The notes under the pieces: generated by a model
Told to the model about the DNA's origin: nothing
What the model saw: only the letters and a program-made list of their open reading frames with translations
Database searches by the model: none
Program-made: the position numbers and the translations under genes
Shown: positions 1-64,000 of the stretch, one piece after another
How the letters are laid out: the number at the start of each line of letters is the position of its first letter
Position numbering within the stretch: the first letter of the stretch is position 1
Assembly: GCA_036169735.1 (NCBI GenBank)
Contig: JAVHNX010000036.1
Coordinates: 13,681 to 77,680 of the forward strand
Source of the DNA: Minisyncoccota bacterium
GTDB taxonomy: Bacteria > Patescibacteriota > Minisyncoccia > Phycocordibacterales > UBA9973
DNA: 64,000 bases
Reading direction: 5' to 3'

Positions 1-147
1 GGTTTTCTTTTTGTAAAAGCTCGTGGTAACCCTGGAGAAATTGAAGTAGCCAAAAAATCTCTACTTTATACAGTTATAGGTGCAGCAATTCTTTTAGGGG
101 CATGGGCAATTGCTCAGATTATAACGAATACAATACTGGCACTTTAA
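1..147 (+). CDS. VirB2/TrbC pilin-like small membrane protein, 5'-truncated at window edge (paralog 1 of 4)
   Basis: Frame 1 is open from the window edge to TAA at 145-147. The C-terminal hydrophobic helix ...AKKSLLYTVIGAAILLGAWAIAQIITNTILAL has the same architecture as the C-termini of the next three ORFs. Confidence 0.4.
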   Translation, partial: GFLFVKARGNPGEIEVAKKSLLYTVIGAAILLGAWAIAQIITNTILAL

Positions 148-194
148 TTTTTATAAGCTAATCTATTTATATCAACAGTATTTTATTAAACCAA

Positions 195-581
195 ATGAAA
201 AATTTTAAAAAACTTTCTTCAATAATTTTTGTCACTTCCTTTATTTTACCGATTGTTTCTTTTGCTCAAACCACAACTGTTGCCAGTTGTACCTTGGTAC
301 CAAATCCTAAATTTGGTGATTTACTAAATTTTGTTACTTGTAATATATCCAGATCAGTTATTCCTCTTGTGTTTGCTTTGGCTGTGGCTGCTTTCATTTG
401 GGGAGTAGTTCAGTATGTTATTTTGGGTGCTGAAGAAGAGTCAAAAAGAGCAAAAGGTCGACAGTTTATGATATGGGGTCTTATTGCTTTGGCCGTGATG
501 GTTTCGATATGGGGCCTTGTGGCTATCATTGGAAATACTTTCGGTATAGACAACGCTATTCCACAACTTCAGACCCATTAA
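195..581 (+). CDS. Small secreted two-helix membrane protein, TrbC/VirB2 pilin-like (paralog 2)
   Basis: Signal peptide MKNFKKLSSIIFVTSFILPIVSFA, then two hydrophobic helices separated by a short charged loop (GAEEESKRAKGRQ); conserved Cys; about 100-aa mature size, typical of T4SS pilin subunits. Confidence 0.45.
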   Translation: MKNFKKLSSIIFVTSFILPIVSFAQTTTVASCTLVPNPKFGDLLNFVTCNISRSVIPLVFALAVAAFIWGVVQYVILGAEEESKRAKGRQFMIWGLIALAVMVSIWGLVAIIGNTFGIDNAIPQLQTH

Positions 582-736
582 TATTTGCTTTTGAGGTTTT
601 TGTTGTTATAATTAAATTACCCTAATATTTAGGAAAGTTATAAAAGGTCGCTTTAAATTATCAATTATTATTAATTAAAAATTAAGTGTGTCGCGTCTTA
701 ATTGACGTTTACGCGACATGTTTTCGAAAAAACAAT

Positions 737-1099
737 ATGAAAAATAAATTAATTCCATTAGTCGCTTTTGGTTTAGTCTTAGCTCCTTTTGCTTTCGCTG
801 TAAATACAGTGGGTGGTATCATTATTACAATCGGAGGTCTTCTTAATACTGTAGTACCTATTCTTATTACTCTAGCCGTTATCTATTTCATCTGGGGAGT
901 TGTTTCTTATGTTCTTGCAAAAGAAGAAGAAGCTAAAACAGCCGGAAGAGATAAAATGATCTACGGTCTTATCGGTCTAGTAGTTATCGTTGGTATGTGG
1001 GGTCTAGTTGGTATTATTGCTAATACTTTCGGTATCGGTGTTGGTGGTGGCTCACAGGGCATTACTGCTCCTTGTATCCCAGGAACAATCGGTTGTTAA
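737..1099 (+). CDS. Small secreted two-helix membrane protein, TrbC/VirB2 pilin-like (paralog 3)
   Basis: Start trimmed from ORF-track 686 to the Met opening signal peptide MKNKLIPLVAFGLVLAPFAFA. Two TM helices with charged loop AKEEEAKTAGRDK. C-terminal motif WGLVGIIANTFGI parallels WGLVAIIGNTFGI of paralog 2. Confidence 0.45.
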   Translation: MKNKLIPLVAFGLVLAPFAFAVNTVGGIIITIGGLLNTVVPILITLAVIYFIWGVVSYVLAKEEEAKTAGRDKMIYGLIGLVVIVGMWGLVGIIANTFGIGVGGGSQGITAPCIPGTIGC

Positions 1100-1119
1100 T
1101 CTAATTACTTAAAAAATTA

Positions 1120-1488
1120 ATGAATTTTTTCTTTACAAATGTCGCTTATGCCGCTGGTGAGAGTCTGGATAAATTTATCCAGAACGTCAACAACCTGATT
1201 ATCAATCCGCTAATCGTTTTACTTTTTGCTTTAGCTTTAGCTTATTTTCTTTGGGGAGTATTTGTCTTTATTTCTAATCAAGACAATGAAGAAAAGAAAA
1301 CAACAGGGAAAAGTCACATGGTTTATGGGTTGATAGGGATTACGATTATGATGGGAGTCTGGACTATTCTTTCAATTGTTATGAATACTCTAAACATCTC
1401 CACAACAGAGATCAATCCTAGTACAGGTAAAGTTGATTTAGGTAATTACAATCCTCCGGCAGGGAGTGGTGAGTTGAAGATAAATTAA
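1120..1488 (+). CDS. Divergent pilin-like two-helix membrane protein (paralog 4)
   Basis: Same helix - charged loop (NQDNEEKKTTGKS) - helix layout, conserved Y/WGLIG motif, very short N-terminal leader, longer hydrophilic tail. Confidence 0.35.
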   Translation: MNFFFTNVAYAAGESLDKFIQNVNNLIINPLIVLLFALALAYFLWGVFVFISNQDNEEKKTTGKSHMVYGLIGITIMMGVWTILSIVMNTLNISTTEINPSTGKVDLGNYNPPAGSGELKIN

Positions 1489-1497
1489 ATTAAAATA

Positions 1498-1534
1498 AAA
1501 AAAGCCGTTCACAATTTGTGAACGGCTTTTTGTT
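1498..1534 (+). terminator. Rho-independent terminator after pilin-like gene array
   Basis: Hairpin agccgttcacaatttgtgaacggct followed by a T-run. Confidence 0.6.
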
Positions 1535-1561
1535 TGCATCGGGCAATGCGATATTATACCC

Positions 1562-2179
1562 TCAATTTAATACTTCTACTCCATAATTACTTGGTTCACC
1601 TTGGCAGACTGAAAACCAGCCTGCAAGTTGGCGACCCATGTTTAGGACTTCACCTGGTTTTAATTCCCATGTAGTCCCTGATGGAGATTTTATAATTATT
1701 TTTCCACCCTTAGGGTAAAATGCAGTTTCACTTTTTAAATAAACTGAAATACATTTTACACTGGCAGAAAACTTATAAAATACTTTTTTTGCTTCTTGTT
1801 TTTCTATTGTTTGTATTGCTGGTGTACCATGACTGCTGTGCGCAAAACGGGGTATTGTGTAATTCAAACCAATCAATACAATAATAATCAAAACTGCGAA
1901 AAACAAAAAATCTTTAAAAAAGATTAATACAATTAAAACAATTGCATTGGTAACCCAAAAGAATAAAGGAAAACCATACCATGCGTGCCAAAGTAGAGGG
2001 CACTGCAATTGCATGTAGATTATTCCTAATATGTAGAATATTATAAACAGTCCATTTTTTTTGAACCATCCCAATTCTACTTTTACTTTTATCTTACCGC
2101 CTTTTTTAATTAACGAGATAACAAAAATTAATACAACAAAAGCTACTATGCCTAAGGCAATTTCTAAAATTATTTCCAT
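1562..2179 (-). CDS. Polytopic membrane protein, possible NfeD-like partner of the adjacent SPFH protein
   Basis: 205-aa ORF with several hydrophobic segments and a C-terminal soluble beta-rich segment (SPSGTTWELKPGEVLN). Start overlaps the upstream SPFH gene stop by 1 nt (ATGA). Ends with TGA. Confidence 0.3.
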   Translation of the reverse strand: MEIILEIALGIVAFVVLIFVISLIKKGGKIKVKVELGWFKKNGLFIIFYILGIIYMQLQCPLLWHAWYGFPLFFWVTNAIVLIVLIFFKDFLFFAVLIIIVLIGLNYTIPRFAHSSHGTPAIQTIEKQEAKKVFYKFSASVKCISVYLKSETAFYPKGGKIIIKSPSGTTWELKPGEVLNMGRQLAGWFSVCQGEPSNYGVEVLN

Positions 2180-3255
2180 TATTTTCCCTCCTTTTTAGTT
2201 TCATCACCATCAACATTGATGGTGGATATTACATTAGATCCAAGGACACGTATCTGTGTCTCTTTCACTTGTTCCAAATTCATAAACGGGATTATCCCAG
2301 GATTTTTCTTTGCAACTTTACTCATCTCATCAAAGCGGTGTGCTTCAGCTTCTGTCGTAAGTATTTGTGCATCTTTTGCAAACTTAGCGCTGTCAATCAA
2401 GGCCTTGCCTTCAGAATTGGTTTTAATTTCCAAAATCTTGGCTGCGGTCTCTGATCTCGTAATCAGAGCTTTTCCTTCGTTTTCCGCTATTAAATTTTCA
2501 GCAAGCGATTTATCTACTTCTTCATTTGCTGGACCTTTGCTTATGCCATAGTTTGCAAGTTTCATGCTATCAACCTCTATTCCTAGAGTTCTTGATGTGG
2601 TTTCATTAATGGATTCAGTAATTTGTCTGATAAAATCAGAATCTTTACTTGTTTTATCCGCTTTTTCAAACGCATCCCATTCTTTATTTCTCACAAAATT
2701 ATTAACAGCTGTTTCTATGTCAGCTGAAGCTTTGTAGATTGTGATTCCATCAGGTTGTGAGAGAAAGAGCAGTTTGGTAATATTCATTACCTTAAACCTA
2801 AACTTTAGATCTAAATCTATTTTAATTTCACCACCCAATAATTCAACTTCCTTTACTATGATTCTAAAGTCATAGAGATGCTTGAAAGATGTATGTTCTT
2901 CAAATTGTTCATCATTTTGATAAACTTTAAATTTCAAGATTTCATTAATTGGACTTAACCCCAAATAGGTCATACCAAGTTTTTCAAACAAATAACCTAA
3001 ATTTTGTGGTCTGCATATGAAGTTTCCTTCGTTGTCTTTGCATTCCTTCCAGTTTCCTTCTTTGTCATAGAAACCATTTTTGGAATTAAATAATAAGTTT
3101 ACAACGTTCTTTCCCTTTACAACACCTTTACCAGTTTCTTTTGTAAGTTCTGTAAAGTGAGTGTCATTTTTTCCCAATTGCTTTAAAAGCAAAGTAAAGC
3201 CAAAACCAATTAGCGACAATATCGCTAAGATGGCAAATGTAATTAGTGCTGTCAT
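2179..3255 (-). CDS. SPFH/band-7 (stomatin/prohibitin/flotillin-like) membrane protein
   Basis: N-terminal TM anchor (ALITFAILAILSLIGFGFTLLL). Region GIEVDSMKLANYGISKGP...AENEGKALITRSETAAKILEIKTNSEGKALIDSA resembles the SPFH-domain core with its A/E-rich helical tail. Confidence 0.5.
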   Translation of the reverse strand: MTALITFAILAILSLIGFGFTLLLKQLGKNDTHFTELTKETGKGVVKGKNVVNLLFNSKNGFYDKEGNWKECKDNEGNFICRPQNLGYLFEKLGMTYLGLSPINEILKFKVYQNDEQFEEHTSFKHLYDFRIIVKEVELLGGEIKIDLDLKFRFKVMNITKLLFLSQPDGITIYKASADIETAVNNFVRNKEWDAFEKADKTSKDSDFIRQITESINETTSRTLGIEVDSMKLANYGISKGPANEEVDKSLAENLIAENEGKALITRSETAAKILEIKTNSEGKALIDSAKFAKDAQILTTEAEAHRFDEMSKVAKKNPGIIPFMNLEQVKETQIRVLGSNVISTINVDGDETKKEGK

Positions 3256-3293
3256 TTTTTGTTTCTCCTTTTTATTTTTGGTTAGTTTAATTA

Positions 3294-3360
3294 ATAGTTA
3301 TGTTCAGCGAAACGGCTCAGTATAAAAAGGGGACTGAGCATCTTTGCTGAACATAACTAT
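3294..3360. repeat. Extended two-stem inverted repeat in the 5' region of the SPFH operon
   Basis: atagttatgttcagc...gctgaacataactat (15-bp arms) enclosing inner stem gctcagt...actgagc. It lies between the IPT/TIG gene end and the SPFH gene start on the minus strand. Confidence 0.5.
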
Positions 3361-3427
3361 TTCTCTAACCTGTTTTCAAACAACTTATTATGGATAAAGT
3401 ATAGCATATATAAGCAAAAAAGTCAAC

Positions 3428-3456
3428 CATGTTGGGCTGACTTTTTTGCATTATTT
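3428..3456 (-). terminator. Putative terminator of IPT/TIG gene
   Basis: Minus-strand hairpin agtcagcc caacatg gttgact flanked by A/T runs directly after the stop at 3467. Confidence 0.35.
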
Positions 3457-3466
3457 AAGGGTGTTA

Positions 3467-4213
3467 TTAAGCGTGTTTTAAAGGAGTATGTTTTTTGTCT
3501 TCTTTAACAAAAGCTTTTCTGGCAAATATTACTATCAGTAGAACTAAGGTTAAAAGTAGAAGCCATCCGATTAAACTTGAAGGCATTAAACCGTTTGTTC
3601 CAAACAGTGCGTTGGCCATAAGACTACTACTAGAATCTGTTGATTTGGTTGTACTTTTAGCAACAGTTGTTTTCTTTACCACCTTTGCTGTTGTTACAGT
3701 CGTTGCAGTTGTTGTAGTTGTCGATTTTGCGACAGAAGCTTTGTTTAGTTGGAATATGGCGGAATTTGACATTCCACCTCCTGGTAGAGGATTAAAGACT
3801 GTTATTGTGTAAGCACCTAATCCAGACATATCTGATGGGGTAAGGGTTGTTGTAATTTTATTTGAGTTTACAAAAGTTGTTGCTCTTTCTTCACCGTTCC
3901 ATTTAGCAACTGATCCAAATGAAAAGTTGGTTCCTATGATTGTTACAACAGTAGCAGCTTTACTTGAAACTGCAGAATCAGGGCTGATTGAATTTATGGT
4001 TGGAACTAAATTGACTGTTGGCGTGGGTGTTGCTGTTGTGGGTGTATTAATATCACCTACATAGGAATATCCATTGTAGTAACTACCAGCTCCGCCGTCA
4101 TAAGAAAAGCCACCATAAGCATTAGCTTTTAAGGGTAAAACTAGGATACTGAAAACAAATATACCTAATACCCCTAAAGTCTTTATTATTAAGTTGTTAG
4201 TTGTTTTATTCAT
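3467..4213 (-). CDS. Cell-surface protein with IPT/TIG domain, Thr-rich linker and C-terminal TM anchor
   Basis: Signal peptide ...VLPLKANA. Segment PTINSISPDSAVSSKAATVVTIIGTNFSFGSVAKWNGEERATTFVNSNKITTTLTPS...YTITVFNPLPGGGMSNSAIFQ matches the IPT/TIG fold pattern. Poly-Thr stretch, then hydrophobic helix GWLLLLTLVLLIVIF and basic tail. Start trimmed to MNKTTNN. Confidence 0.5.
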   Translation of the reverse strand: MNKTTNNLIIKTLGVLGIFVFSILVLPLKANAYGGFSYDGGAGSYYNGYSYVGDINTPTTATPTPTVNLVPTINSISPDSAVSSKAATVVTIIGTNFSFGSVAKWNGEERATTFVNSNKITTTLTPSDMSGLGAYTITVFNPLPGGGMSNSAIFQLNKASVAKSTTTTTATTVTTAKVVKKTTVAKSTTKSTDSSSSLMANALFGTNGLMPSSLIGWLLLLTLVLLIVIFARKAFVKEDKKHTPLKHA

Positions 4214-4263
4214 ATAAGTCAAGTATACCATATATAAATCTAAAAGTCAAGCTTATTAAAGCT

Positions 4264-4345
4264 TATAAACATTGTGCCGGGAGGGAGACTCGAACTCCCA
4301 AGGGTTGCCCCACTAGTTCCTAAGACTAGCGCGTATACCAATTCC
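4264..4345 (-). tRNA. tRNA-Leu (anticodon TAG)
   Basis: Cloverleaf in reverse complement: acceptor GCCGGGA/TCCCGGC, anticodon stem-loop CTAGT-CTTAGGA-ACTAG, long variable arm, T-arm GGGAGTTCGAGTCTCCC. No encoded CCA. Confidence 0.85.
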
Positions 4346-4434
4346 GCCATCCCGGCATTTTTTCGATTACTATATAGAATAGCTTTCTTTTGATAATAAA
4401 TCAAACACGAGAGTAAGAAAAAATTTTTTAAATG

Positions 4435-4488
4435 CACACATAAAATTCTGCTGAATTTTTGCTCTGCTCGGCTCGTCAGCCTGCGCAA
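4435..4488 (-). repeat. Conserved ~55-nt element (copy 1) in tRNA-Lys/tRNA-Leu spacer, homologous to mnmA leader element
   Basis: Minus-strand TTGCGCAGGCTGACGAGCCGAGCAGAGCAAAAATTCAGCAGAATTTTATGTGTG is about 85 percent identical to 28823-28877. Small hairpin ggct-gacg-agcc versus ggcc-gaccg-ggcc shows a compensatory change. The spacer is bracketed by cacacgagag...ctctcgtgt. Confidence 0.5.
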
Positions 4489-4521
4489 GGCATTTTAAAA
4501 ACATTTTCTTTCTCTCGTGTG

Positions 4522-4595
4522 TGCACCCAGGAGGGATCGAACCTCCGACATTCTCCTTAAGAGGGAGCTACTCTACCAGCTGAGTTATGGGTGCA
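4522..4595 (-). tRNA. tRNA-Lys (anticodon CTT)
   Basis: Reverse complement GCACCCATAACTCAGCTGGTAGAGTAGCTCCCTCTTAAGGAGAATGTCGGAGGTTCGATCCCTCCTGGGTGCA; anticodon loop CTCTTAA. Confidence 0.8.
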
Positions 4596-4659
4596 TAAAA
4601 ACAAATATAAAAACTTACTTTCTACTTTAACATATTTATTTTATTTTCAATATGTCTTG

Positions 4660-4741
4660 TGCCCGGAGTGGGGGTCGAACCCACATCCCTTGCGAGACAC
4701 GATTTTAAGTCGTGCGCGTATACCAATTCCGCCATCCGGGC
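4660..4741 (-). tRNA. tRNA-Leu (anticodon TAA)
   Basis: Reverse complement has acceptor GCCCGGA/TCCGGGC, anticodon stem-loop CACGA-CTTAAAA-TCGTG, long variable arm, T-arm GGGTTCGACCCCC. Confidence 0.85.
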
Positions 4742-4782
4742 AAATTATAATTTAATATGATTCTTTTTTCAAATTACACTTG

Positions 4783-4855
4783 AGGCCTGGGGCGGAATCG
4801 AACCGCCGTATATTCCTTTTGCAGAGGAATGCCTTACCACTTGGCTACCAGGCCG
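4783..4855 (-). tRNA. tRNA-Cys (anticodon GCA)
   Basis: Reverse complement GGCCTGGTAGCCAAGTGGTAAGGCATTCCTCTGCAAAAGGAATATACGGCGGTTCGATTCCGCCCCAGGCCT; anticodon loop CTGCAAA; discriminator U. Confidence 0.85.
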
Positions 4856-4882
4856 TAGGCGCACAACTAACGCCTATCTATC

Positions 4883-5206
4883 TTACTTTTCTCGAAGCAG
4901 TTCGTCAATTCTTTGTCTATTTTTTTCTCCTTTATCTATCTCAATATCAATAAATGGGATTGTTTTTACTTCCATATTCTTTTTCAAGAAGTCTCGTAGG
5001 TCTGCTCTTCTGCGTTTTGCGAATTCCAATGCCAGCTTCTCTTTTGATTCAGGGAGCACAGTGATAAATATAGTTGCACGTTTCATGTCAGGGGAGGTGT
5101 TGCATGAAGTAACAGTTATGAGTGAGGTATTATTGTTCTCGCGTGCCAAAAACTGAGCAGCAAGCTCTTTTACAAATTGTGCTATTTTTTCATTTCGTGG
5201 AATCAT
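4883..5206 (-). CDS. rbfA: Ribosome-binding factor A
   Basis: 107-aa protein directly downstream of infB. KH-like RbfA pattern (...SLITVTSCNTSPDMKRATIFITVL...). Confidence 0.75.
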   Translation of the reverse strand: MIPRNEKIAQFVKELAAQFLARENNNTSLITVTSCNTSPDMKRATIFITVLPESKEKLALEFAKRRRADLRDFLKKNMEVKTIPFIDIEIDKGEKNRQRIDELLREK

Positions 5207-5207
5207 A

Positions 5208-6704
5208 TTATTTTTGTGTTATTGAAAACGACTCAAGAATGTCTCCTGCTACTATCTCAATCTTTGATTCGATCATAGTACCAAATTCTGAACCTTCTTC
5301 TACTTTGTTTGTTTTTGATTTGAATTTCTCTAGGTTTACGATTCTACCTTTACCTATTTCAAACTCACGACGAATTATTTTAACTGTTTCACCAAGAGAG
5401 ATATTTCCTTCAGTAACTTTTCCTCCGACAACTTGGCGTTCCTTGGTACGGCTGAAAGCTTTGATTATCTTAGCTCGTCCGGTAACTTCGATTGTTTCTA
5501 CTCTAGGGCGTCTCTTTTCCATTTCTTCTGTCAACCATTCTGTCATTTTGTAAATGATATCGAAAAATAGAATTGGAATGTTTTGCTTTATAGCTAAGTC
5601 ATTGGCACCTCTGTCTGCTTTTACATTAAACCCGATTACAATGATTTCTGAACCCTGGGATGATTTAATATCGGACTCAGTAATAGGTCCGACACCTTTC
5701 TGGATTATTTTGAATTCTGCACCTTCACTTTGTATTTTTTTTATTTCTTTTTCGATTGCTTCAATAGATCCCATGACATCTGCACGCAAAACTATTGGAA
5801 TCATTTTTTTATCACTTATTTCTCTCTTTTCATTTTTGGTTATTTTTTTATTTAATATTTCTTTTGCGTATTCTTCAGCATCACCTTTCTTTTCGAAAGC
5901 TTTAAACATTGCTCCAACTTTTGGAACTTTACTAAAGCCAACTAGTCGAACAGGGGATGAAAATGTGGCATCTTTAACCATTTTGCCTAAAAAGTTTTCC
6001 ATGATGCGAGTAGAACATAAAGCATCTTCCACTGCTACAGTCATACCATTTTTAAGTTTTCCATTTTTAATAATTAAAGTAGCTTGGATTCCTCTTTTTG
6101 GATCTAAGTTTGCTTCGATAACATATCCCGTTGCTCCTTCCTCCGTATTTGCTGTAAATTCTTCCATCTCAGCTATAAGAAGAATTAGAGTTAAAAGATT
6201 ATCTACGCCAGTACCAACTTTTGCAGAAATCTCAGCGACAGGTGTCTTGCCTCCGTATCCTTCAACATATATTTCATTTTCAGCAAGTTCCATTTTTGTC
6301 TTTTCGATATTAGCAGCTGGTCTATCTATTTTGTTGATAGCAACAATAAATGGAATCTTACTTTCAAGAATTGTTTTGTAAGCTTCTATTGTTTGTGGTT
6401 TTACTCCATCTTCGGCTGAAACAACTAAGATAGCAATATCTGCTGCTTCCGCTCCACGTTCACGCATTTTTGAGAAAGCTTCGTGTCCTGGAGTATCTAA
6501 GAAAGTAATTTTTTTATCTTTACCATGTTCGTCTTTATGAACAACTTCATACGCAGAAATATGCTGAGTAATTCCTCCAGCTTCACGGTCAACAATATTT
6601 GTCTTTCTGATATAGTCCAGCAACGTAGATTTACCATGGTCGATATGACCCATGACTACTACTATCGGTGGACGATCTATTATGTTTTTTATTTTGTTTT
6701 TCAT
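5208..6704 (-). CDS. infB: Translation initiation factor IF-2 (short form lacking N-terminal extension)
   Basis: G-domain motifs [22 protein letters not shown]-terminal beta-barrel domains. Followed by rbfA. Confidence 0.9.
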
Positions 6705-7165
6705 TATTGTTTAACTTCAGCTTTTTTTAGTATTTCTTTTTCTTCGTTTGTTAATTCGTATTCTGATTTTCCTTTTTTAATAGGCTTAGCAAAAACACTC
6801 ATTCTCTCACGGGAATATAAACTTGAAAGGACTACACCGTCACCGTCCTCGTTTAATAGTCCTATAGCAAAACTTTGGTTGCTGCCTTGATCAGGGAAAG
6901 GGTTGAAACGAACAGTCTCGAGTCCACGAATACTTTTTCTTAATTTTGCATTTATCTCAATAATTTCTTTTTCGTGTTCCTCTTTTATTTTTATTAAGTT
7001 AGCAAGGTCACTTTCTAGTGAAATAATGGTATCCTCTAAATCTTTTGCTTTTTTACCAACAAAAAATCTTTTTAATCTTTTCTCTGTTTTCATAACCCAA
7101 ATAACGCCAACAATGACGTAAATTCCAGTTAAAACAAAAAAAGCGATCTCGAGCTTTATATTCAT
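6704..7165 (-). CDS. DUF4446-like membrane/coiled-coil protein
   Basis: N-terminal TM helix, coiled-coil segment, then RFNPFPDQGSNQSFAIGLLNEDGDGVVLSSLYSRE motif reminiscent of the DUF4446 family. Overlaps infB start by 1 nt. Confidence 0.35.
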   Translation of the reverse strand: MNIKLEIAFFVLTGIYVIVGVIWVMKTEKRLKRFFVGKKAKDLEDTIISLESDLANLIKIKEEHEKEIIEINAKLRKSIRGLETVRFNPFPDQGSNQSFAIGLLNEDGDGVVLSSLYSRERMSVFAKPIKKGKSEYELTNEEKEILKKAEVKQ

Positions 7166-7189
7166 GCCTTTTCAATATATACTATTTTT

Positions 7190-8530
7190 ATGGTTAAATC
7201 AATCAAAAAATCAAAGAATATATATATGGATTATGCCAGCGGTGCTTCAGCTAATCCTGCCAATCCTGGAGCAATTCACGATTTTGGTGTGAAAGCGAAA
7301 AAACAACTGAATGAAGCAAGGGAAGAAATTGCCAAGATTTTAGGTGCACACTCAAATGAAGTGGTTTTTACCTCAGGGGCAACAGAGAGTAATAATTTGG
7401 CAATTTTGGGAATACTAAGAAAATATTTTGAAACTTTTAGCCCCTATGTCAGACATAGGGGAGTTTCCCCTATGTCTGACATAGGGGCTGTTCCACATAT
7501 TGTTACCACAAACATAGAACATGCATCTGTGCTGGAGGTGTGTAAATATTTAGAAAAAACAAAACAAATAGAAGTGACTTATGTTCCAGTAGAAGAAAAT
7601 GGAATAGTAGATCCGGAGAAAATAAAAAAATCACTTAGACCAAATACGATTTTTGTTTCTGTTATGTATGCGAATAATGAGATTGGAAGTATCCAGCCAA
7701 TAAGAGAAATTGCAAAAGAAATTAGACATTATCGAAAACAAGAAGCGGAAAGAATAAATGAAAAAAGGTCGGACATTAAGAATTTAGAAAGGTCCGACCT
7801 TGGTATTTTTCCAGTTTTTCATACCGATGCGACTCAAGCAATAAATTATTTACCGATCAATGTTGAAAAACTTGGCATTGATTTGTTATCTTTTAATGGA
7901 TCAAAAATTTATGGGCCGAGTGGTGTTGGAGCTTTGTATGTAAAAAGACAGACACCTATCACTAGTATTATATTTGGCGGTGATCAAGAATTTGGATTAA
8001 GACCAGGGACAGAAAATATTGTCGGTATTGTTGGATTAGCAAAAGCTTTAAAAGTTGTAGAACAAATAAAAGATAAAGAAACAAAACGTTTAATTAAACT
8101 AAGAGATTATTTTATTAAAAAAATGTCAAGGTTAAGCCTTGACACTACACATTCCCCGAAACCAGGTTTAGGGGAACTTCCCCTAAACCTGGTTTCGGGG
8201 AAAGTTATACTAAATGGTGACCTAGAAAATAGACTACCAAACAATATAAATATCACTATTCCAAAAATTCCAAGTGATCTTTTGGTAATAGAACTTTCTG
8301 CTCATGGAATTATGGCTTCTGTCAAAAGTGCTTGTAAATCTGGTGACGAAAAGGCATCCCATGTAATACAAGCTATTCGAGAAGCACAACTAGGGGAGTT
8401 ATTGGTTAATAAAGAAATTGACGGATCAATCAGATTTTCTCTTGGTAGACAAACAACCAAAGATGATATTGACTACACACTAAAGGCTTTGTCTCAAATT
8501 TTGACCAAACTAAAAAGGTGGTATAATTAG
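7190..8530 (+). CDS. Cysteine desulfurase, NifS/IscS family (class V aminotransferase), carrying four in-frame palindromic insertions
   Basis: N-terminus IYMDYASGASANP...FTSGATESNNLAILG matches the IscS start, and ...SFNGSKIYGPSGVGALYV matches the PLP-lysine region. At 446 aa it is longer than typical because of the inserted peptides SPYVRHRGVSPMSDIGA, RSDIKNLERSDLG, MSRLSLD and HSPKPGLGELPLNLVSG. Confidence 0.8.
   Translation: MVKSIKKSKNIYMDYASGASANPANPGAIHDFGVKAKKQLNEAREEIAKILGAHSNEVVFTSGATESNNLAILGILRKYFETFSPYVRHRGVSPMSDIGAVPHIVTTNIEHASVLEVCKYLEKTKQIEVTYVPVEENGIVDPEKIKKSLRPNTIFVSVMYANNEIGSIQPIREIAKEIRHYRKQEAERINEKRSDIKNLERSDLGIFPVFHTDATQAINYLPINVEKLGIDLLSFNGSKIYGPSGVGALYVKRQTPITSIIFGGDQEFGLRPGTENIVGIVGLAKALKVVEQIKDKETKRLIKLRDYFIKKMSRLSLDTTHSPKPGLGELPLNLVSGKVILNGDLENRLPNNINITIPKIPSDLLVIELSAHGIMASVKSACKSGDEKASHVIQAIREAQLGELLVNKEIDGSIRFSLGRQTTKDDIDYTLKALSQILTKLKRWYN
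7439..7490. repeat. GC-rich composite palindrome inserted in-frame in nifS
   Basis: agcccctatgtcagacatagggg-ag-ttt-cccctatgtctgacataggggct: a 52-nt palindrome made of two CCCC...GGGG half-palindromes; encodes SPYVRHRGVSPMSDIGA. Confidence 0.7.
7765..7801. repeat. Hairpin element aaggtcggac...gtccgacctt inserted in-frame in nifS
   Basis: 10-bp arms aaggtcggac/gtccgacctt with a 17-nt loop. The same arms form the stem of the rsmI terminator at 58619-58672. Confidence 0.6.
8123..8145. repeat. ATG..CAT hairpin element (family 1) inserted in-frame in nifS
   Basis: atgtcaagg-ttaag-ccttgaca. Near-identical copies at 40142-40164, 57884-57906 and the variant at 49828-49850. Encodes MSRLSLD. Confidence 0.7.
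8154..8200. repeat. GC-rich composite palindrome inserted in-frame in nifS
   Basis: ccccgaaaccaggtttagggg-aactt-cccctaaacctggtttcgggg: a perfect 47-nt palindrome; encodes PKPGLGELPLNLVSG. Confidence 0.7.
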
Positions 8531-8533
8531 CCG

Positions 8534-9319
8534 ATGGATATCAAAGATTTAAATAAACCACAACTAATACTATTGGCATTGCTTTTGAGTTTCGTTACTT
8601 CATTGGCGACTGGTATTACAACCGTTGCTTTAATGCAACAGGCTCCAGATTCTGTGACTGTTCCAATAAATAGAATTATTAGACAGACTGTTGAAAAAAT
8701 AGTACCGACTGATATCGGAAAACCAGCCCAGACAATTATTATTAAGGAAGAAGATTTAGTTGTTGATGCGATTGCTAAAAATAAATCTGCTATTTTTTCA
8801 GTGACCAAGGAATCGACTGATGAACTTGGAGCAATTATTGAAATTTCTGCTGGAAAAGGATTTGTTATTTCTTCTGATGGTATGATTGTTACCGATTCAG
8901 CATTGGTTCCAGACAAAGAAGTTTATTTTGTTAAAAATGATTCAGGTAAATTTAAAGCAGATTTTGTTTCTACAAAAGATGGATTTTCATTTTTAAAAAT
9001 CGGTGCACCGTTGGATGAAAAAAATAAACTAGTTTTTACTTTGCCTACTTGGGGAGATCTTACTAAAATGAAAATAGGACAGAAAATAATAGTCCTAGGT
9101 GGATCAATATCTTCTTTTATTTTTGATGGATCAAAAGATCTTAAAATTAATGTTACAAAATCAAATGCTGGGGGAGTGGTTCTTGATTTAGATGGAAATG
9201 TTCTGGGAATTGCTTTGTCAGGTGATAATTCATCTTTTGCTTCAATTCCTGTAATTACCGATGCGTTAAAACCAGTGCCGATTCCTGTTTCAGTTACAGA
9301 AGCACCTAGTATTCAATAA
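8534..9319 (+). CDS. Membrane-anchored trypsin-like (S1/HtrA-fold) protein, apparently catalytically inactive
   Basis: N-terminal TM helix. GKGFVISSDGMIVTDSALV aligns to HtrA GSGFIIS.DGYILTNNHVV with His replaced. SNAGGVVLDLDGNVLGIA aligns to GNSGGPL..GxVIGIN with Ser replaced by Ala. Confidence 0.45.
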   Translation: MDIKDLNKPQLILLALLLSFVTSLATGITTVALMQQAPDSVTVPINRIIRQTVEKIVPTDIGKPAQTIIIKEEDLVVDAIAKNKSAIFSVTKESTDELGAIIEISAGKGFVISSDGMIVTDSALVPDKEVYFVKNDSGKFKADFVSTKDGFSFLKIGAPLDEKNKLVFTLPTWGDLTKMKIGQKIIVLGGSISSFIFDGSKDLKINVTKSNAGGVVLDLDGNVLGIALSGDNSSFASIPVITDALKPVPIPVSVTEAPSIQ

Positions 9320-9324
9320 TTTAA

Positions 9325-9348
9325 CCCTATTGCTCGCGAGCGACGGGG
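9325..9348. promoter_or_regulatory. 24-bp operator-like palindrome abutting the clpB -35 box
   Basis: ccctattgCTCGCGAGcgacgggg. Its reverse complement matches 49974-49997 (ccccgtcgCTCGCGAGtgacaggg) at 16 contiguous positions. Confidence 0.4.
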
Positions 9349-9376
9349 TTGACATTTAATTTATTTATTCTATTAT
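9349..9376 (+). promoter_or_regulatory. Sigma70-type promoter of clpB
   Basis: TTGACA-16 nt-TATTAT, about 15 nt upstream of the clpB ATG (short leaderless-like 5' end). Confidence 0.5.
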
Positions 9377-9391
9377 ATAACATTCAAACAT

Positions 9392-12067
9392 ATGCCACCA
9401 TTAAATAAATTTACAACTAAAGCCAAAGACGCAATAAAAAAAGCTCACGAGTTGGCGATTGAACGTGGACAAAATCACGTTTCTTCTTTGCATTTACTTG
9501 CTGCATTCTTACTTCAAGAAGAGAGTATGGTGAATTCCATTTTAGATAAAATGGAAATTGATACAATGCTCTTAACCGATTCTGTTTTAGAATTGATTGA
9601 ATCACCTGAGTCACAAACAACAGTTTCTCCCTCATTCCAGATTTATTTGAATCCCGATTTAGCACAAACAATAGAACATTCCGTGAAATTGGCAGAGTCA
9701 TTAAAAGATGAATTTGTTTCGACAGAACATCTTTTTATTGCAATGCTTGAGGTGCCAGGTGAAGCACGAGAGCTTTTGGCTAGATTTAGAATTCACAAAG
9801 ATCTAGTAATAAAAATATTAGAAGAACTTCGCAGTCAAAATATTTCAGATGTATCAGAAACAAAGAAGTTTCGTCTACTTTCAAAATATACTCGCAACAT
9901 GACCAAGCTTGCCAAAGAAGATAAACTTGATCCAGTGATTGGACGTGATAATGAAATTATGCGCATAATGCAAATTCTTTCTCGACGAACAAAAAATAAC
10001 CCTATATTGATAGGTGAAGCAGGAACTGGTAAGACAGCAGTAGTAGAAGGTTTGGCTCAGAGAATAGTCAAGAACGATGTATCTGAATCTTTAAAAGATA
10101 AAGAGCTTGTTTCTTTGGATTTGGGTTCATTGATTGCTGGTACTAAATATCGTGGAGAATTTGAAGAAAGATTAAAAGGCATAATGAAAGAGATAGAGAG
10201 GTCTGACGGTAAAATAATTCTTTTTATTGATGAGATTCACACTATCGTCGGTGCTGGAGGTGCAGAGGGAACAATGGATGCTTCAAATATGTTAAAGCCT
10301 GCATTGGCTCGTGGAGAACTTCGTGCAATCGGAGCAACAACTTTGAAAGAATACCAAAAGCACATAGAAAAAGATCCAGCTTTGGCTCGTCGTTTTCAAC
10401 CAGTTTTTATCGATGAACCTTCCGTAGAAGATGCTATTGCTATCTTGCGAGGACTTAAAGAAAAATATGAACTTTTCCATGGTGTTCGCATTACTGATGA
10501 TGCGATTCTTTCTGCTGTCAATTTGAGTACTCGATATATCACAAATAGATTTTTGCCAGATAAGGCTGTTGATCTTATTGATGAGGCAGCTTCATCCTTA
10601 AAAATTGCACTTGAAAATAAACCTCCAATTTTAGAAGAAGCACACAGAAAAATAATGCGTCTGGAAATTGAAAAAGAAGCATTAAAAAAAGAAAGTTTAG
10701 AAAATAAAGATGCCAAGATGCGAGTTAAAGATATTGATAAAGATATTAGTAACTTACGCGAGAAAACAAAAGAGTTGGAGCTTAAGTGGCAGAATGAAAA
10801 AACAACTGTTACGGAAATACGTTCAATTAAAAAAGAGCTTGAGATTTTTCGTCTTGAAGCAGAGAATGCCGAAGCTCGAGCTGATCTTTCTCGTGCAGCA
10901 GAAATACGTTATGGAAAAATACCCAGTCTGAAAAAAGAACTTGAAACAAAACTTTTACGTTTGAAAAAATTACAAAAATCTAGAAAGATATTAAGAGAAG
11001 AAATAACCTCCGAGGATATTGCAGAAGTTGTTGCTCGTTGGACAGGTATTCCTCTTGTTAAAATGCTTGAAGAAGAACGTGAGAAACTAGAGAAAATGGA
11101 AGAAGAATTACGTAAACGCGTGATAGGGCAAGAAGAAGCAATAAAACGTGTGGCAGATGTTATACGTCGTTCAAGAGCTGGTATTTCTGACCCAAATCGT
11201 CCTATTGGTTCCTTTATATTTTTAGGTCCGACTGGTGTTGGAAAAACAGAATTAACAAAAGCTTTGGCTCAATTTATGTTCAATGATGATAAATCTCTTG
11301 TTCGAGTGGATATGTCAGAATACATGGAGCGTCATTCTATTTCGAAACTTATTGGTTCTCCACCAGGATATGTTGGGCATGATGAATCCGGTCAATTAAC
11401 AGAGGCAGTCAGACATCGACCATATGCTGTAATTCTTTTTGATGAAGTTGAAAAAGCGCATCCAGAAGTTTTCAATATGTTGTTACAGGTTTTAGATGAA
11501 GGAAGATTGACTGACGGAAAAGGAAGAGTAGTTAATTTTAAAAATACAATTATTATTCTTACTTCCAACATTGGTTCCCAGTTTATAAATAAAATGGAAT
11601 CAATCGGATTTTCAAATGCGTCCGACCAACAAAACTATAACAGCATGAAAGATAAAGTCATGGAGACTTTGAAAGATCATTTTCGTCCAGAGTTCTTAAA
11701 TCGATTAGATGAGACTATAGTTTTTGACATATTACCTGAGGCAGCTATTAGACAAATAGTTGATCTTAGAATAAAGGTTGTTAAAGATAGATTGGTCACA
11801 AAAGGAATTGGTTTTGAAATTTCAGATGAGACTCTTTCTTACCTTGCAAAAGAAGGTTTTAATCCTTCTTATGGAGCACGCCCATTAAATCGTCTAATTC
11901 AAAATAAGATTTTGAACTCTGTCGCTACTTTTATTATTTCGCTTAAAGCGAAAAAAGGGGATACTATTTTTGTCTCAATGAAAGATAATGAGATTGTTAT
12001 TGATACTAAGAAAGCTAAGATAAAAAGTCCTATTCGTATTAAAAGTAACTCAGTAAGCAAAATTTAA
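9392..12067 (+). CDS. clpB: Chaperone ClpB (Hsp100 disaggregase)
   Basis: Clp N domain, two AAA+ modules ([20 protein letters not shown]), long coiled-coil M-domain between NBD1 and NBD2; 891 aa. Confidence 0.9.
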
Positions 12068-12076
12068 CAAATAAAA

Positions 12077-12106
12077 AAACCTAAACTTTCGTTTAGGTTT
12101 TTTTAT
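12077..12106 (+). terminator. Rho-independent terminator after clpB
   Basis: aaacctaaac-tttc-gtttaggttt followed by a T-run. Confidence 0.65.
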
Positions 12107-12227
12107 TTGTTGGGAAGGAATTTCTCGCCTTACAGGCGCAGTATACCTTTTGCATACGCTTTCAGTCTATAAGCAAAAGCTTTTCGAGTCCTTCATAAGA
12201 GCAAATAAATTTGCTCTTACTCGACGA

Positions 12228-12268
12228 CACATACAAAAAATCCCCAAACAGAAGTTTGGGGATTTTTA
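12228..12268 (-). terminator. Terminator after tRNA-Tyr
   Basis: Minus-strand hairpin atccccaaac-ttct-gtttggggat followed by a T-run, just 3' of the tRNA. Confidence 0.5.
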
Positions 12269-12273
12269 TGTTG

Positions 12274-12356
12274 TGCGTCGGGAAGGATTCGAACCTTCGA
12301 AGCCCGGAGGCGACAGATTTACAGTCTGTTGTGATAGACCACTCCACCACCGACGC
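12274..12356 (-). tRNA. tRNA-Tyr (anticodon GTA)
   Basis: Reverse complement has acceptor GCGTCGG/CCGACGC, anticodon stem-loop ACAGA-CTGTAAA-TCTGT, long variable arm (class II), T-arm GAAGGTTCGAATCCTTC. Confidence 0.85.
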
Positions 12357-12442
12357 ATGTATACAAAATAACATAAAAATATTTTTTCTGCATCTTTTTA
12401 TTTATTTTGAAAATAAGTTATGGCTTGGTATAATTAGGGGAT

Positions 12443-12811
12443 ATGAATACTAATAAAATAGAAATATTAATAGCGAGGATTGGTTTAGCTTTTCCTTTTA
12501 TTTATGCCGCTATCGCTAGTTTGATTAATCCTTCTTTTTGGCTTGGATTTTTTCCTCCTTTTATGACGAATTTATTACCTCAAGGATTTCTAATTACAGG
12601 CTGGGCAATTTTGCAAATCACGGTTGGTTTATGGCTTGTTATCGGTAGAAAAATTCTAATTCCAAGTATAATTGCTGCGTTTATGCTTGTTGGTATCTTG
12701 ATTTTTAATTACAAACTGTTAGATCTTATTTTTAGAGATGTATCTATCTTGGCAACTGCTGTATTTTTGATTATATATTCCTACAGAGAACAGAATAATA
12801 AAACTCTATAG
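12443..12811 (+). CDS. Small integral membrane protein (4 TM; DoxX-like?)
   Basis: 122 aa with four hydrophobic helices; family assignment is tentative. Confidence 0.3.
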   Translation: MNTNKIEILIARIGLAFPFIYAAIASLINPSFWLGFFPPFMTNLLPQGFLITGWAILQITVGLWLVIGRKILIPSIIAAFMLVGILIFNYKLLDLIFRDVSILATAVFLIIYSYREQNNKTL

Positions 12812-12848
12812 ATATTGACTTTAGGTCAATTTATGTTATCATTTTAGT

Positions 12849-13406
12849 ATGATAATACCAGTAACAATACCGCCGACAATGCCTTATAACGTACCGTTAT
12901 ATTCCCAAATAAGTGATATTTCATCTGTTGCATGGAAGCAAAAAGGCTGCGGAGTAGCAGACCTTGCAATGATAATTGAATACTATAAACCCAACACAAC
13001 CTCAGTTCAAAAGGTTCTTGAGGAAGGTATTGCTGGAGGTGCTTACCAAAAGAACGTAGGGTGGAAACATGACGGGCTGGCAGCCTTGGCTGTAAAACAC
13101 GGCCTAGTCGGTAGAACTTTTGATTTTTCAAAACTAGACAAAAAGAGTGCCTTTATTGAGTTTCAAGATATTATAAAAGAGGGTCCTGCTGTGGCATCAA
13201 TTCATCATGGTTTTAATCCTAAAAGTCCGTATGGTCACCTTGTTGTCGTAACTGGTTTTGACGAAGATTTTATTTATTACAACGATCCAGGAAAACATGA
13301 TGGTATCAGAAAAGTATCAGTTACAGATTTTATGAAGGGTTGGAAGAAAAGACTTATTGTTGTAAGACCTCCTGAAACAAAAATACAAGTAGCATTAGCG
13401 CGTTAA
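12849..13406 (+). CDS. Peptidase C39-like (papain-fold) domain protein
   Basis: Catalytic Cys context KQKGCGVADLAMII and His context SPYGHLVVVTGFDED match the Peptidase_C39_2-type pattern; about 185 aa. Confidence 0.5.
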   Translation: MIIPVTIPPTMPYNVPLYSQISDISSVAWKQKGCGVADLAMIIEYYKPNTTSVQKVLEEGIAGGAYQKNVGWKHDGLAALAVKHGLVGRTFDFSKLDKKSAFIEFQDIIKEGPAVASIHHGFNPKSPYGHLVVVTGFDEDFIYYNDPGKHDGIRKVSVTDFMKGWKKRLIVVRPPETKIQVALAR

Positions 13407-15335
13407 TGCTGTACCAACAAGGCATACTTTTTGCCAAGGTTGGTAGATACTTTTGAAAATTCTTTTTTTAGTTGTACCGTCTTGGTATTTTACAGAATAT
13501 AAAACTTCAGTAGTCACACCGTCGTGTGGTGTCTCTGTGCATTGTGTTTTTCCAACAGGAATATCTTTGCTTTGGATATATTTTGTTTTTGGTGCAGGAA
13601 TTTTGTCGTGTATATATGGTTTTGATATCTCTACAGAGCGGCCATCTTTTTGTCCGTAAAGTTCCATTATAACTTGTTTATTTTCTACTCTTGCTTGTAA
13701 GAGCAGAAAACCACCTGTGTCATTTACAAAACTAAGATCTGGATGAGGGCCGTAGATTGTTGCATCGAGTCCTGGTGGATTATAATAACCAATAACAAAA
13801 CGGTGATTCATTCTTTCTGTAATAGATAATCCAGCGTTAAGAGCTAAACGAAAAAGGGTAGTAGCAACTTGGCATAAACCTCCTCCAAATTCTTTAGTGG
13901 TTTTATTTTCTTTGATTACCGTTTCTTTTACATAACCTTTTTTTCTGGTAACGGAACCAATAGAAGATACTGTGGAAAATTCTGCACCTGGGGCTATTAA
14001 TATTCCATTGATAGCAGCGACTCCTATTTTTATATTATGTTCTCGATCTTTACTACTCCCATTAAAACTTGTACGTATTTCCCCAACTAAATCCCTTATT
14101 TGATATTTTGATATTGTCTCTTTTGTTATTTTAGGCTCAACCTGAATAGTTTCAATAGGTAAATATTGGATATTATTTAGGGTATCTAAATTCATTTCTG
14201 ATTCATGAATTATTTTTTCAATTTTTTGTACAATGTTTTCTATATCTATGATGTTGCCAGGTTTACCTGGAGCTATTTCAATCAGTTTTCCATTTTGAAT
14301 TTCAAAACGGCTATTTTGGGGTGGGTTATTAATAAATTTAGTAACTGTTGTACTAAAATAATCGTTTAGTTTTGTGTTGTCAATATCGATTTTGCCTTCT
14401 TTGTTTATTGTCAGCCATGTTACAAGCTTTGGTCCTGCTATTTTCCATTCGTGTCCTTTATATTGAAATACAAAATTTGTTTTTTGTGAAAAGTTTTCAG
14501 CAAAAACTAAAAATGGACTTAGATCTTCTTGTGTTATTGTAGGAATGTCTATTTCTGTCTTGAAAACTGTAGAAGATGTGTCAAATTGATTTAATTTTTT
14601 TTCTAAAATATTAAGAATTTCTTCTTTATCTATTGTTTCTCCTGTCTCTTCTTTTAAAATAGAAATTTTATTTTCAGTAGATGAAAATCTTGCCGGTAAA
14701 TTTTTCTTCAAAAAACCAGAAAGATCATTTTCAAGCAATGAGTTAACTGCTTCATTTTGAATAGAAATAGAAAACTTGAAATTTTTTCTTACAAACAGGA
14801 GAGAAAATTGTTCTTTTAGTCTGCGGAATATATTTTTTTCATGTCCCCAAGCATAAGCTTCTTTTAGGTCATTTTCCCATTCATCAAGCGTAAAGTATTC
14901 CACAGAATTATCTGAAGTTAATCCTGTTGTGGATATTGGTATATTTATATTTTGAATTCCTTTGGATGTTTCAAAACTTACATTTAATCCATTTTTTTGT
15001 AGCTCTTCTGCTTTTTCTTTAAAATGACCGAGTGCTTCATCATAAGTCTGACCACCGATAGATTCACTACCAATAAAAACACCTGGATAAAACCGGTCGT
15101 TATACTTTGTTTCAAAAGCTATGAATGCCCATATTCCTATGAGTAATGGTAATAATAAAAATAATAAGCCCAAAAATGATAATCCAAAGGCAACAAAAGG
15201 AGGAATAGATTCCTTTGTTTTTTCTATTTGTATTTTATTTACATCTTTAGGATGGTGTTTTTTCTTGAAGTGTTTATGTGGAAAGTGTTTAAACATTTCT
15301 GTATTATAGGACTTTGTAGATGATTTTACTATCAC
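13395..15335 (-). CDS. VanW-family protein with N-terminal TM anchor
   Basis: C-terminal region GGGLCQVATTLFRLALNAGLSITERMNHRFVIGYYNPPGLDATIY is the VanW-domain signature; 646 aa with a single TM near the N-terminus. Confidence 0.6.
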   Translation of the reverse strand: MIVKSSTKSYNTEMFKHFPHKHFKKKHHPKDVNKIQIEKTKESIPPFVAFGLSFLGLLFLLLPLLIGIWAFIAFETKYNDRFYPGVFIGSESIGGQTYDEALGHFKEKAEELQKNGLNVSFETSKGIQNINIPISTTGLTSDNSVEYFTLDEWENDLKEAYAWGHEKNIFRRLKEQFSLLFVRKNFKFSISIQNEAVNSLLENDLSGFLKKNLPARFSSTENKISILKEETGETIDKEEILNILEKKLNQFDTSSTVFKTEIDIPTITQEDLSPFLVFAENFSQKTNFVFQYKGHEWKIAGPKLVTWLTINKEGKIDIDNTKLNDYFSTTVTKFINNPPQNSRFEIQNGKLIEIAPGKPGNIIDIENIVQKIEKIIHESEMNLDTLNNIQYLPIETIQVEPKITKETISKYQIRDLVGEIRTSFNGSSKDREHNIKIGVAAINGILIAPGAEFSTVSSIGSVTRKKGYVKETVIKENKTTKEFGGGLCQVATTLFRLALNAGLSITERMNHRFVIGYYNPPGLDATIYGPHPDLSFVNDTGGFLLLQARVENKQVIMELYGQKDGRSVEISKPYIHDKIPAPKTKYIQSKDIPVGKTQCTETPHDGVTTEVLYSVKYQDGTTKKRIFKSIYQPWQKVCLVGTALTR

Positions 15336-15402
15336 TCATATTATAAGTTAGATTTTTATATCTAAAGATGGCGAATTTATATATATAACATATAATGTAA
15401 AC

Positions 15403-18030
15403 ATGAATTGGCTTAGACATATTTTTTCAAAAATTAAAGGAGGAGAGGAAATTGATAATTCTTCTCAAAAGGAACTCTCAGATAATTTATTAGAATTTGC
15501 TATTAACGACTCTAATTTTGCACTAAATAAACTAGATTCTAGTGTAAGTGGTTTAGATCAAGAAGAGGTTCAAAAAAGAATTAAAATTTTTGGATTTAAT
15601 GACCTCTCTGAAGAGAAAAAAACAAATCATTTGTTTAGGTTATTTAAAATCTTAAAAGATCCTTTAAATTTACTTTTGGCAGTTTTGGCAATAGTTTCTT
15701 TTTTTGTTGGTGATACTAAAGCCGCTACTATCATCATAGTGATGGTTTTAATGAGTATTATTTTAAATTTTTATCAGGAAACAAAAGCTGAAATAGCTGC
15801 TGATAAATTAAAATCAATAATTCATGCAAAATCTACCGTAATAAGAGGGGGAATTAAATCCCAAATTTTGTTAAGAGAAATTGTTCCTGGTGATATAGTT
15901 TTTTTGTATTCTGGTACGATTATTCCAGGAGATGTTAGGTTAATTTCTTCAAAAGATTTATTTATAAATCAAGCGACATTGACTGGTGAATCGATGCCAG
16001 TTGAAAAACATATTACTGATATTGATTTAAATGATAAAAGTGTAATAGAAATTAGTAATTTGTGTTTTTTGGGTACGAGTGTTGAAAGCGGTGTGGCTAC
16101 AGCTTTGGTTTTGAGTACTGGAAGAAAAACTTATTTAGGTAATATTTCTCACGATATAAATAAAAATAATCATGTTTCTGATTTTAATAAGGAGTTAAAA
16201 CAGTTTGTTCTTTTGATTCTAAAATTTATGGCAGTTATGGTGCCTGCTGTTTTTTTATTTAATGGTTTTTTCAAAGGGGATTGGTTTGAGGCTTTTTTGT
16301 TTGCGATTGCTGTTGCTGTTGGTGTTGCACCAGAAATGATTCCAACGATTGTGGCTGTAAATTTATCAAAAGGAGCTTTGGTTTTGTCAAAAAATAAAGT
16401 TATTGTAAAACACTTGGATGCTATTGAGAATCTAGGAGTAATGGATGTTTTATGTACAGACAAGACGGGAACAATAACAGAAGGAAAAATTGTCTTAGAA
16501 AAACATTTAGATATCAATGGCAAGGAGAGTGTTGAAGCATTACATTGTGCATTTATAAATAGTTATTTTCAGACAGGTTTAAACGATATCATAGATGATG
16601 CTATTTTAAGACATGAAGAAGCCAAGGAAAAACTAGAAATAGTAAACTATCAAAAGATAGATGAAATTCCTTTTGATTACAACAGAAGAAAAATGTCGGT
16701 GATAGTATCAAATGATAAAGATAAAAATTTATTTGTCTGTAAAGGAGCAGTAGAAGAAGTTTTGGGTTCTTGTAGTGGCGTACTAGTTGATAATAAAATA
16801 GTTTCCTTAAGTGGTTTCAGTGAAGATAAAAAAATACAAATTGAAAAGGAGTTAAATAAAGATGGTTTTCGGGTTATTGCTATTGCATACAAAGAAGTTA
16901 GTAAAGATAAAAAGATTTTTACTAGTGATGATGAAAATGATCTTATTTTTGTTGGATTTCTTGCATTTTTTGATCCACCCAAACAAAGTGCTGCTGAAAC
17001 GATAGAAGATCTAAATGAGTTGGGTGTAAGTGTAAAAATTTTAACGGGTGACAACGAAATAGTTACAAGAAAAATATGCGAGGAAGTAGGTATGCATATA
17101 GATAGAATACTTTTAGGTAAAGACATTGAAAAATTTACTGATGAGGAGTTGGCAAGAGAAGTTGAATTAGTTTCAGTTTATGCCAAACTTTCTCCGTATG
17201 ATAAAGAGAGAATAATAAAAACCTTACGCAAAAATAATCACGTAGTGGGTTTTCTTGGAGATGGTATCAATGATTCTCTTTCTTTAATTTCTGCCGATAT
17301 AGGGATATCTGTCGACACAGCAGCTGATATAGCGAAAGAGTCTTCAGATATGATTTTATTGGAAAAAAGTTTACTTGTTCTTAAAGAAGGAATTAAAGAG
17401 GGAAGAAGAATTTTTGATAACATAATAAAATATATAAAAATGGCAGCTAGTTCAAATTTTGGAAATATGTTCAGTGTGGTCGGTGGAAGTATATTTTTAC
17501 CTTTCCTTCCAATGTTGCCTGTCCAGATTTTAACTAACAATATTTTGTATGATTTTTCACAAATGACTATTCCAACAGACAACGTAGACGAGGAACGTTT
17601 ATTGAAACCTAAAAAATGGGACTTCAAAAATATTAAAAGATTTATTTTGTTTTTTGGTCCGATAAGTTCTTTGTTTGATTATGCTACTTTTTTTGTAATG
17701 CTTTATGTTTTTCACGCTTGGGGTAATCCTGCTCTTTTCCAGACTGGTTGGTTTGTTGAATCATTACTTACTCAGACTTTGATTGTACATATTATTAGAA
17801 CAAGTAAGATTCCATTTTTCCAGAGTATGGCTAGCTGGCCTCTGGTTGTTTCTACTTTGTCTGTAATTGCGTTTGGAATCTACCTTCCATTTTCACCATT
17901 TGCTGAAGCCTTTAAGCTTGTTGCACTACCAGTGTCATATTTTATATTTTTAGTTATTGGGCTTATTCTTTACTTTATATTAACTCAATTCCTAAAGATG
18001 TGGTTTATTAAAAAATACGAGTGGATATAA
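15403..18030 (+). CDS. mgtA: Magnesium-translocating P-type ATPase
   Basis: DKTGTIT phosphorylation motif, TGDN motif (ILTGDNEIVTRKICEEVG as in MgtA), GDGINDS, ten predicted TM helices; 875 aa. Confidence 0.7.
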   Translation: MNWLRHIFSKIKGGEEIDNSSQKELSDNLLEFAINDSNFALNKLDSSVSGLDQEEVQKRIKIFGFNDLSEEKKTNHLFRLFKILKDPLNLLLAVLAIVSFFVGDTKAATIIIVMVLMSIILNFYQETKAEIAADKLKSIIHAKSTVIRGGIKSQILLREIVPGDIVFLYSGTIIPGDVRLISSKDLFINQATLTGESMPVEKHITDIDLNDKSVIEISNLCFLGTSVESGVATALVLSTGRKTYLGNISHDINKNNHVSDFNKELKQFVLLILKFMAVMVPAVFLFNGFFKGDWFEAFLFAIAVAVGVAPEMIPTIVAVNLSKGALVLSKNKVIVKHLDAIENLGVMDVLCTDKTGTITEGKIVLEKHLDINGKESVEALHCAFINSYFQTGLNDIIDDAILRHEEAKEKLEIVNYQKIDEIPFDYNRRKMSVIVSNDKDKNLFVCKGAVEEVLGSCSGVLVDNKIVSLSGFSEDKKIQIEKELNKDGFRVIAIAYKEVSKDKKIFTSDDENDLIFVGFLAFFDPPKQSAAETIEDLNELGVSVKILTGDNEIVTRKICEEVGMHIDRILLGKDIEKFTDEELAREVELVSVYAKLSPYDKERIIKTLRKNNHVVGFLGDGINDSLSLISADIGISVDTAADIAKESSDMILLEKSLLVLKEGIKEGRRIFDNIIKYIKMAASSNFGNMFSVVGGSIFLPFLPMLPVQILTNNILYDFSQMTIPTDNVDEERLLKPKKWDFKNIKRFILFFGPISSLFDYATFFVMLYVFHAWGNPALFQTGWFVESLLTQTLIVHIIRTSKIPFFQSMASWPLVVSTLSVIAFGIYLPFSPFAEAFKLVALPVSYFIFLVIGLILYFILTQFLKMWFIKKYEWI

Positions 18031-18074
18031 GAGTTGTTTGCTTTATTGGTTCAAGATGATAAATTAAGTATGTT

Positions 18075-18995
18075 ATGAATAAAAGATATATTATCAGTTT
18101 CATTCTAATAATTTCTATTGTTTTGTTTTTGGTCTTTTTATTCCGCATTCAAAAACAAACACCAATCAAGTCTGATAGGTTACAAGTCGTGGCTAGCTTT
18201 TACCCTTTGTATTTCTTTGCTAGTCAAATTGGTGGAGACAAAGTTCAAGTAATAAATATTACTCCTGCCGGCATTGAACCACATGACTATGAACCAAAAG
18301 CTCAAGACATGGCCAAAATAGAAAATAGTAGTTTATTAGTTTTAAATGGTGGTGGTTTGGAATCTTGGGGTAAAAATATTGAAACAAATATAAATCCTGA
18401 ACGTACAAAAATACTAACAGTAGGAGATGGTTTATTAAATAGACAAATAACAGAAAATGGAAAAGAAAGTATTGATCCACATATTTGGCTTTCACCAGAA
18501 GTTTCAAAAAAAATAGTGGATAAAATTACTGAAAGTTTCATAGAAGTTGATTCTATGAATAAAGATTATTATCTCTCTAATGCTAACATCTTAAAAGAAA
18601 AATTAAGTAACCTTGATTTGTCTTATAAACAAGGTCTAAGTAATTGCACAGAAAAAAATATTATTACATCTCATACTGCTTTTGGGTATTTAGCTGCAAC
18701 TTATGGTTTTAATCAAATATCAATCGCAGGATTGTCACCTGATGCGGAGCCTTCCACGAAGCAATTGGTAGATATACTAAAATTTGCTAAACTTAATAAT
18801 GTTAAGTACATATTTTTTGAGAGTCTGGTTAATCCAAAACTTTCAGAGACTATTGCAAACGAAATCGGAGCACAGACTATGGTATTAAATCCTATTGAAG
18901 GATTGACTCAGAGCGAACTATCTAAAGGTAAGGATTACTTTACTGAGATGCAGAATAACTTATTAAATTTAGAAATAGCATTACAATGCAAATAG
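18075..18995 (+). CDS. Metal (Zn/Mn) ABC transporter substrate-binding protein, ZnuA/TroA family
   Basis: Signal/TM anchor, VVASFYPLYFFASQIGGDKV...DPHIWLSP pattern typical of cluster A-I SBPs. Confidence 0.65.
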   Translation: MNKRYIISFILIISIVLFLVFLFRIQKQTPIKSDRLQVVASFYPLYFFASQIGGDKVQVINITPAGIEPHDYEPKAQDMAKIENSSLLVLNGGGLESWGKNIETNINPERTKILTVGDGLLNRQITENGKESIDPHIWLSPEVSKKIVDKITESFIEVDSMNKDYYLSNANILKEKLSNLDLSYKQGLSNCTEKNIITSHTAFGYLAATYGFNQISIAGLSPDAEPSTKQLVDILKFAKLNNVKYIFFESLVNPKLSETIANEIGAQTMVLNPIEGLTQSELSKGKDYFTEMQNNLLNLEIALQCK

Positions 18996-19759
18996 TAGAT
19001 CATACAAAAAATATTATAGAAGTAAAAAATATTTTCTTTTCTTATAATAAAGAAGAGGTTATTCGAGATATTTCTTTTGATGTACATCAAGGTGATTATT
19101 TAGGAATGATAGGACCAAACGGAGCGGGTAAAACAACCTTATTAAAAATAATGCTAGGACTTCTTGTTGCTGGTAGTGGTTCTGTTAAATTATTTGGACA
19201 GGATATTAAGAATTTTAAAGATTGGCAAAAAATAGGTTATGTACCACAAAAGGCGACTAGTTTTGATATCAATTTTCCTGCGACAGTGAAAGAAGTAGTA
19301 TTAATGGGTAGATATGCTCGTGCTGGACTTTTCCATGGAATGACTAAAAAAGATTTAAACTTAGTACAGAAATCTTTAGAACAAGTTGATATGTGGGAAT
19401 ACAGAGACCGACTTATTGGAGATCTTTCTGGTGGACAACAACAGCGTGTTTTTATCGCACGAGCTCTTGTCTCCGAACCAGAAATTATTTTTTTGGATGA
19501 GCCTACCTCTGGTGTAGATGAAAAAACTCAAAATGAATTTTTTAGTTTACTTAGAAAATTAAACCAGGAATTTTCTTTGACATTAGTTCTTGTTTCTCAT
19601 GATATAGAAAAGATTACTAAAGAAGTAATGCATATTGCTTGTATAGACAAAACTCTAGTTTGCCATATGTCTCCAGAAGAATATATAAAAGAAAGTCATG
19701 ATGTAAATATTTCTGGGTTGCCGGTAAAAATTATTACTTCACATCACCATAATAATTAA
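18986..19759 (+). CDS. Metal ABC transporter ATP-binding protein
   Basis: Walker A GPNGAGKTT, ABC signature LSGGQQQRV, Walker B IIFLDEP. Confidence 0.75.
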   Translation: MQIVDHTKNIIEVKNIFFSYNKEEVIRDISFDVHQGDYLGMIGPNGAGKTTLLKIMLGLLVAGSGSVKLFGQDIKNFKDWQKIGYVPQKATSFDINFPATVKEVVLMGRYARAGLFHGMTKKDLNLVQKSLEQVDMWEYRDRLIGDLSGGQQQRVFIARALVSEPEIIFLDEPTSGVDEKTQNEFFSLLRKLNQEFSLTLVLVSHDIEKITKEVMHIACIDKTLVCHMSPEEYIKESHDVNISGLPVKIITSHHHNN

Positions 19760-19777
19760 TAAAAATAATATAAAAAA

Positions 19778-20581
19778 ATGTTAGAAAATATTTTACAATA
19801 TGGTTTTGTGGTTAGGGGATTGGAAGCTGGAATTGTCGTTGCGATTATTGCTCCGTTGATTGGTATTTTTCTTGTTCTTAGAAGATACTCACTCATTGCT
19901 GATACTCTTTCTCATGTGTCCTTAGCGGGCATCTCTATCGGTTTACTCCTGGGTTTGAATCCTATGGCGACTGCTTTGGGCTCCACTGTCTTGGCTTCAT
20001 TCGGAATCGAACGTCTTCGTACTTCTAAAAGAGTCTACGGTGAATCGGCATTAGCTTTATTTATGTCCGGTAGTTTAGCGTTGGCTATTGTTTTGCTTAG
20101 TCTTTCTAATGGTTTGAATGCGAATCTTTTTAATTATTTATTTGGAAGTATTGTTACTGTTACAATAAACGATGTAATCATGATTGGTCTTTTAGCTATC
20201 GTTGTTGTTGTTACTTTGTTTACTTTTTATAAAGAACTTGTATATGTTACCTTCGATGAAGAAGCAGCAAAGGTCAGTGGCATCCCTGTTCGTTTTATTA
20301 ATACAATCCTTATTTTTCTTACAGCTCTAACTGTATCTCTTGCAATGCCGATCGTCGGTGTTTTGTTAATTGCTGCTTTGATTGTTGTTCCAGTCGTCAC
20401 AGCATTACAATTACGTAAAAGTTTCATACAGACAATTATTTGGGCAGAAATTATTTCTATTTTTTCAGTAATTTCCGGAATCATTTTTTCTTTTTATTTA
20501 AATCTTTCTACTGGAGGCACAATTGTCTTATTGATGCTTTCTATTTTTGTTATAGTTTTCTTTTCTAAACGTAGTAATTAA
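19778..20581 (+). CDS. Metal ABC transporter permease (ZnuB-like)
   Basis: 267 aa, 7-8 TM helices, follows SBP and ATPase genes. Confidence 0.65.
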   Translation: MLENILQYGFVVRGLEAGIVVAIIAPLIGIFLVLRRYSLIADTLSHVSLAGISIGLLLGLNPMATALGSTVLASFGIERLRTSKRVYGESALALFMSGSLALAIVLLSLSNGLNANLFNYLFGSIVTVTINDVIMIGLLAIVVVVTLFTFYKELVYVTFDEEAAKVSGIPVRFINTILIFLTALTVSLAMPIVGVLLIAALIVVPVVTALQLRKSFIQTIIWAEIISIFSVISGIIFSFYLNLSTGGTIVLLMLSIFVIVFFSKRSN

Positions 20582-20619
20582 AAAGGTATTTTTAGAAATT
20601 AAATTTATTTGCTGTTTTA

Positions 20620-21258
20620 TTAATCATCCAGTTCTTTATTTCCCTCTATTTTATCTTTAGGATTTTTATTTGATTCTGGTTTATCTTCTATTATTTTTTT
20701 AGTTTCATTTTCTATTTCTGGTTTATCTAACTTTAGAAGGACGCTGTTTATTTTTTGGGTTGTTGATTCAGTGTTGATATTTACGGAATTGTTTATTTTT
20801 GAAATGGCGTCAAGATTATTTTTCAGCTCGTCTCCCATTTGAGCTTTTTTTGTTTTATCCAACTTTCCAGTCAAAGATAGGGCTTGTATTTCAGCCAGAC
20901 GCCTGTCTACTATTTTTTTATGCCAGGCGATTTTGGCTTCAGGAGAAAACTGGAGAGCGGATATTATTTTTTCATTTATATTTATCTTAATAGGATGGAG
21001 TATATCTCCAGGTAGAGATTTCTCAGCGGCAAAAGCGAGTGCACCTCCTCCAAAAATAACAATCAGGCAGGCGGCAATCAACGATTTTCTAAGAGTCAAA
21101 AAATGTGACTTGAACAAATAAGGTGAAGGTGTGCTTGCCATGGGTGAAGAAAAAATAAAAGAAGATAAATTTGAACGGATAAAAATCATTTCCCTTTCGG
21201 TAATTGTTATTTTTTTTAACTTATTTATAAGTTGTTTAATCTGTTTGTCCATTTTCAT
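20620..21258 (-). CDS. Putative anti-sigma factor (single-pass membrane protein)
   Basis: Directly downstream of and overlapping the ECF sigma gene; central TM helix LIAACLIVIFGGGALAFAA; no recognizable enzymatic motifs. Confidence 0.35.
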   Translation of the reverse strand: MKMDKQIKQLINKLKKITITEREMIFIRSNLSSFIFSSPMASTPSPYLFKSHFLTLRKSLIAACLIVIFGGGALAFAAEKSLPGDILHPIKININEKIISALQFSPEAKIAWHKKIVDRRLAEIQALSLTGKLDKTKKAQMGDELKNNLDAISKINNSVNINTESTTQKINSVLLKLDKPEIENETKKIIEDKPESNKNPKDKIEGNKELDD

Positions 21259-21760
21259 TTAAAATAATTTTTAATTTTTCCAATCCTCTGTGAATTCTTA
21301 CGGAAACATTGTTTTCAGTCTCGTTTGTTATTTTTGCTATTTCTTTAATTGATAAATCTTCTACATATCGTAAAGTTATGATTTCGCTGTATTTTTCTTC
21401 AAGTTTTTTTATAGTTTCGAGTGCCTTCTCTCCTTCAAAGATCATTTCTATTTCTTCCTTCAAATCTTTTTCGTTAGCAAAGTCAAAACCGTCATCAATC
21501 ATTTTGTCTAATGAAAAGTCTTTTTTCTTTCGTCTGTCATCTATCACCGTATTTCTTGCGACTTGATACAAAAAAGCTTTTACATGCTCGATTTTATTTT
21601 CACCGGAAGACATATATGTCCAGACTTTTATAAAAGTATTTTGCGCTATATCCTTTGCTTTTTCTCGATCACTCGTTTGGAAATAGCAATAGCGGAAGAT
21701 TGCGTCTGCATACTCATCGTATATTTTCAAGAATTTTTCTTCTGATTTTTTGATGTCCAT
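21236..21760 (-). CDS. ECF-type RNA polymerase sigma factor (sigma-70 family group 4)
   Basis: Region 2 (IAQNTFIKVWTYM...FLYQVARNTVID) and region 4 (ITLRYVEDLSIKEIAKITNETENNVSVRIHRGLEKLK). Confidence 0.75.
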   Translation of the reverse strand: MDIKKSEEKFLKIYDEYADAIFRYCYFQTSDREKAKDIAQNTFIKVWTYMSSGENKIEHVKAFLYQVARNTVIDDRRKKKDFSLDKMIDDGFDFANEKDLKEEIEMIFEGEKALETIKKLEEKYSEIITLRYVEDLSIKEIAKITNETENNVSVRIHRGLEKLKIILNENGQTD

Positions 21761-21944
21761 GTTTCAATTATTAAGACGTTTTATCTTCCAAATTATTACG
21801 TTTATATATAATAGAGGCATATCAAACATATTGCAAATTAAACATTAGCGTCAAATCATGTAAGATTAGTAAGATTGCCTCGTCTTATATAATGTCGGAA
21901 CATTATTATTAAGGTTTTTATTATAAGTAATATAAATTTAATTT

Positions 21945-22748
21945 ATGAAAAAATATATAAGTACTCTGTTTTTAGTTGGTTTTCTTATGGTTCCAGGATT
22001 ATCCTTTGCTCAACAGGCAGATGTAAATCCTGCAGGAACATCTGCCTGTGCAGATATTAATGCAAATATAGGCTTTGGTAATCGTGATAGTGATGTAAAT
22101 AGTAATGCCGTATCAATGCTTCAAGATTTTCTAAGTACCAGTGGATTTTTAACAGCTACTCCAAGTGGTTACTTCGGTAGTGCCACATTGAAAGCAATTA
22201 AAGCTTTTCAAGCAGCCAATGGTATAAGTCCAACAGGCTATGTTGGTGCTCTTACTCGTGCAAAGATTAAAGACATTGATTGTAATGGTGGAACTGCAGG
22301 TACAGCACCAGCTAGTCCAATTCAACAACCGGTATCTCCAACAGTAGATAATTCATCGGTAAATAATCCTGCAACAGTTAATCCAGTAGTTCCTAATTTA
22401 TCTGTGAATCCTCTTATCAAAGGTGAAAGTGAAAATAGTAGTGTAAACAAAGGTGAAAGTGAAAGTGAAAATAGTAGTGTAAGTAAAAATGAAAATGAAA
22501 GTGAAAATAGTAGTGTAAGTAAAAATGAAAATGAAGGTGAAAATAGTAGTGTAAACAAAGGTGAAGGTGAAAATAGTAATGCAAACGGAAACAATGCTGA
22601 TTGTTCAGCGGGTGATAAATTTAGTTCAAAAACAGGACAATTATGTTCTAGTATAGCTCCTGTTGTGTATCCAGAAGGTTGTAATGCAAATTTTGCTTTC
22701 AGTCCAGTAACAGGAAAGTCATGTTCTGTTACTAGTTCAACACAATAA
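21945..22748 (+). CDS. Secreted protein with peptidoglycan-binding (PG_binding_1-like) domain and acidic Ser/Glu/Asn tandem repeats
   Basis: Signal peptide; DVNSNAVSMLQDFLSTSGFLTATPSGYFGSATLKAIKAFQAANGISPTGYVGALTRAKI resembles the PG-binding helical repeat; repeat region NSSVNKGESE x about 5; Cys-rich C-terminal end. Confidence 0.5.
   Translation: MKKYISTLFLVGFLMVPGLSFAQQADVNPAGTSACADINANIGFGNRDSDVNSNAVSMLQDFLSTSGFLTATPSGYFGSATLKAIKAFQAANGISPTGYVGALTRAKIKDIDCNGGTAGTAPASPIQQPVSPTVDNSSVNNPATVNPVVPNLSVNPLIKGESENSSVNKGESESENSSVSKNENESENSSVSKNENEGENSSVNKGEGENSNANGNNADCSAGDKFSSKTGQLCSSIAPVVYPEGCNANFAFSPVTGKSCSVTSSTQ
22422..22592 (+). repeat. Coding tandem repeat (30-39-nt units)
   Basis: Repeated gaaaatagtagtgtaa(ac/gt)aaa...gaaagtgaa units encoding NSSV(N/S)K(G/N)E(S/N)E. 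Confidence 0.7.
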
Positions 22749-22761
22749 AAATTACAAATAA

Positions 22762-22789
22762 AAAACCTCCTATTTAGGAGGTTTTTTAT
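22762..22789 (+). terminator. Rho-independent terminator
   Basis: aacctcctatttaggaggtt followed by a T-run. Confidence 0.65.
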
Positions 22790-22916
22790 TTGCTGTTTTT
22801 AAAATAATATGCTATTATGGATTTATTCAAATGAAGTCCTCGGGCTTTTTTGTTTTATTCCGCTTCTACGGCGGATTGCCGATGAGGCAATATTATTATT
22901 ATAAAAAATACACAAA

Positions 22917-24722
22917 ATGGAAATCAGAAACATCGCAATTATCGCACACGTTGACCACGGCAAGACTACCTTGACCGACGCCCTAATGAAACAAAATGGA
23001 GGCCTTCAAGATGAAGGATTGACCATGGACTCAAACGCTATTGAAAAAGAGCGTGGTATTACTATTTATTCTAAAAATACTTCTATTACTTACAAAGATA
23101 CAAAGATTAACATTGTTGATACTCCTGGACACGCTGATTTCGGTTCTGAAGTTGAGCGTGTTTTGCGTGCTATTGATTCGGTGCTTCTTTTAGTGGATGC
23201 GGTTGAAGGACCTATGCCTCAAACTCGATTCGTTTTAAAGAAATCATTAGAGCTAGGACTTAAGCCAATCGTAGTTATCAATAAAATCGACAAGCCAGCT
23301 GCAGATCCAAATCGTGTACACGAAGAAGTCCTTGGTTTGTTTTTTGAACTTGGTGCGACTGATGAACAAGCAAATTTCGAAACTATTTATGCTATTGGCC
23401 GTCAAGGTTTAGCAAAAAGACATCTTAATGATGAATCTAAAGATTTGTCTCCACTTCTAGATCTTATTTTAGAAAAAGTTCCAGCAGCTTCTGTGAATGA
23501 AGATGCAAAAATGTCCGCTCAGGTTTTCAATCTTGGTTACGACAACTTCTTAGGTAGAATGGCTGTTGCCAGAATTTACTCCGGAAAGATAACTCCAAAT
23601 AGTCAACTTTTTGTTAAAGGAGAAAACGGTACTCGACCAGCAAGAATAACAAAATTATTTACCTTTGAAGGTATCAGTAGAAAAGACGTTACAGAAGCAA
23701 CATCTGGTGATATCGTGCTTCTTGCAGGTATTCCAGATATTTATATTGGTGAGACAATCTGTGGAGACGAAAGTGTAGAACCTTTACCACACATTGCTAT
23801 TGATGAGCCTACAATTTCTCTAAACCTTTTAGTTAACGATTCTCCATTCGCAGGTAAGGAAGGAAAGTTTGTTACTTCAAGACAGATCAAAGAAAGACTT
23901 GAAAAAGAACTTGAAATCAACGTTGGTCTTAAAGTAGATTTTTCTCCAGACCAAGGTGAAATAAAATCAGGTCCAAGTTTCTTTAAAATTTATGGAAGAG
24001 GTGAATTGCACGTTGCGATTCTTCTGGAATACATGCGCCGAGAAGGATTCGAAATGCAGGTATCTCAGCCCGAGGTTATTATCAAAGAAGTGAATGGTAA
24101 AAAGACAGAACCTTACGAAGAATTGGTTGTGGATGTTCCTATGGAATCTTCCGGTGTTGTTATTGAAAAGATGGGAAAGCGCCGCGGTATCATGAAAGAT
24201 ATGACTGAAAAGGAGGGTATTGCGAGAATCGTTTTTGATATTCCTACACGTGGACTTTTGGGTTACCGTGGAGAATTTACTGTGGACACAAAAGGTGAGG
24301 GTATTATGTCCTCACGTGTTACAGGTTTCCAGGATTATGCAGGAGAAATCAAGAGACGAGAATACGGTGCTATGACCTCTATGGTTGCAGGTAAGGCTGT
24401 TGCTTTCTCTCTAGCAAACTTACAGGATCGTGGAGTTCTCTTTATTGAGCACGGAACTGAGGTTTACGAAGGTATGGTTGTTGGTAACGTTTTGAAAGGA
24501 GAAGACATGGCCGTGAACCCTACAAAAGGTAAACAGCTTACAAACATGCGTGCCTCAGGTACTGATGAAGCCTTATTTCTTAAGCCTGTTTATACTTTGA
24601 CTATTGAACGAGCCCTTGAAGTTATGAATGCAGACGAATACCTAGAAATAACTCCAAAGTCCGTCAGACTACGCAAAAAGTACCTTACAGAACAAGACCG
24701 TATTAAATCTTTACGAAAGTAA
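22917..24722 (+). CDS. typA: Translational GTPase TypA/BipA
   Basis: [22 protein letters not shown]; EF-G-like domain layout; about 600 aa, typical for BipA. Confidence 0.85.
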
Positions 24723-24838
24723 ATTTATTTCATTTATGTTAAGTCAAAATTTGACATTGTTAAAAATAAGTGTAATATGTATATGTAACTAAAATTTAAC
24801 CAAAATACTATTTATTATTAAAATTCTTTTTAAAGATT

Positions 24839-25867
24839 ATGTCAACAATATCATTTAAACCAAAACAAGTAACAAAGAAAATAACTTCACATCTTCAGGA
24901 TCGTGCGAGCGATGTTATAATGAATCGTTTTGGTTTGACTACTGATGCTCAACGTAAAACTCTAGAAGAAATCGGTAAGAAATACAGTATCACACGAGAA
25001 CGTGTTCGACAGATTGAAGATGCCGCTTTGGCTTCAATCAAGAAATCTGATGCTTATAAAGCAGAACAGGTTACTTTTGATGAGATAAAACAATTGATTC
25101 ATTCTCTTGGTTCAATCGTTGCTGAACATGAATTCTTATCTTCAATATCAAAAGATAAAGCTACCCAGAACCATATTCATTTTTATATGGTTTTAGGTGA
25201 TTCCTTCAAAAAACATCGTGAAGATGATCATTTCCAAACACGTTGGAGTATTGACGATGAAATGGCTTCTAAAGTCCATGATTCTCTAAAAAAACTTTAC
25301 TCAAGTTTGAGTGACTCAGATCTTGTTCCTGAAACTGAAATGATTAAAAAGTTTTTTGATCAAATGAAAGATGTTTCTGAACAGTTCAAAAATGAAGAGA
25401 TGGCAAAAAGATGGTTAACTATTTCAAAAACTATTTCTAAGAATCCTCTTGGAGAGTGGGGAAAATCAACATCACCAAATATTCATACTCGTGGAGTAAA
25501 AGATTATGCCTTTTTAGTAATGAGAAAACATGGAAACCCTATGCACTTCCGTGAAGTAGCTGATTCTATTTCTAAAACTTTTGGAAGAAAGACTCACTAC
25601 GCAACTTGTCATAATGAACTTATTAAAGACCCTCGTTTTGTCCTCGTTGGACGTGGAATGTATGCTCTTGCAGAATGGGGCTATAAAACAGGAATTGCAC
25701 GTGAAGTTATTCGTGATATTCTAAAAAGAGAAGGACCACTTTCTAAAGAAGATGTAGTAGAAAGAGTAATGAAAGAAAGATATTTTAAAAAGAATACTAT
25801 TTTAGTAAATCTACAGAACCCAAAATACTTCAAGAAGAACAAAAACGGACTTTATACTTTAGCTTAA
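24839..25867 (+). CDS. Putative transcription factor: sigma-70 region-4-like HTH (N-terminal) plus HARE-HTH-like winged helix (C-terminal)
   Basis: N-terminus EEIGKKYSITRERVRQIEDAALASIKK resembles the sigma region 4.2 signature. C-terminus PMHFREVADSISKTF...IKDPRFVLVGRGMYALAEWGY matches the HARE-HTH pattern known from RNAP delta subunit N-termini. Confidence 0.45.
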   Translation: MSTISFKPKQVTKKITSHLQDRASDVIMNRFGLTTDAQRKTLEEIGKKYSITRERVRQIEDAALASIKKSDAYKAEQVTFDEIKQLIHSLGSIVAEHEFLSSISKDKATQNHIHFYMVLGDSFKKHREDDHFQTRWSIDDEMASKVHDSLKKLYSSLSDSDLVPETEMIKKFFDQMKDVSEQFKNEEMAKRWLTISKTISKNPLGEWGKSTSPNIHTRGVKDYAFLVMRKHGNPMHFREVADSISKTFGRKTHYATCHNELIKDPRFVLVGRGMYALAEWGYKTGIAREVIRDILKREGPLSKEDVVERVMKERYFKKNTILVNLQNPKYFKKNKNGLYTLA

Positions 25868-25874
25868 TTTTATT

Positions 25875-26003
25875 ATGTACAATAAGGGTGTCGCTCACAT
25901 TATTTTAATTTTAATTGGTGTTCTAGTTATCCTGGTACTTTTAGGTTTTTTTTCTGTCCAACAAGGTTCTGATTCAGAAATTGATTCATCTCAGGTTCAA
26001 TAG
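25875..26003 (+). CDS. Possible 42-aa single-TM small protein
   Basis: ATG...TAG ORF MYNKGVAHIILILIGVLVILVLLGFFSVQQGSDSEIDSSQVQ in an otherwise empty 190-nt gap; not in the ORF track (too short). Confidence 0.2.
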   Translation: MYNKGVAHIILILIGVLVILVLLGFFSVQQGSDSEIDSSQVQ

Positions 26004-26061
26004 TAATAATCTATCCCCAATTTATTTTGATTTGTCTCACTTATGTATTAAAATATAACTA

Positions 26062-27315
26062 ATGGTTGATTCAATAGTTTATTTTTCTTCGTATATTTTT
26101 TCGGTAGTTTGGCCCTTTGTTGGGTTCGCACTCCTTGCTCATTTCGCATGGCTTTTTTGGCATCACTATGTAGAACATGATTTCATTGCTGGTATTGATT
26201 GGGTTCTGCTTGAAATAGTTCCTCCAAGAGACGTATTAAGATCGCCTAAGGCAATGGAATTATTTTTCACTAACGGACTTTATTCCTTAAGTAATAAGGG
26301 ATTTCTTGAAACGTACTGGCTCGGAGCAGTTCAATTGTGGTTCTCACTTGAGATTGTTTCTATTGGAGGTCAGGTTCATTTTTATCTTCGAGCCCCATCC
26401 CGAATGAAGGGTTTAATCGAGACTCAATTGTATGCACAGTATCCTCAAGCACAAGTAAAGGTAGCAGAGGATTATACTTTAGCTGTTAATAAAATATCTC
26501 CTGAAAGTGGGTGGGATCTTTGGGGGTGCGAATTTACTTTAGTAAAACCTGATGCATACCCTATTAAAACTTATGTTGATTTTGGATTAGATAAAGACCC
26601 TAAAGAAGAATTCAAGGTTGATCCGATTTCTCCGGTTATAGAACTTTTTGGTTCAATCGAAAAGGGTGAACAAGTATGGATGCAAATAGTTATAGCGCCT
26701 TCACAAAAAAAATTCCACACTCATGGCACAAGATCAGAACACCATGGATGGGTTGAAGAATCAGAACACGTAATGAAAGAGCTTACCGAAAAATATACCA
26801 AAGGCGAAGGTGAATCTTCATTTAAATTATTGCCAAAATGGTTGGACCCTGTTTTAGAAGGTATGACTAAAAAAAGCGCCAAGGTTGGGTTCGATACAGG
26901 AATAAGAGTTTGTTATGTGGCAAAGAAAGAAAATTTTCAAAACAATACCAAGCGTAATCTTCGTTTAATTTTCCGCCAGTATGAGTCAGCATCTTTGAAT
27001 AGTTTTAAGAGAGTGAATACAACAAGTTTTAGTCATTTTTGGCAATATACTGCTACTTCTCTTTTTAGATTTAAAGACAGAATGCTTGAAGAGTACAGGG
27101 AGAGAGCTTTCTTTTACCCACCTCTTATACACCATATTCCAATTCCTTTTCCTGTTTCATTATTTTTTCCAAAATATAGTCATCCAAATATTTCGGTTCT
27201 TAACACTGAAGAGTTGGCTACTATTTTTCATTTTCCAGGTCAGATATTACAGGTTCCTACTCTTGAACGTATTGAATCAAAAGAGGCAGCTCCTCCTTCT
27301 AATCTGCCTATATAA
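26062..27315 (+). CDS. Hypothetical membrane-anchored protein (two N-terminal TM helices, large soluble domain)
   Basis: 417 aa; no motif recognized; directly upstream of mltG. Confidence 0.35.
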   Translation: MVDSIVYFSSYIFSVVWPFVGFALLAHFAWLFWHHYVEHDFIAGIDWVLLEIVPPRDVLRSPKAMELFFTNGLYSLSNKGFLETYWLGAVQLWFSLEIVSIGGQVHFYLRAPSRMKGLIETQLYAQYPQAQVKVAEDYTLAVNKISPESGWDLWGCEFTLVKPDAYPIKTYVDFGLDKDPKEEFKVDPISPVIELFGSIEKGEQVWMQIVIAPSQKKFHTHGTRSEHHGWVEESEHVMKELTEKYTKGEGESSFKLLPKWLDPVLEGMTKKSAKVGFDTGIRVCYVAKKENFQNNTKRNLRLIFRQYESASLNSFKRVNTTSFSHFWQYTATSLFRFKDRMLEEYRERAFFYPPLIHHIPIPFPVSLFFPKYSHPNISVLNTEELATIFHFPGQILQVPTLERIESKEAAPPSNLPI

Positions 27316-27318
27316 TTT

Positions 27319-28263
27319 ATGGATAATATTCCTTCTTTAGATAATTCAGCCTATAAATTAGGTAGTAATTTTAAACAAAATTCTTATTTAAAGATAGTTT
27401 TTTTTGGTTTCATTGGAATATTCGTCATAATAATATTTTTTTATTTCTTATTTTTAAGTCCACCAAGTAATTTTCCAGTTGGTCAAATAATAAACATAGA
27501 ACAAGGAACAAGCCTCAGAAGTATTTCAAAAGATTTAGAAGTAAAACACTTAATAAAATCTAGAGTTGCTTTTGAAACTTTCGTCATTATTTATGGAGGT
27601 GAAAAACATATAGTACCCGGAGATTATCTTTTTGAAAATAAGTCCCTTGTTTTTGAAGTAGCTAGAAGAGTCTCATATGGGGATCATCATTTACTTCCTG
27701 TAAAAATTACTGTACCAGAAGGATTTAATATTTCTGATATTTCAAATATCATGTCTACTAAATTATTAAATTTTAATAAAGAAAAATTTTTATTAGAAGC
27801 ACAAAAAAAAGAAGGGTATCTTTTTCCTGATACATATTTTTTCTTTACTACTGCAAATGAAGAAGATGTTTTGAGTGCTATGAGTGACAATTTTACAAGA
27901 AAAATAAAGCCTATCCAAGAAGAGATTAATTTATCTGGTAAAAGTGAAAAAGAAATTATTACCATGGCATCAGTCATTGAACGTGAGGCAAAAGGAGATG
28001 CTGACAGAGGTATTATTTCAGGTATTTTATGGAATAGGTTAAATAAAGGTATGTTGCTTCAAGTCGATGCTTCACCTGAGACTTATAAAATAAAAGGACT
28101 ACCAATTAATCCGATTTCTAATCCAGGAATCGAAGCTATTAAGGCTGCACTTGAACCAGAAAATTCACCTTACCTTTTTTACTTACATGATAAAAATGGC
28201 GTGATTCATTATGCAGTTACCTTTACGGAACATAAGAAGAATATTACAAAGTACTTGAAATAA
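27319..28263 (+). CDS. mltG: Endolytic murein transglycosylase MltG (YceG-like)
   Basis: N-terminal TM, YceG-like core including GLPINPISNPGIEAIKAALEP..YLFYLHDKNGVIHYAVTFTEHKKNI. Confidence 0.7.
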   Translation: MDNIPSLDNSAYKLGSNFKQNSYLKIVFFGFIGIFVIIIFFYFLFLSPPSNFPVGQIINIEQGTSLRSISKDLEVKHLIKSRVAFETFVIIYGGEKHIVPGDYLFENKSLVFEVARRVSYGDHHLLPVKITVPEGFNISDISNIMSTKLLNFNKEKFLLEAQKKEGYLFPDTYFFFTTANEEDVLSAMSDNFTRKIKPIQEEINLSGKSEKEIITMASVIEREAKGDADRGIISGILWNRLNKGMLLQVDASPETYKIKGLPINPISNPGIEAIKAALEPENSPYLFYLHDKNGVIHYAVTFTEHKKNITKYLK

Positions 28264-28267
28264 ATAT

Positions 28268-28798
28268 ATGAAAAAACATAACCTAGCATTTATCGATATA
28301 GAGACAACCGGTCTCAACTTGATGCAACATGAGATTATTGAGATTGGTTGTATTGTTGTGAGCCCAACTTTTGAAATCTTGGAAGAGTTTGAGTTAAAAA
28401 TAAAACCAATACACATTGAGACGGCTGATCCTGTGTCTCTGAAAATAGTTCATTACGATGAAGAAAAATGGGAAGACGCCATCACTTTAAAAGAAGCAAT
28501 AAAAATACTCGCTGATAAAACAGAAGATTCAACAATGATAGGACATAATATTTCTTTTGATGCTGCATTTTTAGATAAAGCTTTTTTTGAAACGAAAACA
28601 AAAAAGAAATTTTTTCATTTTCATTTACTCGACACCATCTCAATTGCTTATGCCAAATTACATGACCGTGAAGATATTGAGAAGTTATCACTACATGAAT
28701 TGTGTGCATATTTCGATATAAAAAATGAACATGAACATTCTGCGCTATCAGATATACGCGCAACCCTCGAGCTTTACAAAAAGCTGATGAGCCTATAA
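28268..28798 (+). CDS. DEDDh 3'-5' exonuclease (DnaQ / Pol III epsilon-like)
   Basis: Exo I FIDIETTGL, Exo II IGHNISFDAAFL, Exo III HSALSDIRAT. Confidence 0.7.
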   Translation: MKKHNLAFIDIETTGLNLMQHEIIEIGCIVVSPTFEILEEFELKIKPIHIETADPVSLKIVHYDEEKWEDAITLKEAIKILADKTEDSTMIGHNISFDAAFLDKAFFETKTKKKFFHFHLLDTISIAYAKLHDREDIEKLSLHELCAYFDIKNEHEHSALSDIRATLELYKKLMSL

Positions 28799-28822
28799 AA
28801 TCAAAATACCTTATTAAAAACA

Positions 28823-28877
28823 TTGCGCAGGCCGACCGGGCCGAGCATAGCAAATTTTCAGTAGAAAATTATGTGTG
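28823..28877 (+). repeat. Conserved ~55-nt element (copy 2) in mnmA 5' leader
   Basis: TTGCGCAGGCCGACCGGGCCGAGCATAGCAAATTTTCAGTAGAAAATTATGTGTG is about 85 percent identical to the minus-strand sequence at 4435-4488. Confidence 0.5.
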
Positions 28878-28901
28878 TTTTTTAGAAGGTATTTTGATTT
28901 T

Positions 28902-30023
28902 ATGCCACTAAAAAATAAAACTATATTTGTGGGAATGTCAGGCGGGGTGGATTCCTCTGTTTCCGCTGCTATTTTAAAAGACCAGGGGCATAATGTTGTT
29001 GGGGTTTTTATTCGTACCTGGCACCCTGATTTTTTGGTTTGTAATGAAGAAGATGAGCGCCGCGACGCTATGCGCGTCGCGGCGCATTTGGATATTCCAT
29101 TTTTAACTTTTGACCTTTCAGATGTTTACAAAAAAGAAGTCGCAGACTATATGATTGCTGAGTATAAAATGGGCCGTACTCCAAACCCAGATGTGATGTG
29201 CAACAAAGAAGTGAAGTTTGGTGCTTTCTTGAAAAAGGCTCTTGAAATGGGTGCAGATTATGTTGCGACAGGGCATTATGCGCAAGTTTTAGAAAAAAAA
29301 TTAGTTAAAGGTGTTGATTCTTCAAAAGATCAATGTTATTTCTTGTGGACTTTAAAACAAGAACAACTAAAACATATTTTATTTCCCGTAGGGCATTTAA
29401 ATAAAACAGCGGTAAGAAAATTGGCAAAGAAATATAAATTGCCTGTCGCAGAAAAGAAAGACAGTCAAGGGATTTGTTTCCTAGGTGATATTGATTTGAA
29501 AGATTTTTTGAAACATTATATTAAAGAAAAAAAGGGAAAAGTAATAAATGAAAAAGGAGAAGAAATCGGATATCACGATGGTGCTGTTTTTTTGACTCTG
29601 GGAGAACGTCACGGTTTTACTATTACGAAAAAAGGCCCAAATGATGGGGCTTATTATGTTGTTAGTAAAGATGTAAAGAAAAATATCATAATTGTGTCAC
29701 AGATTTCCCCCCTCCTTAATAAGGAGGGGGTTGGGGGTGGTAATTCAAAGAATCACCACCCCGCTCTAAAGAGCACCCTTCCTCAAAAAGGAGGGGAAAA
29801 AATTAGAATTAGTGACATTAATTGGATCTCAAGTACTCCAGATGAAAATAAAGAATACACAGCTCAAGTACGTTATCATGGAGAATTTTTACCTTGCCAA
29901 GTAATTTGTGGAAGTCCGACTTCCGCAAAAGTAATTTTTGAAAAACCTGTACTCGTTGCTCCTGGACAATCAATTGTTTTCTATGATAAAGATATTTGCT
30001 TTGGTGGTGGGGTAGTAGCCTAA
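28902..30023 (+). CDS. mnmA: tRNA-specific 2-thiouridylase MnmA, with an in-frame GC-rich palindromic insertion
   Basis: Start trimmed to MPLKNKTIFVGMSGGVDSSV (PP-loop SGGVDSS). Catalytic Cys region present. Insertion peptide LLNKEGVGGGNSKNHHPALKSTLPQKGGEK comes from palindromes at 29707-29796. Confidence 0.8.
   Translation: MPLKNKTIFVGMSGGVDSSVSAAILKDQGHNVVGVFIRTWHPDFLVCNEEDERRDAMRVAAHLDIPFLTFDLSDVYKKEVADYMIAEYKMGRTPNPDVMCNKEVKFGAFLKKALEMGADYVATGHYAQVLEKKLVKGVDSSKDQCYFLWTLKQEQLKHILFPVGHLNKTAVRKLAKKYKLPVAEKKDSQGICFLGDIDLKDFLKHYIKEKKGKVINEKGEEIGYHDGAVFLTLGERHGFTITKKGPNDGAYYVVSKDVKKNIIIVSQISPLLNKEGVGGGNSKNHHPALKSTLPQKGGEKIRISDINWISSTPDENKEYTAQVRYHGEFLPCQVICGSPTSAKVIFEKPVLVAPGQSIVFYDKDICFGGGVVA
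29707..29796. repeat. Cluster of GC-rich palindromes inserted in-frame in mnmA
   Basis: cccccctccttaat-aaggaggggg, then gggggtggtaattc-aaa-gaatcaccacccc, then cccttcctc-aaaaa-ggagggg. The first resembles the priA insert ccctccccttggcaaggggaggg. Confidence 0.65.
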
Positions 30024-30050
30024 ATTTTTTATTTTGCTTTCATTTTTTGC

Positions 30051-30545
30051 TTGAAGTATAATAGCTACATGTCTCAATTTTTTATAGAAAATGGTGATTT
30101 TATTTTAAGGATAATTTTAGCAGTAGTGCTTGGTATGATGATTGGTGCTGAACGTCTTTTTGTTCACAAAGAAGCTGGAATGAAGACACATGCGTTGGTT
30201 TCCATGGGAGCAGCACTTTTTATGTTGGTTTCTGAATCTATGGTTGAAAAATACGCTGGTCTTAATGGCTTGAACCCGACTATGATACCTGCACAGATTG
30301 TGACGGGTATAGGATTCTTGGGTGCTGGTTCAATAATTCTACAAGGAACTAGACTTAAGGGTCTTACTACTGCTGGAGGACTTTGGGTCACAGCAGGTAT
30401 TGGTATGGCTGCTGGGATGGGTTTGTTTAGTCTTGCAACTATCTCAACTATCTTGGTTCTTTTTATTTTTATCGCAATGAATATTCTTGAAGAACCTATT
30501 AGAAAAATGGCAGGTGCTGATGATACAGATAAACCGGCTAATTAA
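30051..30545 (+). CDS. mgtC: MgtC/SapB-family membrane protein
   Basis: ILAVVLGMMIGAERLFVHKEAGMKTHALVSMGAALFM...GIGFLGAGSI...GLTTAGGLWVTAGIGMAAGMG matches the MgtC N-terminal domain. Confidence 0.6.
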   Translation: MKYNSYMSQFFIENGDFILRIILAVVLGMMIGAERLFVHKEAGMKTHALVSMGAALFMLVSESMVEKYAGLNGLNPTMIPAQIVTGIGFLGAGSIILQGTRLKGLTTAGGLWVTAGIGMAAGMGLFSLATISTILVLFIFIAMNILEEPIRKMAGADDTDKPAN

Positions 30546-30557
30546 AATATAAAATTT

Positions 30558-32303
30558 ATGCAATCAAACGAAATCAGATCCAGGTTTTTGAAATTTTTTG
30601 AAAACCGTGGACACAAAATAATACCTTCAGCTTCACTCGTACCAGAGAATGATCCTTCTGTTCTTTTTAATACTGCCGGCATGCAGCCTCTTGTTCCTTA
30701 TCTCATGGGACAGAAACATCCAAGTGGTACAAGGTTGGTAAATGTTCAGAAATGTATCAGAACTCAAGACATCGATGAAGTTGGAGATAATACTCATGAT
30801 ACATTTTTTGAAATGATGGGTAATTGGTCTCTCGGTGATTATTTTAAGGATGACACTATCAAGTGGAGTTATGAATTTTTAACTTCTAAGGAAGAAGGAT
30901 TAGGTCTCGACCCAAAAAGATTATACGTGACAGTCTTTGAAGGAGACGAAAATTCACCAAAAGATACAGAAGCATTTGAAATTTGGAAAAAATATATTCC
31001 TGAGAACCGTATTTACTTTATGAGCGTGAAATCGAACTGGTGGAGTGTGGGAGAAAATGGTCCATGTGGTCCTGATACTGAAATGTTTTATGATATTACC
31101 ACTGAAGGTCTCGGCTATTTAACTAAAGAAGAATACATGAAAGCTGACGAATCTCAGAAGGTTGTCGAGATCTGGAATGATGTATTTATGCAGTATGAAA
31201 AGAAAGACGGAAAGGTAATCGGCAAACTTTCTCAACAAAATGTCGACACAGGTTCTGGGCTTGAAAGAATAGTGATGGCTGCACAGGGTAAAAATAATAT
31301 TTTTGATACAGATTTATTTAGTTCTATAATGAGCAAAATAGAAGAGCTGACCGCAAGTGTAGATATCCGTGCGAAACGTATTGTTGCTGATCATGTTCGT
31401 ACTAGTGTATTTATTTTAGCCAACGGTGTTGTTCCAGATAATTCAGGACGTGGATATATCCTCCGACGGTTGTTGCGTCGCGCAGTGAGGTTTGCTGACA
31501 ACTTAAATTTGAAACATGGTTCGTTGTCTTGGTTTGCGGAGTCAGTCGTCGAGAAATATAAAGATGTGTATTCTGAACTCGAGATAAATAGTGAAGATAT
31601 CAAGAGAGAGATTAATGCTGAAGAAAATAAATTCCGTCAGACTCTAGAACATGGATTAAAAGAATTTGAAAAAGGAGTGGATCCGTTTATTCTAGCTACT
31701 ACCTACGGTTTCCCTGTAGAGCTTACTGTCGAACTTGCAAAAGAAAAAGGACAGACAGTAGACCTTGAAGATTTTCATAATAAAATGACAGAACACCAAA
31801 AGCTTTCTCAGACAGCCTCAGCTGGTATGTTCAAGGGTGGCTTAGCGAATCATAACGAAAAGACTATTAGACTTCATACAGCACACCATATGCTCCTAGC
31901 AGCAATGCAGGAGGTTGTTAATCCAGATATCAAGCAAAGAGGTAGTAATATTACCGAAGAACGCCTTCGTATTGATTTTCTGTGTGACCACAAGCTAACT
32001 GACGAAGAAAAAAAGAAAGTTGAAGATTTGGTAAATGAAAAAATAAAAATGGGATTAAATGTCGTTCGTCGTGAGATGCCGTTTATTGAAGCGGAAAAAA
32101 TTGGTGCCCAGATGGAATTCGGTGCGAAGTATCCAGAAGTTGTGAGTGTGTATTTTATTGAAGACCAAGAGGGAAGTCAGTTCTCAAAAGAATTCTGTGG
32201 TGGTCCACATGTTGCAAATACTTCAGAACTAGGTCATTTCAAAATTCTAAAAGAAGAAGCTGTTGCCGCAGGTATTCGTAGAATCAAAGCAGTACTAGAA
32301 TAA
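30558..32303 (+). CDS. alaS: Alanine--tRNA ligase, short form (581 aa; lacks C-terminal C-Ala domain)
   Basis: Catalytic core FLKFFENRGH..SASLVP..DPSVLFNTAGMQP...WSLGDYFK. Editing-domain HxxxH (HTAHHMLLAAM) and CGGPHVANTSELG Zn motif are present. Confidence 0.8.
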   Translation: MQSNEIRSRFLKFFENRGHKIIPSASLVPENDPSVLFNTAGMQPLVPYLMGQKHPSGTRLVNVQKCIRTQDIDEVGDNTHDTFFEMMGNWSLGDYFKDDTIKWSYEFLTSKEEGLGLDPKRLYVTVFEGDENSPKDTEAFEIWKKYIPENRIYFMSVKSNWWSVGENGPCGPDTEMFYDITTEGLGYLTKEEYMKADESQKVVEIWNDVFMQYEKKDGKVIGKLSQQNVDTGSGLERIVMAAQGKNNIFDTDLFSSIMSKIEELTASVDIRAKRIVADHVRTSVFILANGVVPDNSGRGYILRRLLRRAVRFADNLNLKHGSLSWFAESVVEKYKDVYSELEINSEDIKREINAEENKFRQTLEHGLKEFEKGVDPFILATTYGFPVELTVELAKEKGQTVDLEDFHNKMTEHQKLSQTASAGMFKGGLANHNEKTIRLHTAHHMLLAAMQEVVNPDIKQRGSNITEERLRIDFLCDHKLTDEEKKKVEDLVNEKIKMGLNVVRREMPFIEAEKIGAQMEFGAKYPEVVSVYFIEDQEGSQFSKEFCGGPHVANTSELGHFKILKEEAVAAGIRRIKAVLE

Positions 32304-32328
32304 TTTTTGTTTGTGGTACAATTATCTC

Positions 32329-33498
32329 ATGAATATTTTTTCTAAACCAAAAGAAAAAAAGGAATTAACTCTTGTTTTTGATATTGGCTCGACATCTGTC
32401 GGTGCAGCACTTTTCTTTTTACAAAAATCCGGTGTTCCTAAAATAATTTGTTCTATTCGTGAACCTATTATCCTTGAAAAAGAAGTTGATTTTGATCGAT
32501 TACTTTCTTTGACTGCAAAATCTCTTGAAATTGTTGCCAATAAAATTCTTTTAAAGAAACTTGGTGCACCAAAGGATATTTTTTGTATCCTTTCGTCTCC
32601 TTGGTACACTTCTCAGACAAGAACCATAAACCTAGAAAAAAATACTCCTTTTACCTTCACTGCGAAACTAGCTGATAGTTTAACTCAAAAAGAATTATCT
32701 CTATTTAAAGAGGAACATTCAATCCAGCACTCAAATTCAGGAGTTCAATTAATCGAACTTAAAAATATGAAAACTAAACTAAATGGTTATACAACATCTA
32801 GCCCTTTGGGTAAGAAATCCAAAGAGCTCGAGATGACTATTTTTATTTCAATGAGCTCTGATGTTGTATTGGAAAAGTTTAAACACGCTGTCGGTAGATG
32901 TTTTTATCCAAGCAGTATCAAGTTCTCATCATTAGCGATGGCATCATTTGTTGTCACTCGAGATATGTTCATAAATCAGAAAGATTTTTTATTAGTTGAT
33001 ATTGGCGGGGAAGTCACAGACATATCTCTAATAAAAAATGACATATTATGTGAATCAATTTCTTTCCCACTAGGTAAAAATTTTATAATAAGAAAAGCTG
33101 CATCTGTTTTAAAAACCTCGTTACATGAAGCAAAGTCTCTTGTTTCCCTTTGTAAGGATGGCCACGCCAATGAACAGACTGAAAAGATACTCAAGCCTGT
33201 TGTTGATGAATTAAAATTAGAATGGCTTAAAAATTTTCAGATATCTCTAGGTAGCCTTTCAAATAATATTTCTATTCCATCGTCTATTTTTGTGATGGCA
33301 GACCAAGATTTAGCAGATTTTTTCTCAGGAACTATTAAAATGGAACAATTTAATCAGTATACTTTAACTGAGTCAAAATTTAATGTTGTCTTGCTCAATA
33401 CAAAAACTCTTCATGGTTTTGTCATTTTAGAAAAAAATATAATTCGTGATCCTTCTCTTATCATTGAATCTATTTACATTAGTAGTTTTCTTCGCTAA
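32329..33498 (+). CDS. Actin-like ATPase of the FtsA/PilM family
   Basis: LTLVFDIGSTSVGAALF (phosphate-1-like) and DIGGEVTDISLI (phosphate-2/adenosine-like) motifs of the ASKHA fold; about 390 aa; C-terminal hydrophobic/amphipathic tail. Confidence 0.4.
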   Translation: MNIFSKPKEKKELTLVFDIGSTSVGAALFFLQKSGVPKIICSIREPIILEKEVDFDRLLSLTAKSLEIVANKILLKKLGAPKDIFCILSSPWYTSQTRTINLEKNTPFTFTAKLADSLTQKELSLFKEEHSIQHSNSGVQLIELKNMKTKLNGYTTSSPLGKKSKELEMTIFISMSSDVVLEKFKHAVGRCFYPSSIKFSSLAMASFVVTRDMFINQKDFLLVDIGGEVTDISLIKNDILCESISFPLGKNFIIRKAASVLKTSLHEAKSLVSLCKDGHANEQTEKILKPVVDELKLEWLKNFQISLGSLSNNISIPSSIFVMADQDLADFFSGTIKMEQFNQYTLTESKFNVVLLNTKTLHGFVILEKNIIRDPSLIIESIYISSFLR

Positions 33499-33507
33499 AA
33501 TATAAGT

Positions 33508-34782
33508 ATGCCTAAAAAGTCTTTTCAAGATATTGTAAAAATAAAACATATAAATAGAGATGTACTTACAGAAAGAAAAATAGAAAAGAAAGAAAAAATA
33601 GAAAAATCTGAACACAAAGAATCTCATTTTAATTATCATGTAGAGGAAAGTAATAATTCCAGATATGCACTTTGGTTTGTTGCATTAGTCTCCGTTATTT
33701 TTCTTCTTTTTGCTTTTTCTTTTTTATTCTCTAGAGCAAAAGTTACAGTTAATCCAAAAGTAAAAGATTTGGAACTAAATGAGACTTTGTCTGCCACCAA
33801 GGATTCAAGCGTTAATGGTTTATCTTTTCAGTTAATCTCAATTTCTGACAAAGAAACTAAAATAGTACCAGGTGGAGAAGAAAAAGATGTTTCTGTAAAA
33901 GCTAAAGGAGTTGTTACTATTTTTAATACTTTTAGTTCTGCTCCACAGTCTCTCAGTATCGATACACGGCTTGAAGGGTCAAACGGTAAGATGTACACAA
34001 CAGATGCCAAGATTGTCGTGCCAGGAATGGCTAAAGACGGCACTCCAGGGCGTGTAGAAGTAAATATCTCTGGAAAAGAAGCTGGGAGTGAGTATAATAG
34101 TGCTCCACTTGATTTTAAGATTTTTGGTTTTAAGGGAACTTCTAAATATTCAAAAATCTATGCTAGATCAAAGTCACCAATAACTGGTGGACTCAAAGGT
34201 AAATTTGGTCAGATTTCTGACACTGAAAAAGAAACTATAGTAAATGATTTAAAGACTATTTTGCAAACAAAATTGTTTAAAAAAGCCACTGAACAAATTC
34301 CAAGTGAATATATTTTATTTAAAGATGCAGTCTTTTTTAAGACCGAAGATCCGACAGTTGATTTTATTCCTGCGGGTGGCCAAGTTTCAATTGGTATAAA
34401 AGGAACATTGTATGGTTTTTTCTTTAATGAAAAAGATTTGACCAAAAAAATTGCTACATCAAATATTGAAGATTATGATGGCAGTGATGTTTACGTTTCA
34501 AAAATTAAAGATTTATTATTCTCTCTTACTAATAAGGAAACTATTTCATTTAGTGATGTAAAAAATATCAATTTTACACTAAAGGGTGATACAAAAATAG
34601 TATGGAGAGTAGAAAATGACAAGCTAGTTAATGATCTTTTAAATACTAAGAAGAAAGATTTTAATAGTATTTTTTCTAAATATTCTAATATCAATTCAGC
34701 TGATTTAGTTTTACGCCCAGCATGGAAGAGTTCCTTACCTGATAAAAAACAAAAAATAGATATTATAGTGAATTACCCATAA
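33508..34782 (+). CDS. Single-pass membrane protein with large beta-rich ectodomain (unknown function)
   Basis: Basic N-terminus, TM YALWFVALVSVIFLLFAFSFLF, 350-aa extracytoplasmic region; no motif recognized. Confidence 0.3.
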   Translation: MPKKSFQDIVKIKHINRDVLTERKIEKKEKIEKSEHKESHFNYHVEESNNSRYALWFVALVSVIFLLFAFSFLFSRAKVTVNPKVKDLELNETLSATKDSSVNGLSFQLISISDKETKIVPGGEEKDVSVKAKGVVTIFNTFSSAPQSLSIDTRLEGSNGKMYTTDAKIVVPGMAKDGTPGRVEVNISGKEAGSEYNSAPLDFKIFGFKGTSKYSKIYARSKSPITGGLKGKFGQISDTEKETIVNDLKTILQTKLFKKATEQIPSEYILFKDAVFFKTEDPTVDFIPAGGQVSIGIKGTLYGFFFNEKDLTKKIATSNIEDYDGSDVYVSKIKDLLFSLTNKETISFSDVKNINFTLKGDTKIVWRVENDKLVNDLLNTKKKDFNSIFSKYSNINSADLVLRPAWKSSLPDKKQKIDIIVNYP

Positions 34783-34883
34783 TAAATATTTGTTCATAAA
34801 TTTACGTTGAGTATTATATGTTGTTATTAACATAATATATTTTGACTTTATTATATAATTTTGTTAAAATAACCAAACATCAA

Positions 34884-35105
34884 ATGAGCGATCAAAGAAA
34901 CGAAAAAATTTTGACAGCTAGAGGAGTTGTCACTGAGGCATTGCCTAGTACTTTATTTCGAGTGATAATGGGTGATCAAAAGGAAATACTTGCTTACTTA
35001 TCTGGAAAGATGCGTATGCACCGTATTAAAATTTTGATAGGAGATCAAGTAGAAGTTGTACTTGACCCGTACGGTGGAAAGGGTAGAATCGTTAAAAGGT
35101 TGTAA
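34884..35105 (+). CDS. infA: Translation initiation factor IF-1
   Basis: S1-like OB fold ...ARGVVTEALPSTLFRVIMGDQKEILAYLSGKMRMHRIKILIGDQVEVVLDPYGGKGRIV. Start trimmed to MSDQ. Confidence 0.85.
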   Translation: MSDQRNEKILTARGVVTEALPSTLFRVIMGDQKEILAYLSGKMRMHRIKILIGDQVEVVLDPYGGKGRIVKRL

Positions 35106-35208
35106 TTTATTTAGAATAGTGTATTATAGTAATTACGGTTTTAGAAGACGATAAGTGTTATTAAAAATAAGGGTTTTCCCCTTGTTTTATCTTAATTTAA
35201 AAATTTAT

Positions 35209-35319
35209 ATGAAAATCAGAGCATCAGTAAAAAAAATTTGTGATAATTGCAAAATGGTCAAGCGCCAGAGGCATTTAAGAGTTATTTGCGTTAATCCTAA
35301 ACATAAACAAAAACAATAA
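35209..35319 (+). CDS. rpmJ: Ribosomal protein L36
   Basis: [36 protein letters not shown] (C-x2-C...C zinc ribbon). Not in the ORF track because of length. Confidence 0.85.
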
Positions 35320-35324
35320 AATTT

Positions 35325-35705
35325 ATGAGAATACTCGGAATTACAATACCAAATGAAAAGAGACTTGAAATCGGCTTAACCGTTCTTTTTGGAATCGGTA
35401 TCCCAGCTGCCCGTAAGATATTAGACCAAGTTGGTCTTGATCATGGAAAAAAAGCTAAAGACTTAACACCTGATGAAGAAAATAAAATTCGTGCAATCAT
35501 TGAAGTAATGACTATCGAAGGAAATCTAAAGCGTGAAATCTCTGGAAATATCAAAAGACTAAAAGACATCAAAACACACAAAGGTGTCAGACACATGAAG
35601 AGATTACCTGTCAGAGGACAACGTACAAAGACCAATTCTAGAACTGTCCGAGGTAATGTACGAAAGACTATGGCATCTGGAAAGAGAAAAGAGAGTAAGA
35701 CATAA
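35325..35705 (+). CDS. rpsM: Ribosomal protein S13
   Basis: MRILGITIPNEKRLEIGLTVLFGIG...; basic C-terminal tail. Confidence 0.9.
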   Translation: MRILGITIPNEKRLEIGLTVLFGIGIPAARKILDQVGLDHGKKAKDLTPDEENKIRAIIEVMTIEGNLKREISGNIKRLKDIKTHKGVRHMKRLPVRGQRTKTNSRTVRGNVRKTMASGKRKESKT

Positions 35706-35719
35706 AATAATTAATTAAA

Positions 35720-36148
35720 ATGGCAAAGACAAAAACAACAACAGAAGAAGTAAAGACAGAAGGAGAAGTAAAAGCTACTCCTTCTAAAACAGCAAAGAAG
35801 AAAATAACTTCTGGAATTTTATATGTTGATGCTACTTTCAACAATACTAAAGTTATTTTCGCTGATAAATTAGGCAACGTATTGTTTTGGTCAAGTTCAG
35901 GTTCACTAGGTTTCCGTGGAGCAAAAAAGGGTACTCCTTTCGCAGCTTCTAAGGTTGGAGACATTGTTGGAGACAAAGCAGCTACTCTTGGAGTTAAAGA
36001 TGCAGATGTAGTTGTCCGAGGAGTTGGTTCTGGACGTGAACCTGCTATCAGGGCATTCATGGCTCACAATATTGAAATAGTTACAATCAAGGATGCCACA
36101 CCAGTACCACACAATGGTCCAAAAGCTAAGAAGCCTAGAAGAGTTTAA
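35720..36148 (+). CDS. rpsK: Ribosomal protein S11
   Basis: GILYVDATFNNTKVIFADKLGNVLFWSSSGSLGFRGAKKGTPFAA. Confidence 0.9.
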   Translation: MAKTKTTTEEVKTEGEVKATPSKTAKKKITSGILYVDATFNNTKVIFADKLGNVLFWSSSGSLGFRGAKKGTPFAASKVGDIVGDKAATLGVKDADVVVRGVGSGREPAIRAFMAHNIEIVTIKDATPVPHNGPKAKKPRRV

Positions 36149-36169
36149 TTAATAAATTACTAAACAAAA

Positions 36170-36772
36170 ATGATTACTAAACCAAAATTTAAAATTTGCC
36201 GAAGATTAGGACCAGGAGTTTATGACAAATGTCAGACTTCTAAATTTAAGCCTTCCGCAAAGTTTGCTGGACCTGGCGCACGTCGCCCAAAGGCTCCTTC
36301 TGAATACGGAGCTCAGCTTATTGAAAAGCAGAAAATTCGTTTTTCTTATGGAATTACTGAACGCCAGCTTTCAAACTATGTTAAAAAAGCTACTCATATC
36401 AAGGGTGCTGGTACAGCAGAGAAATTTTATGAAGGACTTGAAACTCGTCTTGATAACGTAATCTATAGAATGGGTCTTGGAAGTTCAAGACGTGCAACCA
36501 GACAAATGGTGTCACATGGACATTTTATTGTCAATGATCACAAAGTTACTATTCCTTCATACGAAATGAAGCCAGGAGATATCGTAAAGATTCGTGAAGG
36601 TTCAAAAGGAAAGAAAATTTTTGAAGGTATGTCTGATAAACTAAAAGATTATAAATCTCCAGCATGGGTATCATTTGATGCAAAAACAATGGAAGGTAAA
36701 GTTTCAGCTAAACCAAAGAATACAGAAAGTTTCCTTGACCTTAATGCCGTTCTTGAATTCTACAGTCGTTAA
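36170..36772 (+). CDS. rpsD: Ribosomal protein S4
   Basis: N-terminal KICRRLG..., S4 RNA-binding domain RLDNVIYRMGLGSSRRATRQMVSHGHFIVN. Confidence 0.9.
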   Translation: MITKPKFKICRRLGPGVYDKCQTSKFKPSAKFAGPGARRPKAPSEYGAQLIEKQKIRFSYGITERQLSNYVKKATHIKGAGTAEKFYEGLETRLDNVIYRMGLGSSRRATRQMVSHGHFIVNDHKVTIPSYEMKPGDIVKIREGSKGKKIFEGMSDKLKDYKSPAWVSFDAKTMEGKVSAKPKNTESFLDLNAVLEFYSR

Positions 36773-36787
36773 TTTATTACGTTTTTT

Positions 36788-36803
36788 CCCGCCAAAGGGC
36801 GGG
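36788..36803 (+). other. GC-rich stem-loop between rpsD and rpoA
   Basis: cccgcc-aaag-ggcggg with no downstream T-run; possible processing or attenuation hairpin rather than a canonical terminator. Confidence 0.3.
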
Positions 36804-36847
36804 CAAGTATTATTAAAAAATTTAAAAATAACTTTTTATAAAAAAAC

Positions 36848-37828
36848 ATGCCTGAATATAAAATAATCATGCCATCTAAGCCTCGCGTTGTTGTTGAAGA
36901 AGGAAACAAAGGAGTATTTGAAATAGACGGTTTATATCCTGGGTACGGACATACCCTTGGTAACAGTCTACGAAGAATTATTCTTTCTTCTCTACCAGGC
37001 GCAAGTATAACATCAATCAAAATTGATGGTGTTTCTCATGAATTCTCAACACTTGAGGGAGTTAAAGAAGATGTGATTGTTATGATCTTAAATTTGAAAA
37101 AGACTCGTTTTAAAATGACTTCTGATGAACCTCAGACAGTTACTCTTTCCGTTAAAGGACCAAAAGAAGTTACTGCAGCAGATATTAAAACAAGTGGACA
37201 AGTTGAAGTTTTAAACCCAGATCTTCATATTGCTGAAGTTACTGGTAAGGTTAATTTAAATATTGAAATGAGAATCGAGAAAGGCTTAGGTTTTATCTCG
37301 AAAGAAGTTTTACAAAAAGAAAAAGTTGATGTCGGCACAATCGCTGTTGATGCTATCTTTACTCCTATTCGTCGTGTTGCTTACGAAGTTGAGAATATGC
37401 GCGTTGGAGACAGAACAAACCACAACCGCCTAAGAATATCTATCGAGACAGACGGTACTTTGACTGCGCGTGAAGTTCTTTCTCAATCTATAGAAATCAT
37501 GATCAATCAGCTTAAAGCTATTATCGATTTCAAAGAACCTGAAGAAGAAATAAAAATTGAAAAGAAAGCTCCTAAAGAAGAAGAAAAAGAATTAGAAGAA
37601 GATGATAAAAAGGGAGATGATTTTACTGATGTTTTAAAGACACGCACAGATACTCTTGATCTTTCTACTCGAACCTTAAATGCTCTTACAGCCGCAAATA
37701 TTCGTACTCTTGGAGGTCTTGCTCGCAAGAAAAGAGAAGATTTGCTTGAAGTAGAGGGTATTGGTGAAAAGGGGATAACAGAGATTAAAAAAGTGCTCGG
37801 AAAATTCGGGCTTAATTTGAAAGAATAA
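36848..37828 (+). CDS. rpoA: DNA-directed RNA polymerase alpha subunit
   Basis: N-terminal dimerization domain GYGHTLGNSLRRILLSS, acidic linker, C-terminal domain with helix-hairpin-helix (LSTRTLNALTAANIRTLGGL). Confidence 0.9.
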   Translation: MPEYKIIMPSKPRVVVEEGNKGVFEIDGLYPGYGHTLGNSLRRIILSSLPGASITSIKIDGVSHEFSTLEGVKEDVIVMILNLKKTRFKMTSDEPQTVTLSVKGPKEVTAADIKTSGQVEVLNPDLHIAEVTGKVNLNIEMRIEKGLGFISKEVLQKEKVDVGTIAVDAIFTPIRRVAYEVENMRVGDRTNHNRLRISIETDGTLTAREVLSQSIEIMINQLKAIIDFKEPEEEIKIEKKAPKEEEKELEEDDKKGDDFTDVLKTRTDTLDLSTRTLNALTAANIRTLGGLARKKREDLLEVEGIGEKGITEIKKVLGKFGLNLKE

Positions 37829-37839
37829 TTTAAAAATTT

Positions 37840-38193
37840 ATGAGACACGGTAATTCAAAAAGAAAATTTGGAAGAGAAAAGAATCAGAGAAACGCTTTGA
37901 TTAATTCATTGGCGCTCAATTTGATAGTGCGTGAAAAAATTAAGACAACTGAACCTAAAGCAAAAGAACTACGACCTTTTATCGAGAAGCTTGTTACAAA
38001 AGCAAAAGCAGGAGACCTTGCAACACGTCGATTGGTTATTTCTAAACTTTCAAACAGAAGTAAAGAGGTAAAGAAATTGTTCGATGTCATTGCACCGAAG
38101 TATTCTGATAGAAAAGGTGGATACGTTCGAGTATTAAAATTAGGCGCTAGAAAGTCTGATGGTGCCAAGATGGCACAAATAGAATTCGTATAA
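37840..38193 (+). CDS. rplQ: Ribosomal protein L17
   Basis: MRHGNSKRKFGREKNQRNALI...GGYVRVLKLGARKSDGAKMAQIEFV. Confidence 0.9.
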   Translation: MRHGNSKRKFGREKNQRNALINSLALNLIVREKIKTTEPKAKELRPFIEKLVTKAKAGDLATRRLVISKLSNRSKEVKKLFDVIAPKYSDRKGGYVRVLKLGARKSDGAKMAQIEFV

Positions 38194-38223
38194 TATTTGT
38201 ATTTTTTTTAAAAATGATTTAGT

Positions 38224-38577
38224 ATGGAAAAACACATGAAAACAATTGACGCATCAGGAAGAACACTAGGCAGAGTTGCATCAGAAGCAGCTATGTCTTT
38301 AATGGGCAAGACCAAGGCTACCTTTGAGAGGAATGTTTATTCTGGTTTTCCTGTAAATATTACGAATGCCTCAAAGCTTCGTATTACTACAAAAAAATTG
38401 GCTGAAATTTATCACACCAAGTATTCCGGTTATCCAGGCGGTCTACGTATCACAAAAGGTACTGAGACAGCTGAGAAAAAAGGACTGAAAGAATTAATCA
38501 GACTTGCGACCTACCAAATGCTTCCTGGAAATAAACTAAGAAGAGAGATGATGAAACACTTAACTATCGAAGATTAA
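38224..38577 (+). CDS. rplM: Ribosomal protein L13
   Basis: KTIDASGRTLGRVASEAAMSLMGK...; true start possibly the Met at 38236. Confidence 0.85.
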   Translation: MEKHMKTIDASGRTLGRVASEAAMSLMGKTKATFERNVYSGFPVNITNASKLRITTKKLAEIYHTKYSGYPGGLRITKGTETAEKKGLKELIRLATYQMLPGNKLRREMMKHLTIED

Positions 38578-38582
38578 ATAAA

Positions 38583-38993
38583 ATGGCAAAAACATTAACA
38601 AAAGATATATATATTGAAGGAGTAGGAAGAAGAAAAACTTCTACAGCCAGAGTTCGTATTTTTGAAGCTACAAAAGCTAGTTTTATTGTGAACAACAAAG
38701 ACTCCAAGGAATACTTCCAAACTGAAGATCAAAGACGTCTCATTCAAGATCCTATGGTCAAAGTTACTCCTGGAATGAAGTATGCTGTTGAAGCGAGAGT
38801 TAACGGTGGAGGAATTCATTCTCAAGCTGAAGCTGTCCGTCACGGTTTATCTCGCGCCCTTGTTGATTCTGACTTAGAACTTCGTGGAAAGCTAAAAGCA
38901 CTAGGATACCTAATGCGCGATCCAAGAGCGAAAGAAAGAAGAAAATTCGGTCTCAAAAAGGCGAGAAAGGCCCCACAGTGGTCAAAACGTTAA
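38583..38993 (+). CDS. rpsI: Ribosomal protein S9
   Basis: GRRKTSTARVRI...RDPRAKERRKFGLKKARKAPQWSKR C-terminus. Confidence 0.9.
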   Translation: MAKTLTKDIYIEGVGRRKTSTARVRIFEATKASFIVNNKDSKEYFQTEDQRRLIQDPMVKVTPGMKYAVEARVNGGGIHSQAEAVRHGLSRALVDSDLELRGKLKALGYLMRDPRAKERRKFGLKKARKAPQWSKR

Positions 38994-39000
38994 TCTCAAA

Positions 39001-39027
39001 AAATCCCTCTCACGAGGGATTTTTTAT
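39001..39027 (+). terminator. Rho-independent terminator after rpsI
   Basis: aaatccctc-tcacg-agggattt followed by a T-run. Confidence 0.6.
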
Positions 39028-39055
39028 TGTAAATTTTTTATGTTAATATAAAAAC

Positions 39056-39649
39056 ATGAGTGAAGAAAATGAAGAAATAAAAAATATTGAAGAAGTAGAA
39101 TCATCTGAACCTGAATCAGAGGTAGTTGAATTTGAATTCAATGATGACGGTGAAGAAGATTTAAAGAAAACTTTAAAGAAATTTAGAGCTGACATAAAAG
39201 AACTTAAAGCTCAAAAAGAAGAATACTTGACTGGCTGGCAAAAAGAGCGAGCAGACTTCGTGAATTACCGAAAAGAAGAAGAAGAAAGAAATAGGAATTT
39301 TAGAAATATTATCCAAGAAAGAATCTTGGAAAATTTCCTTTCTGTGATGGATAGTTTTGATATGGCTTTTTCCAATAAAGAGGCTTGGGAGAAAGTAGAT
39401 GCAAACTGGAGAACTGGTGTGGAATATATCTATTCTCAGATGAGTAATATCTTTGAAGAATACGGTATCACTTCTATTGGCCAAGTAGGGGAGAAATTCA
39501 ACCCAGAAATTCATCAGTCTGTGGAAGTTGTGGAAACTACTGACCAATCTAAAGATGATACTATCGCTCAAGTTTTACAAAAGGGTTACAAGACAAAAGA
39601 TAAAGTTCTTCGTGCTGCTCGAGTTAAAGTATTTGGACATAAAGAATAG
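39056..39649 (+). CDS. grpE: Nucleotide exchange factor GrpE
   Basis: Acidic N-terminus, long coiled-coil helix (YLTGWQKERADFVNYRKEEE), C-terminal beta domain (...KGYKTKDKVLRAARVKV). Confidence 0.85.
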   Translation: MSEENEEIKNIEEVESSEPESEVVEFEFNDDGEEDLKKTLKKFRADIKELKAQKEEYLTGWQKERADFVNYRKEEEERNRNFRNIIQERILENFLSVMDSFDMAFSNKEAWEKVDANWRTGVEYIYSQMSNIFEEYGITSIGQVGEKFNPEIHQSVEVVETTDQSKDDTIAQVLQKGYKTKDKVLRAARVKVFGHKE

Positions 39650-39652
39650 AAA

Positions 39653-39686
39653 TAAAAAATCTCACATAACTGTGAGATTTTTTATT
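39653..39686. terminator. Bidirectional terminator between grpE (+) and the PaaX-like gene (-)
   Basis: aaaaatctcaca-taac-tgtgagatttttt: hairpin flanked by an A-run and a T-run. Confidence 0.6.
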
Positions 39687-40257
39687 TCTTGAAAGTATCA
39701 AATAAAAACTTTTTAGTTTCTTCGTCGATGAATTGAGTTTTGATTATCATCATCTCAGTAGTGAGCTCTAAATCTTTTTTAATATTTTCAAAAAGATGTT
39801 CATAAGGATAAGGGGAGATCCAAGCAGAATTTTTTAGACATACGAACCCAGCTTTTTTTAATAAATAGCGGAGAGACCCGCGTTCACTTTTTCGGGTCTC
39901 TGGTAAATCTAATAAAATAATTCTCCAATATCCATCCCAGGAAGTATCGACGAGAGTAGTATCACTATCGAGCTTTAAGCTATTTATTTTCTTTTTTCCT
40001 TCTTTTGTTAATCGAGCGTAATCATTCTGACCAGAGGAAATATTCTCTATTAGACCAGCTTCACGAAGGCCTTTTAAAGAGCGTGTGATGGCGTAGGACA
40101 CTTTTAAATCTGCTTTACTTATATTGTTATATAAAGGCTCCATGTCAAGGTTAAGCCTTGACATTTGTTGGCTTAATTCAGGTAGGGAAATAGCTGTTTT
40201 TTCACCTAAAATTTTGAGTATTTTCTTGGAATAGTCGGGTTTAGTTGACATATTCAT
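39682..40257 (-). CDS. PaaX-like transcriptional regulator (N-terminal wHTH, C-terminal PaaX_C-like domain)
   Basis: C-terminal WDGYWRIILLDLPETRKSERGSLRYLLKKAGFVCLKNSAWISPYP fits the PaaX C-terminal pattern (W.G.W.......PE..R..R..LR..L...GF..L..S.W..P). Contains the family-1 hairpin insert encoding MSRLNLDM. Confidence 0.4.
   Translation of the reverse strand: MNMSTKPDYSKKILKILGEKTAISLPELSQQMSRLNLDMEPLYNNISKADLKVSYAITRSLKGLREAGLIENISSGQNDYARLTKEGKKKINSLKLDSDTTLVDTSWDGYWRIILLDLPETRKSERGSLRYLLKKAGFVCLKNSAWISPYPYEHLFENIKKDLELTTEMMIIKTQFIDEETKKFLFDTFKK
40142..40164. repeat. ATG..CAT hairpin element (family 1) inside the PaaX-like CDS
   Basis: atgtcaagg-ttaag-ccttgacat; same element as 8123-8145 and 57884-57906. 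Confidence 0.7.
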
Positions 40258-40308
40258 ATATTATACTATATATTGGCTTTTGACAAGCATTTCGTGGTCA
40301 CGAAAAGC

Positions 40309-40336
40309 TTGCTAAAAATAATGGGGTGTGTATAAT
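40309..40336 (+). promoter_or_regulatory. Putative sigma70-type promoter of dnaK
   Basis: TTGCTA-16 nt-TATAAT, about 180 nt upstream of the dnaK ATG. The leader contains hairpin ctggcg-gagctt-cgccag at 40379-40396. Confidence 0.4.
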
Positions 40337-40519
40337 TGTCTATGTTCATTAAAATTAATCTTTTTATAAAGCAATCTGTCTGGCGGAGCTTCGCCAGCGA
40401 ACTGCTCGTCGCTCAAGAAAATAATAAATGGAATACCATTTTTATTTTCTAAGCTCCTGTGCAAGACTTTCTAAAAAAATTAATTTTAATTTACCTTATA
40501 AACTTAATAAAATAAAATT

Positions 40520-42436
40520 ATGGCAAAAATAATAGGAATAGACTTAGGTACAACAAACTCAGCGGTCGCTATCATCGAAGGTGGTGCGCCAAAAATAATA
40601 GAAAATATTGAAGGTGCTCGTACGACTCCTTCGGTAGTTTCTGTTGCAAAAAATGGAGACAGACTTGTCGGTCTTTTAGCAAAAAGACAAGCGGTCACAA
40701 ATCCTGAAAATACCATCTATGGTATCAAGCGTTTTATGGGTCACAATTTTGAAGATCCAGAAGTACAGAAAGATTTAAAGAATGCTTCTTTTAAAATTCA
40801 GAAAGGTGCAAATGGTGGAGTAGAAGTTAAAATTGGAGATAAGTGGATGCGTCCAGAAGAAATTTCTGCGATGATTCTTTCTAAAATTAAAACAGACGTG
40901 GAAGCAAAGATCGGTGAGAAGATCACTGAAGCGATTATTACTGTACCTGCATATTTTAATGACACACAAAGACAAGCAACTATTGATGCGGGTAAAATTG
41001 CTGGCCTGACTGTAAAAAGAATTATCAATGAACCGACAGCTGCAGCATTGGCTTATGGTTTGAACTCAAAGAAAAATGAAAAGATTGTAGTCTACGATTT
41101 CGGAGGCGGAACAACTGATATCTCTGTTCTTGAAGTTGGTGATGATGTTATCGAAGTTAAATCTACTGATGGTGACAGTCACCTTGGTGGACGTGATATC
41201 GATCACAAAATTATAAATTGGATTGCTGACGAATTTAAAAAGACTTCCGGTGTAGATGTAAGAACTGATGCATTGGCATTGCAGCGTCTTGATGAAGCTG
41301 CAGAAAAAGCAAAAATCGAACTCTCAACAGCTATCGAAACTGAAATAAATATTCCTTTCATTACTTCCACCGCAGCTGGCCCTCAGCACTTGTTGTTGAA
41401 AATGACTCGTGCTCAATTGGAGTCTATCGCTGACGAATATATCACTCGTTCAATAGATATTGCAAAGCGTGCAGTTGCAGCTTCTGGTTTTAAAATCGAA
41501 GAAATAAACGAAATCATAATGGTCGGAGGACAAACCAGAATGCCAAAAATTGTCGAAGAAATAAAGAAACTATTTGGTAAAACTCCAAACCTTACAATCA
41601 ATCCTGATGAAGTTGTTGCTCTTGGTGCTGCTGTTCAAGCAGGAGTATTGCAAGGTGATGTGCGTGATGTCCTTCTTCTTGATGTTATTCCTCTTTCCTT
41701 GGGTATTGAAACACTTGGAGGAGTTGCGACAAAACTTGTAGAAAGAAACACAACTATCCCTTCTTCAAAGTCACAAACATTTTCAACTGCAGCTGACAAT
41801 CAGACTTCTGTCGAAATACACATCGTGCAAGGTGAACGTCCAATGGCTTCCGATAACAAATCTCTAGGAAGATTTATCTTAGACGGTGTTCCTCCAGCTC
41901 CTCGTGGTATGCCACAAGTTGAAGTAACTTTCGATGTTGATGCCAATGGTATTTTGAATGTTACTGCGAAAGAAAAAACTAGTGGTAAAACTCAGACTAT
42001 CAGAATCGAAGCTAGTTCTGGGTTGAAACCTGAAGATATCAAAAAAATGCAAGAAGATGCAGAGCTTCATGCTGATGAAGATAAAAAGAAAAAAGAAGTC
42101 GCTGATGCAAAGAACACAGCTGACATGACTATCTTTACTGCAGAGAAAGCATTAAAAGATAATGAAGGAAAAATTTCAGAAGAAACAAAGAAAGGTGTTG
42201 AAGAAAAAATAACAGCATTGCGTGGAGTAAAAGAAGGTTCAGACATAGAGGCAATAAAGAAATCTATAGATGAACTTTCCAGTGAAATGTCTAAAATTGG
42301 TGAAGAAATGGTAAAAGCATCTTCCAAAGTAGATGATGCTGGTGCACCACCAGTAGAGCCAAAAGAAGAAGCTTCTACTCATGAAGCTGGTTCTAAGGAA
42401 GGTGAAACTCCATCCGCTGACGAAGCTGCAAAATAA
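40520..42436 (+). CDS. dnaK: Chaperone DnaK (Hsp70)
   Basis: [18 protein letters not shown] equivalent ([13 protein letters not shown]), substrate-binding domain and acidic C-terminal lid; 638 aa. Confidence 0.95.
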
Positions 42437-42546
42437 TATAAATATTGCGAAGGACAGTCTTCCGTAGAAAGTAAAAATCCTCTCCGACTTTGGTTGTAGG
42501 GAATTTTTACTTTCACCTATTTTTAATTTTTGCTATAATTCATTTT

Positions 42547-44661
42547 ATGGAGAATCCTAAAATACCAATCAATAAAGATATGACATATATAGGTCAGACG
42601 ACCTTTAGAGATAAGAATCAGATCTTTGGTATGAAGCGCAGAGATAGACGTCAGCACGTATATGTTCTTGGAAAATCTGGTACTGGTAAATCTGTGCTAC
42701 TTTCCAATATGATTGTTCAGAACATTCAAAACGGAGATGGTGTTTGCGTTGTTGATCCTCACGGAGAATTAGTTGAAAGTGTTTTACAATCTATTCCAAC
42801 TGACCGTATCAAAGATGTTATTTATTTCAACCCAGCTGATACGGATTACCATATAGGCTTTAATGTTATTGAAATTCTAGATCCAAAATATAAACATTTG
42901 GTGGCTTCAGGCTTGATGGGAATTTTCACTAAGATCTGGGCAAATGCTTGGTCTGCTCGTATGGAATATATTTTAAATAATACAATCTTGGCATTGTTGG
43001 ATACTCCAGGTTCGACTCTTCTTGGTATTCCAAGAATGTTAGTGGACAAAGAATATCGCAAAAAAATAATTGAAAATTTAAAGGATCCAGTCATTAAAGC
43101 TTTTTGGATACATGAGTACGAAGCTTGGAATGAAAAATTTAGAAATGAAGCTATTGCTCCGATTCAGAACAAAGTTGGACAATTTCTTTCTTCTTCTATC
43201 ATTAGAAATGTTGTAGGTCAATCAATGAGTACCATTAATGTTTTTGATATCATGAATGAAGGTAAAATTTTCTTGGTGAACGTTTCCAAGGGACGTATTG
43301 GTGAAGATAATTCCGCATTGCTTGGAGGTATGATTATTACCAAGATCCAGCTCGCTGCAATGGAGCGTGTGCGTATTCCTGAAGATGAAAGAAAAGACTT
43401 TTATTTATATGTCGACGAGTTCCAGAACTTCGTGACTGATTCTTTTGCCAGTATTTTGTCTGAAGCTCGAAAATACCGATTGAATCTAACTGTTGCTCAC
43501 CAGTACACAGCTCAGCTCGTGATTGATGGGTCTTCGGCAGTGCGTGACGCTGTCTTCGGCAACGTCGGTACGATGATTGTATTTCGAGTGGGTGCTGATG
43601 ATGCACTCTTTTTGGAAAAAGAATTTGAACCAGAATTCACTCCACAGGATATCGTGAACTTGCCGAACTATCGTATTTATTTACGTTTGATGATTGATGG
43701 TATTGGTTCACGTCCATTTTCTGCAAAGACTTTGCCTCCAATAGCAAAAAATCCAGATACTCAAGTTGAAGATAAAGTTATCAGTATGTCTCGCGCACTT
43801 TACTGTAAAAAGAAAGAAGTAGTTGAACAAGAAATAAATGATTGGAGTGGTATGTCTATCGGGAATATTGTCAGTACCAGTCCTATTAGTAATGTTGAAA
43901 AATTCCCAGCTGTTTGTTCTAATTGTAAAAAGGAAACTTCAGTACCATTTAAGCCTGAACCAGGACGACCGATTTATTGTAAGGATTGTATTGCAAAAAT
44001 AAAATCTGGAGAAATAAAGCCACTTCCACAACCAGCTCCTGTTAAAGAACCAATAAATGAAGTTAAAGTAGAACCAGTAAAGTCTGGAATTCTTTCAACA
44101 CTTACAAAAGTTTTAAAACCCATTATTCCGATTATTCCTATTCGTGCTCCATCAGAAATTAAGCGAAATGATTCTGTAGAATCAAAAGCTTTTACTAAAG
44201 CTCCGACTGTTCCTGTTGTTTCAGTGCCTCCAGTTCAAAAAGAAGCCCCAAGGCCATTTATTACTCGTCCTATACCAGCCCCAGTAAAACCTACAGAAAA
44301 TACAGCTTTGAGAGATATTTTAAATAAGACTTTGTCTGAGAGTAAAGTTCTTGAGAAACTTATTGTAGTACCAGAGGTAAAAGAAATTAAAATTCCCGTA
44401 CCACCTCCTGCAATGTCATTGAGTGATTTAAAAAGAACAAATCCTATATCAACAAATTCTCTAAATAATAATGATAGATCTGCAAGTGCTGAAGATATGA
44501 ATAAACTTAAAAACTTTATTTTTGAAAAAGTACCCACAGTATCACAAGAAAAAAAAGTTGAGCCGGTGAGCGAGGAAGTAAAAAAAGAAATTCCAGTCCC
44601 AACACCTCCAAAAAATATAAAAGAAGTGCCTGAAGATGTGTTAAAGAAGATTTTAGAATAG
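42547..44661 (+). CDS. FtsK/HerA-superfamily P-loop ATPase related to T4SS coupling proteins (TraG/VirD4/TraD-like), with C-terminal zinc ribbon and Pro-rich tail
   Basis: Walker A VLGKSGTGKS, VVDPHGE, Walker B LYVDEFQNF, ARKYRLNLTVAHQYTAQL (T4CP/HerA arginine-finger region). CSNCKK...YCKDC zinc ribbon, then PxP-rich low-complexity tail. No N-terminal TM. Start set at the second Met (MENPK) after the -10 TATAAT at 42533. Confidence 0.5.
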   Translation: MENPKIPINKDMTYIGQTTFRDKNQIFGMKRRDRRQHVYVLGKSGTGKSVLLSNMIVQNIQNGDGVCVVDPHGELVESVLQSIPTDRIKDVIYFNPADTDYHIGFNVIEILDPKYKHLVASGLMGIFTKIWANAWSARMEYILNNTILALLDTPGSTLLGIPRMLVDKEYRKKIIENLKDPVIKAFWIHEYEAWNEKFRNEAIAPIQNKVGQFLSSSIIRNVVGQSMSTINVFDIMNEGKIFLVNVSKGRIGEDNSALLGGMIITKIQLAAMERVRIPEDERKDFYLYVDEFQNFVTDSFASILSEARKYRLNLTVAHQYTAQLVIDGSSAVRDAVFGNVGTMIVFRVGADDALFLEKEFEPEFTPQDIVNLPNYRIYLRLMIDGIGSRPFSAKTLPPIAKNPDTQVEDKVISMSRALYCKKKEVVEQEINDWSGMSIGNIVSTSPISNVEKFPAVCSNCKKETSVPFKPEPGRPIYCKDCIAKIKSGEIKPLPQPAPVKEPINEVKVEPVKSGILSTLTKVLKPIIPIIPIRAPSEIKRNDSVESKAFTKAPTVPVVSVPPVQKEAPRPFITRPIPAPVKPTENTALRDILNKTLSESKVLEKLIVVPEVKEIKIPVPPPAMSLSDLKRTNPISTNSLNNNDRSASAEDMNKLKNFIFEKVPTVSQEKKVEPVSEEVKKEIPVPTPPKNIKEVPEDVLKKILE

Positions 44662-44761
44662 TTATACATATACATGGGAGTTTCCTATGTAGTTGCAATC
44701 TTCACTAGAAATAAAAAATTATTATCTATTTTAAAACATAAAAATGTTATAATATTTCGGT

Positions 44762-45748
44762 ATGGTATTAAAAAAGACACTAAAAAAGAAAGATGTTGTT
44801 ATTTACCAAGCCAAAAATGGAGCTATTGAACTTCGTGGTGATTTTTCTCGTGAAACTGTGTGGGCTACTCAGGCGCAGATTGCTGATGTTTTTCAGACTG
44901 AAAGATCTGTTGTGACTAAGCATATAAGAAATATTCTTAATGATAAAGAACTTAATGCTAATTCAGTATGTGCAAAATTTGCACATACTGCAGATGATGG
45001 AAAGGTTTATCAAGTACAATTTTATAATCTTGATGTTATTTTAGCTGTTGGATATAGAACAAGTTCAAAGAAGGCTATTGAATTTCGTCAGTGGGCAACA
45101 AAAACGTTACGAAGCTATATCGTAGATGGTTTTGCAATAAATAAAAACCGAATTGCTAAAAATTATGAACATTTTTTAAATGTTGTTGATGATATTAAAA
45201 AACTTTTGCCAGCTGAATCTACGGTTAATCCAAAAGATGCTATAGAACTCATATCACTTTTTGCTGATACTTGGCTTTCTTTGGATGCTTATGATCGAGA
45301 AATTTTATCAAAAGGAAAGCTTACAAAAAAGAAAGTTAACATTACTTCCGAAAAAATTTCACGAGATTTATTCGAGCTTAGAAAAATTCTTATTGAAAAA
45401 GGTGAAGCGACAGATATTTTTGGTCACGAAAGAAATGTTGGTTTTGTGTCGGGAATAGTTGATAATGTAATGCAGTCATTCGGAGGCAATGAACTTTATC
45501 CAACAGTTGAAGAAAAGGCTGCACATCTTTTGTATTTTATGGTAAAGAACCATCCATTTACTGATGGTAATAAACGTTCAGGAGCTTTTGCTTTTGTTTG
45601 GTTATTGAAACAGGCAAATATTCTTGATATTCAAAAATTAAGCCCTTCAGCCCTGACAGCATTAACTGTGCTTGTGGCAGAAAGTGACCCAAATCATAAA
45701 GATAAGATTATTAAACTCATTTTGAATCTTATTTCAAAGAATAATTAA
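44762..45748 (+). CDS. RhuM-family N-terminal domain fused to Fic/Doc domain
   Basis: N-terminus VVIYQAKNGAIELRGDFSRETVWATQAQIADVFQTERSVVTKHIRNI matches the RhuM family. C-terminus has the Fic motif HPFTDGNKRSG. Confidence 0.7.
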   Translation: MVLKKTLKKKDVVIYQAKNGAIELRGDFSRETVWATQAQIADVFQTERSVVTKHIRNILNDKELNANSVCAKFAHTADDGKVYQVQFYNLDVILAVGYRTSSKKAIEFRQWATKTLRSYIVDGFAINKNRIAKNYEHFLNVVDDIKKLLPAESTVNPKDAIELISLFADTWLSLDAYDREILSKGKLTKKKVNITSEKISRDLFELRKILIEKGEATDIFGHERNVGFVSGIVDNVMQSFGGNELYPTVEEKAAHLLYFMVKNHPFTDGNKRSGAFAFVWLLKQANILDIQKLSPSALTALTVLVAESDPNHKDKIIKLILNLISKNN

Positions 45749-45805
45749 ATATATTTGTTAATGATTATATAAATAATATAATATATGTTATATTGCATAA
45801 ACTAA

Positions 45806-46462
45806 ATGAAAAAAGATTATTACAAAACTTTAGGGGTAGAAAAAGGCGCATCGAAAGAAGAGATTAAAAAAGCTTTTCATAAGTTGGCGCATAAATATCA
45901 TCCCGATAAAAAAGAAGGCGATGAAGCTAAATTCAAAGAGGTAAATGAAGCTTATCAGACTCTTTCTGATGATTCCAAGCGTTCAAAATACGACCAATTT
46001 GGTCCTGGTTTTGAAAACATGCAAGGCGGTGGGCAAGGACAAGGCGGATACCAACAAGGTGGTTTCAGTGGAGGTTTTGAAGGTTTCGATTTTTCTGGTT
46101 TTCAGAATGGAGGAAGTGCAGATTTTGACTTAAATGATATTTTTGGTGAATTTTTTGGTGGTGGTTTTCGTACTCAGAGAACTCCACGCGGAAGAGATAT
46201 GAAGACTGAATTATCTATTTCTCTTGTTGATTCTATTTTAGGTTCAGATAAAAAAATATCCATTAGTGGACATGACGATATTGTAATAAAAATTCCAGCT
46301 GGAATTCAGAGTGGTCAGACCATAAAAATGACTGGTGGTGGAGAACAAATAAAAGATGGAAAGCCTGGAGATTTGTATATTCTTATTACGATAAAAATAC
46401 CAAGCAAGATTTCCAAGAAAGCTCGTGAACTTCTAGAAGAACTGAAAAAAGAGGGAATTTAG
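45806..46462 (+). CDS. J-domain co-chaperone (DnaJ-like, lacks the Cys-rich zinc-finger domain)
   Basis: J domain with HPD (YHPDKK), Gly/Phe-rich linker, single C-terminal beta domain; no CxxCxGxG repeats; 218 aa. Confidence 0.65.
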
Positions 46463-46536
46463 TAGAAAACTTATTAGGTTAGCTTATTTTATATACAATA
46501 ATTTGCCTTTTTTAAAATTTTGTATATAATGTCTTC

Positions 46537-47175
46537 ATGCTTAAATTAACAGCGAAAAGTAGAGATATTAAAGAAGACTTAAAAGAAATGCGAAAAGCAG
46601 GTGAATTACCCGCTGTATTTTATGGAGCAGACAAAAAAACTACTTCCATCTCAGTATCAAAAATAGAATTTAAAAAAGTTTGGTTGAAAGCTGGAGAATC
46701 TTCTACAGTTGAAATCACAACACCAGAAGGAAAAGTGAATGTTCTAATTCATGATGTTCAGGTTGATCCTGTTACAGATGAACCTATACACATAGATTTC
46801 TTGGCTATCGATATGAACAAGAAGATTACTGTTCATGTTCCTTTTGAATTCGAAGGTGTTTCCGAGGCAGTTAAAAATGGTTCTGGAACCCTTGTCAAAG
46901 TAGCACACGAAATCGAAGTCGAAGCTCTTCCAAAAGATCTTCCACACAATATCGTTGTTGATATTTCTAAACTTAAAACTTTACACGACCAGGTTCTTAT
47001 TTCAGATTTGAAAGTCCCAGCTGGAGTTACAATTCTTGGTGAAGTTGATGAAGTTATTGCTTCTATTGCTGTTCAAGTAGAAGAAGTAGAAGAAGAAGCT
47101 TCCCTAGTTGATCTATCTGCAATCGAAGTTGAAAAGAAAGGAAAGAAAGAAGAGGAAGCTACTCCTGCAGAATAA
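46537..47175 (+). CDS. rplY: Ribosomal protein L25 / general stress protein Ctc
   Basis: L25 N-terminal beta-barrel (RKAGELPAVFYGADKK..) plus Ctc-type C-terminal extension with acidic tail. Confidence 0.8.
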   Translation: MLKLTAKSRDIKEDLKEMRKAGELPAVFYGADKKTTSISVSKIEFKKVWLKAGESSTVEITTPEGKVNVLIHDVQVDPVTDEPIHIDFLAIDMNKKITVHVPFEFEGVSEAVKNGSGTLVKVAHEIEVEALPKDLPHNIVVDISKLKTLHDQVLISDLKVPAGVTILGEVDEVIASIAVQVEEVEEEASLVDLSAIEVEKKGKKEEEATPAE

Positions 47176-47206
47176 AAATAAATCAAATTATGTTATAATA
47201 GAAGCT

Positions 47207-48550
47207 ATGATACGGAAAATGGTCATGGCTTTTATTTTTGCTATATTTTTGTTTTCAAGTTTTTCAGTGAATAAAACATTCGCTGTTTTTGATTGTTTAA
47301 CACTTTCTATTTCCTCTTCTCAGACAGACAAGGATTACTGTCGTAGTGAATTAAGCCAAATAGAACAACAGCTGACTGAACTCTTAGCAAAACAAAAAGA
47401 ACAACAGAAACAGACTGGTACACTGAAAGGTGATGTTAATTATTTGACTAGCCAGATTAATGCTTTAAAAACCAAAATCAAAGCCCGTGCGTTAGTTATT
47501 GCACAATTAAAAGTTTCTATTAGTGATAAGGTAAAAACAATAGGGACTCTATCGGATAAAATAGATCGTGAGCATGAGTCTCTTGCTCAGCTTTTACGTA
47601 ATACCAATGAGTTTGACAATGAAAATATGATACATTTGATTCTTTCTGATCAATCCGTTTCAGATTTTTATAGTGATTTAGAATCTTATGCTTCTATTAA
47701 ACAAGCTGTAAAAGCTTCCGTTGAAGAAATTACTGGAGTAAAACAAGAAACAGAAATACAAAAGAAAGATTTAGAGATAAAACAAAATGCAGAAATTGAT
47801 GCCAGAGATGAACTGCAAAGTGCACAGAAAAAAGTTGTTCAATCAGAAGCGGACAAGAAAAAGTTATTAGCTATTTCAAAAGAAAAAGAGTCTGCTTATC
47901 AAAAACTTGCTGCTGATAAAAAAGCTAGAGCTGACAAAATTCGTTCTGCACTTTTCGCTTTGCGTGATACTAAAGCAATTCCTTTCGGAACAGCTTTGAA
48001 GTATGCTCAAGAAGCCGAGAAAAAAACTGGGGTACGCCCAGCATTCGTTCTTGCTATTCTTACCCAGGAGACAAACTTGGGTGAAAATATTGGTACTTGT
48101 AATCGTGTGACTGATTCAGCTGCAAAAAATTGGGTAAATATTATGAAACCAAGCCGTGACTTGGAGCCATTTAAGAGAATCACTTCGGCTTTGGGGATAA
48201 ATCCAGAAGGCACTCCGCTTTCTTGTCCTTGGAATGGTGGTTATGGTGGAGCGATGGGCCCTTCACAATTTATTCCTTCTACGTGGGAACTTTATGCATC
48301 AAAAATTGCGAAAGCACTTGGTATAAGTGGAATGCCAAATCCATGGGAACCTAAGGATGCTTTCTTCGCATCATCTATTTATTTAGGAGAATTAGGTGCC
48401 TCAAAAGGAGGATTTACTGCTGAACGTACTGCTGCTTTGAAATATTATGCTGGCGGTAATTGGAATAAAAAGGCTAATGCTTTCTATGGTGATGGTGTTA
48501 TGAGAAAAGCTAGTCTCATCCAAGCTGATATAGATTTGCTTTCAAACTAG
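47207..48550 (+). CDS. Secreted coiled-coil protein with C-terminal MltB-like lytic transglycosylase domain
   Basis: Signal peptide MIRKMVMAFIFAIFLFSSFSVNKTFA, about 220-aa heptad-rich region, then ILTQETNLGENIG (catalytic Glu) and GGAMGPSQFIPSTW (family-3 LT signature). Confidence 0.55.
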   Translation: MIRKMVMAFIFAIFLFSSFSVNKTFAVFDCLTLSISSSQTDKDYCRSELSQIEQQLTELLAKQKEQQKQTGTLKGDVNYLTSQINALKTKIKARALVIAQLKVSISDKVKTIGTLSDKIDREHESLAQLLRNTNEFDNENMIHLILSDQSVSDFYSDLESYASIKQAVKASVEEITGVKQETEIQKKDLEIKQNAEIDARDELQSAQKKVVQSEADKKKLLAISKEKESAYQKLAADKKARADKIRSALFALRDTKAIPFGTALKYAQEAEKKTGVRPAFVLAILTQETNLGENIGTCNRVTDSAAKNWVNIMKPSRDLEPFKRITSALGINPEGTPLSCPWNGGYGGAMGPSQFIPSTWELYASKIAKALGISGMPNPWEPKDAFFASSIYLGELGASKGGFTAERTAALKYYAGGNWNKKANAFYGDGVMRKASLIQADIDLLSN

Positions 48551-48571
48551 GTTTATGATAATCTCTTAAGT

Positions 48572-48784
48572 ATGAAAAAAGGTATACATCCAAAATTTAG
48601 CACAAAAACCAAGGCCGCCTGTGCGTGTGGGGCTGAGTTTGAAGTTGGTTCCACTTTGCCTGAAATTTCAGTTGAAATCTGCAGTCAGTGTCACCCTTTC
48701 TATACTGGTAATGAAAAGATCATGGATACTGCTGGACGTGTTGAACGTTTCAACAAGCGCCGAGCTGCATCTCCAAAGAAATAA
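48572..48784 (+). CDS. rpmE: Ribosomal protein L31
   Basis: MKKGIHPKF...CACGAEF...[10 protein letters not shown] zinc-ribbon form. Confidence 0.85.
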
Positions 48785-48792
48785 CTTCTTCT

Positions 48793-48825
48793 AAACACCC
48801 TCCTTGTATAAAGGAGGGTGTTTTT
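48793..48825 (+). terminator. Rho-independent terminator after rpmE
   Basis: aacaccctcc-ttgtataa-aggagggtgtt followed by a T-run. Confidence 0.65.
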
Positions 48826-48842
48826 GATGATATAATAAATTT

Positions 48843-49814
48843 ATGGCATTTGATTTAGAAGAACTAAAAAAGAATCACAACACCAGCTACTTAGCAGGTA
48901 TTTTGGAGCGTCTAGCACGTGAAGAAGCTGAGGTACGAGAGATGCTTGCAGGCGATGATACTTTGCACGAAATGGCTCAAACTGAGCTTAAGTCAATTCA
49001 AGAACAAAGAGACGGTACTGAGAAGCAGATACAAGAAATTTTAGATAAAGATAAAGAAGAAGAAGAGTTTCCAAATGAAATCGTGCTTGAAGTACGAGCT
49101 GGAGCTGGTGGTGATGAAGCTGCTCTTTTTGCTTGGGAGCTCGCTCATATGTATGAAAGACTCGCTGAAGTTCAGGGTTGGCAATGGAAAGTAAATGATG
49201 AATCTAAAAATGATATCGGTGGATATAAAGAAGCTAGTTTTGAAATAAAAGGTAAGGATGTTTACAAAAAAATGCGTTATGAGACTGGCGTGCATAGAGT
49301 TCAAAGAATTCCAGCGACAGAAAAAAATGGCCGAGTGCATACTTCAACTGCGTCTGTGGCTATTTTGCCTATCAAGAAAAAAGTTAATTTTGTTATCAAC
49401 CCAGTTGATCTAGAAATGGAATATTCTCGTTCTGGTGGTAAAGGCGGACAAAATGTGAACAAAGTTGAGACAGCTGTACGTTTGATTCACATACCGACAG
49501 GACTTGATGTTCGTTCGACAAATGAAAGAAGTCAGCTTGCAAACCGTGAAAAGGCGATGATGATTTTGACTGCCAAAATTCAGCAATTAAAAGATGAGGA
49601 AGAAGCCAAAAAATATTCTAGTGAACGTAAAGGACAGATTGGAACAGGGGATAGAAGTGAGAAAATTCGTACTTACAATTTTCCACAAGACCGTGTGACT
49701 GATCACCGTATCAAAAAATCTTGGCATAATTTACCAAAGATAATGGAAGGTGGAATCGGAGAGGTTATAGAATCTATTGAATCCGGGGTCGTGGGGGACG
49801 AAGACGAGGAATAA
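48843..49814 (+). CDS. prfA: Peptide chain release factor 1 (short form)
   Basis: GGQ motif (SGGKGGQNVNKVETAVRL), PAT tripeptide (RIPATEKNGRVHTS) indicating RF1 specificity; 323 aa. Confidence 0.8.
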   Translation: MAFDLEELKKNHNTSYLAGILERLAREEAEVREMLAGDDTLHEMAQTELKSIQEQRDGTEKQIQEILDKDKEEEEFPNEIVLEVRAGAGGDEAALFAWELAHMYERLAEVQGWQWKVNDESKNDIGGYKEASFEIKGKDVYKKMRYETGVHRVQRIPATEKNGRVHTSTASVAILPIKKKVNFVINPVDLEMEYSRSGGKGGQNVNKVETAVRLIHIPTGLDVRSTNERSQLANREKAMMILTAKIQQLKDEEEAKKYSSERKGQIGTGDRSEKIRTYNFPQDRVTDHRIKKSWHNLPKIMEGGIGEVIESIESGVVGDEDEE

Positions 49815-49827
49815 CTTCGTGTTAAAT

Positions 49828-49850
49828 ATGTCAAAGATGCCCTTTGACAT
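49828..49850. repeat. Family-1-like ATG..CAT hairpin just after the prfA stop
   Basis: atgtcaaag-atgcc-ctttgacat; variant of atgtcaagg-ttaag-ccttgacat; may act as the prfA terminator. Confidence 0.5.
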
Positions 49851-49973
49851 GCATATTGTTTATAGTATTTATCCACACAGTATAGTTTCATTGCTTTTTC
49901 TCACTTTTGTGCTATACTGCTCCAGTAGTTTCTCCAATAGCTTTTTGTTTGAGTTGTGAGTTTTGATTTGTAC

Positions 49974-49997
49974 CCCGTCGCTCGCGAGTGACAGGGT
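49974..49997. promoter_or_regulatory. 24-bp operator-like palindrome upstream of the RRM protein gene promoter
   Basis: ccccgtcgCTCGCGAGtgacaggg; partner of 9325-9348 upstream of clpB. Confidence 0.4.
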
Positions 49998-50016
49998 TTG
50001 GCACCAATTAGGCCAA

Positions 50017-50047
50017 TTGAGCGACAAGAGTATCTACGCATTATAAT
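50017..50047 (+). promoter_or_regulatory. Putative sigma70-type promoter of RRM protein gene
   Basis: TTGAGC-18 nt-TATAAT. Confidence 0.35.
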
Positions 50048-50056
50048 TAGTTTTTG

Positions 50057-50077
50057 CCCGATTTTTTAAAACGGGAG
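50057..50077 (+). promoter_or_regulatory. 5'-leader hairpin overlapping the GGGAG Shine-Dalgarno of the RRM protein gene
   Basis: cccgatttt-tt-aaaacggg-ag; the 3' arm contains the only purine-rich SD (gggag) about 11 nt upstream of the ATG. Confidence 0.3.
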
Positions 50078-50087
50078 AAATAATAAT

Positions 50088-50435
50088 ATGGCTACAAAGC
50101 TATACGTAGGGGGACTTCCTTACAGTACCCAAGAAGATGCTCTTAAAGAGCTTTTCGCACAAGCAGGAAATGTAACTTCTGCTGTGATTATCATGGACAA
50201 AATGTCCGGTCGCTCAAAAGGTTTTGGATTCGTTGAAATGTCAACAGACGAGGAAGCACAAGGTGCAGTCTCAATGTTTAACGGTCAAGAATTCGAAGGA
50301 CGCAAACTTACAGTTAACGAAGCTCGCCCTATGGAAGCTCGCCCACCAAGAACTGGTGGAGCAGGTGGATACAGTAGTGGAGGCAATAGTGGTGGATACG
50401 GCGGTGGAAACCGTGGTGGACGCCGAGAGTACTAA
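50088..50435 (+). CDS. RRM-domain RNA-binding protein with Gly-rich C-terminal tail
   Basis: RNP2 LYVGGL, RNP1 KGFGFVEM, C-terminal GG(Y/N/S) repeats (Rbp/GRP-type). Confidence 0.75.
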   Translation: MATKLYVGGLPYSTQEDALKELFAQAGNVTSAVIIMDKMSGRSKGFGFVEMSTDEEAQGAVSMFNGQEFEGRKLTVNEARPMEARPPRTGGAGGYSSGGNSGGYGGGNRGGRREY

Positions 50436-50461
50436 TCTCTTATTAGAGACTCAAAATAAAA

Positions 50462-50491
50462 AATACCCTGACTTCGGTCAGGGTATTTTTT
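50462..50491 (+). terminator. Rho-independent terminator
   Basis: aataccctgac-ttcg-gtcagggtatt followed by a T-run. Confidence 0.65.
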
Positions 50492-50645
50492 ATTGTTTGA
50501 CTTTTTTATTATTTATGTTAATCTAAAATTGTTTTAGTTCTTCGACATATTGGTTCAATTATGAATTGTTTTGTTTTCCTTGGTTCTTTATAGAGGCAGG
50601 GAAAACAAAATAATTCACAGAATAGTTAAACCTAAAACAAAACAA

Positions 50646-51032
50646 ATGAAAATAGTAATTAGTTCACTCGTGATAGTAGTATTTAGTTTTCAAATGCTTA
50701 AAGCGCAACAAAAACAGAATTTAGAAAAAGAGAATGTTTCTAATGAATATTTCTATATGAAGCAAAAAGCAATAGAAACAGAAAATAAGTTTATGAATAC
50801 CGTACAAAATGTTATTCATGAATATTCTGTGCTGGACTCTCTTGAGAAAATTTATTTTGAGATTGAGCAGATTAAAAAAAGTAAAACTGTCTCGATTAGC
50901 TTCTTAAATAAGATGATTGATCAAAATAATGCTATTTTAAGAGCAAAAGAAGTTGCAGCCGAAGCTCAGCAAGAAAGCGATATTGCTTGCAGTCAGTTCA
51001 AATTATTAAATAACAACTACAAACCAGATTAA
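50646..51032 (+). CDS. Hypothetical secreted coiled-coil protein
   Basis: Start trimmed to MKIVISSLVIVVFSFQMLKAQQ (signal peptide); helical and charged remainder; no motif recognized. Confidence 0.35.
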   Translation: MKIVISSLVIVVFSFQMLKAQQKQNLEKENVSNEYFYMKQKAIETENKFMNTVQNVIHEYSVLDSLEKIYFEIEQIKKSKTVSISFLNKMIDQNNAILRAKEVAAEAQQESDIACSQFKLLNNNYKPD

Positions 51033-51047
51033 TAGAATTGAATAAAT

Positions 51048-51090
51048 AAAAGCCCCGTTACCATAAATGGTAACGGGGCTTTCTTTTTTT
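51048..51090 (+). terminator. Rho-independent terminator
   Basis: aaagccccgttacc-ataaa-tggtaacggggcttt followed by a T-run; the stem contains CCCGTTA/TAACGGG. Confidence 0.6.
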
Positions 51091-51122
51091 ATATATTTTT
51101 GTTATATTTTATGGGTTGATTT

Positions 51123-51194
51123 GAGTGTGTAGTTCAGTGGTAGAACGCTGTCCTGATAAGACAGAGGTCGATGGTCCGATTCCATCCACACTCA
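51123..51194 (+). tRNA. tRNA-Ile (anticodon GAT)
   Basis: GAGTGTGTAGTTCAGTGGTAGAACGCTGTCCTGATAAGACAGAGGTCGATGGTCCGATTCCATCCACACTCA; anticodon loop CTGATAA. Confidence 0.85.
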
Positions 51195-51197
51195 CAA

Positions 51198-51437
51198 ATG
51201 AAAGAATTAAATAAAAAAGGGAATGATTGGAAAATGACAGCAATGATTTTTTATGCCAAGACCACCGCGTGGATAATCATCCCAGCACTGTTGTCTATGT
51301 TTGTTAAATCTTTTTTTAGTATAAATTCTGATTTAGTTTTTCCAATTTTAATTGGATTGAGTTTCGGTGTTTCATGTTTCGGTATTTTTAAAGAAATAAA
51401 AAATTATCAAAAGAGTATAGAAAGTAATGGAAAATAA
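51198..51437 (+). CDS. Small two-TM membrane protein preceding the ATP synthase operon (AtpI/AtpZ-like position)
   Basis: Start trimmed so the ORF no longer overlaps tRNA-Ile; two hydrophobic helices; position matches atpI/atpZ; sequence not diagnostic. Confidence 0.3.
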   Translation: MKELNKKGNDWKMTAMIFYAKTTAWIIIPALLSMFVKSFFSINSDLVFPILIGLSFGVSCFGIFKEIKNYQKSIESNGK

Positions 51438-52290
51438 TACACAAAATACAAATACTGCAGTTTCCCACGAAGTGACTATCTTTGCTGAACCTATTCTTAG
51501 TGTAGGTAATTTTACTGTTACTAATTCCGTTATCACTTCTTGGTTGACTCTTATAGTTATCACAGTTCTTGCTTTGGCAATCCGCCTTAAGATTAAAAAA
51601 ATACCAGGCAAGCTTCAAAATTTTTTTGAAATAATTATGGACGGTGCTTTGTCCCTTTGTGATCAGGTGACAGGTGATAGAAAAATTTCTAAAAAAGTAT
51701 TCCCTTTTTCTTTAACTCTTTTCTTTTTTATTTTAATTAGTAATTGGCTTGGCCTTGTGCCTTTTCTAGGTTCTTTAGGTTTTACTTCTTTTGAAGGAGG
51801 AAATGCTGCGTTTGTGCCGCTTTTCAGATCTGCTACAGCTGATATAAACACCACATTGGCTCTTTCTATTGTTGTAGTTATTGCTTCAAATATTTTTGGT
51901 ATCTTTATGGTTGGATTATGGAAAACTTTTAATAAATATGTTAATCTAATATCGCTTGGTTCTGTATTCACAAAGGTGAAAAAAGATCCAACAGTGCTCA
52001 TTGTTGCTCCTATAAATTTCTTTGTTGGAGTTCTTGAGTTAGTCGGCGAGATGGCAAAAATTGCTTCCTTGTCCTTCCGACTATTCGGAAATGTTTTTGC
52101 GGGTGAAGTGTTACTAGCTTCTATGGGTGCGATTATGTCATACCTCGTCCCTGCACCATTTTTATTTTTGGAAGTGTTCGTTGGATTGATTCAGGCTGTT
52201 GTATTTAGTCTGCTTGCCACTGTGTATTTTGCAATGGCGGCACAGGATCACACTGAGCACGAGGAGAAACACAGTGAAGCACATGCATAG
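51427..52290 (+). CDS. atpB: F0F1 ATP synthase subunit a
   Basis: Five TM helices; conserved Arg in helix 4 (LSFRLFGNVFAGE). Confidence 0.85.
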   Translation: MENNTQNTNTAVSHEVTIFAEPILSVGNFTVTNSVITSWLTLIVITVLALAIRLKIKKIPGKLQNFFEIIMDGALSLCDQVTGDRKISKKVFPFSLTLFFFILISNWLGLVPFLGSLGFTSFEGGNAAFVPLFRSATADINTTLALSIVVVIASNIFGIFMVGLWKTFNKYVNLISLGSVFTKVKKDPTVLIVAPINFFVGVLELVGEMAKIASLSFRLFGNVFAGEVLLASMGAIMSYLVPAPFLFLEVFVGLIQAVVFSLLATVYFAMAAQDHTEHEEKHSEAHA

Positions 52291-52337
52291 TTATTTATTA
52301 TTATAAGTTAGTCGATTTTATTAAAAGGTTAATATAA

Positions 52338-52586
<249 letters not shown>

Positions 52587-52594
52587 TGGAATGA

Positions 52595-52716
52595 ATCCCG
52601 TTAGAAGCCGCGGTCGCAGTTTCAAATCGGGATATAAATTAATTAGGATTAAAAAAATAATTAGCAGGAAATGGTTTATTTAAAAAGATTGACCGTGACC
52701 TGCTTCTAAACGGGAT
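52595..52716. repeat. IR-flanked intergenic element A (atpE-atpF spacer); right arm overlaps atpF start codon
   Basis: Left arm atcccgttagaagc (52595-52608), right arm gcttctaaacgggat (52702-52716); about 90-nt AT-rich interior; atpF ATG at 52715. Confidence 0.6.
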
Positions 52717-53209
52717 GAATGAATTAATAACAACATTTCACATAGATTGGAAAATAATGCTCGCACAGCTATTCAACTTTGCGTTGGTTTTTGTTGCTCT
52801 TTATTTTATTGCCGCAAAACCACTTCGCAAGATGATGGACGATCGTGAGAATGAAATAAAGACCGGTTTGACTGATGCTGAAAATGCTAAGGCCGAGCTT
52901 GCAGGAGCAAGTCTAAAAAAGGAAGAAATCACAAGAGAAGCAAAGGACAATGCAAAAAATATTATTTCTCAGTCACAAGCTGACGGTAGAGACATAGTAA
53001 AAGAGGCAAAAGACAAAGCTACTCTTGAAAAAGAAGAAATCTTAAAACAAGCTCGACTTGATGTAGAAAAAGAAAAGAAGACTGGCGACGAAGCTATCAG
53101 AAAAGAAGCTGCAGAGCTCGTCTCTGTTGGTATACGAAAAATGGTTGAAGGCTACGTAGCTGCTGGTAAAGGTGATGAAATTATCAATGCAATGTTGGCT
53201 AAGAAATAA
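52715..53209 (+). CDS. atpF: F0F1 ATP synthase subunit b
   Basis: N-terminal TM helix then long charged alpha-helix; operon position. Confidence 0.8.
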   Translation: MNELITTFHIDWKIMLAQLFNFALVFVALYFIAAKPLRKMMDDRENEIKTGLTDAENAKAELAGASLKKEEITREAKDNAKNIISQSQADGRDIVKEAKDKATLEKEEILKQARLDVEKEKKTGDEAIRKEAAELVSVGIRKMVEGYVAAGKGDEIINAMLAKK

Positions 53210-53211
53210 TA

Positions 53212-53628
53212 ATGATTAAATCAAAACAACTGGCTCAGGCTTTATTTGAACTCTCAGAAGAGGAGAACTTGGTAGCAGGACTACCAAGTTCACTTGGTAG
53301 TCCTGCTACCAAGTCATTGGATGAGAAGTTTTTTAGTTTTATTGAAAAAAGAAATTTGAAAGGACAGATGAACTCAGTCCTTTATCACTTGGAAAGAATC
53401 ACTGAACAAGAAAAAGAAAAGAAGGGTATACAGATAGAAACAGCTCATGAGATAAAAGCTGAGACTGCCAAACAAATAAAGACTTTCCTAAAAGCTGATC
53501 ACCTGACTGAATCATTAAAAATCAAAAAAGAATTAGTCGCAGGATTTCGAGCGAAGTTCGGAGGAAAGATTTATGATTCGAGTATTATGACTGGTTTGAA
53601 GAAATTAGAAAGAGAGATTGCCAAATAA
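53212..53628 (+). CDS. atpH: F0F1 ATP synthase subunit delta (short, 138 aa)
   Basis: Operon position. C-terminal IKKELVAGFRAKFGGKIYDSSIMTGLKKL resembles the OSCP/delta C-terminus. Confidence 0.65.
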   Translation: MIKSKQLAQALFELSEEENLVAGLPSSLGSPATKSLDEKFFSFIEKRNLKGQMNSVLYHLERITEQEKEKKGIQIETAHEIKAETAKQIKTFLKADHLTESLKIKKELVAGFRAKFGGKIYDSSIMTGLKKLEREIAK

Positions 53629-53662
53629 AATTTTTAATATTATTAACTTTAACTAAATTATT

Positions 53663-55150
53663 ATGAGTGCGAATGCAACAATAGAAAATTTAAAAAAAAG
53701 AATTGCTGGTTTTGAAGGAGGAGCCGAGATGTATGAATACGGCACAGTGCTTTCTGTCGCAGATGGAATCGCAAAGATTTCCGGCCTTGCAAAGTGTCAG
53801 TCTTCAGAAATGGTTTCTTTTGATTCCGGAGCTATTGGACTCGCACTCAACTTGGAAGAAGATTCTGTCGGAGCTATCGTGCTCGGAGATTTTTCTAAAA
53901 TCAAAGAAGGGGAAACTGTAAAGAGAACAAATAAAATTCTTTCAATCCCTGTTGGTAAAGGTTTCATTGGACGTGTGGTAAACCCTCTAGGTGAACCCAT
54001 CGATGAAGCTGGAGCTATCCAGTCCGATGCTGTCTACCCTGTAGAAAAAGTCGCTTCAGGTGTTATGACTCGTGAACCTGTGAAAACCCCCGTACAGACA
54101 GGTATAAAGGCTATTGACGCCATGATTCCGATCGGTCGCGGACAACGCGAGCTTATTATCGGTGACCGTCAAACAGGAAAGACTGCTATCGCTATCGATA
54201 CTATCATCAACCAAAAAGGCGAAGATATTATTTGTATCTATGTCGCTATTTCACAAAAGCAATCAAAAGTCGCTCGTATCGTTTCAAAATTAAAAGAAGC
54301 AGGCGCGATGGATTATACTATCGTTGTTTCAGCCGGAGCATCTGATGGTCCAGCTTTCTCATACCTTGCTCCTTACTCTGGTACAGCACTAGGAGAATAT
54401 TTCTTGGACAAAGGGAAAGATGTTTTAATAATTTATGATGATCTTTCCAAGCACGCTGTGGCTTACCGAGAAATCTCTCTCTTACTTCGTCGTCCACCAG
54501 GTCGTGAAGCTTATCCTGGAGACGTTTTCTATTTGCACTCTCGTTTATTGGAACGTGCTTGCCGATTAAATAAAAATTACGGTGGTGGATCTATCACTGC
54601 ACTTCCAATCATCGAGACTCAAGCCGGTGATGTGTCTGCGTATATTCCTACGAACGTTATTTCTATTACTGACGGACAGATTTTCTTGGAAACAGGTCTT
54701 TTCAACAAAGGTCTTCGCCCTGCTATCAACGTCGGTCTTTCTGTTTCTCGTGTCGGTTCATCTGCCCAAATAAAATCAATGAAGAAAGTTGCGGGTAAAA
54801 TGAAACTAGCGATGGCTCAATACCGTGAGCTTGAATCTTTTGCACAATTTGATTCCGATCTTGATCCTGAGACAAAAAAAGCTATCAACAGAGGAAAGAG
54901 AGTCACTGAACTTCTAAAACAAAATCAATACTCTCCTGTGTCTGTTGCAAAACAAGTCACAAGTATCTTTGCTGTAAACGAAGGATATTTGGATGAACTA
55001 GAAACTACAGAAATCAAAGCGTGGGAAGAAGGATTTTATGCTCATCTAGACCGTGCGAAAAAAGATTTACTTACAAAACTTACTACTGGTTGGGATGATG
55101 TTATCGAAGCTGATCTTCGAAGTGCGATTGTAGAATTCATGGGAATGTAA
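53663..55150 (+). CDS. atpA: F0F1 ATP synthase subunit alpha
   Basis: Walker [14 protein letters not shown], alpha signature motifs; 495 aa. Confidence 0.95.
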
Positions 55151-55179
55151 TTTAAAAGCTAGCTAGTTTAGCTACTCAT

Positions 55180-56088
55180 ATGCCTTCGACTAAAGAAATA
55201 AAACAAAAAATAAAATCTACCGGAAACATCAAAAAAATCACTAAAACGATGGAGATGGTTTCGGTTTCCAAGATGCGCCGTGCGGTGGACAAAGCTCTTG
55301 CTTCACGCGCTTATTCTCGTTTTGCTCTTGAACTTTTGGTGAATTTATCAAAAAATAAAGATGTCTCTCATTCTTTGATGGAAAAAGGTAAGGGTGACAA
55401 GGAATTATTGATTGTCGTCGCTAGTAGCAAAGGCTTGTGCGGAGGATATCATACGAACCTTTTCAAAGCTTTAAATATTTATCTTAAAAAAGAAGAGTCC
55501 TTAGGTATAAATTTGAAGGCCATAACGATAGGTAAGTATGGCGAGAAAATTTGTAAGAAAGCAGGTGTCTCGACTTTTGCCAGCTTCCTAAACTTTTCCG
55601 AAGCTTCGAGCATGGAACAAGTAAAAGAATTGTCAGATTTGGTTTCAAAAGAATATGTCGAAGGAGGATACAAGAGTGCAAAGATTTTATACACACAATT
55701 CCTGAAATCAACTTCTTACAAACCAGTCTTACGAGAACTCTTTCCAATCAGTCCTGAATCGGTAAAAAATATTATCGAGACGCCCGAACAGAAAGTTGAT
55801 ATCAGTGAAGAGGGTAATAATTTTGTGGATTATAAGTTTGAACCGGATTTAGAAACAATATTGGAAAGTATTTTACCGGGGTTAGTGGATGTCGTTGTTT
55901 ACCAAGCTTTAGCTGAAGCCTATGCCTCTGAACACTCTGCTCGAATGTTTGCTATGAAGAATGCTGGAGATAATGCCACGACGATATTGGATAGATTGAT
56001 GTTATCTTACAACCACGCAAGACAAGACGGTATTACAAGAGAGCTTTCCGAGATAGTCGCCGGAGCGGAAGCATTATCAAGCAACTAA
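55180..56088 (+). CDS. atpG: F0F1 ATP synthase subunit gamma
   Basis: N- and C-terminal coiled-coil helices (…ITRELSEIVAGAEAL at C-terminus); operon position. Confidence 0.85.
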   Translation: MPSTKEIKQKIKSTGNIKKITKTMEMVSVSKMRRAVDKALASRAYSRFALELLVNLSKNKDVSHSLMEKGKGDKELLIVVASSKGLCGGYHTNLFKALNIYLKKEESLGINLKAITIGKYGEKICKKAGVSTFASFLNFSEASSMEQVKELSDLVSKEYVEGGYKSAKILYTQFLKSTSYKPVLRELFPISPESVKNIIETPEQKVDISEEGNNFVDYKFEPDLETILESILPGLVDVVVYQALAEAYASEHSARMFAMKNAGDNATTILDRLMLSYNHARQDGITRELSEIVAGAEALSSN

Positions 56089-57495
<1,407 letters not shown>

Positions 57496-57498
57496 TTA

Positions 57499-57622
57499 AT
57501 CCCGTTAGAGGTAGGAAGTCTTTAGACTTCCGTCAGTGTTGCCACTAAAAGTTACTTAACTAAATTTATTATAAAATATTCATTCATCAATAATATAAAA
57601 ACTATATGACCTCTAACGGGAT
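57499..57622. repeat. IR-flanked intergenic element B (atpD-atpC spacer); right arm lies in codons 2-6 of atpC
   Basis: Left arm atcccgttagaggt (57499-57512), right arm acctctaacgggat (57609-57622); inner hairpin ggaagtc-tttag-gacttcc; atpC ATG at 57606. Confidence 0.6.
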
Positions 57623-57872
57623 AAAAATCTCAATTATAGCTAAAGATAAAGTTATCTACCAAGGTGAAGCTATTTCTGTGATTGTTCCTACAAAAAGTGG
57701 AATCATCGAAGTGCTTCCTGAACACATGCAACTCGTCTCTGCTCTTGCAAAAGGTGAGATTGTTTTGACTCTCTCAAATGAAAAGAAAAATTTCACTATC
57801 TCTGGTGGAGTTTTAGAAATAAAAACAAAGAGTAATATACTTATTTTGGCTGATATTGTCTCTGAGCAATAA
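57606..57872 (+). CDS. atpC: F0F1 ATP synthase subunit epsilon (88 aa, beta-sandwich domain only)
   Basis: Operon position; N-terminal beta-sandwich pattern (…VLPEHMQLVSALAKGEI…); lacks the C-terminal helical hairpin. Confidence 0.7.
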   Translation: MTSNGIKISIIAKDKVIYQGEAISVIVPTKSGIIEVLPEHMQLVSALAKGEIVLTLSNEKKNFTISGGVLEIKTKSNILILADIVSEQ

Positions 57873-57883
57873 AATGAAAAAAA

Positions 57884-57906
57884 ATGGCAAGGTTAAGCCT
57901 TGCCAT
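57884..57906. repeat. ATG..CAT hairpin element (family 1), intergenic copy after atpC
   Basis: atggcaagg-ttaag-ccttgccat. Confidence 0.65.
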
Positions 57907-57931
57907 CTGAGATTTATAGTATAATCATTTT

Positions 57932-58609
57932 ATGTCTAAATTTTACGTAGTTGCTACACCGATAGGAAATATGGGAGACATTACCTTCCGAGCTATTGAA
58001 ACACTTAAAGAAGTGGATTTGATACTGTGCGAAGATACCCGTGATACAAAAAGGATTCTTGATAGGTACAATATCAGTAAACCGATGATGAGTTATCATG
58101 CCCAGAGTAAACTCGCAAAGGTGGATAAGATTTTTGAATTATTGGAAGAAGGTAAGAATCTTGCTTTAGTTTCAGATGCTGGCACACCAGGTATTTCTGA
58201 TCCCGGTGCTATGCTAGTTTTTAAAATAAAAGAAAGATTTACAACTGAAGAAGTCCAAGTTATTCCGATACCGGGAGCAACTGCTCTTGTAGCTGCTCTT
58301 TGTGCTTCTGGGCTGCCTACTCATGAATTTACATTTATCGGTTTTATGCCCCACAAGAAAGGCAGAGAAACATTGTTTAAAGAAATAGCAGAAGCAAAAC
58401 GTACAATGGTTTTTTACGAGTCCCCACACAGAATTTTAAAAACTTTAGAATCATTGATAAAATTCTGTCCAGACAAAAAAGTTTGCATTGCTCGTGAAAT
58501 AACAAAAATCTACGAAGAATTTAAAACCGGTTCAGCCGCAGAGCTTCTAGAATATCTGACAGTTAATCCCGTAAAACAAAAAGGGGAGTTTGTTGTGCTT
58601 GTAGCGTAA
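57932..58609 (+). CDS. rsmI: 16S rRNA (cytidine1402-2'-O)-methyltransferase RsmI
   Basis: Tetrapyrrole-methylase-fold start FYVVATPIGNMGDITFRAIETLKEVDLILCEDTR...; 225 aa. Confidence 0.7.
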   Translation: MSKFYVVATPIGNMGDITFRAIETLKEVDLILCEDTRDTKRILDRYNISKPMMSYHAQSKLAKVDKIFELLEEGKNLALVSDAGTPGISDPGAMLVFKIKERFTTEEVQVIPIPGATALVAALCASGLPTHEFTFIGFMPHKKGRETLFKEIAEAKRTMVFYESPHRILKTLESLIKFCPDKKVCIAREITKIYEEFKTGSAAELLEYLTVNPVKQKGEFVVLVA

Positions 58610-58618
58610 TTAAAGGTT

Positions 58619-58676
58619 AAACGAAGGTCGGACCTTAGACATATTTGTCTAAGGTCCGACCTTCGTTTTTTTTGTT
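58619..58676 (+). terminator. Strong rho-independent terminator after rsmI, built from the aaggtcggac repeat family
   Basis: 23-bp stem aaacgaaggtcggaccttagaca / tgtctaaggtccgaccttcgttt, 4-nt loop, then T-run. Confidence 0.7.
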
Positions 58677-58682
58677 TTTAAA

Positions 58683-58711
58683 TTGACACATCTATCTAGC
58701 CATGTTATCAT
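58683..58711 (+). promoter_or_regulatory. Putative sigma70-type promoter
   Basis: TTGACA-17 nt-TATCAT. Confidence 0.35.
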
Positions 58712-58750
58712 GCATTTTATAACAGTATTTTGACATATATTATAGTTTTT

Positions 58751-58800
58751 CAGTAGAACTCTTTGGGTACCAGGAAACTGGTTTTTAAAGAGTTCTACTG
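58751..58800 (+). other. Two-level stem-loop in the leader of the 58858 gene
   Basis: cagtagaactcttt...aaagagttctactg (14-bp outer stem) enclosing accag-gaaa-ctggt. Confidence 0.45.
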
Positions 58801-58857
58801 TGAAGTAGTACATATAAATTAAATATAATTTAAACCACTACTAAAAACTATCTTAAA

Positions 58858-59640
58858 ATGAAACAAGCACCTAACACTAACCTCGATCAAATTAAAAATG
58901 ATCCATCGGAAAAGATTAAAAAAATTTCTGGTTGGAAAGACTATTACAAAAAACAAAAAGTAATAGTAACTTTAACCAACGATACTGTTGAAGAAGAAAA
59001 AAGATTCAACAAAGAATGCGATGATATAAATGAAAATCCACAAAATGTTTCTTTCATTGTATTAGCTCCAATAACTTTTTTACACCTTCACGATTTCAAA
59101 GAAAAAGTAGAAATTGCAACCACTTTTTTTTGTTTTATGAAAAACGGACATGTAATCACAGAGGAACGTACTGGTCTCTCAACAATTAATTTTACTAAAG
59201 CATTTAATGCAATTGTAAAAAGAGTTACCGGCACTGACCCAAGTGCAATTGTTCCTGAAGTTCCACTAACTGATTTGCTTAGCTTAGAGCAAGAATCAAA
59301 ACTTCAAGAAAAACTTGATAAGTTTGGTGAAAATTTAGAACTTTGGATGGAAAAGTTTAATATACTTCCAGCAGTAAGGCGTGCGTCTCTTTTTATAGGA
59401 GATCGTCCTGGATGGTTGGTGGAAATTAGTATAAAAAGTGATTTTCCAGGTAATGATTCATGTGATGATTTCATTTTATGTATTGGTAATGAAGTTGTAA
59501 ATCCTGATTGGGATCCGGTTGGAGAAGAGTCTGCATTGTACAAAAAATGGTTCAATGAATTGAAATTGAGTTCTTACGAGAACTTATATAAGTCATTGGT
59601 GGAATTATCAAATCAATATGTTTGTATTCCGCAGGCCTAA
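58858..59640 (+). CDS. Hypothetical cytoplasmic protein
   Basis: 260-aa ORF, no signal peptide, no motif recognized. Confidence 0.35.
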   Translation: MKQAPNTNLDQIKNDPSEKIKKISGWKDYYKKQKVIVTLTNDTVEEEKRFNKECDDINENPQNVSFIVLAPITFLHLHDFKEKVEIATTFFCFMKNGHVITEERTGLSTINFTKAFNAIVKRVTGTDPSAIVPEVPLTDLLSLEQESKLQEKLDKFGENLELWMEKFNILPAVRRASLFIGDRPGWLVEISIKSDFPGNDSCDDFILCIGNEVVNPDWDPVGEESALYKKWFNELKLSSYENLYKSLVELSNQYVCIPQA

Positions 59641-59659
59641 GTGTTTTGTAAAATTATTT

Positions 59660-59686
59660 AAAAGCCCCAGATCATCGGGGCTTTTT
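59660..59686. terminator. Terminator hairpin between convergent genes
   Basis: aaaagcccc-agatcatc-ggggctttttt. Confidence 0.55.
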
Positions 59687-59692
59687 TTATTT

Positions 59693-61636
59693 CTATAAGA
59701 TATTTTCTGGATCGATATTTACTGAAAATTCACGAGGAAGTAACAAAAGTTTTTCAAGAAGTTTTTCATCAATTTTAGAATTTGTAGATAGTTCAGGTAA
59801 GGACCATTTTTTAGTATCTATTTTTATTAACATATTTGTGACATATTTATCTTTTATTTTACTCACGAAACCACTAAAAATCTCAGGGTCATAATCTTTG
59901 AATACTTCTTCAAGGGCTTTTTTTGTATGAATTGAATCTTCTTTATTTCCCATGTGCGTGATTTTAATAAAACGTTTAAATGGAGGATATCCAAGATTTT
60001 TTCTATCTTCTAATTCTTCACGCACAAAAGACAATATGTTTTCTGTCTCAACTGCATGGATAGCTGGGTCTTGCTTATTTTTGGTTTGGATAATAAGTTT
60101 GTCTTTTGTTTTGGAAATTATCGAAAAAATAAGTTGGATAATTTTCTCATTCATTTTGAAACTAGGCACACTCCAAAGTGAATCAAAAGAAGCGATGACT
60201 GAGAGGGTAACAGGTTCTTTTATATATAGTAGTGCCATCTCAGTACCGACGAGTATTGATCCAGGATTCTCTTCAAATTCCTTTATTATTTTTATTGCAC
60301 CTTTGGTTGTCTTGGCTGATTCTTTGTCGAGTTTAAAAATTTTTGTTTCAGGGAAAAGTTTTTGAGCTTCTTCAAATACAGTATCAGTACCAATACCGAG
60401 CGGCATAAGATTCCAACTATTACAATTTAAACATCTGGTCTCAGGATCTTTTTCTGTATTACATCGGTTACAAGCAAACATTCTTTTTTTACCATCTCTA
60501 GATAAATAAAGGACGACAGGTACGGAACATTTTGTGCACATGACTGGTTCATTACAATCTCGGCAAAGTGTCTCTGTTGCCAGGCCTTTTCGTAGTGAAA
60601 ATATAAAAATGCTTTCTTTTTTTGTAATCACTTCTTGTATTTCTTGGGCAGTATCGTCAGTTAATACTTTAAATTTCTCTTCCTTTTTTTCTGGTATTTT
60701 TATTTCTCCTTCAAAATTTAACCTGAAAGATAATGGGTGTACTTCAGAAAAATTATCCATTTCTTTTCGAGCTATTGTTTCAAAATGAAGTAGGGAATCA
60801 CCGAGTATAAGTTTGGCACTTATCTTTGAAGCATAAAGTTCCACAAATGAACGCAGGTCGAAATAAGGCCTATTCATCATTTTGTAAGCATTGGAACTCT
60901 CATGTTCCAGGATAATAGTCCCAAAATCACGACGTGGTATAGATAAAAATGGTGCAGTACCAAATACGAGGACTGGGTGTGAGGAAGTTACAATCTCATC
61001 AAATTTTTTTAAAATCTTTTTTGGTCCCAATCCTGCATACATTGAGAAGCTGAAGTTCTCGATTCCTTTCGATAATGTTTTTGAAAATATCTCAATATCT
61101 ATCTCAGTAGGTAAAACTATAAAAACTGATTTTTTTTCTGCGAATGATCCACGGATCAGAGTCTTGTAAAAAGAAATACGATCTTCAAGTGGATATTGAA
61201 AAAGTAATTTTTCTTTTTTTATATTCACCCCTCCCAACCCTCCCCTTGGCAAGGGGAGGGCAATGGTGTAATCTTCATTTTTTATTTTAGATATCTTGTC
61301 GTACTCTTCTCGAAAGATTGATGGGATCAAAGTCACAATTGCATCATTTTTTCTTGTTGCAAAATATTTACTGATGTCGAGAGTGGACTCGATATATTCT
61401 TTTAAGAAAATTGAGTTCTCTTTTACTTCAGTTATTTTTTTTAGATTGAATGCCAGGTTTTTTATATCAGATTTTGTGTCAGTTGCTTTCTCTGAAGAGA
61501 CCGCTAGACCAAGTATTTGTTTATTTCGAATTGGCACAGTCACAATACTCCCATCAGGTATATTTTTTGAGCTAAAATAGGTCAGATTTTCCCTGAAAGC
61601 TCCTTTTTCCAACGGGATTACTGTCACGATTTTCAT
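59693..61636 (-). CDS. priA: Primosomal protein N' (PriA) homolog; helicase motifs degenerate
   Basis: N-terminal 3'-DNA-binding domain (MKIVTVIPLEKGAFRENL...GSIVTVPIRNKQILGLAV). Cys-rich zinc-binding region CRDCNEPVMCTKCSVP...CNRCNTEK...CLNCNS. No recognizable GxGKT Walker A; DExH reads ILEHESS. Contains GC-rich palindromic insert encoding LPLPRGGLGG. Confidence 0.65.
   Translation of the reverse strand: MKIVTVIPLEKGAFRENLTYFSSKNIPDGSIVTVPIRNKQILGLAVSSEKATDTKSDIKNLAFNLKKITEVKENSIFLKEYIESTLDISKYFATRKNDAIVTLIPSIFREEYDKISKIKNEDYTIALPLPRGGLGGVNIKKEKLLFQYPLEDRISFYKTLIRGSFAEKKSVFIVLPTEIDIEIFSKTLSKGIENFSFSMYAGLGPKKILKKFDEIVTSSHPVLVFGTAPFLSIPRRDFGTIILEHESSNAYKMMNRPYFDLRSFVELYASKISAKLILGDSLLHFETIARKEMDNFSEVHPLSFRLNFEGEIKIPEKKEEKFKVLTDDTAQEIQEVITKKESIFIFSLRKGLATETLCRDCNEPVMCTKCSVPVVLYLSRDGKKRMFACNRCNTEKDPETRCLNCNSWNLMPLGIGTDTVFEEAQKLFPETKIFKLDKESAKTTKGAIKIIKEFEENPGSILVGTEMALLYIKEPVTLSVIASFDSLWSVPSFKMNEKIIQLIFSIISKTKDKLIIQTKNKQDPAIHAVETENILSFVREELEDRKNLGYPPFKRFIKITHMGNKEDSIHTKKALEEVFKDYDPEIFSGFVSKIKDKYVTNMLIKIDTKKWSLPELSTNSKIDEKLLEKLLLLPREFSVNIDPENIL
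61226..61268. repeat. GC-rich palindrome inserted in-frame in priA
   Basis: cacccctcccaa-ccctccccttggcaaggggaggg-caatggtg. Confidence 0.65.
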
Positions 61637-61679
61637 ATTTCTATTCTAGCATAATTTGTGATATATTTAGCCGTATGGG

Positions 61680-61779
61680 TCCCGTTAGAAGTTATCCTAA
61701 TGGGGCTTATTTATAAACATAATAAAGTTACCTAAAAGTCATTTATCTATAATGTAATATTGGTTAACTTCTAACGGGA
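61680..61779. repeat. IR-flanked intergenic element C (priA/mreB divergent region); right arm abuts mreB start codon
   Basis: Left arm tcccgttagaagtta (61680-61694), right arm taacttctaacggga (61765-61779) followed by ATG. The complement of the left arm can pair with atcccgttgg in priA codons 6-9. Confidence 0.6.
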
Positions 61780-61784
61780 TGGGA

Positions 61785-62792
61785 ATGTTTTCAAGAAAAA
61801 TAGGAATCGACCTCGGAACCGCTAATACATTGGTCTTTTTACCAGGTAAAGGCATTGTTTTAAATGAGCCTTCTGTTGTGGCTGTTTCTGAACAAGACAA
61901 TAAAATTCTAGCTATTGGTTTCGATGCCAAGGATATGATTGGAAAGACTCCAGATTCTATCATTGCTTATCGTCCGATGAAAGATGGAGTGATAGCAGAC
62001 TACCGTGTGACTGAAGCGATGCTTCGCTATTTCATAAATAAATCTATGGGTAGATTCAATTTATTCAAACCAGATGTGATGGTCTCAGTGCCAGCTGGTG
62101 TGACTTCCACAGAACGCAGAGCTGTCGTAGAGGCGACAATTCGTGCTGGTGCTAGAAATGCGTACGTTGTGAAAGAACCAATTCTTGCAGCGATTGGTGC
62201 AGGAATTCCTATTTATGAAGCAAGAGGTCACATGGTTGTTGATATTGGTGGAGGTACGACAGATGTTGCGGTTATTTCTCTTGGCGGAATCGTGGCTTCA
62301 ACTTCTGTAAAATGTGCTGGAAACAAAATCGATCAAGCGATAGCTGACTACATTAAAAAAACTTTCAACTTAGCGATTGGTGATAAGACAGCAGAAGAAG
62401 TAAAAATTAAAATAGGTGCAGCTGTTGCTCTCGAAGAAGAACTTCGTGTCACTATCAAAGGAAGAGATTTCATTCAAGGCTTACCACGTTCTGCTCAAGT
62501 CGGAACCAATGAAATCGTCAAAGCGATAGATGGGGAATTAAAACAAATAATTAAAGCTATCAAAGATGTTTTGCAAGAAACTCCTCCAGAACTTGCTTCT
62601 GATATTATAGACCACGGTATTGTTATGACAGGTGGCTCATCTCAACTTCGATGTTTAGCTGATTTGGTTTACCGAAGGACAGGTGTAAAAGCAGTCTTGG
62701 CTGAAGACGCACTATTTTGTGTTGTAAAAGGTACAGGTATTGCTCTTGAGCATTTAGATGTCTACAAGAGAACTATTCTAAGTAAAAAATAA
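61785..62792 (+). CDS. mreB: Rod shape-determining actin homolog MreB
   Basis: MFSRKIGIDLGTANTLVF..., DIGGGTTDVAVISLGG; ORF-track start at 61779 (MGM...) is the alternative. Confidence 0.9.
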   Translation: MFSRKIGIDLGTANTLVFLPGKGIVLNEPSVVAVSEQDNKILAIGFDAKDMIGKTPDSIIAYRPMKDGVIADYRVTEAMLRYFINKSMGRFNLFKPDVMVSVPAGVTSTERRAVVEATIRAGARNAYVVKEPILAAIGAGIPIYEARGHMVVDIGGGTTDVAVISLGGIVASTSVKCAGNKIDQAIADYIKKTFNLAIGDKTAEEVKIKIGAAVALEEELRVTIKGRDFIQGLPRSAQVGTNEIVKAIDGELKQIIKAIKDVLQETPPELASDIIDHGIVMTGGSSQLRCLADLVYRRTGVKAVLAEDALFCVVKGTGIALEHLDVYKRTILSKK

Positions 62793-62800
62793 TCGCTACT

Positions 62801-62832
62801 CAAGCCCGGCCTCACAAGTGAGGCCGGGCTTG
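62801..62832 (+). terminator. GC-rich terminator hairpin after mreB
   Basis: caagcccggcctcac-aagt-gaggccgggcttg followed by an A/T-rich stretch. Confidence 0.55.
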
Positions 62833-62842
62833 TAAAATTAAT

Positions 62843-63568
62843 ATGAAAATTTTAGAACATTTAGACAAAAACAATCTACACCATGCATATCTCATAGAAG
62901 GATCTCGAACTGAGATTTTACCGGAAATTTTTTCCTTCCTAGAAGATATAGATATTAAAACTTCAGCCAATCCTGATTTTTATAATATTGTTATTGATAA
63001 TTTTAAAATCGATGATGCCTTGAATCTCAGAGCTTCTGGTTCTGAAAAAAGTTTTTCTTCGGGCAAGAAGATATTTATCCTTTCTGTAAATCAATTCACC
63101 TTAGACGCACAAGGGGTTCTTTTAAAAATGTTTGAAAACCCGTCTCCTGATACACATTTTTTTTTGATCATGCCTGACACAGCTGCACTGTTAAAAACAG
63201 TTATTTCCAGATTTTATTATATTTCTACGAAACCGGAAATGGTTGATGAAATAAAAGAAGCTGAGAAATTTATCAGTATGAAATTAAGTGACAGAATAGA
63301 ATTTTTAAAAATATTTTCAAAACTGGAAAAAGATGAAGATGATGAATCTGCAGCAGTGACAGACGAAGAATCTCCTCGCATAAAAGCATCTAAATTTTTG
63401 AATGCATTAGAAATAGCTTTACATAATAAAATGTCAAAGACTGCATTTGACACATTTGACACATCTTTTTTCAAACACTTCTTTAAGGTTCGAGAATTTC
63501 TTCGTCAGCCTGGTTCCTCTACAAAATCTCTTATGGAGTCAGTGGCTATCATCGTGCCAAATTTATAA
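62843..63568 (+). CDS. DNA polymerase III delta'-like clamp-loader subunit (HolB-like, Walker A absent)
   Basis: HAYLIEG start and ...LLKMFENPSPDTHFFLIMPDTAALLKTVISR (sensor-1/SRC-like region) resemble the delta-prime/delta N-terminal AAA+ fold; 241 aa. Confidence 0.45.
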   Translation: MKILEHLDKNNLHHAYLIEGSRTEILPEIFSFLEDIDIKTSANPDFYNIVIDNFKIDDALNLRASGSEKSFSSGKKIFILSVNQFTLDAQGVLLKMFENPSPDTHFFLIMPDTAALLKTVISRFYYISTKPEMVDEIKEAEKFISMKLSDRIEFLKIFSKLEKDEDDESAAVTDEESPRIKASKFLNALEIALHNKMSKTAFDTFDTSFFKHFFKVREFLRQPGSSTKSLMESVAIIVPNL

Positions 63569-63587
63569 TTTCTGATACAATATATCC

Positions 63588-64000
63588 ATGCAATACAATT
63601 TTACAAATTTTAAAAATGAATTAAAAAAAGCAGGGGAATTTTTAAGTAAAGAATATAGTCAGCTTAGTACTGGCCGTGCTTCACCGATGGTTTTAGATGG
63701 AGTTTCTGTTGAAATATATGGTGATTACCAGCCAATCAAAAATATCGCTTCAGTAAATATTGAAGATCCAAAAACTCTACGTATTGCACCTTGGGACAAG
63801 GGTCAGATTAAAGCAATCGAAAAGGCTATTATGGCTGCGAACCTAGGATTATCCGTAGCTATTGATGACATGGGTATTCGTGTTATTTTTCCTCAATTAA
63901 CTACCGAGACTAGACAGACCTTGGTAAAAGTTTTGAAAGCAAAAATGGAAGATGCAAAAATAGTTGTCCGTAAAGTACGCGAGGAAGTTCTAGACGATGT
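63588..64000 (+). CDS. frr: Ribosome recycling factor (3'-truncated at window edge)
   Basis: ...LSTGRASPMVLDGVSVEIYGDYQPIKNIASVNIEDPKTLRIAPWDKGQIKAIEKAIMAANLGLSVAIDDMGIRVIFPQLTTETRQTLVK matches the RRF pattern. Confidence 0.8.
   Translation, partial: MQYNFTNFKNELKKAGEFLSKEYSQLSTGRASPMVLDGVSVEIYGDYQPIKNIASVNIEDPKTLRIAPWDKGQIKAIEKAIMAANLGLSVAIDDMGIRVIFPQLTTETRQTLVKVLKAKMEDAKIVVRKVREEVLDD

What the first reader, a model, noticed from the sequence alone, without database searches (positions are those of the whole stretch)
1..1534. Tandem array of four paralogous VirB2/TrbC-pilin-like genes
Four consecutive same-strand genes (one truncated by the window edge) encode about 100-aa proteins with a signal peptide and two hydrophobic helices joined by a short charged loop. 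This is the architecture of conjugative/T4SS pilin subunits. The paralogs differ markedly in the N-terminal half and the C-terminal tail while keeping the WGL(V/I)xIIxNT(F/L) motif. That pattern suggests diversification of a surface-exposed structural subunit, possibly for epibiont-host contact in a CPR-like organism. No VirB4 or VirB6 gene is adjacent in this window. The only T4SS-like ATPase candidate is 41 kb away (42547-44661).
Basis: partly seen in the sequence, partly recalled or inferred. Interest (0 to 1): 0.55.

Follow-up and report, generated by a model that had tools for sequence, protein, structure and literature searches.

The report
Patescibacterial T4SS pilin gene array
The region holds four of five tandem genes for small VirB2-like "type IV secretion pilin" membrane proteins in an ultrasmall (CPR/Patescibacteria) bacterium; such arrays are already published, so it is a correct but largely ordinary find.

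Summary
Window 1-1488 (+ strand) holds one 5'-truncated and three complete genes for roughly 120-aa helix-loop-helix membrane proteins. All match Pfam PF18895 (T4SS_pilin). A near-identical contig shows a fifth pilin gene just upstream of the window.

The organism is a Paceibacteria/"Nomurabacteria"-like patescibacterium. Tandem arrays of 2-11 divergent VirB2-like pilins in Patescibacteria were described in 2023 and 2025, and one such array is essential in Ca. Southlakia. This is therefore a new member of a known kind.

What I add:
- The five paralogs are ancient, order-conserved classes (p1-p5), found in nearly all 79 related genomes examined.
- Between two strains, p2-p5 differ mostly by synonymous changes.
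- Variation sits in the predicted extracellular termini, and above all in p1's N-terminal extension.
- p4 has its own conserved promoter and leader motif.
- No VirB4 or VirB6 gene lies within the 64-kb window or the 9 kb seen upstream of it. None recurs within 10 kb of the array in relatives.

Similarity to canonical TrbC/VirB2 is only sub-threshold here. Structure searches were uninformative. Pilus formation remains inferred.

The parts
1..147 (+). 3' end (last 48 codons plus stop) of pilin gene p2. The full gene encodes 124 aa on contig L001 at 5903-6277.
   Evidence: The translation is identical to the C-terminus of the L001 124-aa ORF. The fragment scores 26.3 bits against PF18895. The full-length protein scores 32.3 bits against PF18895 and 22.3 bits against PF04956 TrbC. 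Its best class HMM is p2, at 80.8 bits.
195..581 (+). Pilin gene p3 (128 aa). It has a Sec-type leader (MKNFKK...SFA|QTT), a Cys pair in the N-terminal mature segment, and a helix-loop-helix core at residues 50-117.
   Evidence: PF18895 at 30.2 bits. Hydrophobic segments at 6-25, 50-79 and 89-116. Class HMM p3 scores 173 bits. It is orthologous to the second domain of the fused double pilins found in relatives.
585..612 (+). Promoter-like site ahead of p4: TTGCTT (585-590), a 16-nt spacer, and an extended -10 TGTTATAAT (604-612).
   Evidence: Read from the sequence. The same TGnTATAAT element is seen upstream of the p4 gene in the related genomes listed. The p3-p4 gap is long (median 127 nt), against 9-14 nt for the other gaps. 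The generic promoter scan did not list this site, because its -35 matches only 3 of 6 positions.
620..736 (+). Conserved 5' leader of p4. It holds a small hairpin (620-633), an invariant GGTCG inside AAGGTCGC (644-651), ATTATTA repeats (664-673) and a GC hairpin (689-696 paired with 711-718).
   Evidence: A[AT]GGTCG is present in the p3-p4 gap of 36 related loci. GGTCG is near-invariant in the leader alignment. ATTATTA[GA] is 52-fold enriched in this gap, at 9.2 against 0.18 per kb, and is present in 71 of 78 loci. No Rfam family matches. Its function is unknown.
737..1099 (+). Pilin gene p4 (120 aa). It has a Sec-type leader (MKNK...AFA|VNT), a core at residues 31-99, and a C-terminal tail with the conserved P-C-x-P-x4-C motif. 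It is a candidate major subunit.
   Evidence: PF18895 at 31.7 bits. NF045849 at 30.9 bits. AF2 gives helices 25-60 and 64-98. 215 homologs at E<=1e-3; all 120 listed carry PF18895. Nearly invariant residues are listed. The gene has its own conserved promoter and leader.
1120..1488 (+). Pilin gene p5 (122 aa). It has an atypical conserved mini-leader (MNFFFTNVAYA|AG), a core at residues 22-91 and a 31-residue variable C-terminal tail.
   Evidence: PF18895 at 33.2 bits and PF04956 at 17.4 bits. NF045849 at 32.2 bits. Class HMM p5 scores 165 bits, and the leader M(D/N)(L/F)F.T..AYA is conserved in most of the p5 orthologs listed.
1499..1531 (.). Bidirectional intrinsic terminator that closes the array and also the convergent gene 1562-2179 on the minus strand.
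   Evidence: It has a 15-bp stem, AAAAAGCCGTTCACA / TGTGAACGGCTTTTT, with an A-run upstream and a T-run downstream. Predicted energy is -22.4 kcal/mol.

Best explanation
Window 1-1534 is the downstream four-fifths of a five-gene, same-strand array of Patescibacteria-type T4SS pilins (Pfam PF18895, the monoderm/CPR branch of the VirB2/TrbC pilin superfamily). It sits on the chromosome of a Paceibacteria ('Nomurabacteria'-like, Minisyncoccia) bacterium.

**Shown**
- Each gene encodes a leader plus a two-helix membrane hairpin with a short charged loop.
- The five paralogs are distinct, ancient orthologous classes kept in the order p1-p2-p3-p4-p5 across the clade.
- Between strains, p2-p5 differ mostly by synonymous changes.
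- Sequence variation is confined to the two termini.
- The array ends in a strong terminator, and p4 has its own conserved promoter-like site and leader.

**Inferred**
- The proteins are inserted by Sec/YidC with both termini outside. Natural fusions of two or three pilin domains without an internal signal peptide fit this topology.
- They are trimmed at A-x-A sites.
- A VirB4-driven, MPF-FATA-like T4SS encoded elsewhere then extracts them from the membrane.
- They assemble into a heteromeric pilus-like or conduit structure that mediates contact or exchange with a host cell.
- In that structure p4 would be the abundant subunit.
- p1 would be the subunit that displays a strain-variable extracellular domain.
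- Because the classes are conserved and non-interchangeable, they most likely have non-redundant structural roles rather than being alternative antigenic variants.
For: **Family**
- PF18895 hits for all copies.
- 71 of 71 array members from relatives hit PF18895, and 25 of 71 also hit PF04956 TrbC/VirB2, with a best E-value of 1.7e-8.
- p1 and p2 of this genome score 24.0 and 22.3 bits against TrbC. A p2 ortholog scores 34.8 bits, above the 27.9-bit cut-off.
- Sub-threshold hits to the Mycoplasma ICE pilin-like family NF045849.

**Fold and topology**
- Two hydrophobic helices.
- Fused two- or three-domain pilin genes were found among the relatives: 41 proteins in all.

**Organism**
- 98% identity to a Minisyncoccia MAG; relatives are Nomurabacteria or Paceibacterota.

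**Conserved classes and order**
-.

**Selection**
- dN/dS of 0-0.13 for p2-p5 against the L007 strain.
- Core identity among orthologs is 55-67% with 0-1% gaps. Termini are 11-39% identical.
- The p1 N-terminal extension is replaced between strains. In p1 orthologs it carries fn3, TSP1 or InlB-repeat domains, one member each.

**Regulation**
- p4 promoter and leader.

**Literature**
- 441 such arrays of 2-11 genes in 383 Patescibacteria assemblies (PMC12102498).
- A pilin series inside the T4SS cluster of Ca. Southlakia epibionticum is essential for epibiotic growth (PMC10633639; PMC12857230).
Against: - **No machinery nearby.** No VirB4, VirB6 or VirB3 gene was found in the window ORFs I scanned or in the 9 kb seen upstream. 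No recurrent large unassigned ORF lies within 10 kb of the array in 79 relatives. Linkage to a T4SS is therefore by family name and literature only, and I could not show that this genome has a VirB4.
- **Weak tie to canonical VirB2.** Profile-profile comparison with Agrobacterium-type VirB2 is not significant (probability below 1%). Sequence search of the PDB finds no pilin.
- **No pilus observed.** No T4SS pilus has been visualised in any patescibacterium, and the reviews call it a possibility.
- **Thin selection data.** The dN/dS estimate rests on very few substitutions.
Confidence: 0.7

Rival explanations
1. The proteins are T4SS-associated but do not form a filament. They would stay in the cytoplasmic membrane as small two-helix subunits of the translocation channel, as pilin-like proteins of wall-less or Gram-positive conjugation systems may do. 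The five classes would be fixed stoichiometric parts of that channel.
For: - The best NCBIfam match is a Mycoplasma ICE 'pilin-like conjugal transfer protein'.
- Patescibacterial T4SS derive from the monoderm MPF-FATA class, whose members generally lack pili.
- Conserved class order and low dN/dS fit fixed structural parts.
- Fused multi-domain versions are easier to reconcile with a membrane complex than with a helical homopolymer.
Against: - The variable, Cys-containing extracellular termini suggest exposure and interaction outside the cell. So do the N-terminal adhesin-type domains seen on p1 orthologs.
- Partial similarity to TrbC/VirB2, which are true pilins.
Confidence: 0.18
2. The paralogs are interchangeable variants of one major pilin. 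They would be kept as a repertoire for antigenic or host-range variation, as proposed for Bartonella and Anaplasma VirB2 paralogs and suggested for Patescibacteria arrays.
For: - In-genome paralogs are only 18-56% identical in the core.
- The published interpretation raises this possibility.
- p1's exposed extension does differ completely between two strains.
Against: - Each paralog has positional orthologs in nearly all 79 related genomes, and each scores far better with its own class HMM than with the others.
- p2-p5 are nearly identical between strains and differ mostly by synonymous changes.
- Genes are packed 9-20 nt apart in one orientation, as in an operon, with only one internal promoter-like site.
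- No silent-cassette or recombination features were seen.
Confidence: 0.08
3. The array works independently of any T4SS, for example as a small-membrane-protein assembly acting with the solute-binding protein encoded immediately upstream, in uptake or envelope organisation. On this view the 'pilin' name is only a family label.
For: - No T4SS machinery gene is linked in this clade.
- An SBP_bac_1 gene sits directly upstream, 5 nt from p1, in 72 of 79 related loci.
Against: - The whole neighbourhood (rpsA, gyrA, methyltransferase, infB) is syntenic across the same genomes. SBP adjacency may therefore be plain inherited synteny.
- In other Patescibacteria classes pilin genes lie near virB4 in 1135 of 1948 assemblies, and they are essential together with the T4SS genes in Southlakia.
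Confidence: 0.04

Closest known systems
VirB2-like pilin arrays of Patescibacteria. This includes the Pfam PF18895 arrays catalogued by Quinonero-Coronel et al. 2025 (PMC12102498), the essential pilin series in the T4SS cluster SEML1_0006-0019 of Ca. Southlakia epibionticum ML1 (Wang et al. 2023, PMC10633639), and the 'Sec secreted array' of TM7x.
   Same: - Same Pfam family and same host phylum.
- Tandem same-strand copies, five here against a published range of 2-11.
- Low identity between copies: 18-56% in the core here, against a published mean of 25% and maximum of 54%.
- Leader plus two-helix architecture.
   Different: - Here the array is not in or near a virB4 cluster. It sits between gyrA-methyltransferase-SBP and a variable region.
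[quoted passage not shown]
- In this clade the copies are order-conserved orthologous classes that change little between strains. That argues for non-redundant roles rather than the host-range variation suggested in the paper.
Canonical conjugative pilins TrbC/VirB2 (Pfam PF04956; A. tumefaciens VirB2, RP4 TrbC)
   Same: - Size of about 100-125 aa, with a leader peptide and two hydrophobic helices joined by a short polar loop.
- Weak profile similarity: p1 24.0, p2 22.3 and p5 17.4 bits. A p2 ortholog reaches 34.8 bits.
   Different: - All copies in this genome fall below the family cut-off of 27.9 bits.
- hhalign against an Agrobacterium-type VirB2 profile is not significant.
- The host is a monoderm.
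- No linked VirB3-B11 genes.
- There are five paralogs rather than one.
- The loop is longer and highly charged (EEE.K..GR).
- Cyclisation and lipid-bound pilus assembly are unknown here.
Mbov_0395 family pilin-like conjugal transfer protein of Mycoplasma ICEs (NCBIfam NF045849)
   Same: It is a small two-helix protein of a monoderm (MPF-FATA-type) T4SS. It gives the best NCBIfam hit for all four window genes (E from 6e-8 to 6e-4).
   Different: Scores of 19-32 bits are below the 40-bit equivalog cut-off. The Mycoplasma gene is single-copy on a mobile element, not a chromosomal five-gene array.
Tandem VirB2 paralogs of intracellular pathogens (Bartonella Trw TrwL copies, Anaplasma phagocytophilum VirB2 paralogs)
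   Same: Tandem amplification and divergence of the pilin gene of a T4SS used for host interaction rather than conjugation.
   Different: Those arrays are in diderm alphaproteobacteria, sit next to their T4SS genes, and are thought to be variant surface subunits. Here the copies are ancient, fixed classes. This comparison rests on the discussion in PMC12102498 and on general knowledge; it was not tested here.

Membership tests
Pfam PF18895 T4SS_pilin (Patescibacteria/monoderm VirB2-like pilins) | Profile match at or above the curated cut-off (26.6 bits) | tested here: met
   p3 scores 30.2, p4 31.7 and p5 33.2 bits. The p2 fragment scores 26.3 bits, but full-length p2 scores 32.3 and p1 scores 36.1 bits. 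All 71 sampled array members from relatives hit the model.
Pfam PF18895 T4SS_pilin (Patescibacteria/monoderm VirB2-like pilins) | Small protein with a leader and two hydrophobic helices joined by a short loop | tested here: met
   The AF2 model has helices 25-60 and 64-98 at pLDDT 74. p5 has only an 11-residue atypical leader.
Pfam PF18895 T4SS_pilin (Patescibacteria/monoderm VirB2-like pilins) | Occurs as a tandem array of divergent copies in a Patescibacteria genome, as described in PMC12102498 | tested here: met
   Five same-strand copies. Core identity between copies is 18-56%. The host is a Minisyncoccia/Nomurabacteria-like organism.
Pfam PF18895 T4SS_pilin (Patescibacteria/monoderm VirB2-like pilins) | Encoded near virB4 and other T4SS components (true for 1135 of 1948 assemblies, so typical rather than strictly defining) | tested here: not met
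   No VirB4, VirB6 or VirB3 domain was found in any scanned ORF of the window or in the 9 kb seen upstream; about 30 mid-size window ORFs were not scanned. No recurrent unassigned large ORF lies within 10 kb in 79 relatives. Whether virB4 exists elsewhere in this genome could not be checked.
Pfam PF04956 TrbC/VirB2 (canonical conjugative pilins) | Profile match at or above the cut-off (27.9 bits) | tested here: not met
   p1 scores 24.0, p2 22.3 and p5 17.4 bits. p3 and p4 give no hit. Orthologs in relatives do reach it: 25 of 71 members hit at E<=0.01, the best at E=1.7e-8, and L066 p2 scores 34.8 bits. This indicates superfamily-level relatedness only.
Pfam PF04956 TrbC/VirB2 (canonical conjugative pilins) | Detectable homology to bona fide VirB2 by profile-profile comparison | tested here: inconclusive
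   hhalign of A3 or A7 against a 26-sequence VirB2 alignment gives probability 0.4-0.9% and E of 0.06-0.17. The A7 alignment does place helix 1, loop and helix 2 in register. Both profiles are shallow (Neff about 3-4).
Pfam PF04956 TrbC/VirB2 (canonical conjugative pilins) | Structural match to solved conjugative pilin subunits | tested here: inconclusive
Pfam PF04956 TrbC/VirB2 (canonical conjugative pilins) | Polymerises with phospholipid into an extracellular pilus, after leader cleavage or cyclisation | not testable with these tools
   This needs microscopy and biochemistry. A-x-A cleavage sites are only predicted from the sequence.
NCBIfam NF045849 Mbov_0395 pilin-like conjugal transfer protein | Score at or above the equivalog cut-off (40 bits) | tested here: not met
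   Scores are 24.2, 19.4, 30.9 and 32.2 bits. The window genes are related but not members.
Type IV pilus (T4P) pilins | Class III signal peptide with the prepilin-peptidase site (G|F/M-T-L-x-E) and a single N-terminal hydrophobic helix followed by a globular domain | tested here: not met
   The sequences show Sec-type leaders ending in FAQ, AFA or AYA. They have no G-F-T-L-I-E motif, carry two hydrophobic helices and lack a globular domain. No T4P Pfam family was hit.
   The only other Pfam or NCBIfam hits are sub-threshold chance-level matches to miscellaneous membrane families.

The most novel reading that the evidence does not exclude
In the Nomurabacteria-like clade, the five fixed pilin classes build one heteromeric extracellular structure whose genes are physically unlinked from the T4SS locus. 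In this reading:
- p4 is a separately promoted major subunit, controlled by a conserved, so far undescribed leader element (GGTCG plus ATTATTAG repeats).
- p1 is a pilin that carries a strain-variable adhesin-like N-terminal domain and determines host specificity.
- p2, p3 and p5 are adaptor subunits.
- The co-transcribed solute-binding protein is possibly a functional partner.

This would be the first multi-subunit 'T4SS pilus' architecture in a monoderm.
Probability: 0.2. Interest if true: 0.65.

Novelty: new member of a known kind. Interest (0 to 1): 0.3.

Why it matters
Patescibacteria are a large share of bacterial diversity, and how they attach to and feed on host cells is largely unknown. 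Their T4SS and its pilin series are among the few systems shown to be essential for epibiotic growth, in one Saccharibacterium. The role of the system is described as completely unknown, and a pilus on a monoderm T4SS would be unprecedented.

This locus adds no new kind of system. The comparative result does sharpen the hypothesis to test:
- five ancient classes in fixed order that change little between strains;
- variable exposed termini;
- a strain-variable domain on p1;
- natural pilin-pilin fusions;
- a dedicated promoter and leader for p4.

Together these point to a heteromeric assembly with division of labour rather than a repertoire of interchangeable variants. They also nominate p1 as a candidate determinant of host range.

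Tried and rejected
1. **Sequence search of solved structures.** The p4-type profile and p5 alone found no pilin. The only hit was a chance match to a designed protein at E=0.24.
3. **hhalign against an Agrobacterium-type VirB2 alignment.** The alignment was built from database hits to a recalled VirB2 sequence, which proved 98% identical to a real entry. The comparison was not significant.
4. **First structure job.** I re-ran it without that row.
5. **Looking for VirB4.**
   - I scanned 30 window ORFs with Pfam: those nearest the array, those at 12.4-22.7 kb, the largest remaining ones, and those around the VirD4-like gene. About 30 mid-size ORFs between 24.8-38 kb and 48.8-63.6 kb were not scanned.
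   - I scanned the 9 kb seen upstream via L007.
   - I clustered all ORFs of at least 380 aa in 79 related loci.
   - I tried to walk further upstream through the exact SBP protein. Only the same Logan contigs, which break inside gyrA, were returned.
   - No VirB4 was found, and its presence in the genome remains unknown.
6. **Rfam on the p3-p4 leader, at the gathering threshold and at E<=10.** Nothing credible. I did not build a covariance model, because the alignment shows a conserved linear motif with variable inserted hairpins rather than a shared structure.
7. **Replication origin.** The cumulative GC-skew minimum at about 6-8 kb made me consider an origin there. The skew tracks gene strand over a short stretch and no dnaA is present, so I made no claim.
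8. **SBP-pilin adjacency as evidence of functional coupling.** I considered it and downgraded it, because the whole neighbourhood is syntenic in the same genomes.
Full report
**1. The observation**

The ORF listing and the raw sequence confirm four consecutive + strand reading frames:
- 1-147, which is open at the window edge and ends with a stop;
- 195-581 (128 aa);
- 686/737-1099 (120 aa from the ATG at 737);
- 1120-1488 (122 aa).

Each has two long hydrophobic stretches separated by a charged loop of about 10-13 residues. All four match Pfam PF18895 'T4SS_pilin', at 26.3, 30.2, 31.7 and 33.2 bits against a cut-off of 26.6. All four also give sub-threshold hits to NCBIfam NF045849, the Mycoplasma ICE 'pilin-like conjugal transfer protein'. 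Class-specific HMMs find no further member anywhere in the 64-kb window.

**2. The full locus**

The exact 128-aa protein occurs on 14 short-read assembly contigs. One of them, L001, overlaps the window for 4303 nt with 4 mismatches and extends 6.1 kb upstream. It shows two things. The truncated gene is a 124-aa pilin (p2). A fifth pilin, p1 (205 aa from the ATG at L001 5266), precedes it and carries a Cys/Pro/Thr-rich extension of about 100 residues.

Upstream lie an SBP_bac_1 solute-binding protein (428 aa, 5 nt from p1), a SAM methyltransferase that overlaps the SBP start, and gyrA. A GTDB genome contig of the same species is L007, a Minisyncoccia MAG with p4 98% identical. It adds an MBL-fold gene and rpsA further upstream.

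Downstream, a strong bidirectional terminator at 1499-1531 closes the array. It is followed on the minus strand by three genes with no Pfam match, a tRNA cluster and infB.

The window ORFs I scanned elsewhere are housekeeping: clpB, a P-type ATPase, znuABC, typA, alaS and grpE-dnaK-dnaJ. I did not scan about 30 mid-size ORFs at 24.8-38 kb and 48.8-63.6 kb. The only T4SS-related gene found is the VirD4/TrwB-like ATPase at about 42547-44661. It carries a C-terminal treble-clef zinc finger and has no obvious N-terminal membrane anchor when read from its first ATG. No VirB4, VirB6 or VirB3 gene is seen in the scanned ORFs.

**3. What the genes are**

Homologs of p4 number 215 at E<=1e-3. All 120 listed carry PF18895. 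Those that have names are called 'pilin' from Candidatus Paceibacterota or Nomurabacteria, or hypothetical protein.

I sampled 70 array members from related genomes and scanned them together with the window's p5. All 71 hit PF18895 and 25 also hit the canonical TrbC/VirB2 model PF04956, with a best E-value of 1.7e-8. In this genome p1, p2 and p5 reach 24.0, 22.3 and 17.4 bits against TrbC, below the 27.9-bit cut-off. One p2 ortholog reaches 34.8 bits. The family is therefore a divergent branch of the VirB2/TrbC superfamily, and p2 is the most canonical-looking class.

More direct tests were uninformative:
- hhalign against a 26-sequence Agrobacterium-type VirB2 profile is not significant, although the helices align in register.
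- PDB sequence searches find nothing.

That is not met: there is profile similarity and there is no competing family.

**4. What is already known**

Wang et al. [quoted passage not shown] Southlakia epibionticum. They noted that these are essential and that Gram-positive T4SS normally lack a pilus.

Quinonero-Coronel et al. 2025 (PMC12102498) searched 3,035 Patescibacteria genomes with PF18895 and PF04956. They found 441 arrays of 2-11 pilin genes in 383 assemblies, with mean identity 25% and maximum 54%. Pilin genes lay near virB4 in 1135 of 1948 assemblies. They suggested the variability might aid adaptation to different host strains. They also found VirD4-like genes in nearly all genomes, rarely near virB4.

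A 2025 review calls a T4SS pilus in these monoderms an 'intriguing possibility'. A 2024 perspective calls the role of the T4SS in Saccharibacteria 'completely unknown'.

The present locus is therefore a new member of a described kind.

**5. What the comparison adds**

I retrieved 80 genome loci with a relative of p4 and scanned them with a pilin HMM.

- **Order is conserved.** Nearly every locus has 4-6 same-strand pilin genes. Assigning each to the closest paralog of this species gives the order p1-p2-(p4-like+)p3-p4-p5 almost everywhere.
- **Classes are distinct.** Each window gene scores far higher with its own class HMM: p2 80.8, p3 173, p4 134 and p5 165 bits. The duplications therefore predate this clade, whose orthologs are about 50-60% identical.
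- **Little change between strains.** Against the L007 strain, p2-p5 show 0-3 non-synonymous and 1-12 synonymous differences, giving dN/dS 0-0.13. That is similar to infB and the SBP.
- **Variation is at the termini.** Among orthologs the helix-loop-helix core is 55-67% identical with 0-1% gaps. The mature N-terminal segments and C-terminal tails are 11-39% identical and carry indels.
- **p1 is the exception.** Its N-terminal extension is entirely different between the two strains, while its core is nearly identical. Individual p1-class orthologs (135-497 aa) carry fn3, TSP1 or InlB-repeat domains there.
- **Natural fusions exist.** Among the relatives, 41 proteins fuse two pilin domains into one protein, and one fuses three. 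There is no second signal peptide. This is what an N-out/C-out topology allows.
- **p5 has a distinctive leader.** It is a conserved 11-12 residue leader, M(D/N)(L/F)F.T..AYA, without basic residues.

**6. Regulation**

Genes are 9-20 nt apart except before p4, where the gap has a median of 127 nt across genomes. In the window this gap holds:
- TTGCTT, a 16-nt spacer, and TGTTATAAT at 585-612;
- a small hairpin at 620-633;
- an invariant GGTCG inside AAGGTCGC at 644-651;
- ATTATTA repeats at 664-673;
- a GC hairpin at 689-718.

The extended -10 element and the AAGGTCG motif recur in the related loci listed. ATTATTA[GA] is 52-fold enriched in this gap. AAGGTCGC with its 5' context occurs once in the window at zero mismatches. 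No Rfam family matches. I read this as a dedicated promoter plus leader for p4 (and p5), which suggests p4 is the abundant subunit. That reading is an inference.

**7. Mechanism**

Shown:
- family membership;
- architecture;
- conserved classes and order;
- few non-synonymous changes between strains;
- variation at the termini;
- a terminator, and an internal promoter-like site;
- no VirB4 found within the 9 kb seen upstream, among the scanned ORFs of the 64-kb window, or within 10 kb of the array in 79 relatives.

Inferred:
- Membrane insertion with both termini outside, followed by cleavage at A-x-A sites.
- Extraction and assembly by a VirB4-type T4SS encoded elsewhere. The literature places that system near dnaA in Paceibacteria.
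- A heteromeric pilus-like or conduit structure for host contact.
- In that structure p1 displays a variable domain and p4 forms the bulk.

Rivals:
- a purely membrane-embedded channel role;
- a repertoire of interchangeable variants, disfavoured;
- a T4SS-independent role with the neighbouring SBP, weakened because the entire neighbourhood is syntenic.

**8. Verdict**

- there are five genes, not four;
- p5 lacks a classical signal peptide;
- the motif is looser than stated;
- the divergence is ancient rather than ongoing.

The system is of a published kind, so novelty is low. The order-conserved classes, the fusions, the variable p1 domain and the p4 leader are modest new details. They turn 'variable pilin array' into a testable model of a heteromeric assembly.

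Noticed in passing
L001 5266-5883 (just upstream of window position 1); L007 8436-9062: This is the fifth pilin gene, p1. Its N-terminal extension of about 70-100 residues, rich in Cys, Pro and Thr, is completely different between two strains of the same species (about 96% nt identity). The pilin core is nearly identical. Individual p1 orthologs in other genomes carry fn3, TSP1 or InlB-repeat domains at this position.
   Followed up: partly
Related loci, e.g. L017 9087-9836, L032 7992-8708, L073 8994-9905: At the p3 position, many related genomes encode one protein with two pilin domains (41 such proteins in all), and one has three. There is no internal signal peptide. These are natural pilin-pilin fusions, and this genome has only the second half (p3).
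   Followed up: partly
window 585-736: There is a conserved extended -10 promoter and a conserved leader ahead of p4, with an invariant GGTCG and ATTATTAG repeats. The repeat motif is 52-fold enriched in this intergenic gap across relatives, and no Rfam family matches. It may be an undescribed cis-regulatory element.
   Followed up: partly
window 1120-1152: p5 and most of its listed orthologs begin with a conserved mini-leader, M(D/N)(L/F)F.T..AYA. It lacks any basic residue, so it is not a classical Sec signal. This suggests a different insertion or processing route.
   Followed up: partly
window 42490-45748: A VirD4/TrwB-like ATPase with a C-terminal treble-clef zinc finger sits between dnaK and dnaJ. 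It has no evident N-terminal membrane anchor. A RhuM/Fic-domain protein follows it, so the pair looks like an insertion into the grpE-dnaK-dnaJ cluster.
   Followed up: partly
window 1562-3255 (minus strand): Two genes (205 and 358 aa, both with N-terminal membrane segments) have no Pfam match. Homologs appear in only 5 and 3 of 79 related loci, so this is a variable spot right after the conserved array.
   Followed up: partly
L001 794-3285 versus L007: The window's strain carries three extra genes (67, 504 and 252 aa) between gyrA and the methyltransferase. The L007 strain lacks them. All Logan contigs of this strain that reach upstream break inside gyrA.
   Followed up: no
window 3467-4231 (minus strand): This is a 254-aa protein with a signal peptide, a Thr-rich linker and a C-terminal membrane anchor, so it looks cell-surface. 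It has no Pfam hit but is conserved next to the array in 57 of 79 related loci.
   Followed up: no
L001 3363-5260; L007 6611-8430: A SAM-dependent methyltransferase and a membrane-anchored SBP_bac_1 solute-binding protein are packed directly upstream of p1, with a 4-nt overlap and a 5-nt gap. No ABC permease or ATPase gene is nearby. The SBP is conserved at this position in 72 of 79 loci.
   Followed up: partly
window about 6000-8000: The cumulative GC skew has its minimum here, and gene orientation switches at 7165/7190. No dnaA is present, so this is probably a local strand effect rather than an origin.
   Followed up: no
window 20620-21760 (minus strand): An ECF-type sigma factor is followed by a DUF5667 protein, which may be its anti-sigma partner. 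I did not examine any link to the p4 leader motif.
   Followed up: no

Follow-up and report, generated by a model that had tools for sequence, protein, structure and literature searches.

The closest described counterparts of the elements reported here are the palindromic repeats of Rickettsia (RPE; Ogata et al. 2000 Science, 2002 Genome Res), which, as summarized in a 2024 review (PMC10969869), form several families in small AT-rich genomes with no known transposase, occur in frame in unrelated, often essential genes as well as in noncoding DNA, and contribute a recurring peptide per family to host proteins whose folds are compatible with it. REP/REPIN sequences (Bertels and Rainey 2011, PMC3116915; PMC3337134; PMC3733652) consist of a short palindromic unit that exists both as singlets and as inverted doublets with a short spacer, the doublet being the replicating form and folding into one hairpin, and their intergenic copies can be terminator-like. 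GC-rich mitochondrial hairpins, among them the double-hairpin elements of Allomyces (Paquin et al. 2000) and those of sponges and placozoans, are described in PMC7813641 as 10-100 bp long, GC-rich within AT-rich genomes and sometimes double hairpins, and, like the elements below, as located in both intergenic and protein-coding DNA, variable between close relatives and thought to be mobile without a known enzyme. They reside, however, in eukaryotic organellar genomes, and their sequences are unrelated to ours. To our knowledge, systematic in-frame colonization of the loops of bacterial housekeeping enzymes has not been described for these mitochondrial hairpins. Bacterial MITEs (ERIC/RU, PMC2759123; Correia, BOX, QMITE1; PMC10969869) are likewise small nonautonomous repeats, occasionally fused in frame to host ORFs, but they measure 100-400 bp, carry terminal inverted repeats, are flanked by target-site duplications and have a parent IS.

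We analyzed a 64-kb window (the entire stretch of 64,000 nucleotides), to which the nearest genomes are Minisyncoccia / Candidatus Nomurabacteria MAGs, with the top genome-collection entry at 85% protein identity. A sequence-only reading of this DNA had proposed that an intact cysteine desulfurase ORF carries four hairpin inserts, and both parts hold: the frame is open throughout, its product matches PF00266 (class-V aminotransferase; 1.2e-54 in Pfam) and IscS/NifS structures in the PDB (down to 4e-66), and a palindrome search placed the four hairpins within 1-3 nt of the positions originally given (table 1). Residues K239, C382, H103, D213 and Q216 are invariant across 120 desulfurase orthologs, and the protein combines the class-V fold, the PLP lysine, the His/Asp/Gln PLP ligands and the catalytic cysteine in a flexible loop that characterize a type-I desulfurase. 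An AF2 model built with 120 sequences (pLDDT 83.1; a 26-sequence version at pLDDT 62.9 was unusable) aligns in Foldseek to NFS1/IscS/NifS with a TMt of 0.82-0.86, and to IscS/NFS1 with a TMq of 0.72-0.75.

Table 1. The desulfurase gene, its inserts and related hairpins in the window.
Feature	Position (nt)	Strand	Description
Host gene, type-I cysteine desulfurase (IscS/NifS-like)	7190..8530	+	446 aa, open ORF, Pfam and PDB matches
H1 insert, family A	7439..7489		24-bp perfect arms, 3-nt loop; 51 nt = 17 codons, reads SPYVRHRGVSPMSDIGA
H2 insert, family B	7765..7801		10-bp arms AAGGTCGGAC/GTCCGACCTT, 17-nt loop; reads KRSDIKNLERSDL
PLP-lysine K239	7904-7906	+	In cysteine desulfurase
H3 insert, family C	8124..8144		Lone 21-nt hairpin TGTCAAGG-TTAAG-CCTTGACA, 8-bp arms, 5-nt loop, 7 codons
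H3 insert, family D	8152..8202		25-bp perfect arms, 1-nt loop; 51 nt, read within HSPKPGLGELPLNLVSG
Catalytic C382	8333-8335	+	In cysteine desulfurase
H4 insert GELLVNK	8393..8413 (aa 402-408)	+	7 codons, not clearly palindromic; absent from the list of the sequence-only reading
Family C copy	40143..40163		Inside PaaX-like CDS (39682..40257, - strand)
Family C-like hairpin	57884..57906	-	Intergenic, ATGGCAAGG-TTAAG-CCTTGCCAT, terminator-like on - strand
Family B intergenic copy	58619..58668	+	AAGGTCGGACCTT - 14 nt - AAGGTCCGACCTT inside 23-bp perfect arms, then TTTTTTTT T-run
Family D sequence			CCCCTAAACCTGGTTTCGGGG
Predicted insert-spanning peptides of the window enzyme			VRHRGVSPMSDIGAVPH, HRGVSPMSDIGAVPHIVTTNIEHASVLEVCK, SDIKNLER; tryptic peptides containing PGLGELPLNLVSGK

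The family A insert at H1 is an inverted doublet of a 21-nt unit, CCCCTATGTC-N-GACATAGGGG (units at 7441-7461 and 7467-7487, 26-nt period), and family D at H3 has the same architecture, with CCCCGAAACC-A-GGTTTAGGGG as its 21-nt unit (8154-8174 and 8180-8200, again with a 26-nt period). At H2, family B is arranged as AAGGTCGGAC(C>A)TT - 11-nt spacer - AAGGTCCGACCTT (13 + 11 + 13 nt), the first mini-palindrome being disrupted by one substitution. The insert units start with (C)TTCCCC, AAGGTC, TGTCAAGG or CCCTCTCC. Perfect stems of 25, 24, 10, 10, 10 and 8 bp occur in the gene; the five of at least 10 bp compare with a mean of 0.06 expected from 300 dinucleotide shuffles, in which the longest stem was 11 bp. 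The 8-bp hairpin of family C is by itself within chance (1.07 stems of at least 8 bp expected) and is counted here only because its core recurs elsewhere.

The inserts had been suggested to lie between conserved blocks, and each palindrome does occupy a stretch that is gapped in the solved IscS/NifS/NFS1 structures (query aa ~80-99, 180-208 and 312-337) and likewise in insert-free orthologs. The low-confidence segments of the AF2 model are, in full, 81-100, 191-210, 311-340, 401-410 and the flexible Cys loop at 381-390, and the inserts coincide with such loops between confident secondary-structure elements as well as with the gaps relative to solved structures. Judged by model confidence and secondary structure, the inserts probably sit in surface loops. 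The extra peptides are absent from unrelated desulfurases (E. coli, A. fulgidus, M. tuberculosis, human NFS1 and others) and many clade orthologs are insert-free, some having just 363-380 aa, so the peptides are not ancestral loops.

The wider comparison covered 81 desulfurase orthologs from Nomurabacteria/Paceibacteria loci (labeled L0xx), the genes of which are simple ORF calls. Ortholog lengths range from 363 to ~484 aa, a few longer calls being start-codon over-extensions, and the inserts are restricted to four internal hotspots, H1-H4, which hold differing hairpins across the 81 genes. The reading frame stays open in every ortholog, each insert being stop-free and a multiple of three. Inserts that reach 8 aa or more number 64; of these, 75% have a more stable fold than every one of 20 control segments of equal length from their own gene, and 42 fall within the lowest 1% of shuffles by folding stability (MFE). 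Over 1.24 Mb, stems of at least 10 bp occur at 0.37 per kb in the desulfurase, 0.053 in other CDS and 1.09 in intergenic DNA, a sevenfold excess of the desulfurase over other CDS in the same loci (binomial p=3e-16). The description of this gene as a hotspot is thereby borne out more strongly than first proposed; it is one hotspot gene among several, with IF-2 and Fmt as others.

Turnover at these sites is evident between close relatives. L002, the closest relative (93% nucleotide identity to the window), has an unrelated element at H1, and the family A insert found there in the window is missing from L002, L003 and most orthologs. L040 and L042, at 92-93% core identity, lack the 57-nt H3 insert of L029, both H1 and H3 distinguish L013 from L005, and families can replace one another at a single site. 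Family D is shared with L002, where two substitutions disrupt the left arm; because the substitutions that break arms and distinguish L002 from the window lack compensation, the inserts appear to decay neutrally.

It had also been claimed that every family is repeated in the window. This is true only of families B (AAGGTCNGACCTT) and C (TGTCAAGG/CAAGGTTAAGCCTTG); families A (CCCCTATGTC) and D (CCCCGAAACC/CCCCTAAACC) have no further copy within the 64 kb. The intergenic family B copy begins 10 nt past the stop of ORF 57932..58609 and, judged from its sequence, looks like an intrinsic terminator. Across the comparison loci, family B also occurs at H2 (L002, L060, L018 and L016), at H1 (L077) and in IF-2 at aa ~285 (L016, L018, L075 and L076); the family C core recurs as 48-nt doublets in a ~600-aa gene of L011, L027, L038, L051 and L081; family E (CCCTCTCCTT...AAGGAGAGGG) is found at H1, at H2 and in IF-2, and family F (CCTCCCCCTAC-N-GTAGGGGGAGG) at H1 and H2. 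The 21-nt unit of family A was recovered from 44 metagenome stretches and stands in frame in Fmt, GatB, MurD-like, MnmA, Tgt, TrxB-like, YchF and DUF4015 genes (at least eight besides the desulfurase). Several of these metagenome contigs encode proteins 55-91% identical to those of the window or clade, some are syntenic with the window, and the center of their doublets is always A, then T. Family D has no copy in 1.6 Mb of comparison DNA except at the orthologous site of L002. In all, element copies lie within at least 12 different CDS.

The comparison with RPE made in the sequence-only reading is upheld at the functional level, as repeated, in-frame, stop-free hairpin families occupy unrelated genes and intergenic DNA. 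The hairpins are predicted to be stable (arms of 24, 25, 10 and 8 bp; clade-wide MFE), the desulfurase is intact with conserved catalytic residues, and recurrence across unrelated genes and noncoding DNA is seen in families A, B, C, E and F. Length and host set the two apart: RPE are ~100-150 bp elements of Rickettsia, whereas the units here measure 13-25 nt, their doublets 37-51 nt and only a few inserts ~100 nt, in Patescibacteria (Nomurabacteria). Many copies here are, moreover, perfect palindromes, loops are reused by different families over more than 80 genomes, and some palindromes appear to have absorbed inverted flanking codons. Given their size (21-51 nt against about 150 bp) and the different host phylum, we consider that the elements are probably not RPE homologs. 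Families A, D and B share with REPINs the inverted pair of units with a spacer, but REP/REPIN sequences are extragenic by definition, have longer units, carry a 5' GTAG/CGTC tag (PMC3733652) that is not seen here and need a RAYT gene; no Y1 transposase match was obtained in 1.6 Mb with a TnpA query, which is a weak test. Where MITEs lie within genes in frame only now and then, such copies are common here. No parent IS was seen, and no direct target-site duplication was found at six pairs of filled and empty sites; at some of these the flank is instead duplicated in inverted orientation.

We regard it as probable, from these patterns of sequence recurrence, that the inserts are mobile selfish hairpin DNA kept only in frame and in tolerant loops. 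They would be copies of small repeated hairpin-forming DNA that spreads within and between Nomurabacteria/Paceibacteria genomes, with 13-23-nt mini-palindromes as basic units, often joined as inverted doublets that could fold into one long perfect hairpin (REPIN architecture). Copies might land anywhere, and intragenic survivors would be those that add a multiple of three bases, are read in a stop-free frame and lie in a surface loop that tolerates them; between genes, these hairpins would form terminator-like structures. The desulfurase would then look like a hotspot because its four tolerant loops, H1-H4, were struck repeatedly and independently in different lineages, and earlier hairpins serving as targets could also contribute, besides a pure selection filter. 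Inserts are predicted to be translated as loop extensions of 7-20 residues and then to decay neutrally. We argue for mobility from distribution alone, since the analysis turned up no transposase (tblastn with an IS200 TnpA query, a weak test, gave only E>1), no target-site duplication and no donor element. Our best guess is that single-stranded hairpins move via a trans-acting enzyme, or by replication template switching, and that genomes may exchange them by homologous recombination of the flanks.

An origin in place, in which template switching or fold-back synthesis copies neighboring sequence inverted and length-variable loops gather such events without any mobility, seems improbable as the whole explanation, although some stems have the expected form. 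In L007 and L076, the H1 palindrome has native ...CCGCAT (encoding P102-H103) as its right arm and the reverse complement of that sequence, ATGCGG..., as its left; a like pattern is present in L043 with TCGCAT/ATGCGA, and L021 and L026, in which the H1 site is empty, have the native copy alone. The pattern in L007, L076 and L043 may go back to a single ancestral event. In several further stems, one arm lies in alignment columns that at least 80% of orthologs fill, and many stems show the perfect pairing that templated synthesis should give. Some palindromes thus appear, from their sequences, to have grown by inverted copying of adjoining codons, which lends template switching some support. It leaves unexplained, however, the identical 13-25-nt cores at nonhomologous sites (family A in at least nine genes, with B, C, E and F recurring too), insert columns contain the whole of each cassette-type palindrome (A, B, E and F), and the trend here is for intragenic palindromes to share cores with copies elsewhere. 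Template switching likely contributes, through growth and doublet formation, rather than being the sole origin. Selection for functional modules that act at the level of RNA or DNA (in mRNA stability, as sites for RNases or regulators, in translational pausing at domain borders or as uptake signals) or as peptide tags is to our minds distinctly unlikely. It would accommodate the terminator-like intergenic copies, the peptide PYVRHRG/SPMSDIG in many proteins, and the different, individually perfect family A versions carried at the same site by the window and L041, but it fits poorly with presence and absence in close relatives, the many insert-free orthologs, the swapping of families at one site and the uncompensated loss of arm pairing relative to L002. 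Which peptide results is set by those frames of the DNA unit that lack stop codons: one frame of the family A unit contains TAG and is never used, its readings being PYVRHRG or (S)PMSDIG, and at least two frames are in use for family E (PLLxKER, PPSQGGE), so that the conserved unit is DNA and not peptide. Rfam likewise returned nothing at gathering score, just sub-threshold matches to miRNA-precursor-like hairpins, and the intragenic hairpins are not followed by a T-run, on which ground intragenic terminators were rejected.

The byp elements of Magnusiomyces mitochondria are inserts that are bypassed or removed, and the GC-rich hairpins of the present AT-rich genome resemble them. That ribosomes skip the present inserts, or that they are cut out of the mRNA, is nonetheless very unlikely, because removal or bypass would impose no frame filter, and the multiple-of-three, stop-free rule extends from the 81 orthologs to the other host genes. 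Least credible of all, and rejected here, are an assembly or sequencing artifact and ancestral lineage-specific loops, both of which the sequence-only reading had raised. One Logan contig terminates within palindrome A, showing that assemblers struggle there, but the Logan assembly contains aa 95-446 at 100% identity, with the second to fourth inserts included, and L002, an independent MAG, carries inserts in the second and third loops at matching sites. The units are also present in dozens of unrelated metagenome contigs, and the comparison with insert-free relatives and with desulfurases of unrelated lineages, none of which has the same peptides, speaks against ancestry. Separately, CRISPR was discarded for want of a regular repeat-spacer array, and inteins because the inserts are far too short.

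A full-text literature search found no prior report of such elements for CPR/Patescibacteria/Parcubacteria, and the 2024 review merely speculates on RPE-type insertion in other hosts (PMC10969869). Mobile selfish hairpins in these genomes would extend an RPE-like phenomenon to a major uncultivated radiation (CPR), with elements tenfold smaller, and would be a candidate source of insertions and length variation in conserved CPR proteins. The inserts offer a natural map of insertion-tolerant loops in IscS/NifS, IF-2, Fmt and GatB. Such palindromes break short-read assemblies and inflate gaps in marker-gene alignments, and they could serve as strain-level markers. Filled and empty sites, together with palindromes built from inverted flanks, make it possible to test how small hairpins move or grow in genomes with minimal repair machinery. 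More tentatively, the Nomurabacteria/Paceibacteria may possibly harbor active, ultra-small (13-25-nt unit) REPIN-like replicators that are largely intragenic, lack a recognizable transposase, grow by inverted flank duplication and perhaps lie behind a substantial share of CPR loop insertions; if true, this would add a new mode to both intragenic selfish DNA and the evolution of protein length.

The H4 insert GELLVNK is common to the window, L002, L003, L029, L040, L042 and L055 and is older, and in other lineages the same loop holds GC-rich hairpin inserts (PARNAFSIADAGG and similar).

We find support for tiny REPIN-like hairpins that lie within essential genes of CPR bacteria and keep the reading frame. 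The forward-strand ORF 7190..8530 (446 aa) is open and encodes a class-V aminotransferase (Pfam PF00266, 1.2e-54), its closest solved structures being the type-I cysteine desulfurases IscS, NifS and NFS1 (E down to 4e-66). An inverted-repeat scan and an exhaustive hairpin search located four palindromes in it, so that the sequence-only reading was right that the gene is intact and right to a few bases in where it placed them. Each of the two long palindromes (A and D) consists of two 21-nt mini-palindromes in inverted orientation, repeating with a period of 26 nt. In palindrome B an 11-nt spacer separates the two AAGGTCNGACCTT units of a doublet that has decayed in the window and is undecayed at H2, the second of four insert-bearing loops (H1-H4), in the closest relative (L002). 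The desulfurase gene contains five perfect stems of at least 10 bp compared with a mean of 0.06 in 300 dinucleotide shuffles, none of which has a stem longer than 11 bp, and the whole window has 13 stems of at least 14 bp with 0.1 expected. Palindrome C, taken alone, would be unremarkable.

Hairpin elements and related features, by window position unless a locus is named; hotspots H1-H4 are numbered by window residues and counted as orthologs with inserts of at least 6 aa, among 81
Feature	Position	Host or locus	Description
Palindrome A	7439-7489	desulfurase	perfect arms 24 bp, loop 3 nt
Family A units	7441-7461 and 7467-7487	desulfurase	CCCCTATGTC-N-GACATAGGGG
Palindrome B	7765-7801	desulfurase	arms 10 bp, loop 17 nt
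Palindrome C	8124-8144	desulfurase	arms 8 bp, loop 5 nt
Palindrome D	8152-8202	desulfurase	perfect arms 25 bp, loop 1 nt
Family D units	8154-8174 and 8180-8200	desulfurase	CCCCGAAACC-A-GGTTTAGGGG
H1	aa 82-99	desulfurase	inserts in 22 orthologs
H2	aa 189-205	desulfurase	inserts in 28 orthologs
H3	aa 316-335	desulfurase	inserts in 18 orthologs
H4	aa 401-408	desulfurase	inserts in 23 orthologs
IF-2 hairpin inserts	aa ~282-294	L012, L016, L018, L040, L045, L052, L071, L075, L076	e.g. L018 2025-2061, L071 8560-8604
Perfect inverted doublet	53267-53314	ORF 53212..53628, ATP synthase delta/OSCP	48 nt
Three adjacent GC-rich hairpins	29704-29801	ORF 28875..30023, MnmA tRNA 2-thiouridylase	
GCGCCGCGACGC palindrome	29057-29085	MnmA aa ~60	
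Family E-like hairpin	61238-61260	ORF 59693..61636, - strand, PriA-like	CCCTCCCCTTG-G-CAAGGGGAGGG
Six tRNA genes	4275-4854 (- strand), 12274-12356, 51123-51194		

HMMER alignments leave the solved desulfurases gapped against query residues ~80-99, ~180-208 and ~312-337, which coincide exactly with the palindrome-bearing parts, with a smaller gap at ~398-405. The best 120 database homologs are all Patescibacteria (Minisyncoccia, Candidatus Nomurabacteria, Paceibacterota) and range from 370 to 484 aa, their length variation clustering at the palindrome-bearing stretches in the alignments; the PLP-lysine K239, catalytic C382, H103, D213 and Q216 are invariant among them. When 81 proteins were aligned, drawing on 80 orthologous loci from species-representative genomes (1.2 Mb), any given hotspot was empty in many orthologs and only singleton inserts were found outside H1-H4. 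An AlphaFold model based on an alignment of 120 sequences has good overall confidence (pLDDT 83.1, pTM 0.85), with low confidence exclusively at residues 81-100, 191-210, 311-340 and 401-410 and in the known flexible cysteine loop at 381-390. Superposition on NFS1, IscS and NifS gives TM scores of 0.82-0.86 normalized to the target and 0.72-0.75 normalized to the query, a difference that ~60 extra unaligned residues would produce. Based on the alignment and the model confidence, the inserts are predicted to be surface loops. A 14-residue N-terminal segment, ATPID..VL.VMQK.LKENF (alignment columns 239-253, window aa ~19), is present in 26 of the 81 orthologs and in classical IscS and missing from the window's subclade, a deletion unconnected with the palindromes.

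Many inserts of the 81 orthologs are perfect palindromes, the longest stems reaching 31 bp. Among the 64 inserts of at least 8 aa, 75% have a more stable fold than any of the 20 controls (same-length segments from conserved parts of the same gene) and 42 rank in the lowest 1% when compared with shuffles of the insert itself; mean GC is 41-58% for inserts versus 37% for genes. Perfect stems of at least 10 bp with at least 5 G/C, counted over all loci with CDS defined by simple ORF calls, number 0.37 per kb in the desulfurase gene against 0.053 per kb in other predicted CDS, and intergenic DNA has 1.09 per kb. The proposal that this gene is an insertion hotspot is therefore true, and clade-wide, as it makes up 8.7% of the coding DNA and holds 37 of the 92 intragenic hairpins (binomial p=3e-16).

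The family nature of the inserts is clear when genomes are compared. Of the four families in the desulfurase, all of which had been thought to recur in the window, two do so, AAGGTCNGACCTT (family B) and TGTCAAGG/CAAGGTTAAGCCTTG (family C), and the remaining two do not. The second AAGGTCNGACCTT doublet (58619-58668) lies directly 3' of ORF 57932..58609, is followed by a T-run and looks like a terminator; the further family C copies are at 40143-40163, in a PaaX-like CDS, and at 57884-57906. Across genomes, family B is found at H2 of five, at H1 of one other, in IF-2 of four more at aa ~285, and in intergenic DNA, and in five genomes TGTCAAGG doublets share one position of a gene of ~600 aa. 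Two further hairpin cores, CCCTCTCCTT-N-AAGGAGAGGG (family E) and CCTCCCCCTAC-N-GTAGGGGGAGG (family F), are found at H1 and H2, the former also in IF-2. A metagenome scan with CCCTATGTCNGACATAGGG (family A) returned 44 stretches, in which the unit occurs either as a singlet, consensus (C)TTCCCCTATGTCNGACATAGGGGAA(G), or as an inverted doublet, the doublets always having A as first and T as second centre base. Pfam identifies host ORFs as Fmt, GatB, MurD-like ligase, Tgt, TrxB-like reductase, YchF and DUF4015, and one further host ORF was recognized as MnmA; in Fmt, two contigs carry a doublet and a third a singlet at the same site, and other copies are intergenic. These contigs belong to the same clade, as several have protein products with 55-91% identity to those of the window or the clade and some are syntenic with window 46-64 kb. 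Family D, whose sole copy outside the window in the 1.6 Mb of DNA analyzed is at the orthologous site of L002, is an unproven candidate repeat with the architecture of family A.

Further host genes show the same in-frame arrangement. The OSCP doublet, ACTTGGTAG-CAGGA-CTACCAAGT TC ACTTGGTAG-TCCTG-CTACCAAGT, translates in frame as NLVAGLPSSLGSPATKS N-terminal of the OSCP-profile match and represents a separate family of the same architecture. MnmA, which acts downstream of cysteine desulfurase, carries the compound CCCCCTCCTTA-A-TAAGGAGGGGG, GGGGTGGT...ACCACCCC and CCCTTCCTC...GGAGGGG in frame between its PRC-barrel and C-terminal domains, and a metagenome MnmA (L096) has a family A unit at another site. 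No hairpin inserts were found in the six tRNA genes of the window, four of which are clustered between the IF-2/RbfA operon and the upstream gene. The IF-2 gene adjoining the desulfurase is a second hotspot, the inserts of nine genomes at aa ~285-290 belonging to different families (B, E and TTGGGAGCT doublets), with aa ~8 and ~62 as further variable sites; in IF-2 of the window itself (5208..6704) the variable columns at aa ~290 are free of inserts.

Removal or bypass of the inserts, in place of their translation, is argued against by the finding that every insert in all 81 orthologs has a length divisible by three and contains no stop codon, the pattern that selection on the translated insert would be expected to give. 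Unit A contains a TAG in one frame, which is never used; it is always read as PYVRHRG or (S)PMSDIG, and the 26-nt period of the doublets switches between these frames. Family E likewise uses at least two reading frames (PLLxKER, PPSQGGE). Judged from these sequences, the conserved unit is the DNA, and the filter is probably its translation. L041 (58% identity) also has a perfect family A palindrome at H1, one different from the window's. We read the two as probable independent insertions; arm-to-arm correction is a less likely alternative. The elements common to the window and L002 carry uncompensated arm-breaking substitutions and thus give no sign of selection maintaining structure.

Turnover is apparent between close relatives. 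L002 (JBAQFC010000008) is syntenic with the window, its desulfurase gene has 93% DNA identity, and it has the H2, H3 and H4 inserts in common, with an unrelated 93-nt element at H1 (MHTYLPAGKLLCSARQPAQGISKNTR) whose family occupies H1 in several other orthologs. Coding DNA beside H1 (window 7395-7500 versus L002 10200-10330) differs by about one-third, compared with 7% in the rest of the gene, which suggests a recombined patch imported together with the different element. The more distant L003, at 71% protein identity by tblastn and 81% across the core columns of the alignment, lacks inserts at H1 and H3, carries another element at H2 and has only H4 in common with the window. The pattern in these two relatives makes H4 the oldest insert, followed by H2 and H3, with H1 the most recent. 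Similarly, a 57-nt H3 insert of L029 is missing in L040 and L042 (core identity 92-93%), and L013 and L005 (85%) are unlike at H1 and H3. In P0002, Logan contigs (longest 1968 bp) assembled independently from the same strain, the gene call begins at M95, inside palindrome A, indicating that the hairpins break short-read contigs.

Comparison of filled and empty sites revealed no direct target-site duplications. L007 and L076 have, as right arm of their H1 palindrome, the native conserved ...CCGCAT (codons of near-invariant P102 and invariant H103) and, as left arm, the reverse complement of this sequence, ATGCGG...; L043 has the same pattern (TCGCAT/ATGCGA), and the empty relatives L021 and L026 have the native copy alone. 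These inverted flank copies suggest that duplication of the target flank in inverted orientation enlarged at least some palindromes, as would be expected from fold-back or template-switch synthesis, and all three may derive from one ancestral event. Palindromes of families A, B, E and F are "cassettes" wholly within insert columns, and a second class has one arm in widely occupied alignment columns. A tblastn search of the 1.6 Mb of DNA analyzed with an approximate IS200 TnpA query, a weak test, gave no match; no RAYT was found, and no Rfam family matches the hairpins.

In behavior, the closest analogue is the Rickettsia palindromic elements (RPEs), repeated palindromes in frame in unrelated genes, and the RPE-like interpretation of the sequence-only reading is supported and holds for the whole clade and many genes. 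RPEs are considered an unusually frequent case, a review merely speculating on like events elsewhere (2024 review, PMC10969869). The present elements fall outside the RPE class on size and host and may do so on homology. Their architecture is like that of REPINs, in which a short palindromic unit is doubled in inverted orientation (PMC3116915, PMC3337134), but they are not restricted to extragenic DNA and are without the GTAG/CGTC tag by which REPs are recognized (PMC3733652). A further similarity is to elements in the mitochondria of fungi, sponges and placozoans, which form GC-rich hairpins and double hairpins (PMC7813641). A full-text literature search found no such elements described for CPR, Patescibacteria or Parcubacteria, which is absence of evidence and no proof.

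A tandem partial triplication of the left arm (CCCCTATGTCCCCTATGTCCCCTATGTCGGACATAGGG) precedes the family A unit in the metagenome contigs L097, L101 and L123 (e.g. L097 4128-4171) and is read as LPMSDIGDIGDIGE within the DUF4015 gene, indicating slippage within the element. The GatB copy of L110 (438-480) consists of a singlet and a partial unit and is without ~32 codons of the doublet-bearing version in L100 (4191-4232), possibly owing to deletion between element repeats or to mis-assembly. Several hairpin families, E and F generally (e.g. window 29708-29730, L070 4600-4622), carry the Shine-Dalgarno-like motif AAGGAG(G) in one arm, and in intergenic copies ribosome-binding sites could be created or masked.

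Follow-up and report, generated by a model that had tools for sequence, protein, structure and literature searches.

The gene shown above (7190-8530, + strand), which encodes a NifS/IscS-like cysteine desulfurase, contains a 23-nt hairpin that recurs in unrelated genes, and it raises the question of what this element is and how it came to lie within a reading frame. We analysed the hairpin in the whole stretch of 64,000 nucleotides (the window), which protein matches assign to a lineage of ultra-small Patescibacteria (CPR) within Minisyncoccia/Paceibacteria and which has a GC content of approximately 34%.

Copies of the hairpin in the window

An earlier note on this DNA had placed three near-identical copies at 8123, 40142 and 57884 and a variant at 49828, and all four coordinates hold. 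The members and candidate members are as follows:

8123-8145, copy 1: ATGTCAAGGTTAAGCCTTGACAC (ATGTCAAGG-TTAAG-CCTTGACAC), inside the NifS/IscS-like cysteine desulfurase gene 7190-8530 (+)
40142-40164, copy 2: ATGTCAAGGTTAAGCCTTGACAT (perfect 9-bp stem, loop TTAAG), inside a PaaX_M-domain regulator-like gene 39682-40257 (-)
57884-57906, copy 3: ATGGCAAGGTTAAGCCTTGCCAT (ATGGCAAGG-TTAAG-CCTTGCCAT), intergenic between atpC and an rsmI-like gene
49828-49850 (+), variant hairpin, probable member: ATGTCAAAGATGCCCTTTGACAT (ATGTCAAAG-ATGCC-CTTTGACAT), directly 3' of the prfA stop codon
63431-63453 (+), possible degenerate member: ATGTCAAAGACTGCATTTGACAC (7-bp stem, 7-nt loop), in a DNA polymerase III delta'-like gene 62843-63568

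The element, here termed Family-1, measures 21-23 nt and consists of an 8-9-bp stem and a 5-nt loop. The 9-bp stem running from ATG to CAT that had been described for it is perfect in copy 2, but the final base of copy 1 is C and not T (CAC instead of CAT), so its stem comprises 8 bp and an A/C mismatch. In the stem of copy 3, one pair differs by a compensatory T>G / A>C change. The variant at 49828 shares its outer arms with Family-1, with one inner pair changed compensatorily and a different loop, and is a probable rather than a certain member. The hairpin at 63431-63453 is a weaker fifth candidate and may have arisen by chance.

The description of these copies as a dispersed repeat family proved to be genuine. 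A 23-mer search allowing up to three mismatches returned only the three main copies in the 64-kb window, against 0.00 expected from 100 shuffles, and the 15-nt core CAAGGTTAAGCCTTG occurred three times versus 0.2 expected. The hairpins folded at -9 to -14 kcal/mol as RNA (z-scores of -4.5 to -7.5 against shuffled controls) and at -7 to -9 kcal/mol as DNA, again well below the shuffled controls. A larger element sharing the termini was rejected, as no distant TGTCAAGG...CCTTGACA pairs were found. Rfam covariance models at the gathering score identified only tRNAs in the window, with no family for the hairpin.

Reading frame of the genic copies

Copy 1 is read in frame as MSRLSLD within the cysteine desulfurase (Aminotran_5 ORF, 7190-8530), and copy 2 as MSRLNLD within the PaaX_M ORF (39682-40257, - strand). 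Translation of the element bore out the earlier statement that either strand reads MSRL(S/N)LD: frame 1 alone lacks stops on both strands and yields MSRLSLD or MSRLNLD. The two remaining frames meet TAA or TGA, with one exception: in the CTTAA orientation, frame 2 stays open and reads CQGLTLT. Every copy located in a CDS, in the window or in relatives, used frame 1 and yielded the peptide M/V/I-S-R-L-S/N-L-D at variable loops or linkers. The same peptide arises from every genic copy because frame 1 alone is open in either orientation.

Gain and loss of copies among close relatives

The nearest genome was the MAG JBAQFC01 (GCA_049287045.1), with 90-96% DNA identity over syntenic stretches; JAHFNH01 was approximately 80% identical to the window, and one Logan contig (L001) was 99.9% identical. 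The claim that two different proteins had acquired the peptide was confirmed for both genes. In nifS, copy 1 was also present at the same place in JBAQFC (L002). An alignment of 20 orthologous sequences revealed four hypervariable insertion sites, with copy 1 located at the third, within a stretch of approximately 19 residues that has no counterpart in a solved cysteine desulfurase. Among the 120 closest NifS homologues, MSRL[SN]LD was found only in one distant lineage (L031) and in that of the window, represented by the JBAQFC protein and by a Logan fragment that matches the window exactly. A separate 57-nt palindrome is located at 8149-8205, copy 1 ending 3 nt upstream of it. More broadly, housekeeping genes contain many palindromic or TIR cassettes that appear to be exchanged among close relatives, a pattern that may prove the more interesting story.

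The JBAQFC orthologue of the PaaX-like gene (177 aa versus 191 aa) lacks a 42-nt block (40123-40164) made up of copy 2 and a further 19 nt, and the nearest homologues of the protein were 12-14 aa shorter in this loop of the protein. The extra 19 nt had no second copy within the window. A role as a heat-shock operator was considered for copy 2, whose regulator-like host gene lies between grpE and dnaK, but it was rejected, as the nearest relative lacks the copy; we also take the hairpin sequence to be neither CIRCE nor HAIR. Downstream of prfA, a block of approximately 50 nt (~49815-49865) that includes the variant hairpin was absent from JAHFNH, while JBAQFC kept the variant with a duplicated left arm (11 nt) and a 13-bp stem. 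The FAD-oxidase gene, which carries a copy in JBAQFC, was shorter around the hairpin site in JAHFNH. Copy 3, located upstream of the rsmI-like (TP_methylase) gene (57932-58609), lies exactly at a synteny breakpoint: the homology to JBAQFC stops at 57878, and both JBAQFC and JAHFNH contain extra genes (PBP and others) at the atpC-rsmI junction. The PaaX-like, prfA-downstream, atpC-rsmI and FAD-oxidase copies therefore vary in presence between close relatives. No target-site duplication was visible when filled and empty sites were compared, the PaaX-like, prfA and FAD-oxidase comparisons being too divergent or complex to settle exact boundaries or a duplication.

The junctions themselves bear on an explanation that dispenses with a dedicated transposase, in which the hairpins would be templated 'filler' patches left behind when replication switches templates or breaks are repaired (MMBIR-like), with a sequence prone to hairpin formation being copied repeatedly into break junctions. 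Copy 3 makes up exactly the approximately 28 novel nt at the junction of a multi-gene deletion or rearrangement, the PaaX-like insertion includes the 19 extra nt, and the surroundings of the prfA variant in JBAQFC display changes of the slippage type (the 11-nt duplication and a 4-nt indel). The rsmE site of the relatives, described below, resembles a block replacement of approximately 21 nt. We consider this explanation very unlikely, since a deletion between two pre-existing repeat copies accounts for the atpC junction equally well, and donor-junction microhomology could not be demonstrated. It also leaves unexplained the identical copies in different CPR classes and the hairpin pair around a Y1 transposase gene.

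Distribution beyond the window

The pattern TGNCAAGGTTAAGCCTTGNCA was scanned against 185,579 species genomes and gave 11 loci, three in JBAQFC, two in the Saccharibacteria MAG CAYIHD and one in an unplaced MAG, the rest being single matches. When positions 3 and 19 of the core were left free, multi-copy occurrence among the same 185,579 genomes was limited to CPR MAGs. The three exact core matches were the only ones in the whole JBAQFC assembly, which corresponds to a low copy number, and they were located in the orthologous nifS gene, in rsmE (L008, VSRLNLD) and in a gene for an FAD-linked oxidase (L010, MSRLNLD). Neither rsmE nor the FAD-oxidase gene lies in the window, and both represent non-orthologous sites for Family-1. 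The same rsmE copy was present in Logan contig L032, whose rsmE region was 97% identical to JBAQFC and which probably derives from the window species.

Looser searches of the loci examined also found hairpins with other loops. The loop TTGAA occurred in the NifS gene of the distant lineage, which has 46% GC (L031), in the same region with a three-codon offset, and at a second rsmE site (L034); the loop TTCAA occurred in terminator-like intergenic hairpins of JBAQFC (L028 13660; L002 301) and JAPLXQ (L035 16822).

A metagenome scan added only the Prevotella gene mentioned below, three 16S rRNA genes and three other contigs. An origin from 16S rRNA was rejected: the 15-21-mer matches (L017, L025, L026) correspond to the conserved GGCTTAACC hairpin approximately 600 nt into 16S, and, as the organisms are unrelated, they were treated as a coincidence of a common stable hairpin. 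A viral origin was likewise rejected, as IMG/VR contained no match for the DNA pattern and none for the Saccharibacteria transposase.

The single matches outside CPR fell in Prevotella (one gene, three species), a Flavobacteriaceae contig and Thiodubiliella. Such exact 21-mer matches are roughly at the level of chance, our own estimate being approximately 4 in 596 Gb, and a match in a histidine kinase gene of the unplaced MAG (L012) could be another of this kind. For the family as a whole, a coincidence, whether random or driven by codons, and an artefact of assembly or adapters are effectively refuted. Zero copies were expected in the window, the element is multi-copy within lineages, and copies recur in independent assemblies, namely Logan contig L001 and the JBAQFC MAG with its nifS copy.

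The orientation of the loop had been taken in the earlier note as a sign of unidirectional propagation, a claim that did not stand. TTAAG lies on the + strand in 3/3 window copies, all of which follow the minimum of the cumulative GC skew (~7.5 kb) and fall within one stretch of positive GC skew. Relative to the local GC skew, the window orientation is shared by L008 (the rsmE copy) and by L012, while the FAD-oxidase copy (L010) is opposite; with five of six copies in agreement, the bias was not significant and was rejected. The two TTCAA/TTGAA intergenic copies of JBAQFC have mutually opposite orientations.

Maintenance of the stem and possible selection in place

Stem pairing was kept by compensatory changes. 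The orthologous rsmE linker site of JAPLXQ (L035) has the sequence TATCGAGG-TTAAA-CCTCGATA, read as ATA TCG AGG TTA AAC CTC GAT (ISRLNLD), in which SRLNLD is retained. In comparison to Family-1, it differs by two compensatory stem pairs, with every change at a third codon position; 3/4 changes leave the residue unaltered, and the fourth contributes to a conservative V-to-I change. Across 16 distinct copies, double changes were found in six of the nine stem pairs and 93% of cells paired (0/500 shuffles), in a test that is partly circular because several of the copies were found by hairpin searches. The JAPLXQ rsmE case is not circular, since it was found through protein homology. At two sites the hairpin occupies native positions: when the rsmE linker copy or the histidine-kinase copy is aligned with homologues, among them solved structures, no indel appears, and this lack of net length change is a poor fit to simple insertion.

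Known functions of short palindromes were examined as well. The prfA variant showed a weak terminator fit on the + strand, and copy 3 was terminator-like (a hairpin followed by a T-run) on the - strand only, in antisense. The CDS copies had no T-run. A promoter was rejected, as the TTGACA or TTGCCA in the right arm was poorly spaced from -10-like hexamers and gave weak scan matches. A parS-like, uptake-signal or nucleoid-protein site was rejected because of the misfit of copy number and turnover; the Family-1 sequence is presumably also unlike the known sites of these kinds.

Together, these data bear on the possibility that the hairpins act as functional cis-elements and have been selected where they stand, either as an RNA/DNA structure (terminator, attenuator, or site of mRNA stability or processing) or as a palindrome bound by a dimeric protein. 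Point mutation would then have produced them where the coding sequence was already near x-S-R-L-x-L-D. The third-position compensatory changes that keep the stem at the orthologous rsmE site argue for such selection, as do the unchanged length of the rsmE linker and the histidine kinase, in which MSRLSLD aligns to a native FSRLERK with no length change. The native peptides at the sites are similar to that of the hairpin (IKKLNKLN in NifS, FSEINLND at RsmE site 2), intergenic copies are terminator-like (including L028 13660 and L002 301), and the distant lineage (L031) has this stem again in the corresponding part of NifS. However, copies have been gained or lost between genomes that are approximately 92% identical, and they lie mid-gene in unrelated genes, in both orientations and with no common neighbour gene. 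The conserved 5-nt loop points to copying from a common source and not to convergence, no Rfam family matches, and the hairpins bracketing a transposase gene are left unexplained, which makes selection in place an unlikely origin of the family.

Hairpins flanking a Y1 transposase gene in Saccharibacteria

The Saccharibacteria MAG CAYIHD contains three copies of the hairpin in 16 kb. Two of them bracket an ORF of 227 aa (L003:1088-1771, - strand; L003/L036). The upstream hairpin TGTCAAGGTTAAGCCTTGCCA ends 18 nt before the ATG of this ORF and is identical to the window core at 20/21 positions; the second, TGTCAAGGTTAAACCTTGCCG (18/21), overlaps the stop codon and encodes the final residues RQGLTLT. 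The two are in direct orientation to each other. The remaining copy stands alone in the interval between uvrA and uvrB (L009).

The ORF matched Pfam Y1_Tnp (PF01797) with 28.9 bits (cutoff 23), and its best NCBIfam match was 'REP-associated tyrosine transposase' (REP_Tyr_transpos), at 38.5 and thus below the equivalog cutoff of 80. It contains an HUH motif (HYH, in MPNHYHLL) and a catalytic Tyr motif in RYIHCNP; a sequence search against PDB found nothing. The context of the gene was identical in 6/6 places shown (11 contigs read), with genes for an HYR surface protein and a ribonucleotide reductase as neighbours, and the gene appears to be single-copy. The hairpins around it form a REPtron-like arrangement, and it is the 21-mer identity that suggests a link between these hairpins and the copies of the window. 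No Y1 transposase was detected by Pfam among the 38 ORFs of the window, nor by tblastn in the Minisyncoccia loci examined.

Family-1 as a probable REP-like element

We read Family-1 as most likely a miniature, non-coding mobile element of the REP type, given that a gene for a tyrosine (IS200/RAYT-like) transposase in a related bacterium has near-identical hairpins on both sides. Our judgement leans, by a little, towards a REP-like hairpin family of Patescibacteria that has a low copy number, carries no tag, is tolerated in frame at permissive protein sites and was probably spread by a Y1/RAYT-like transposase. The following were observed directly: the repeat, its dispersal, its presence and absence, the frame restriction, the compensatory changes and, in one Saccharibacteria genome, the association with a transposase gene. 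The earlier note had suggested REP/MITE-like spread; the first half of that suggestion is supported by the hairpins flanking the Saccharibacteria Y1/RAYT-like gene, while the second is not, as Family-1 has neither terminal inverted repeats nor a visible target-site duplication.

According to the REP-type reading, the stem (8-9 bp) and the 5-nt loop would fold in single-stranded DNA, e.g., at replication forks, where a Y1 transposase would recognise, cut and rejoin the hairpin and so seed solo copies at new sites. A similar enzyme is inferred to have spread the copies in the window's lineage. Genic copies would survive only when they fall in the one frame without stops in either orientation and in tolerant loops or linkers, and the peptide added inside genes would most likely be harmless. 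Intergenic copies could double as terminator-like hairpins, and the stem would be kept paired over time. Several observations count against this reading: the insertion in the PaaX-like gene is 42 nt and not 23, no transposase was seen in the window lineage, the copy number is low, and most copies are intragenic. The missing REP tag, the direct orientation of the two hairpins around the Saccharibacteria gene and the unchanged length at some sites count against it as well, and the tie to those hairpins is the identity of a 21-mer.

If the REP-like reading is correct, hairpin elements of the REP/RAYT type extend to the Candidate Phyla Radiation, and Family-1 represents an unusually clean selfish hairpin whose sequence has been shaped by translatability on both strands. 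Odd peptides and length variation in CPR housekeeping proteins (NifS, RsmE, AtpH, FAD oxidase) would then often stem from mobile palindromes, a point of relevance to annotation, to phylogenetic alignment and to structure prediction in the reduced genomes of CPR. The hairpin and the Saccharibacteria Y1 enzyme would make a small pair on which the biochemistry of ssDNA transposases can be tested.

Family-1 could also be the smallest member of a wider CPR system, in which many palindromic or TIR mini-cassette families occupy fixed permissive sites in housekeeping proteins and are swapped, flipped or replaced concertedly between close relatives, sometimes without net length change. We regard this as quite unlikely. 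Were it true, targeted or homology-guided replacement (e.g., driven by a Y1 transposase or by template switching) would continually remodel protein surface loops, in contrast to simple random insertion followed by decay.

Comparison with known repeat systems

With REPs and REPtrons, Family-1 shares a short dispersed palindrome (about 20-40 nt in REPs; 21-23 nt here, with three copies and a variant in 64 kb), copies that flank a Y1/HUH transposase gene (in the Saccharibacteria MAG CAYIHD), and the terminator-like character of some copies. The hairpins flanking REPtrons are typically inverted, whereas those in Saccharibacteria are in direct orientation. Classical REPs are high-copy, mainly extragenic and have an imperfect stem, in contrast to the very low copy number, the perfect stem and the mostly intragenic location of Family-1 (2/3 window copies, together with the rsmE and FAD-oxidase copies in relatives), and no RAYT has been seen so far in the window's lineage. 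The two REP superfamilies bear a GTAG or CGTC tetranucleotide tag (PMC3733652). Family-1 has neither, and at least 10 copies showed no common flank tag, only a weak A...T preference extending the stem. [quoted passage not shown] Both intragenic REPs and RPEs are already known, and the literature searched contained no description of a REP family in CPR or of CPR coding palindromes.

Palindromic, selfish-type repeats that lie in frame in protein genes and encode short peptides at tolerant sites are also represented by the Rickettsia palindromic elements (RPE), reportedly described by Ogata and colleagues in 2000 and cited in PMC3733652. Their host is, as for Family-1, a small, AT-rich, host-dependent bacterium. 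RPEs differ in being about 100-150 nt long, Rickettsia-specific and without a known transposase, whereas Family-1 is 21-23 nt long, comes with a transposase lead, belongs to another phylum and is unrelated in sequence.

The subterminal hairpins of IS200/IS605 and their miniature derivatives (PATEs) are likewise ssDNA hairpins recognised by a Y1 transposase, and the hairpins of their left and right ends share one strand, as do the two around the L003 ORF. A replication-linked strand bias in this family is said to have been described by Ton-Hoang in 2010. In contrast to IS200/IS605, the Saccharibacteria transposase gene is apparently single-copy, and the solo units of Family-1 are single hairpins without defined ends; no conserved cleavage tetranucleotide was found at the Family-1 hairpins.

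Perfect inverted repeats in protein-coding genes, with both arms translated, are also known from the mitochondria of Nematomorpha. Those palindromes are long (up to 284 bp) and locus-specific (PMC6649704), and they do not constitute a dispersed short repeat family, as Family-1 does. MITEs are 70-300 bp long, with 15-30-bp terminal inverted repeats and a target-site duplication, whereas Family-1 is 23 nt long and shows none of these features. True MITE-like elements are present elsewhere in the window.

Insertion sites in proteins hold different elements in close relatives

An element of approximately 75 nt was found at 4424-4501 of the window, in intergenic DNA among tRNA genes. Its counterpart in the nearest relative MAG, JBAQFC (GCA_049287045.1), is approximately 85% identical and forms part of the NifS reading frame at insertion site 1 (L002 5796-5873), where the window carries a 51-nt palindrome (7439-7489) in its place. 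Thus, one protein site is occupied by different elements in close relatives. The FAD-oxidase gene contains two in-frame copies of an element of 70-85 nt with terminal inverted repeats (TIRs) in JBAQFC, as well as in the second relative, JAHFNH (approximately 80% identical DNA):

L010 5464-5549 and 5940-6006, TIR elements in JBAQFC
L029 6060-6143 and 6523-6598, TIR elements in JAHFNH

The positions of the two copies were identical in both genomes and the element family differed between them, which suggests that cassettes at fixed sites were replaced in a concerted way. Two RsmE proteins (P0241 and P0242) with 97% identity differ in the peptide present at an insertion site in the C-terminal third (...WERDGASTSKNSAEFYGC... 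versus ...HYAGRRAEYSNSSADEYVCF...), and each version was found again in other relatives. The two peptides look like one palindromic cassette that was flipped or read two ways.

Palindromes and repeats in coding sequences

Seven long palindromes, perfect or near-perfect and often GC-rich, with stems of 11-25 bp, were observed within the coding sequences of the window:

7439-7489, in nifS
8149-8205, in nifS
29057-29085, in the mnmA-like gene
29708-29730, in the mnmA-like gene
44964-44990, in the Fic/RhuM gene
53267-53314, 48 nt, in atpH
61238-61260, in the priA-like gene

In being in-frame inserts, they resemble the Rickettsia palindromic element (RPE). AtpH comprises 138 aa in the window versus 124 aa in JBAQFC, a gap in length that is consistent with absence of the 48-nt palindrome from JBAQFC. 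A version of the Family-1 hairpin with a 13-bp stem was present on an unplaced contig of approximately 46% GC:

L022 938-968, GCTCATGTCAAGG-CTTAA-CCTTGACATGAGC

The 3' end of an ECF-sigma-like gene runs into this hairpin, from which the gene takes its final residues (VKVKP) and its stop codon. Tandem repeats, Ser/Glu/Asn/Gly-rich, were found inside the gene for a PG_binding_1 domain protein (21945-22748):

22424-22603, 36-nt units with a 12-nt phase

Elements in intergenic regions

Two MITE-like elements were identified in the spacers of the atp genes:

52590-52715, approximately 125 nt, atpE-atpF spacer
57499-57622, approximately 125 nt, atpD-atpC spacer

They share TIRs of approximately 16 nt (AATCCCGTTAGARG ... 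CYTCTAACGGGAT), and their interiors are unrelated. Both sites are empty of the element in JBAQFC, whose atpE-atpF spacer has a TTCAA-type hairpin where the window has the MITE-like element. The same spacer in JAHFNH also holds sequence related to the FAD-oxidase TIR element. The region downstream of prfA contained one of two copies of a dispersed GC-rich palindromic element and a perfect DnaA box:

9323-9349 and 49972-49998, 27-nt palindromic element (ACCCCGTCGCTCGCGAGYGAC...)
49869-49877, DnaA box TTATCCACA, just 3' of prfA

The palindromic copy 3' of prfA is missing in JBAQFC, and a different sequence occupies its site in JAHFNH; the DnaA box is kept in both relatives. The cumulative GC skew reached its minimum near 7500, at the divergent gene pair 7165/7190, and no replication origin was located.

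A PaaX-like gene between grpE and dnaK

In region 39056-42436, a winged-helix-like gene with a PaaX_M domain lies between grpE and dnaK. In other bacteria, this slot is usually taken by a heat-shock repressor gene (hrcA or hspR). The PaaX_M-domain gene could be the chaperone-operon regulator of the window lineage.
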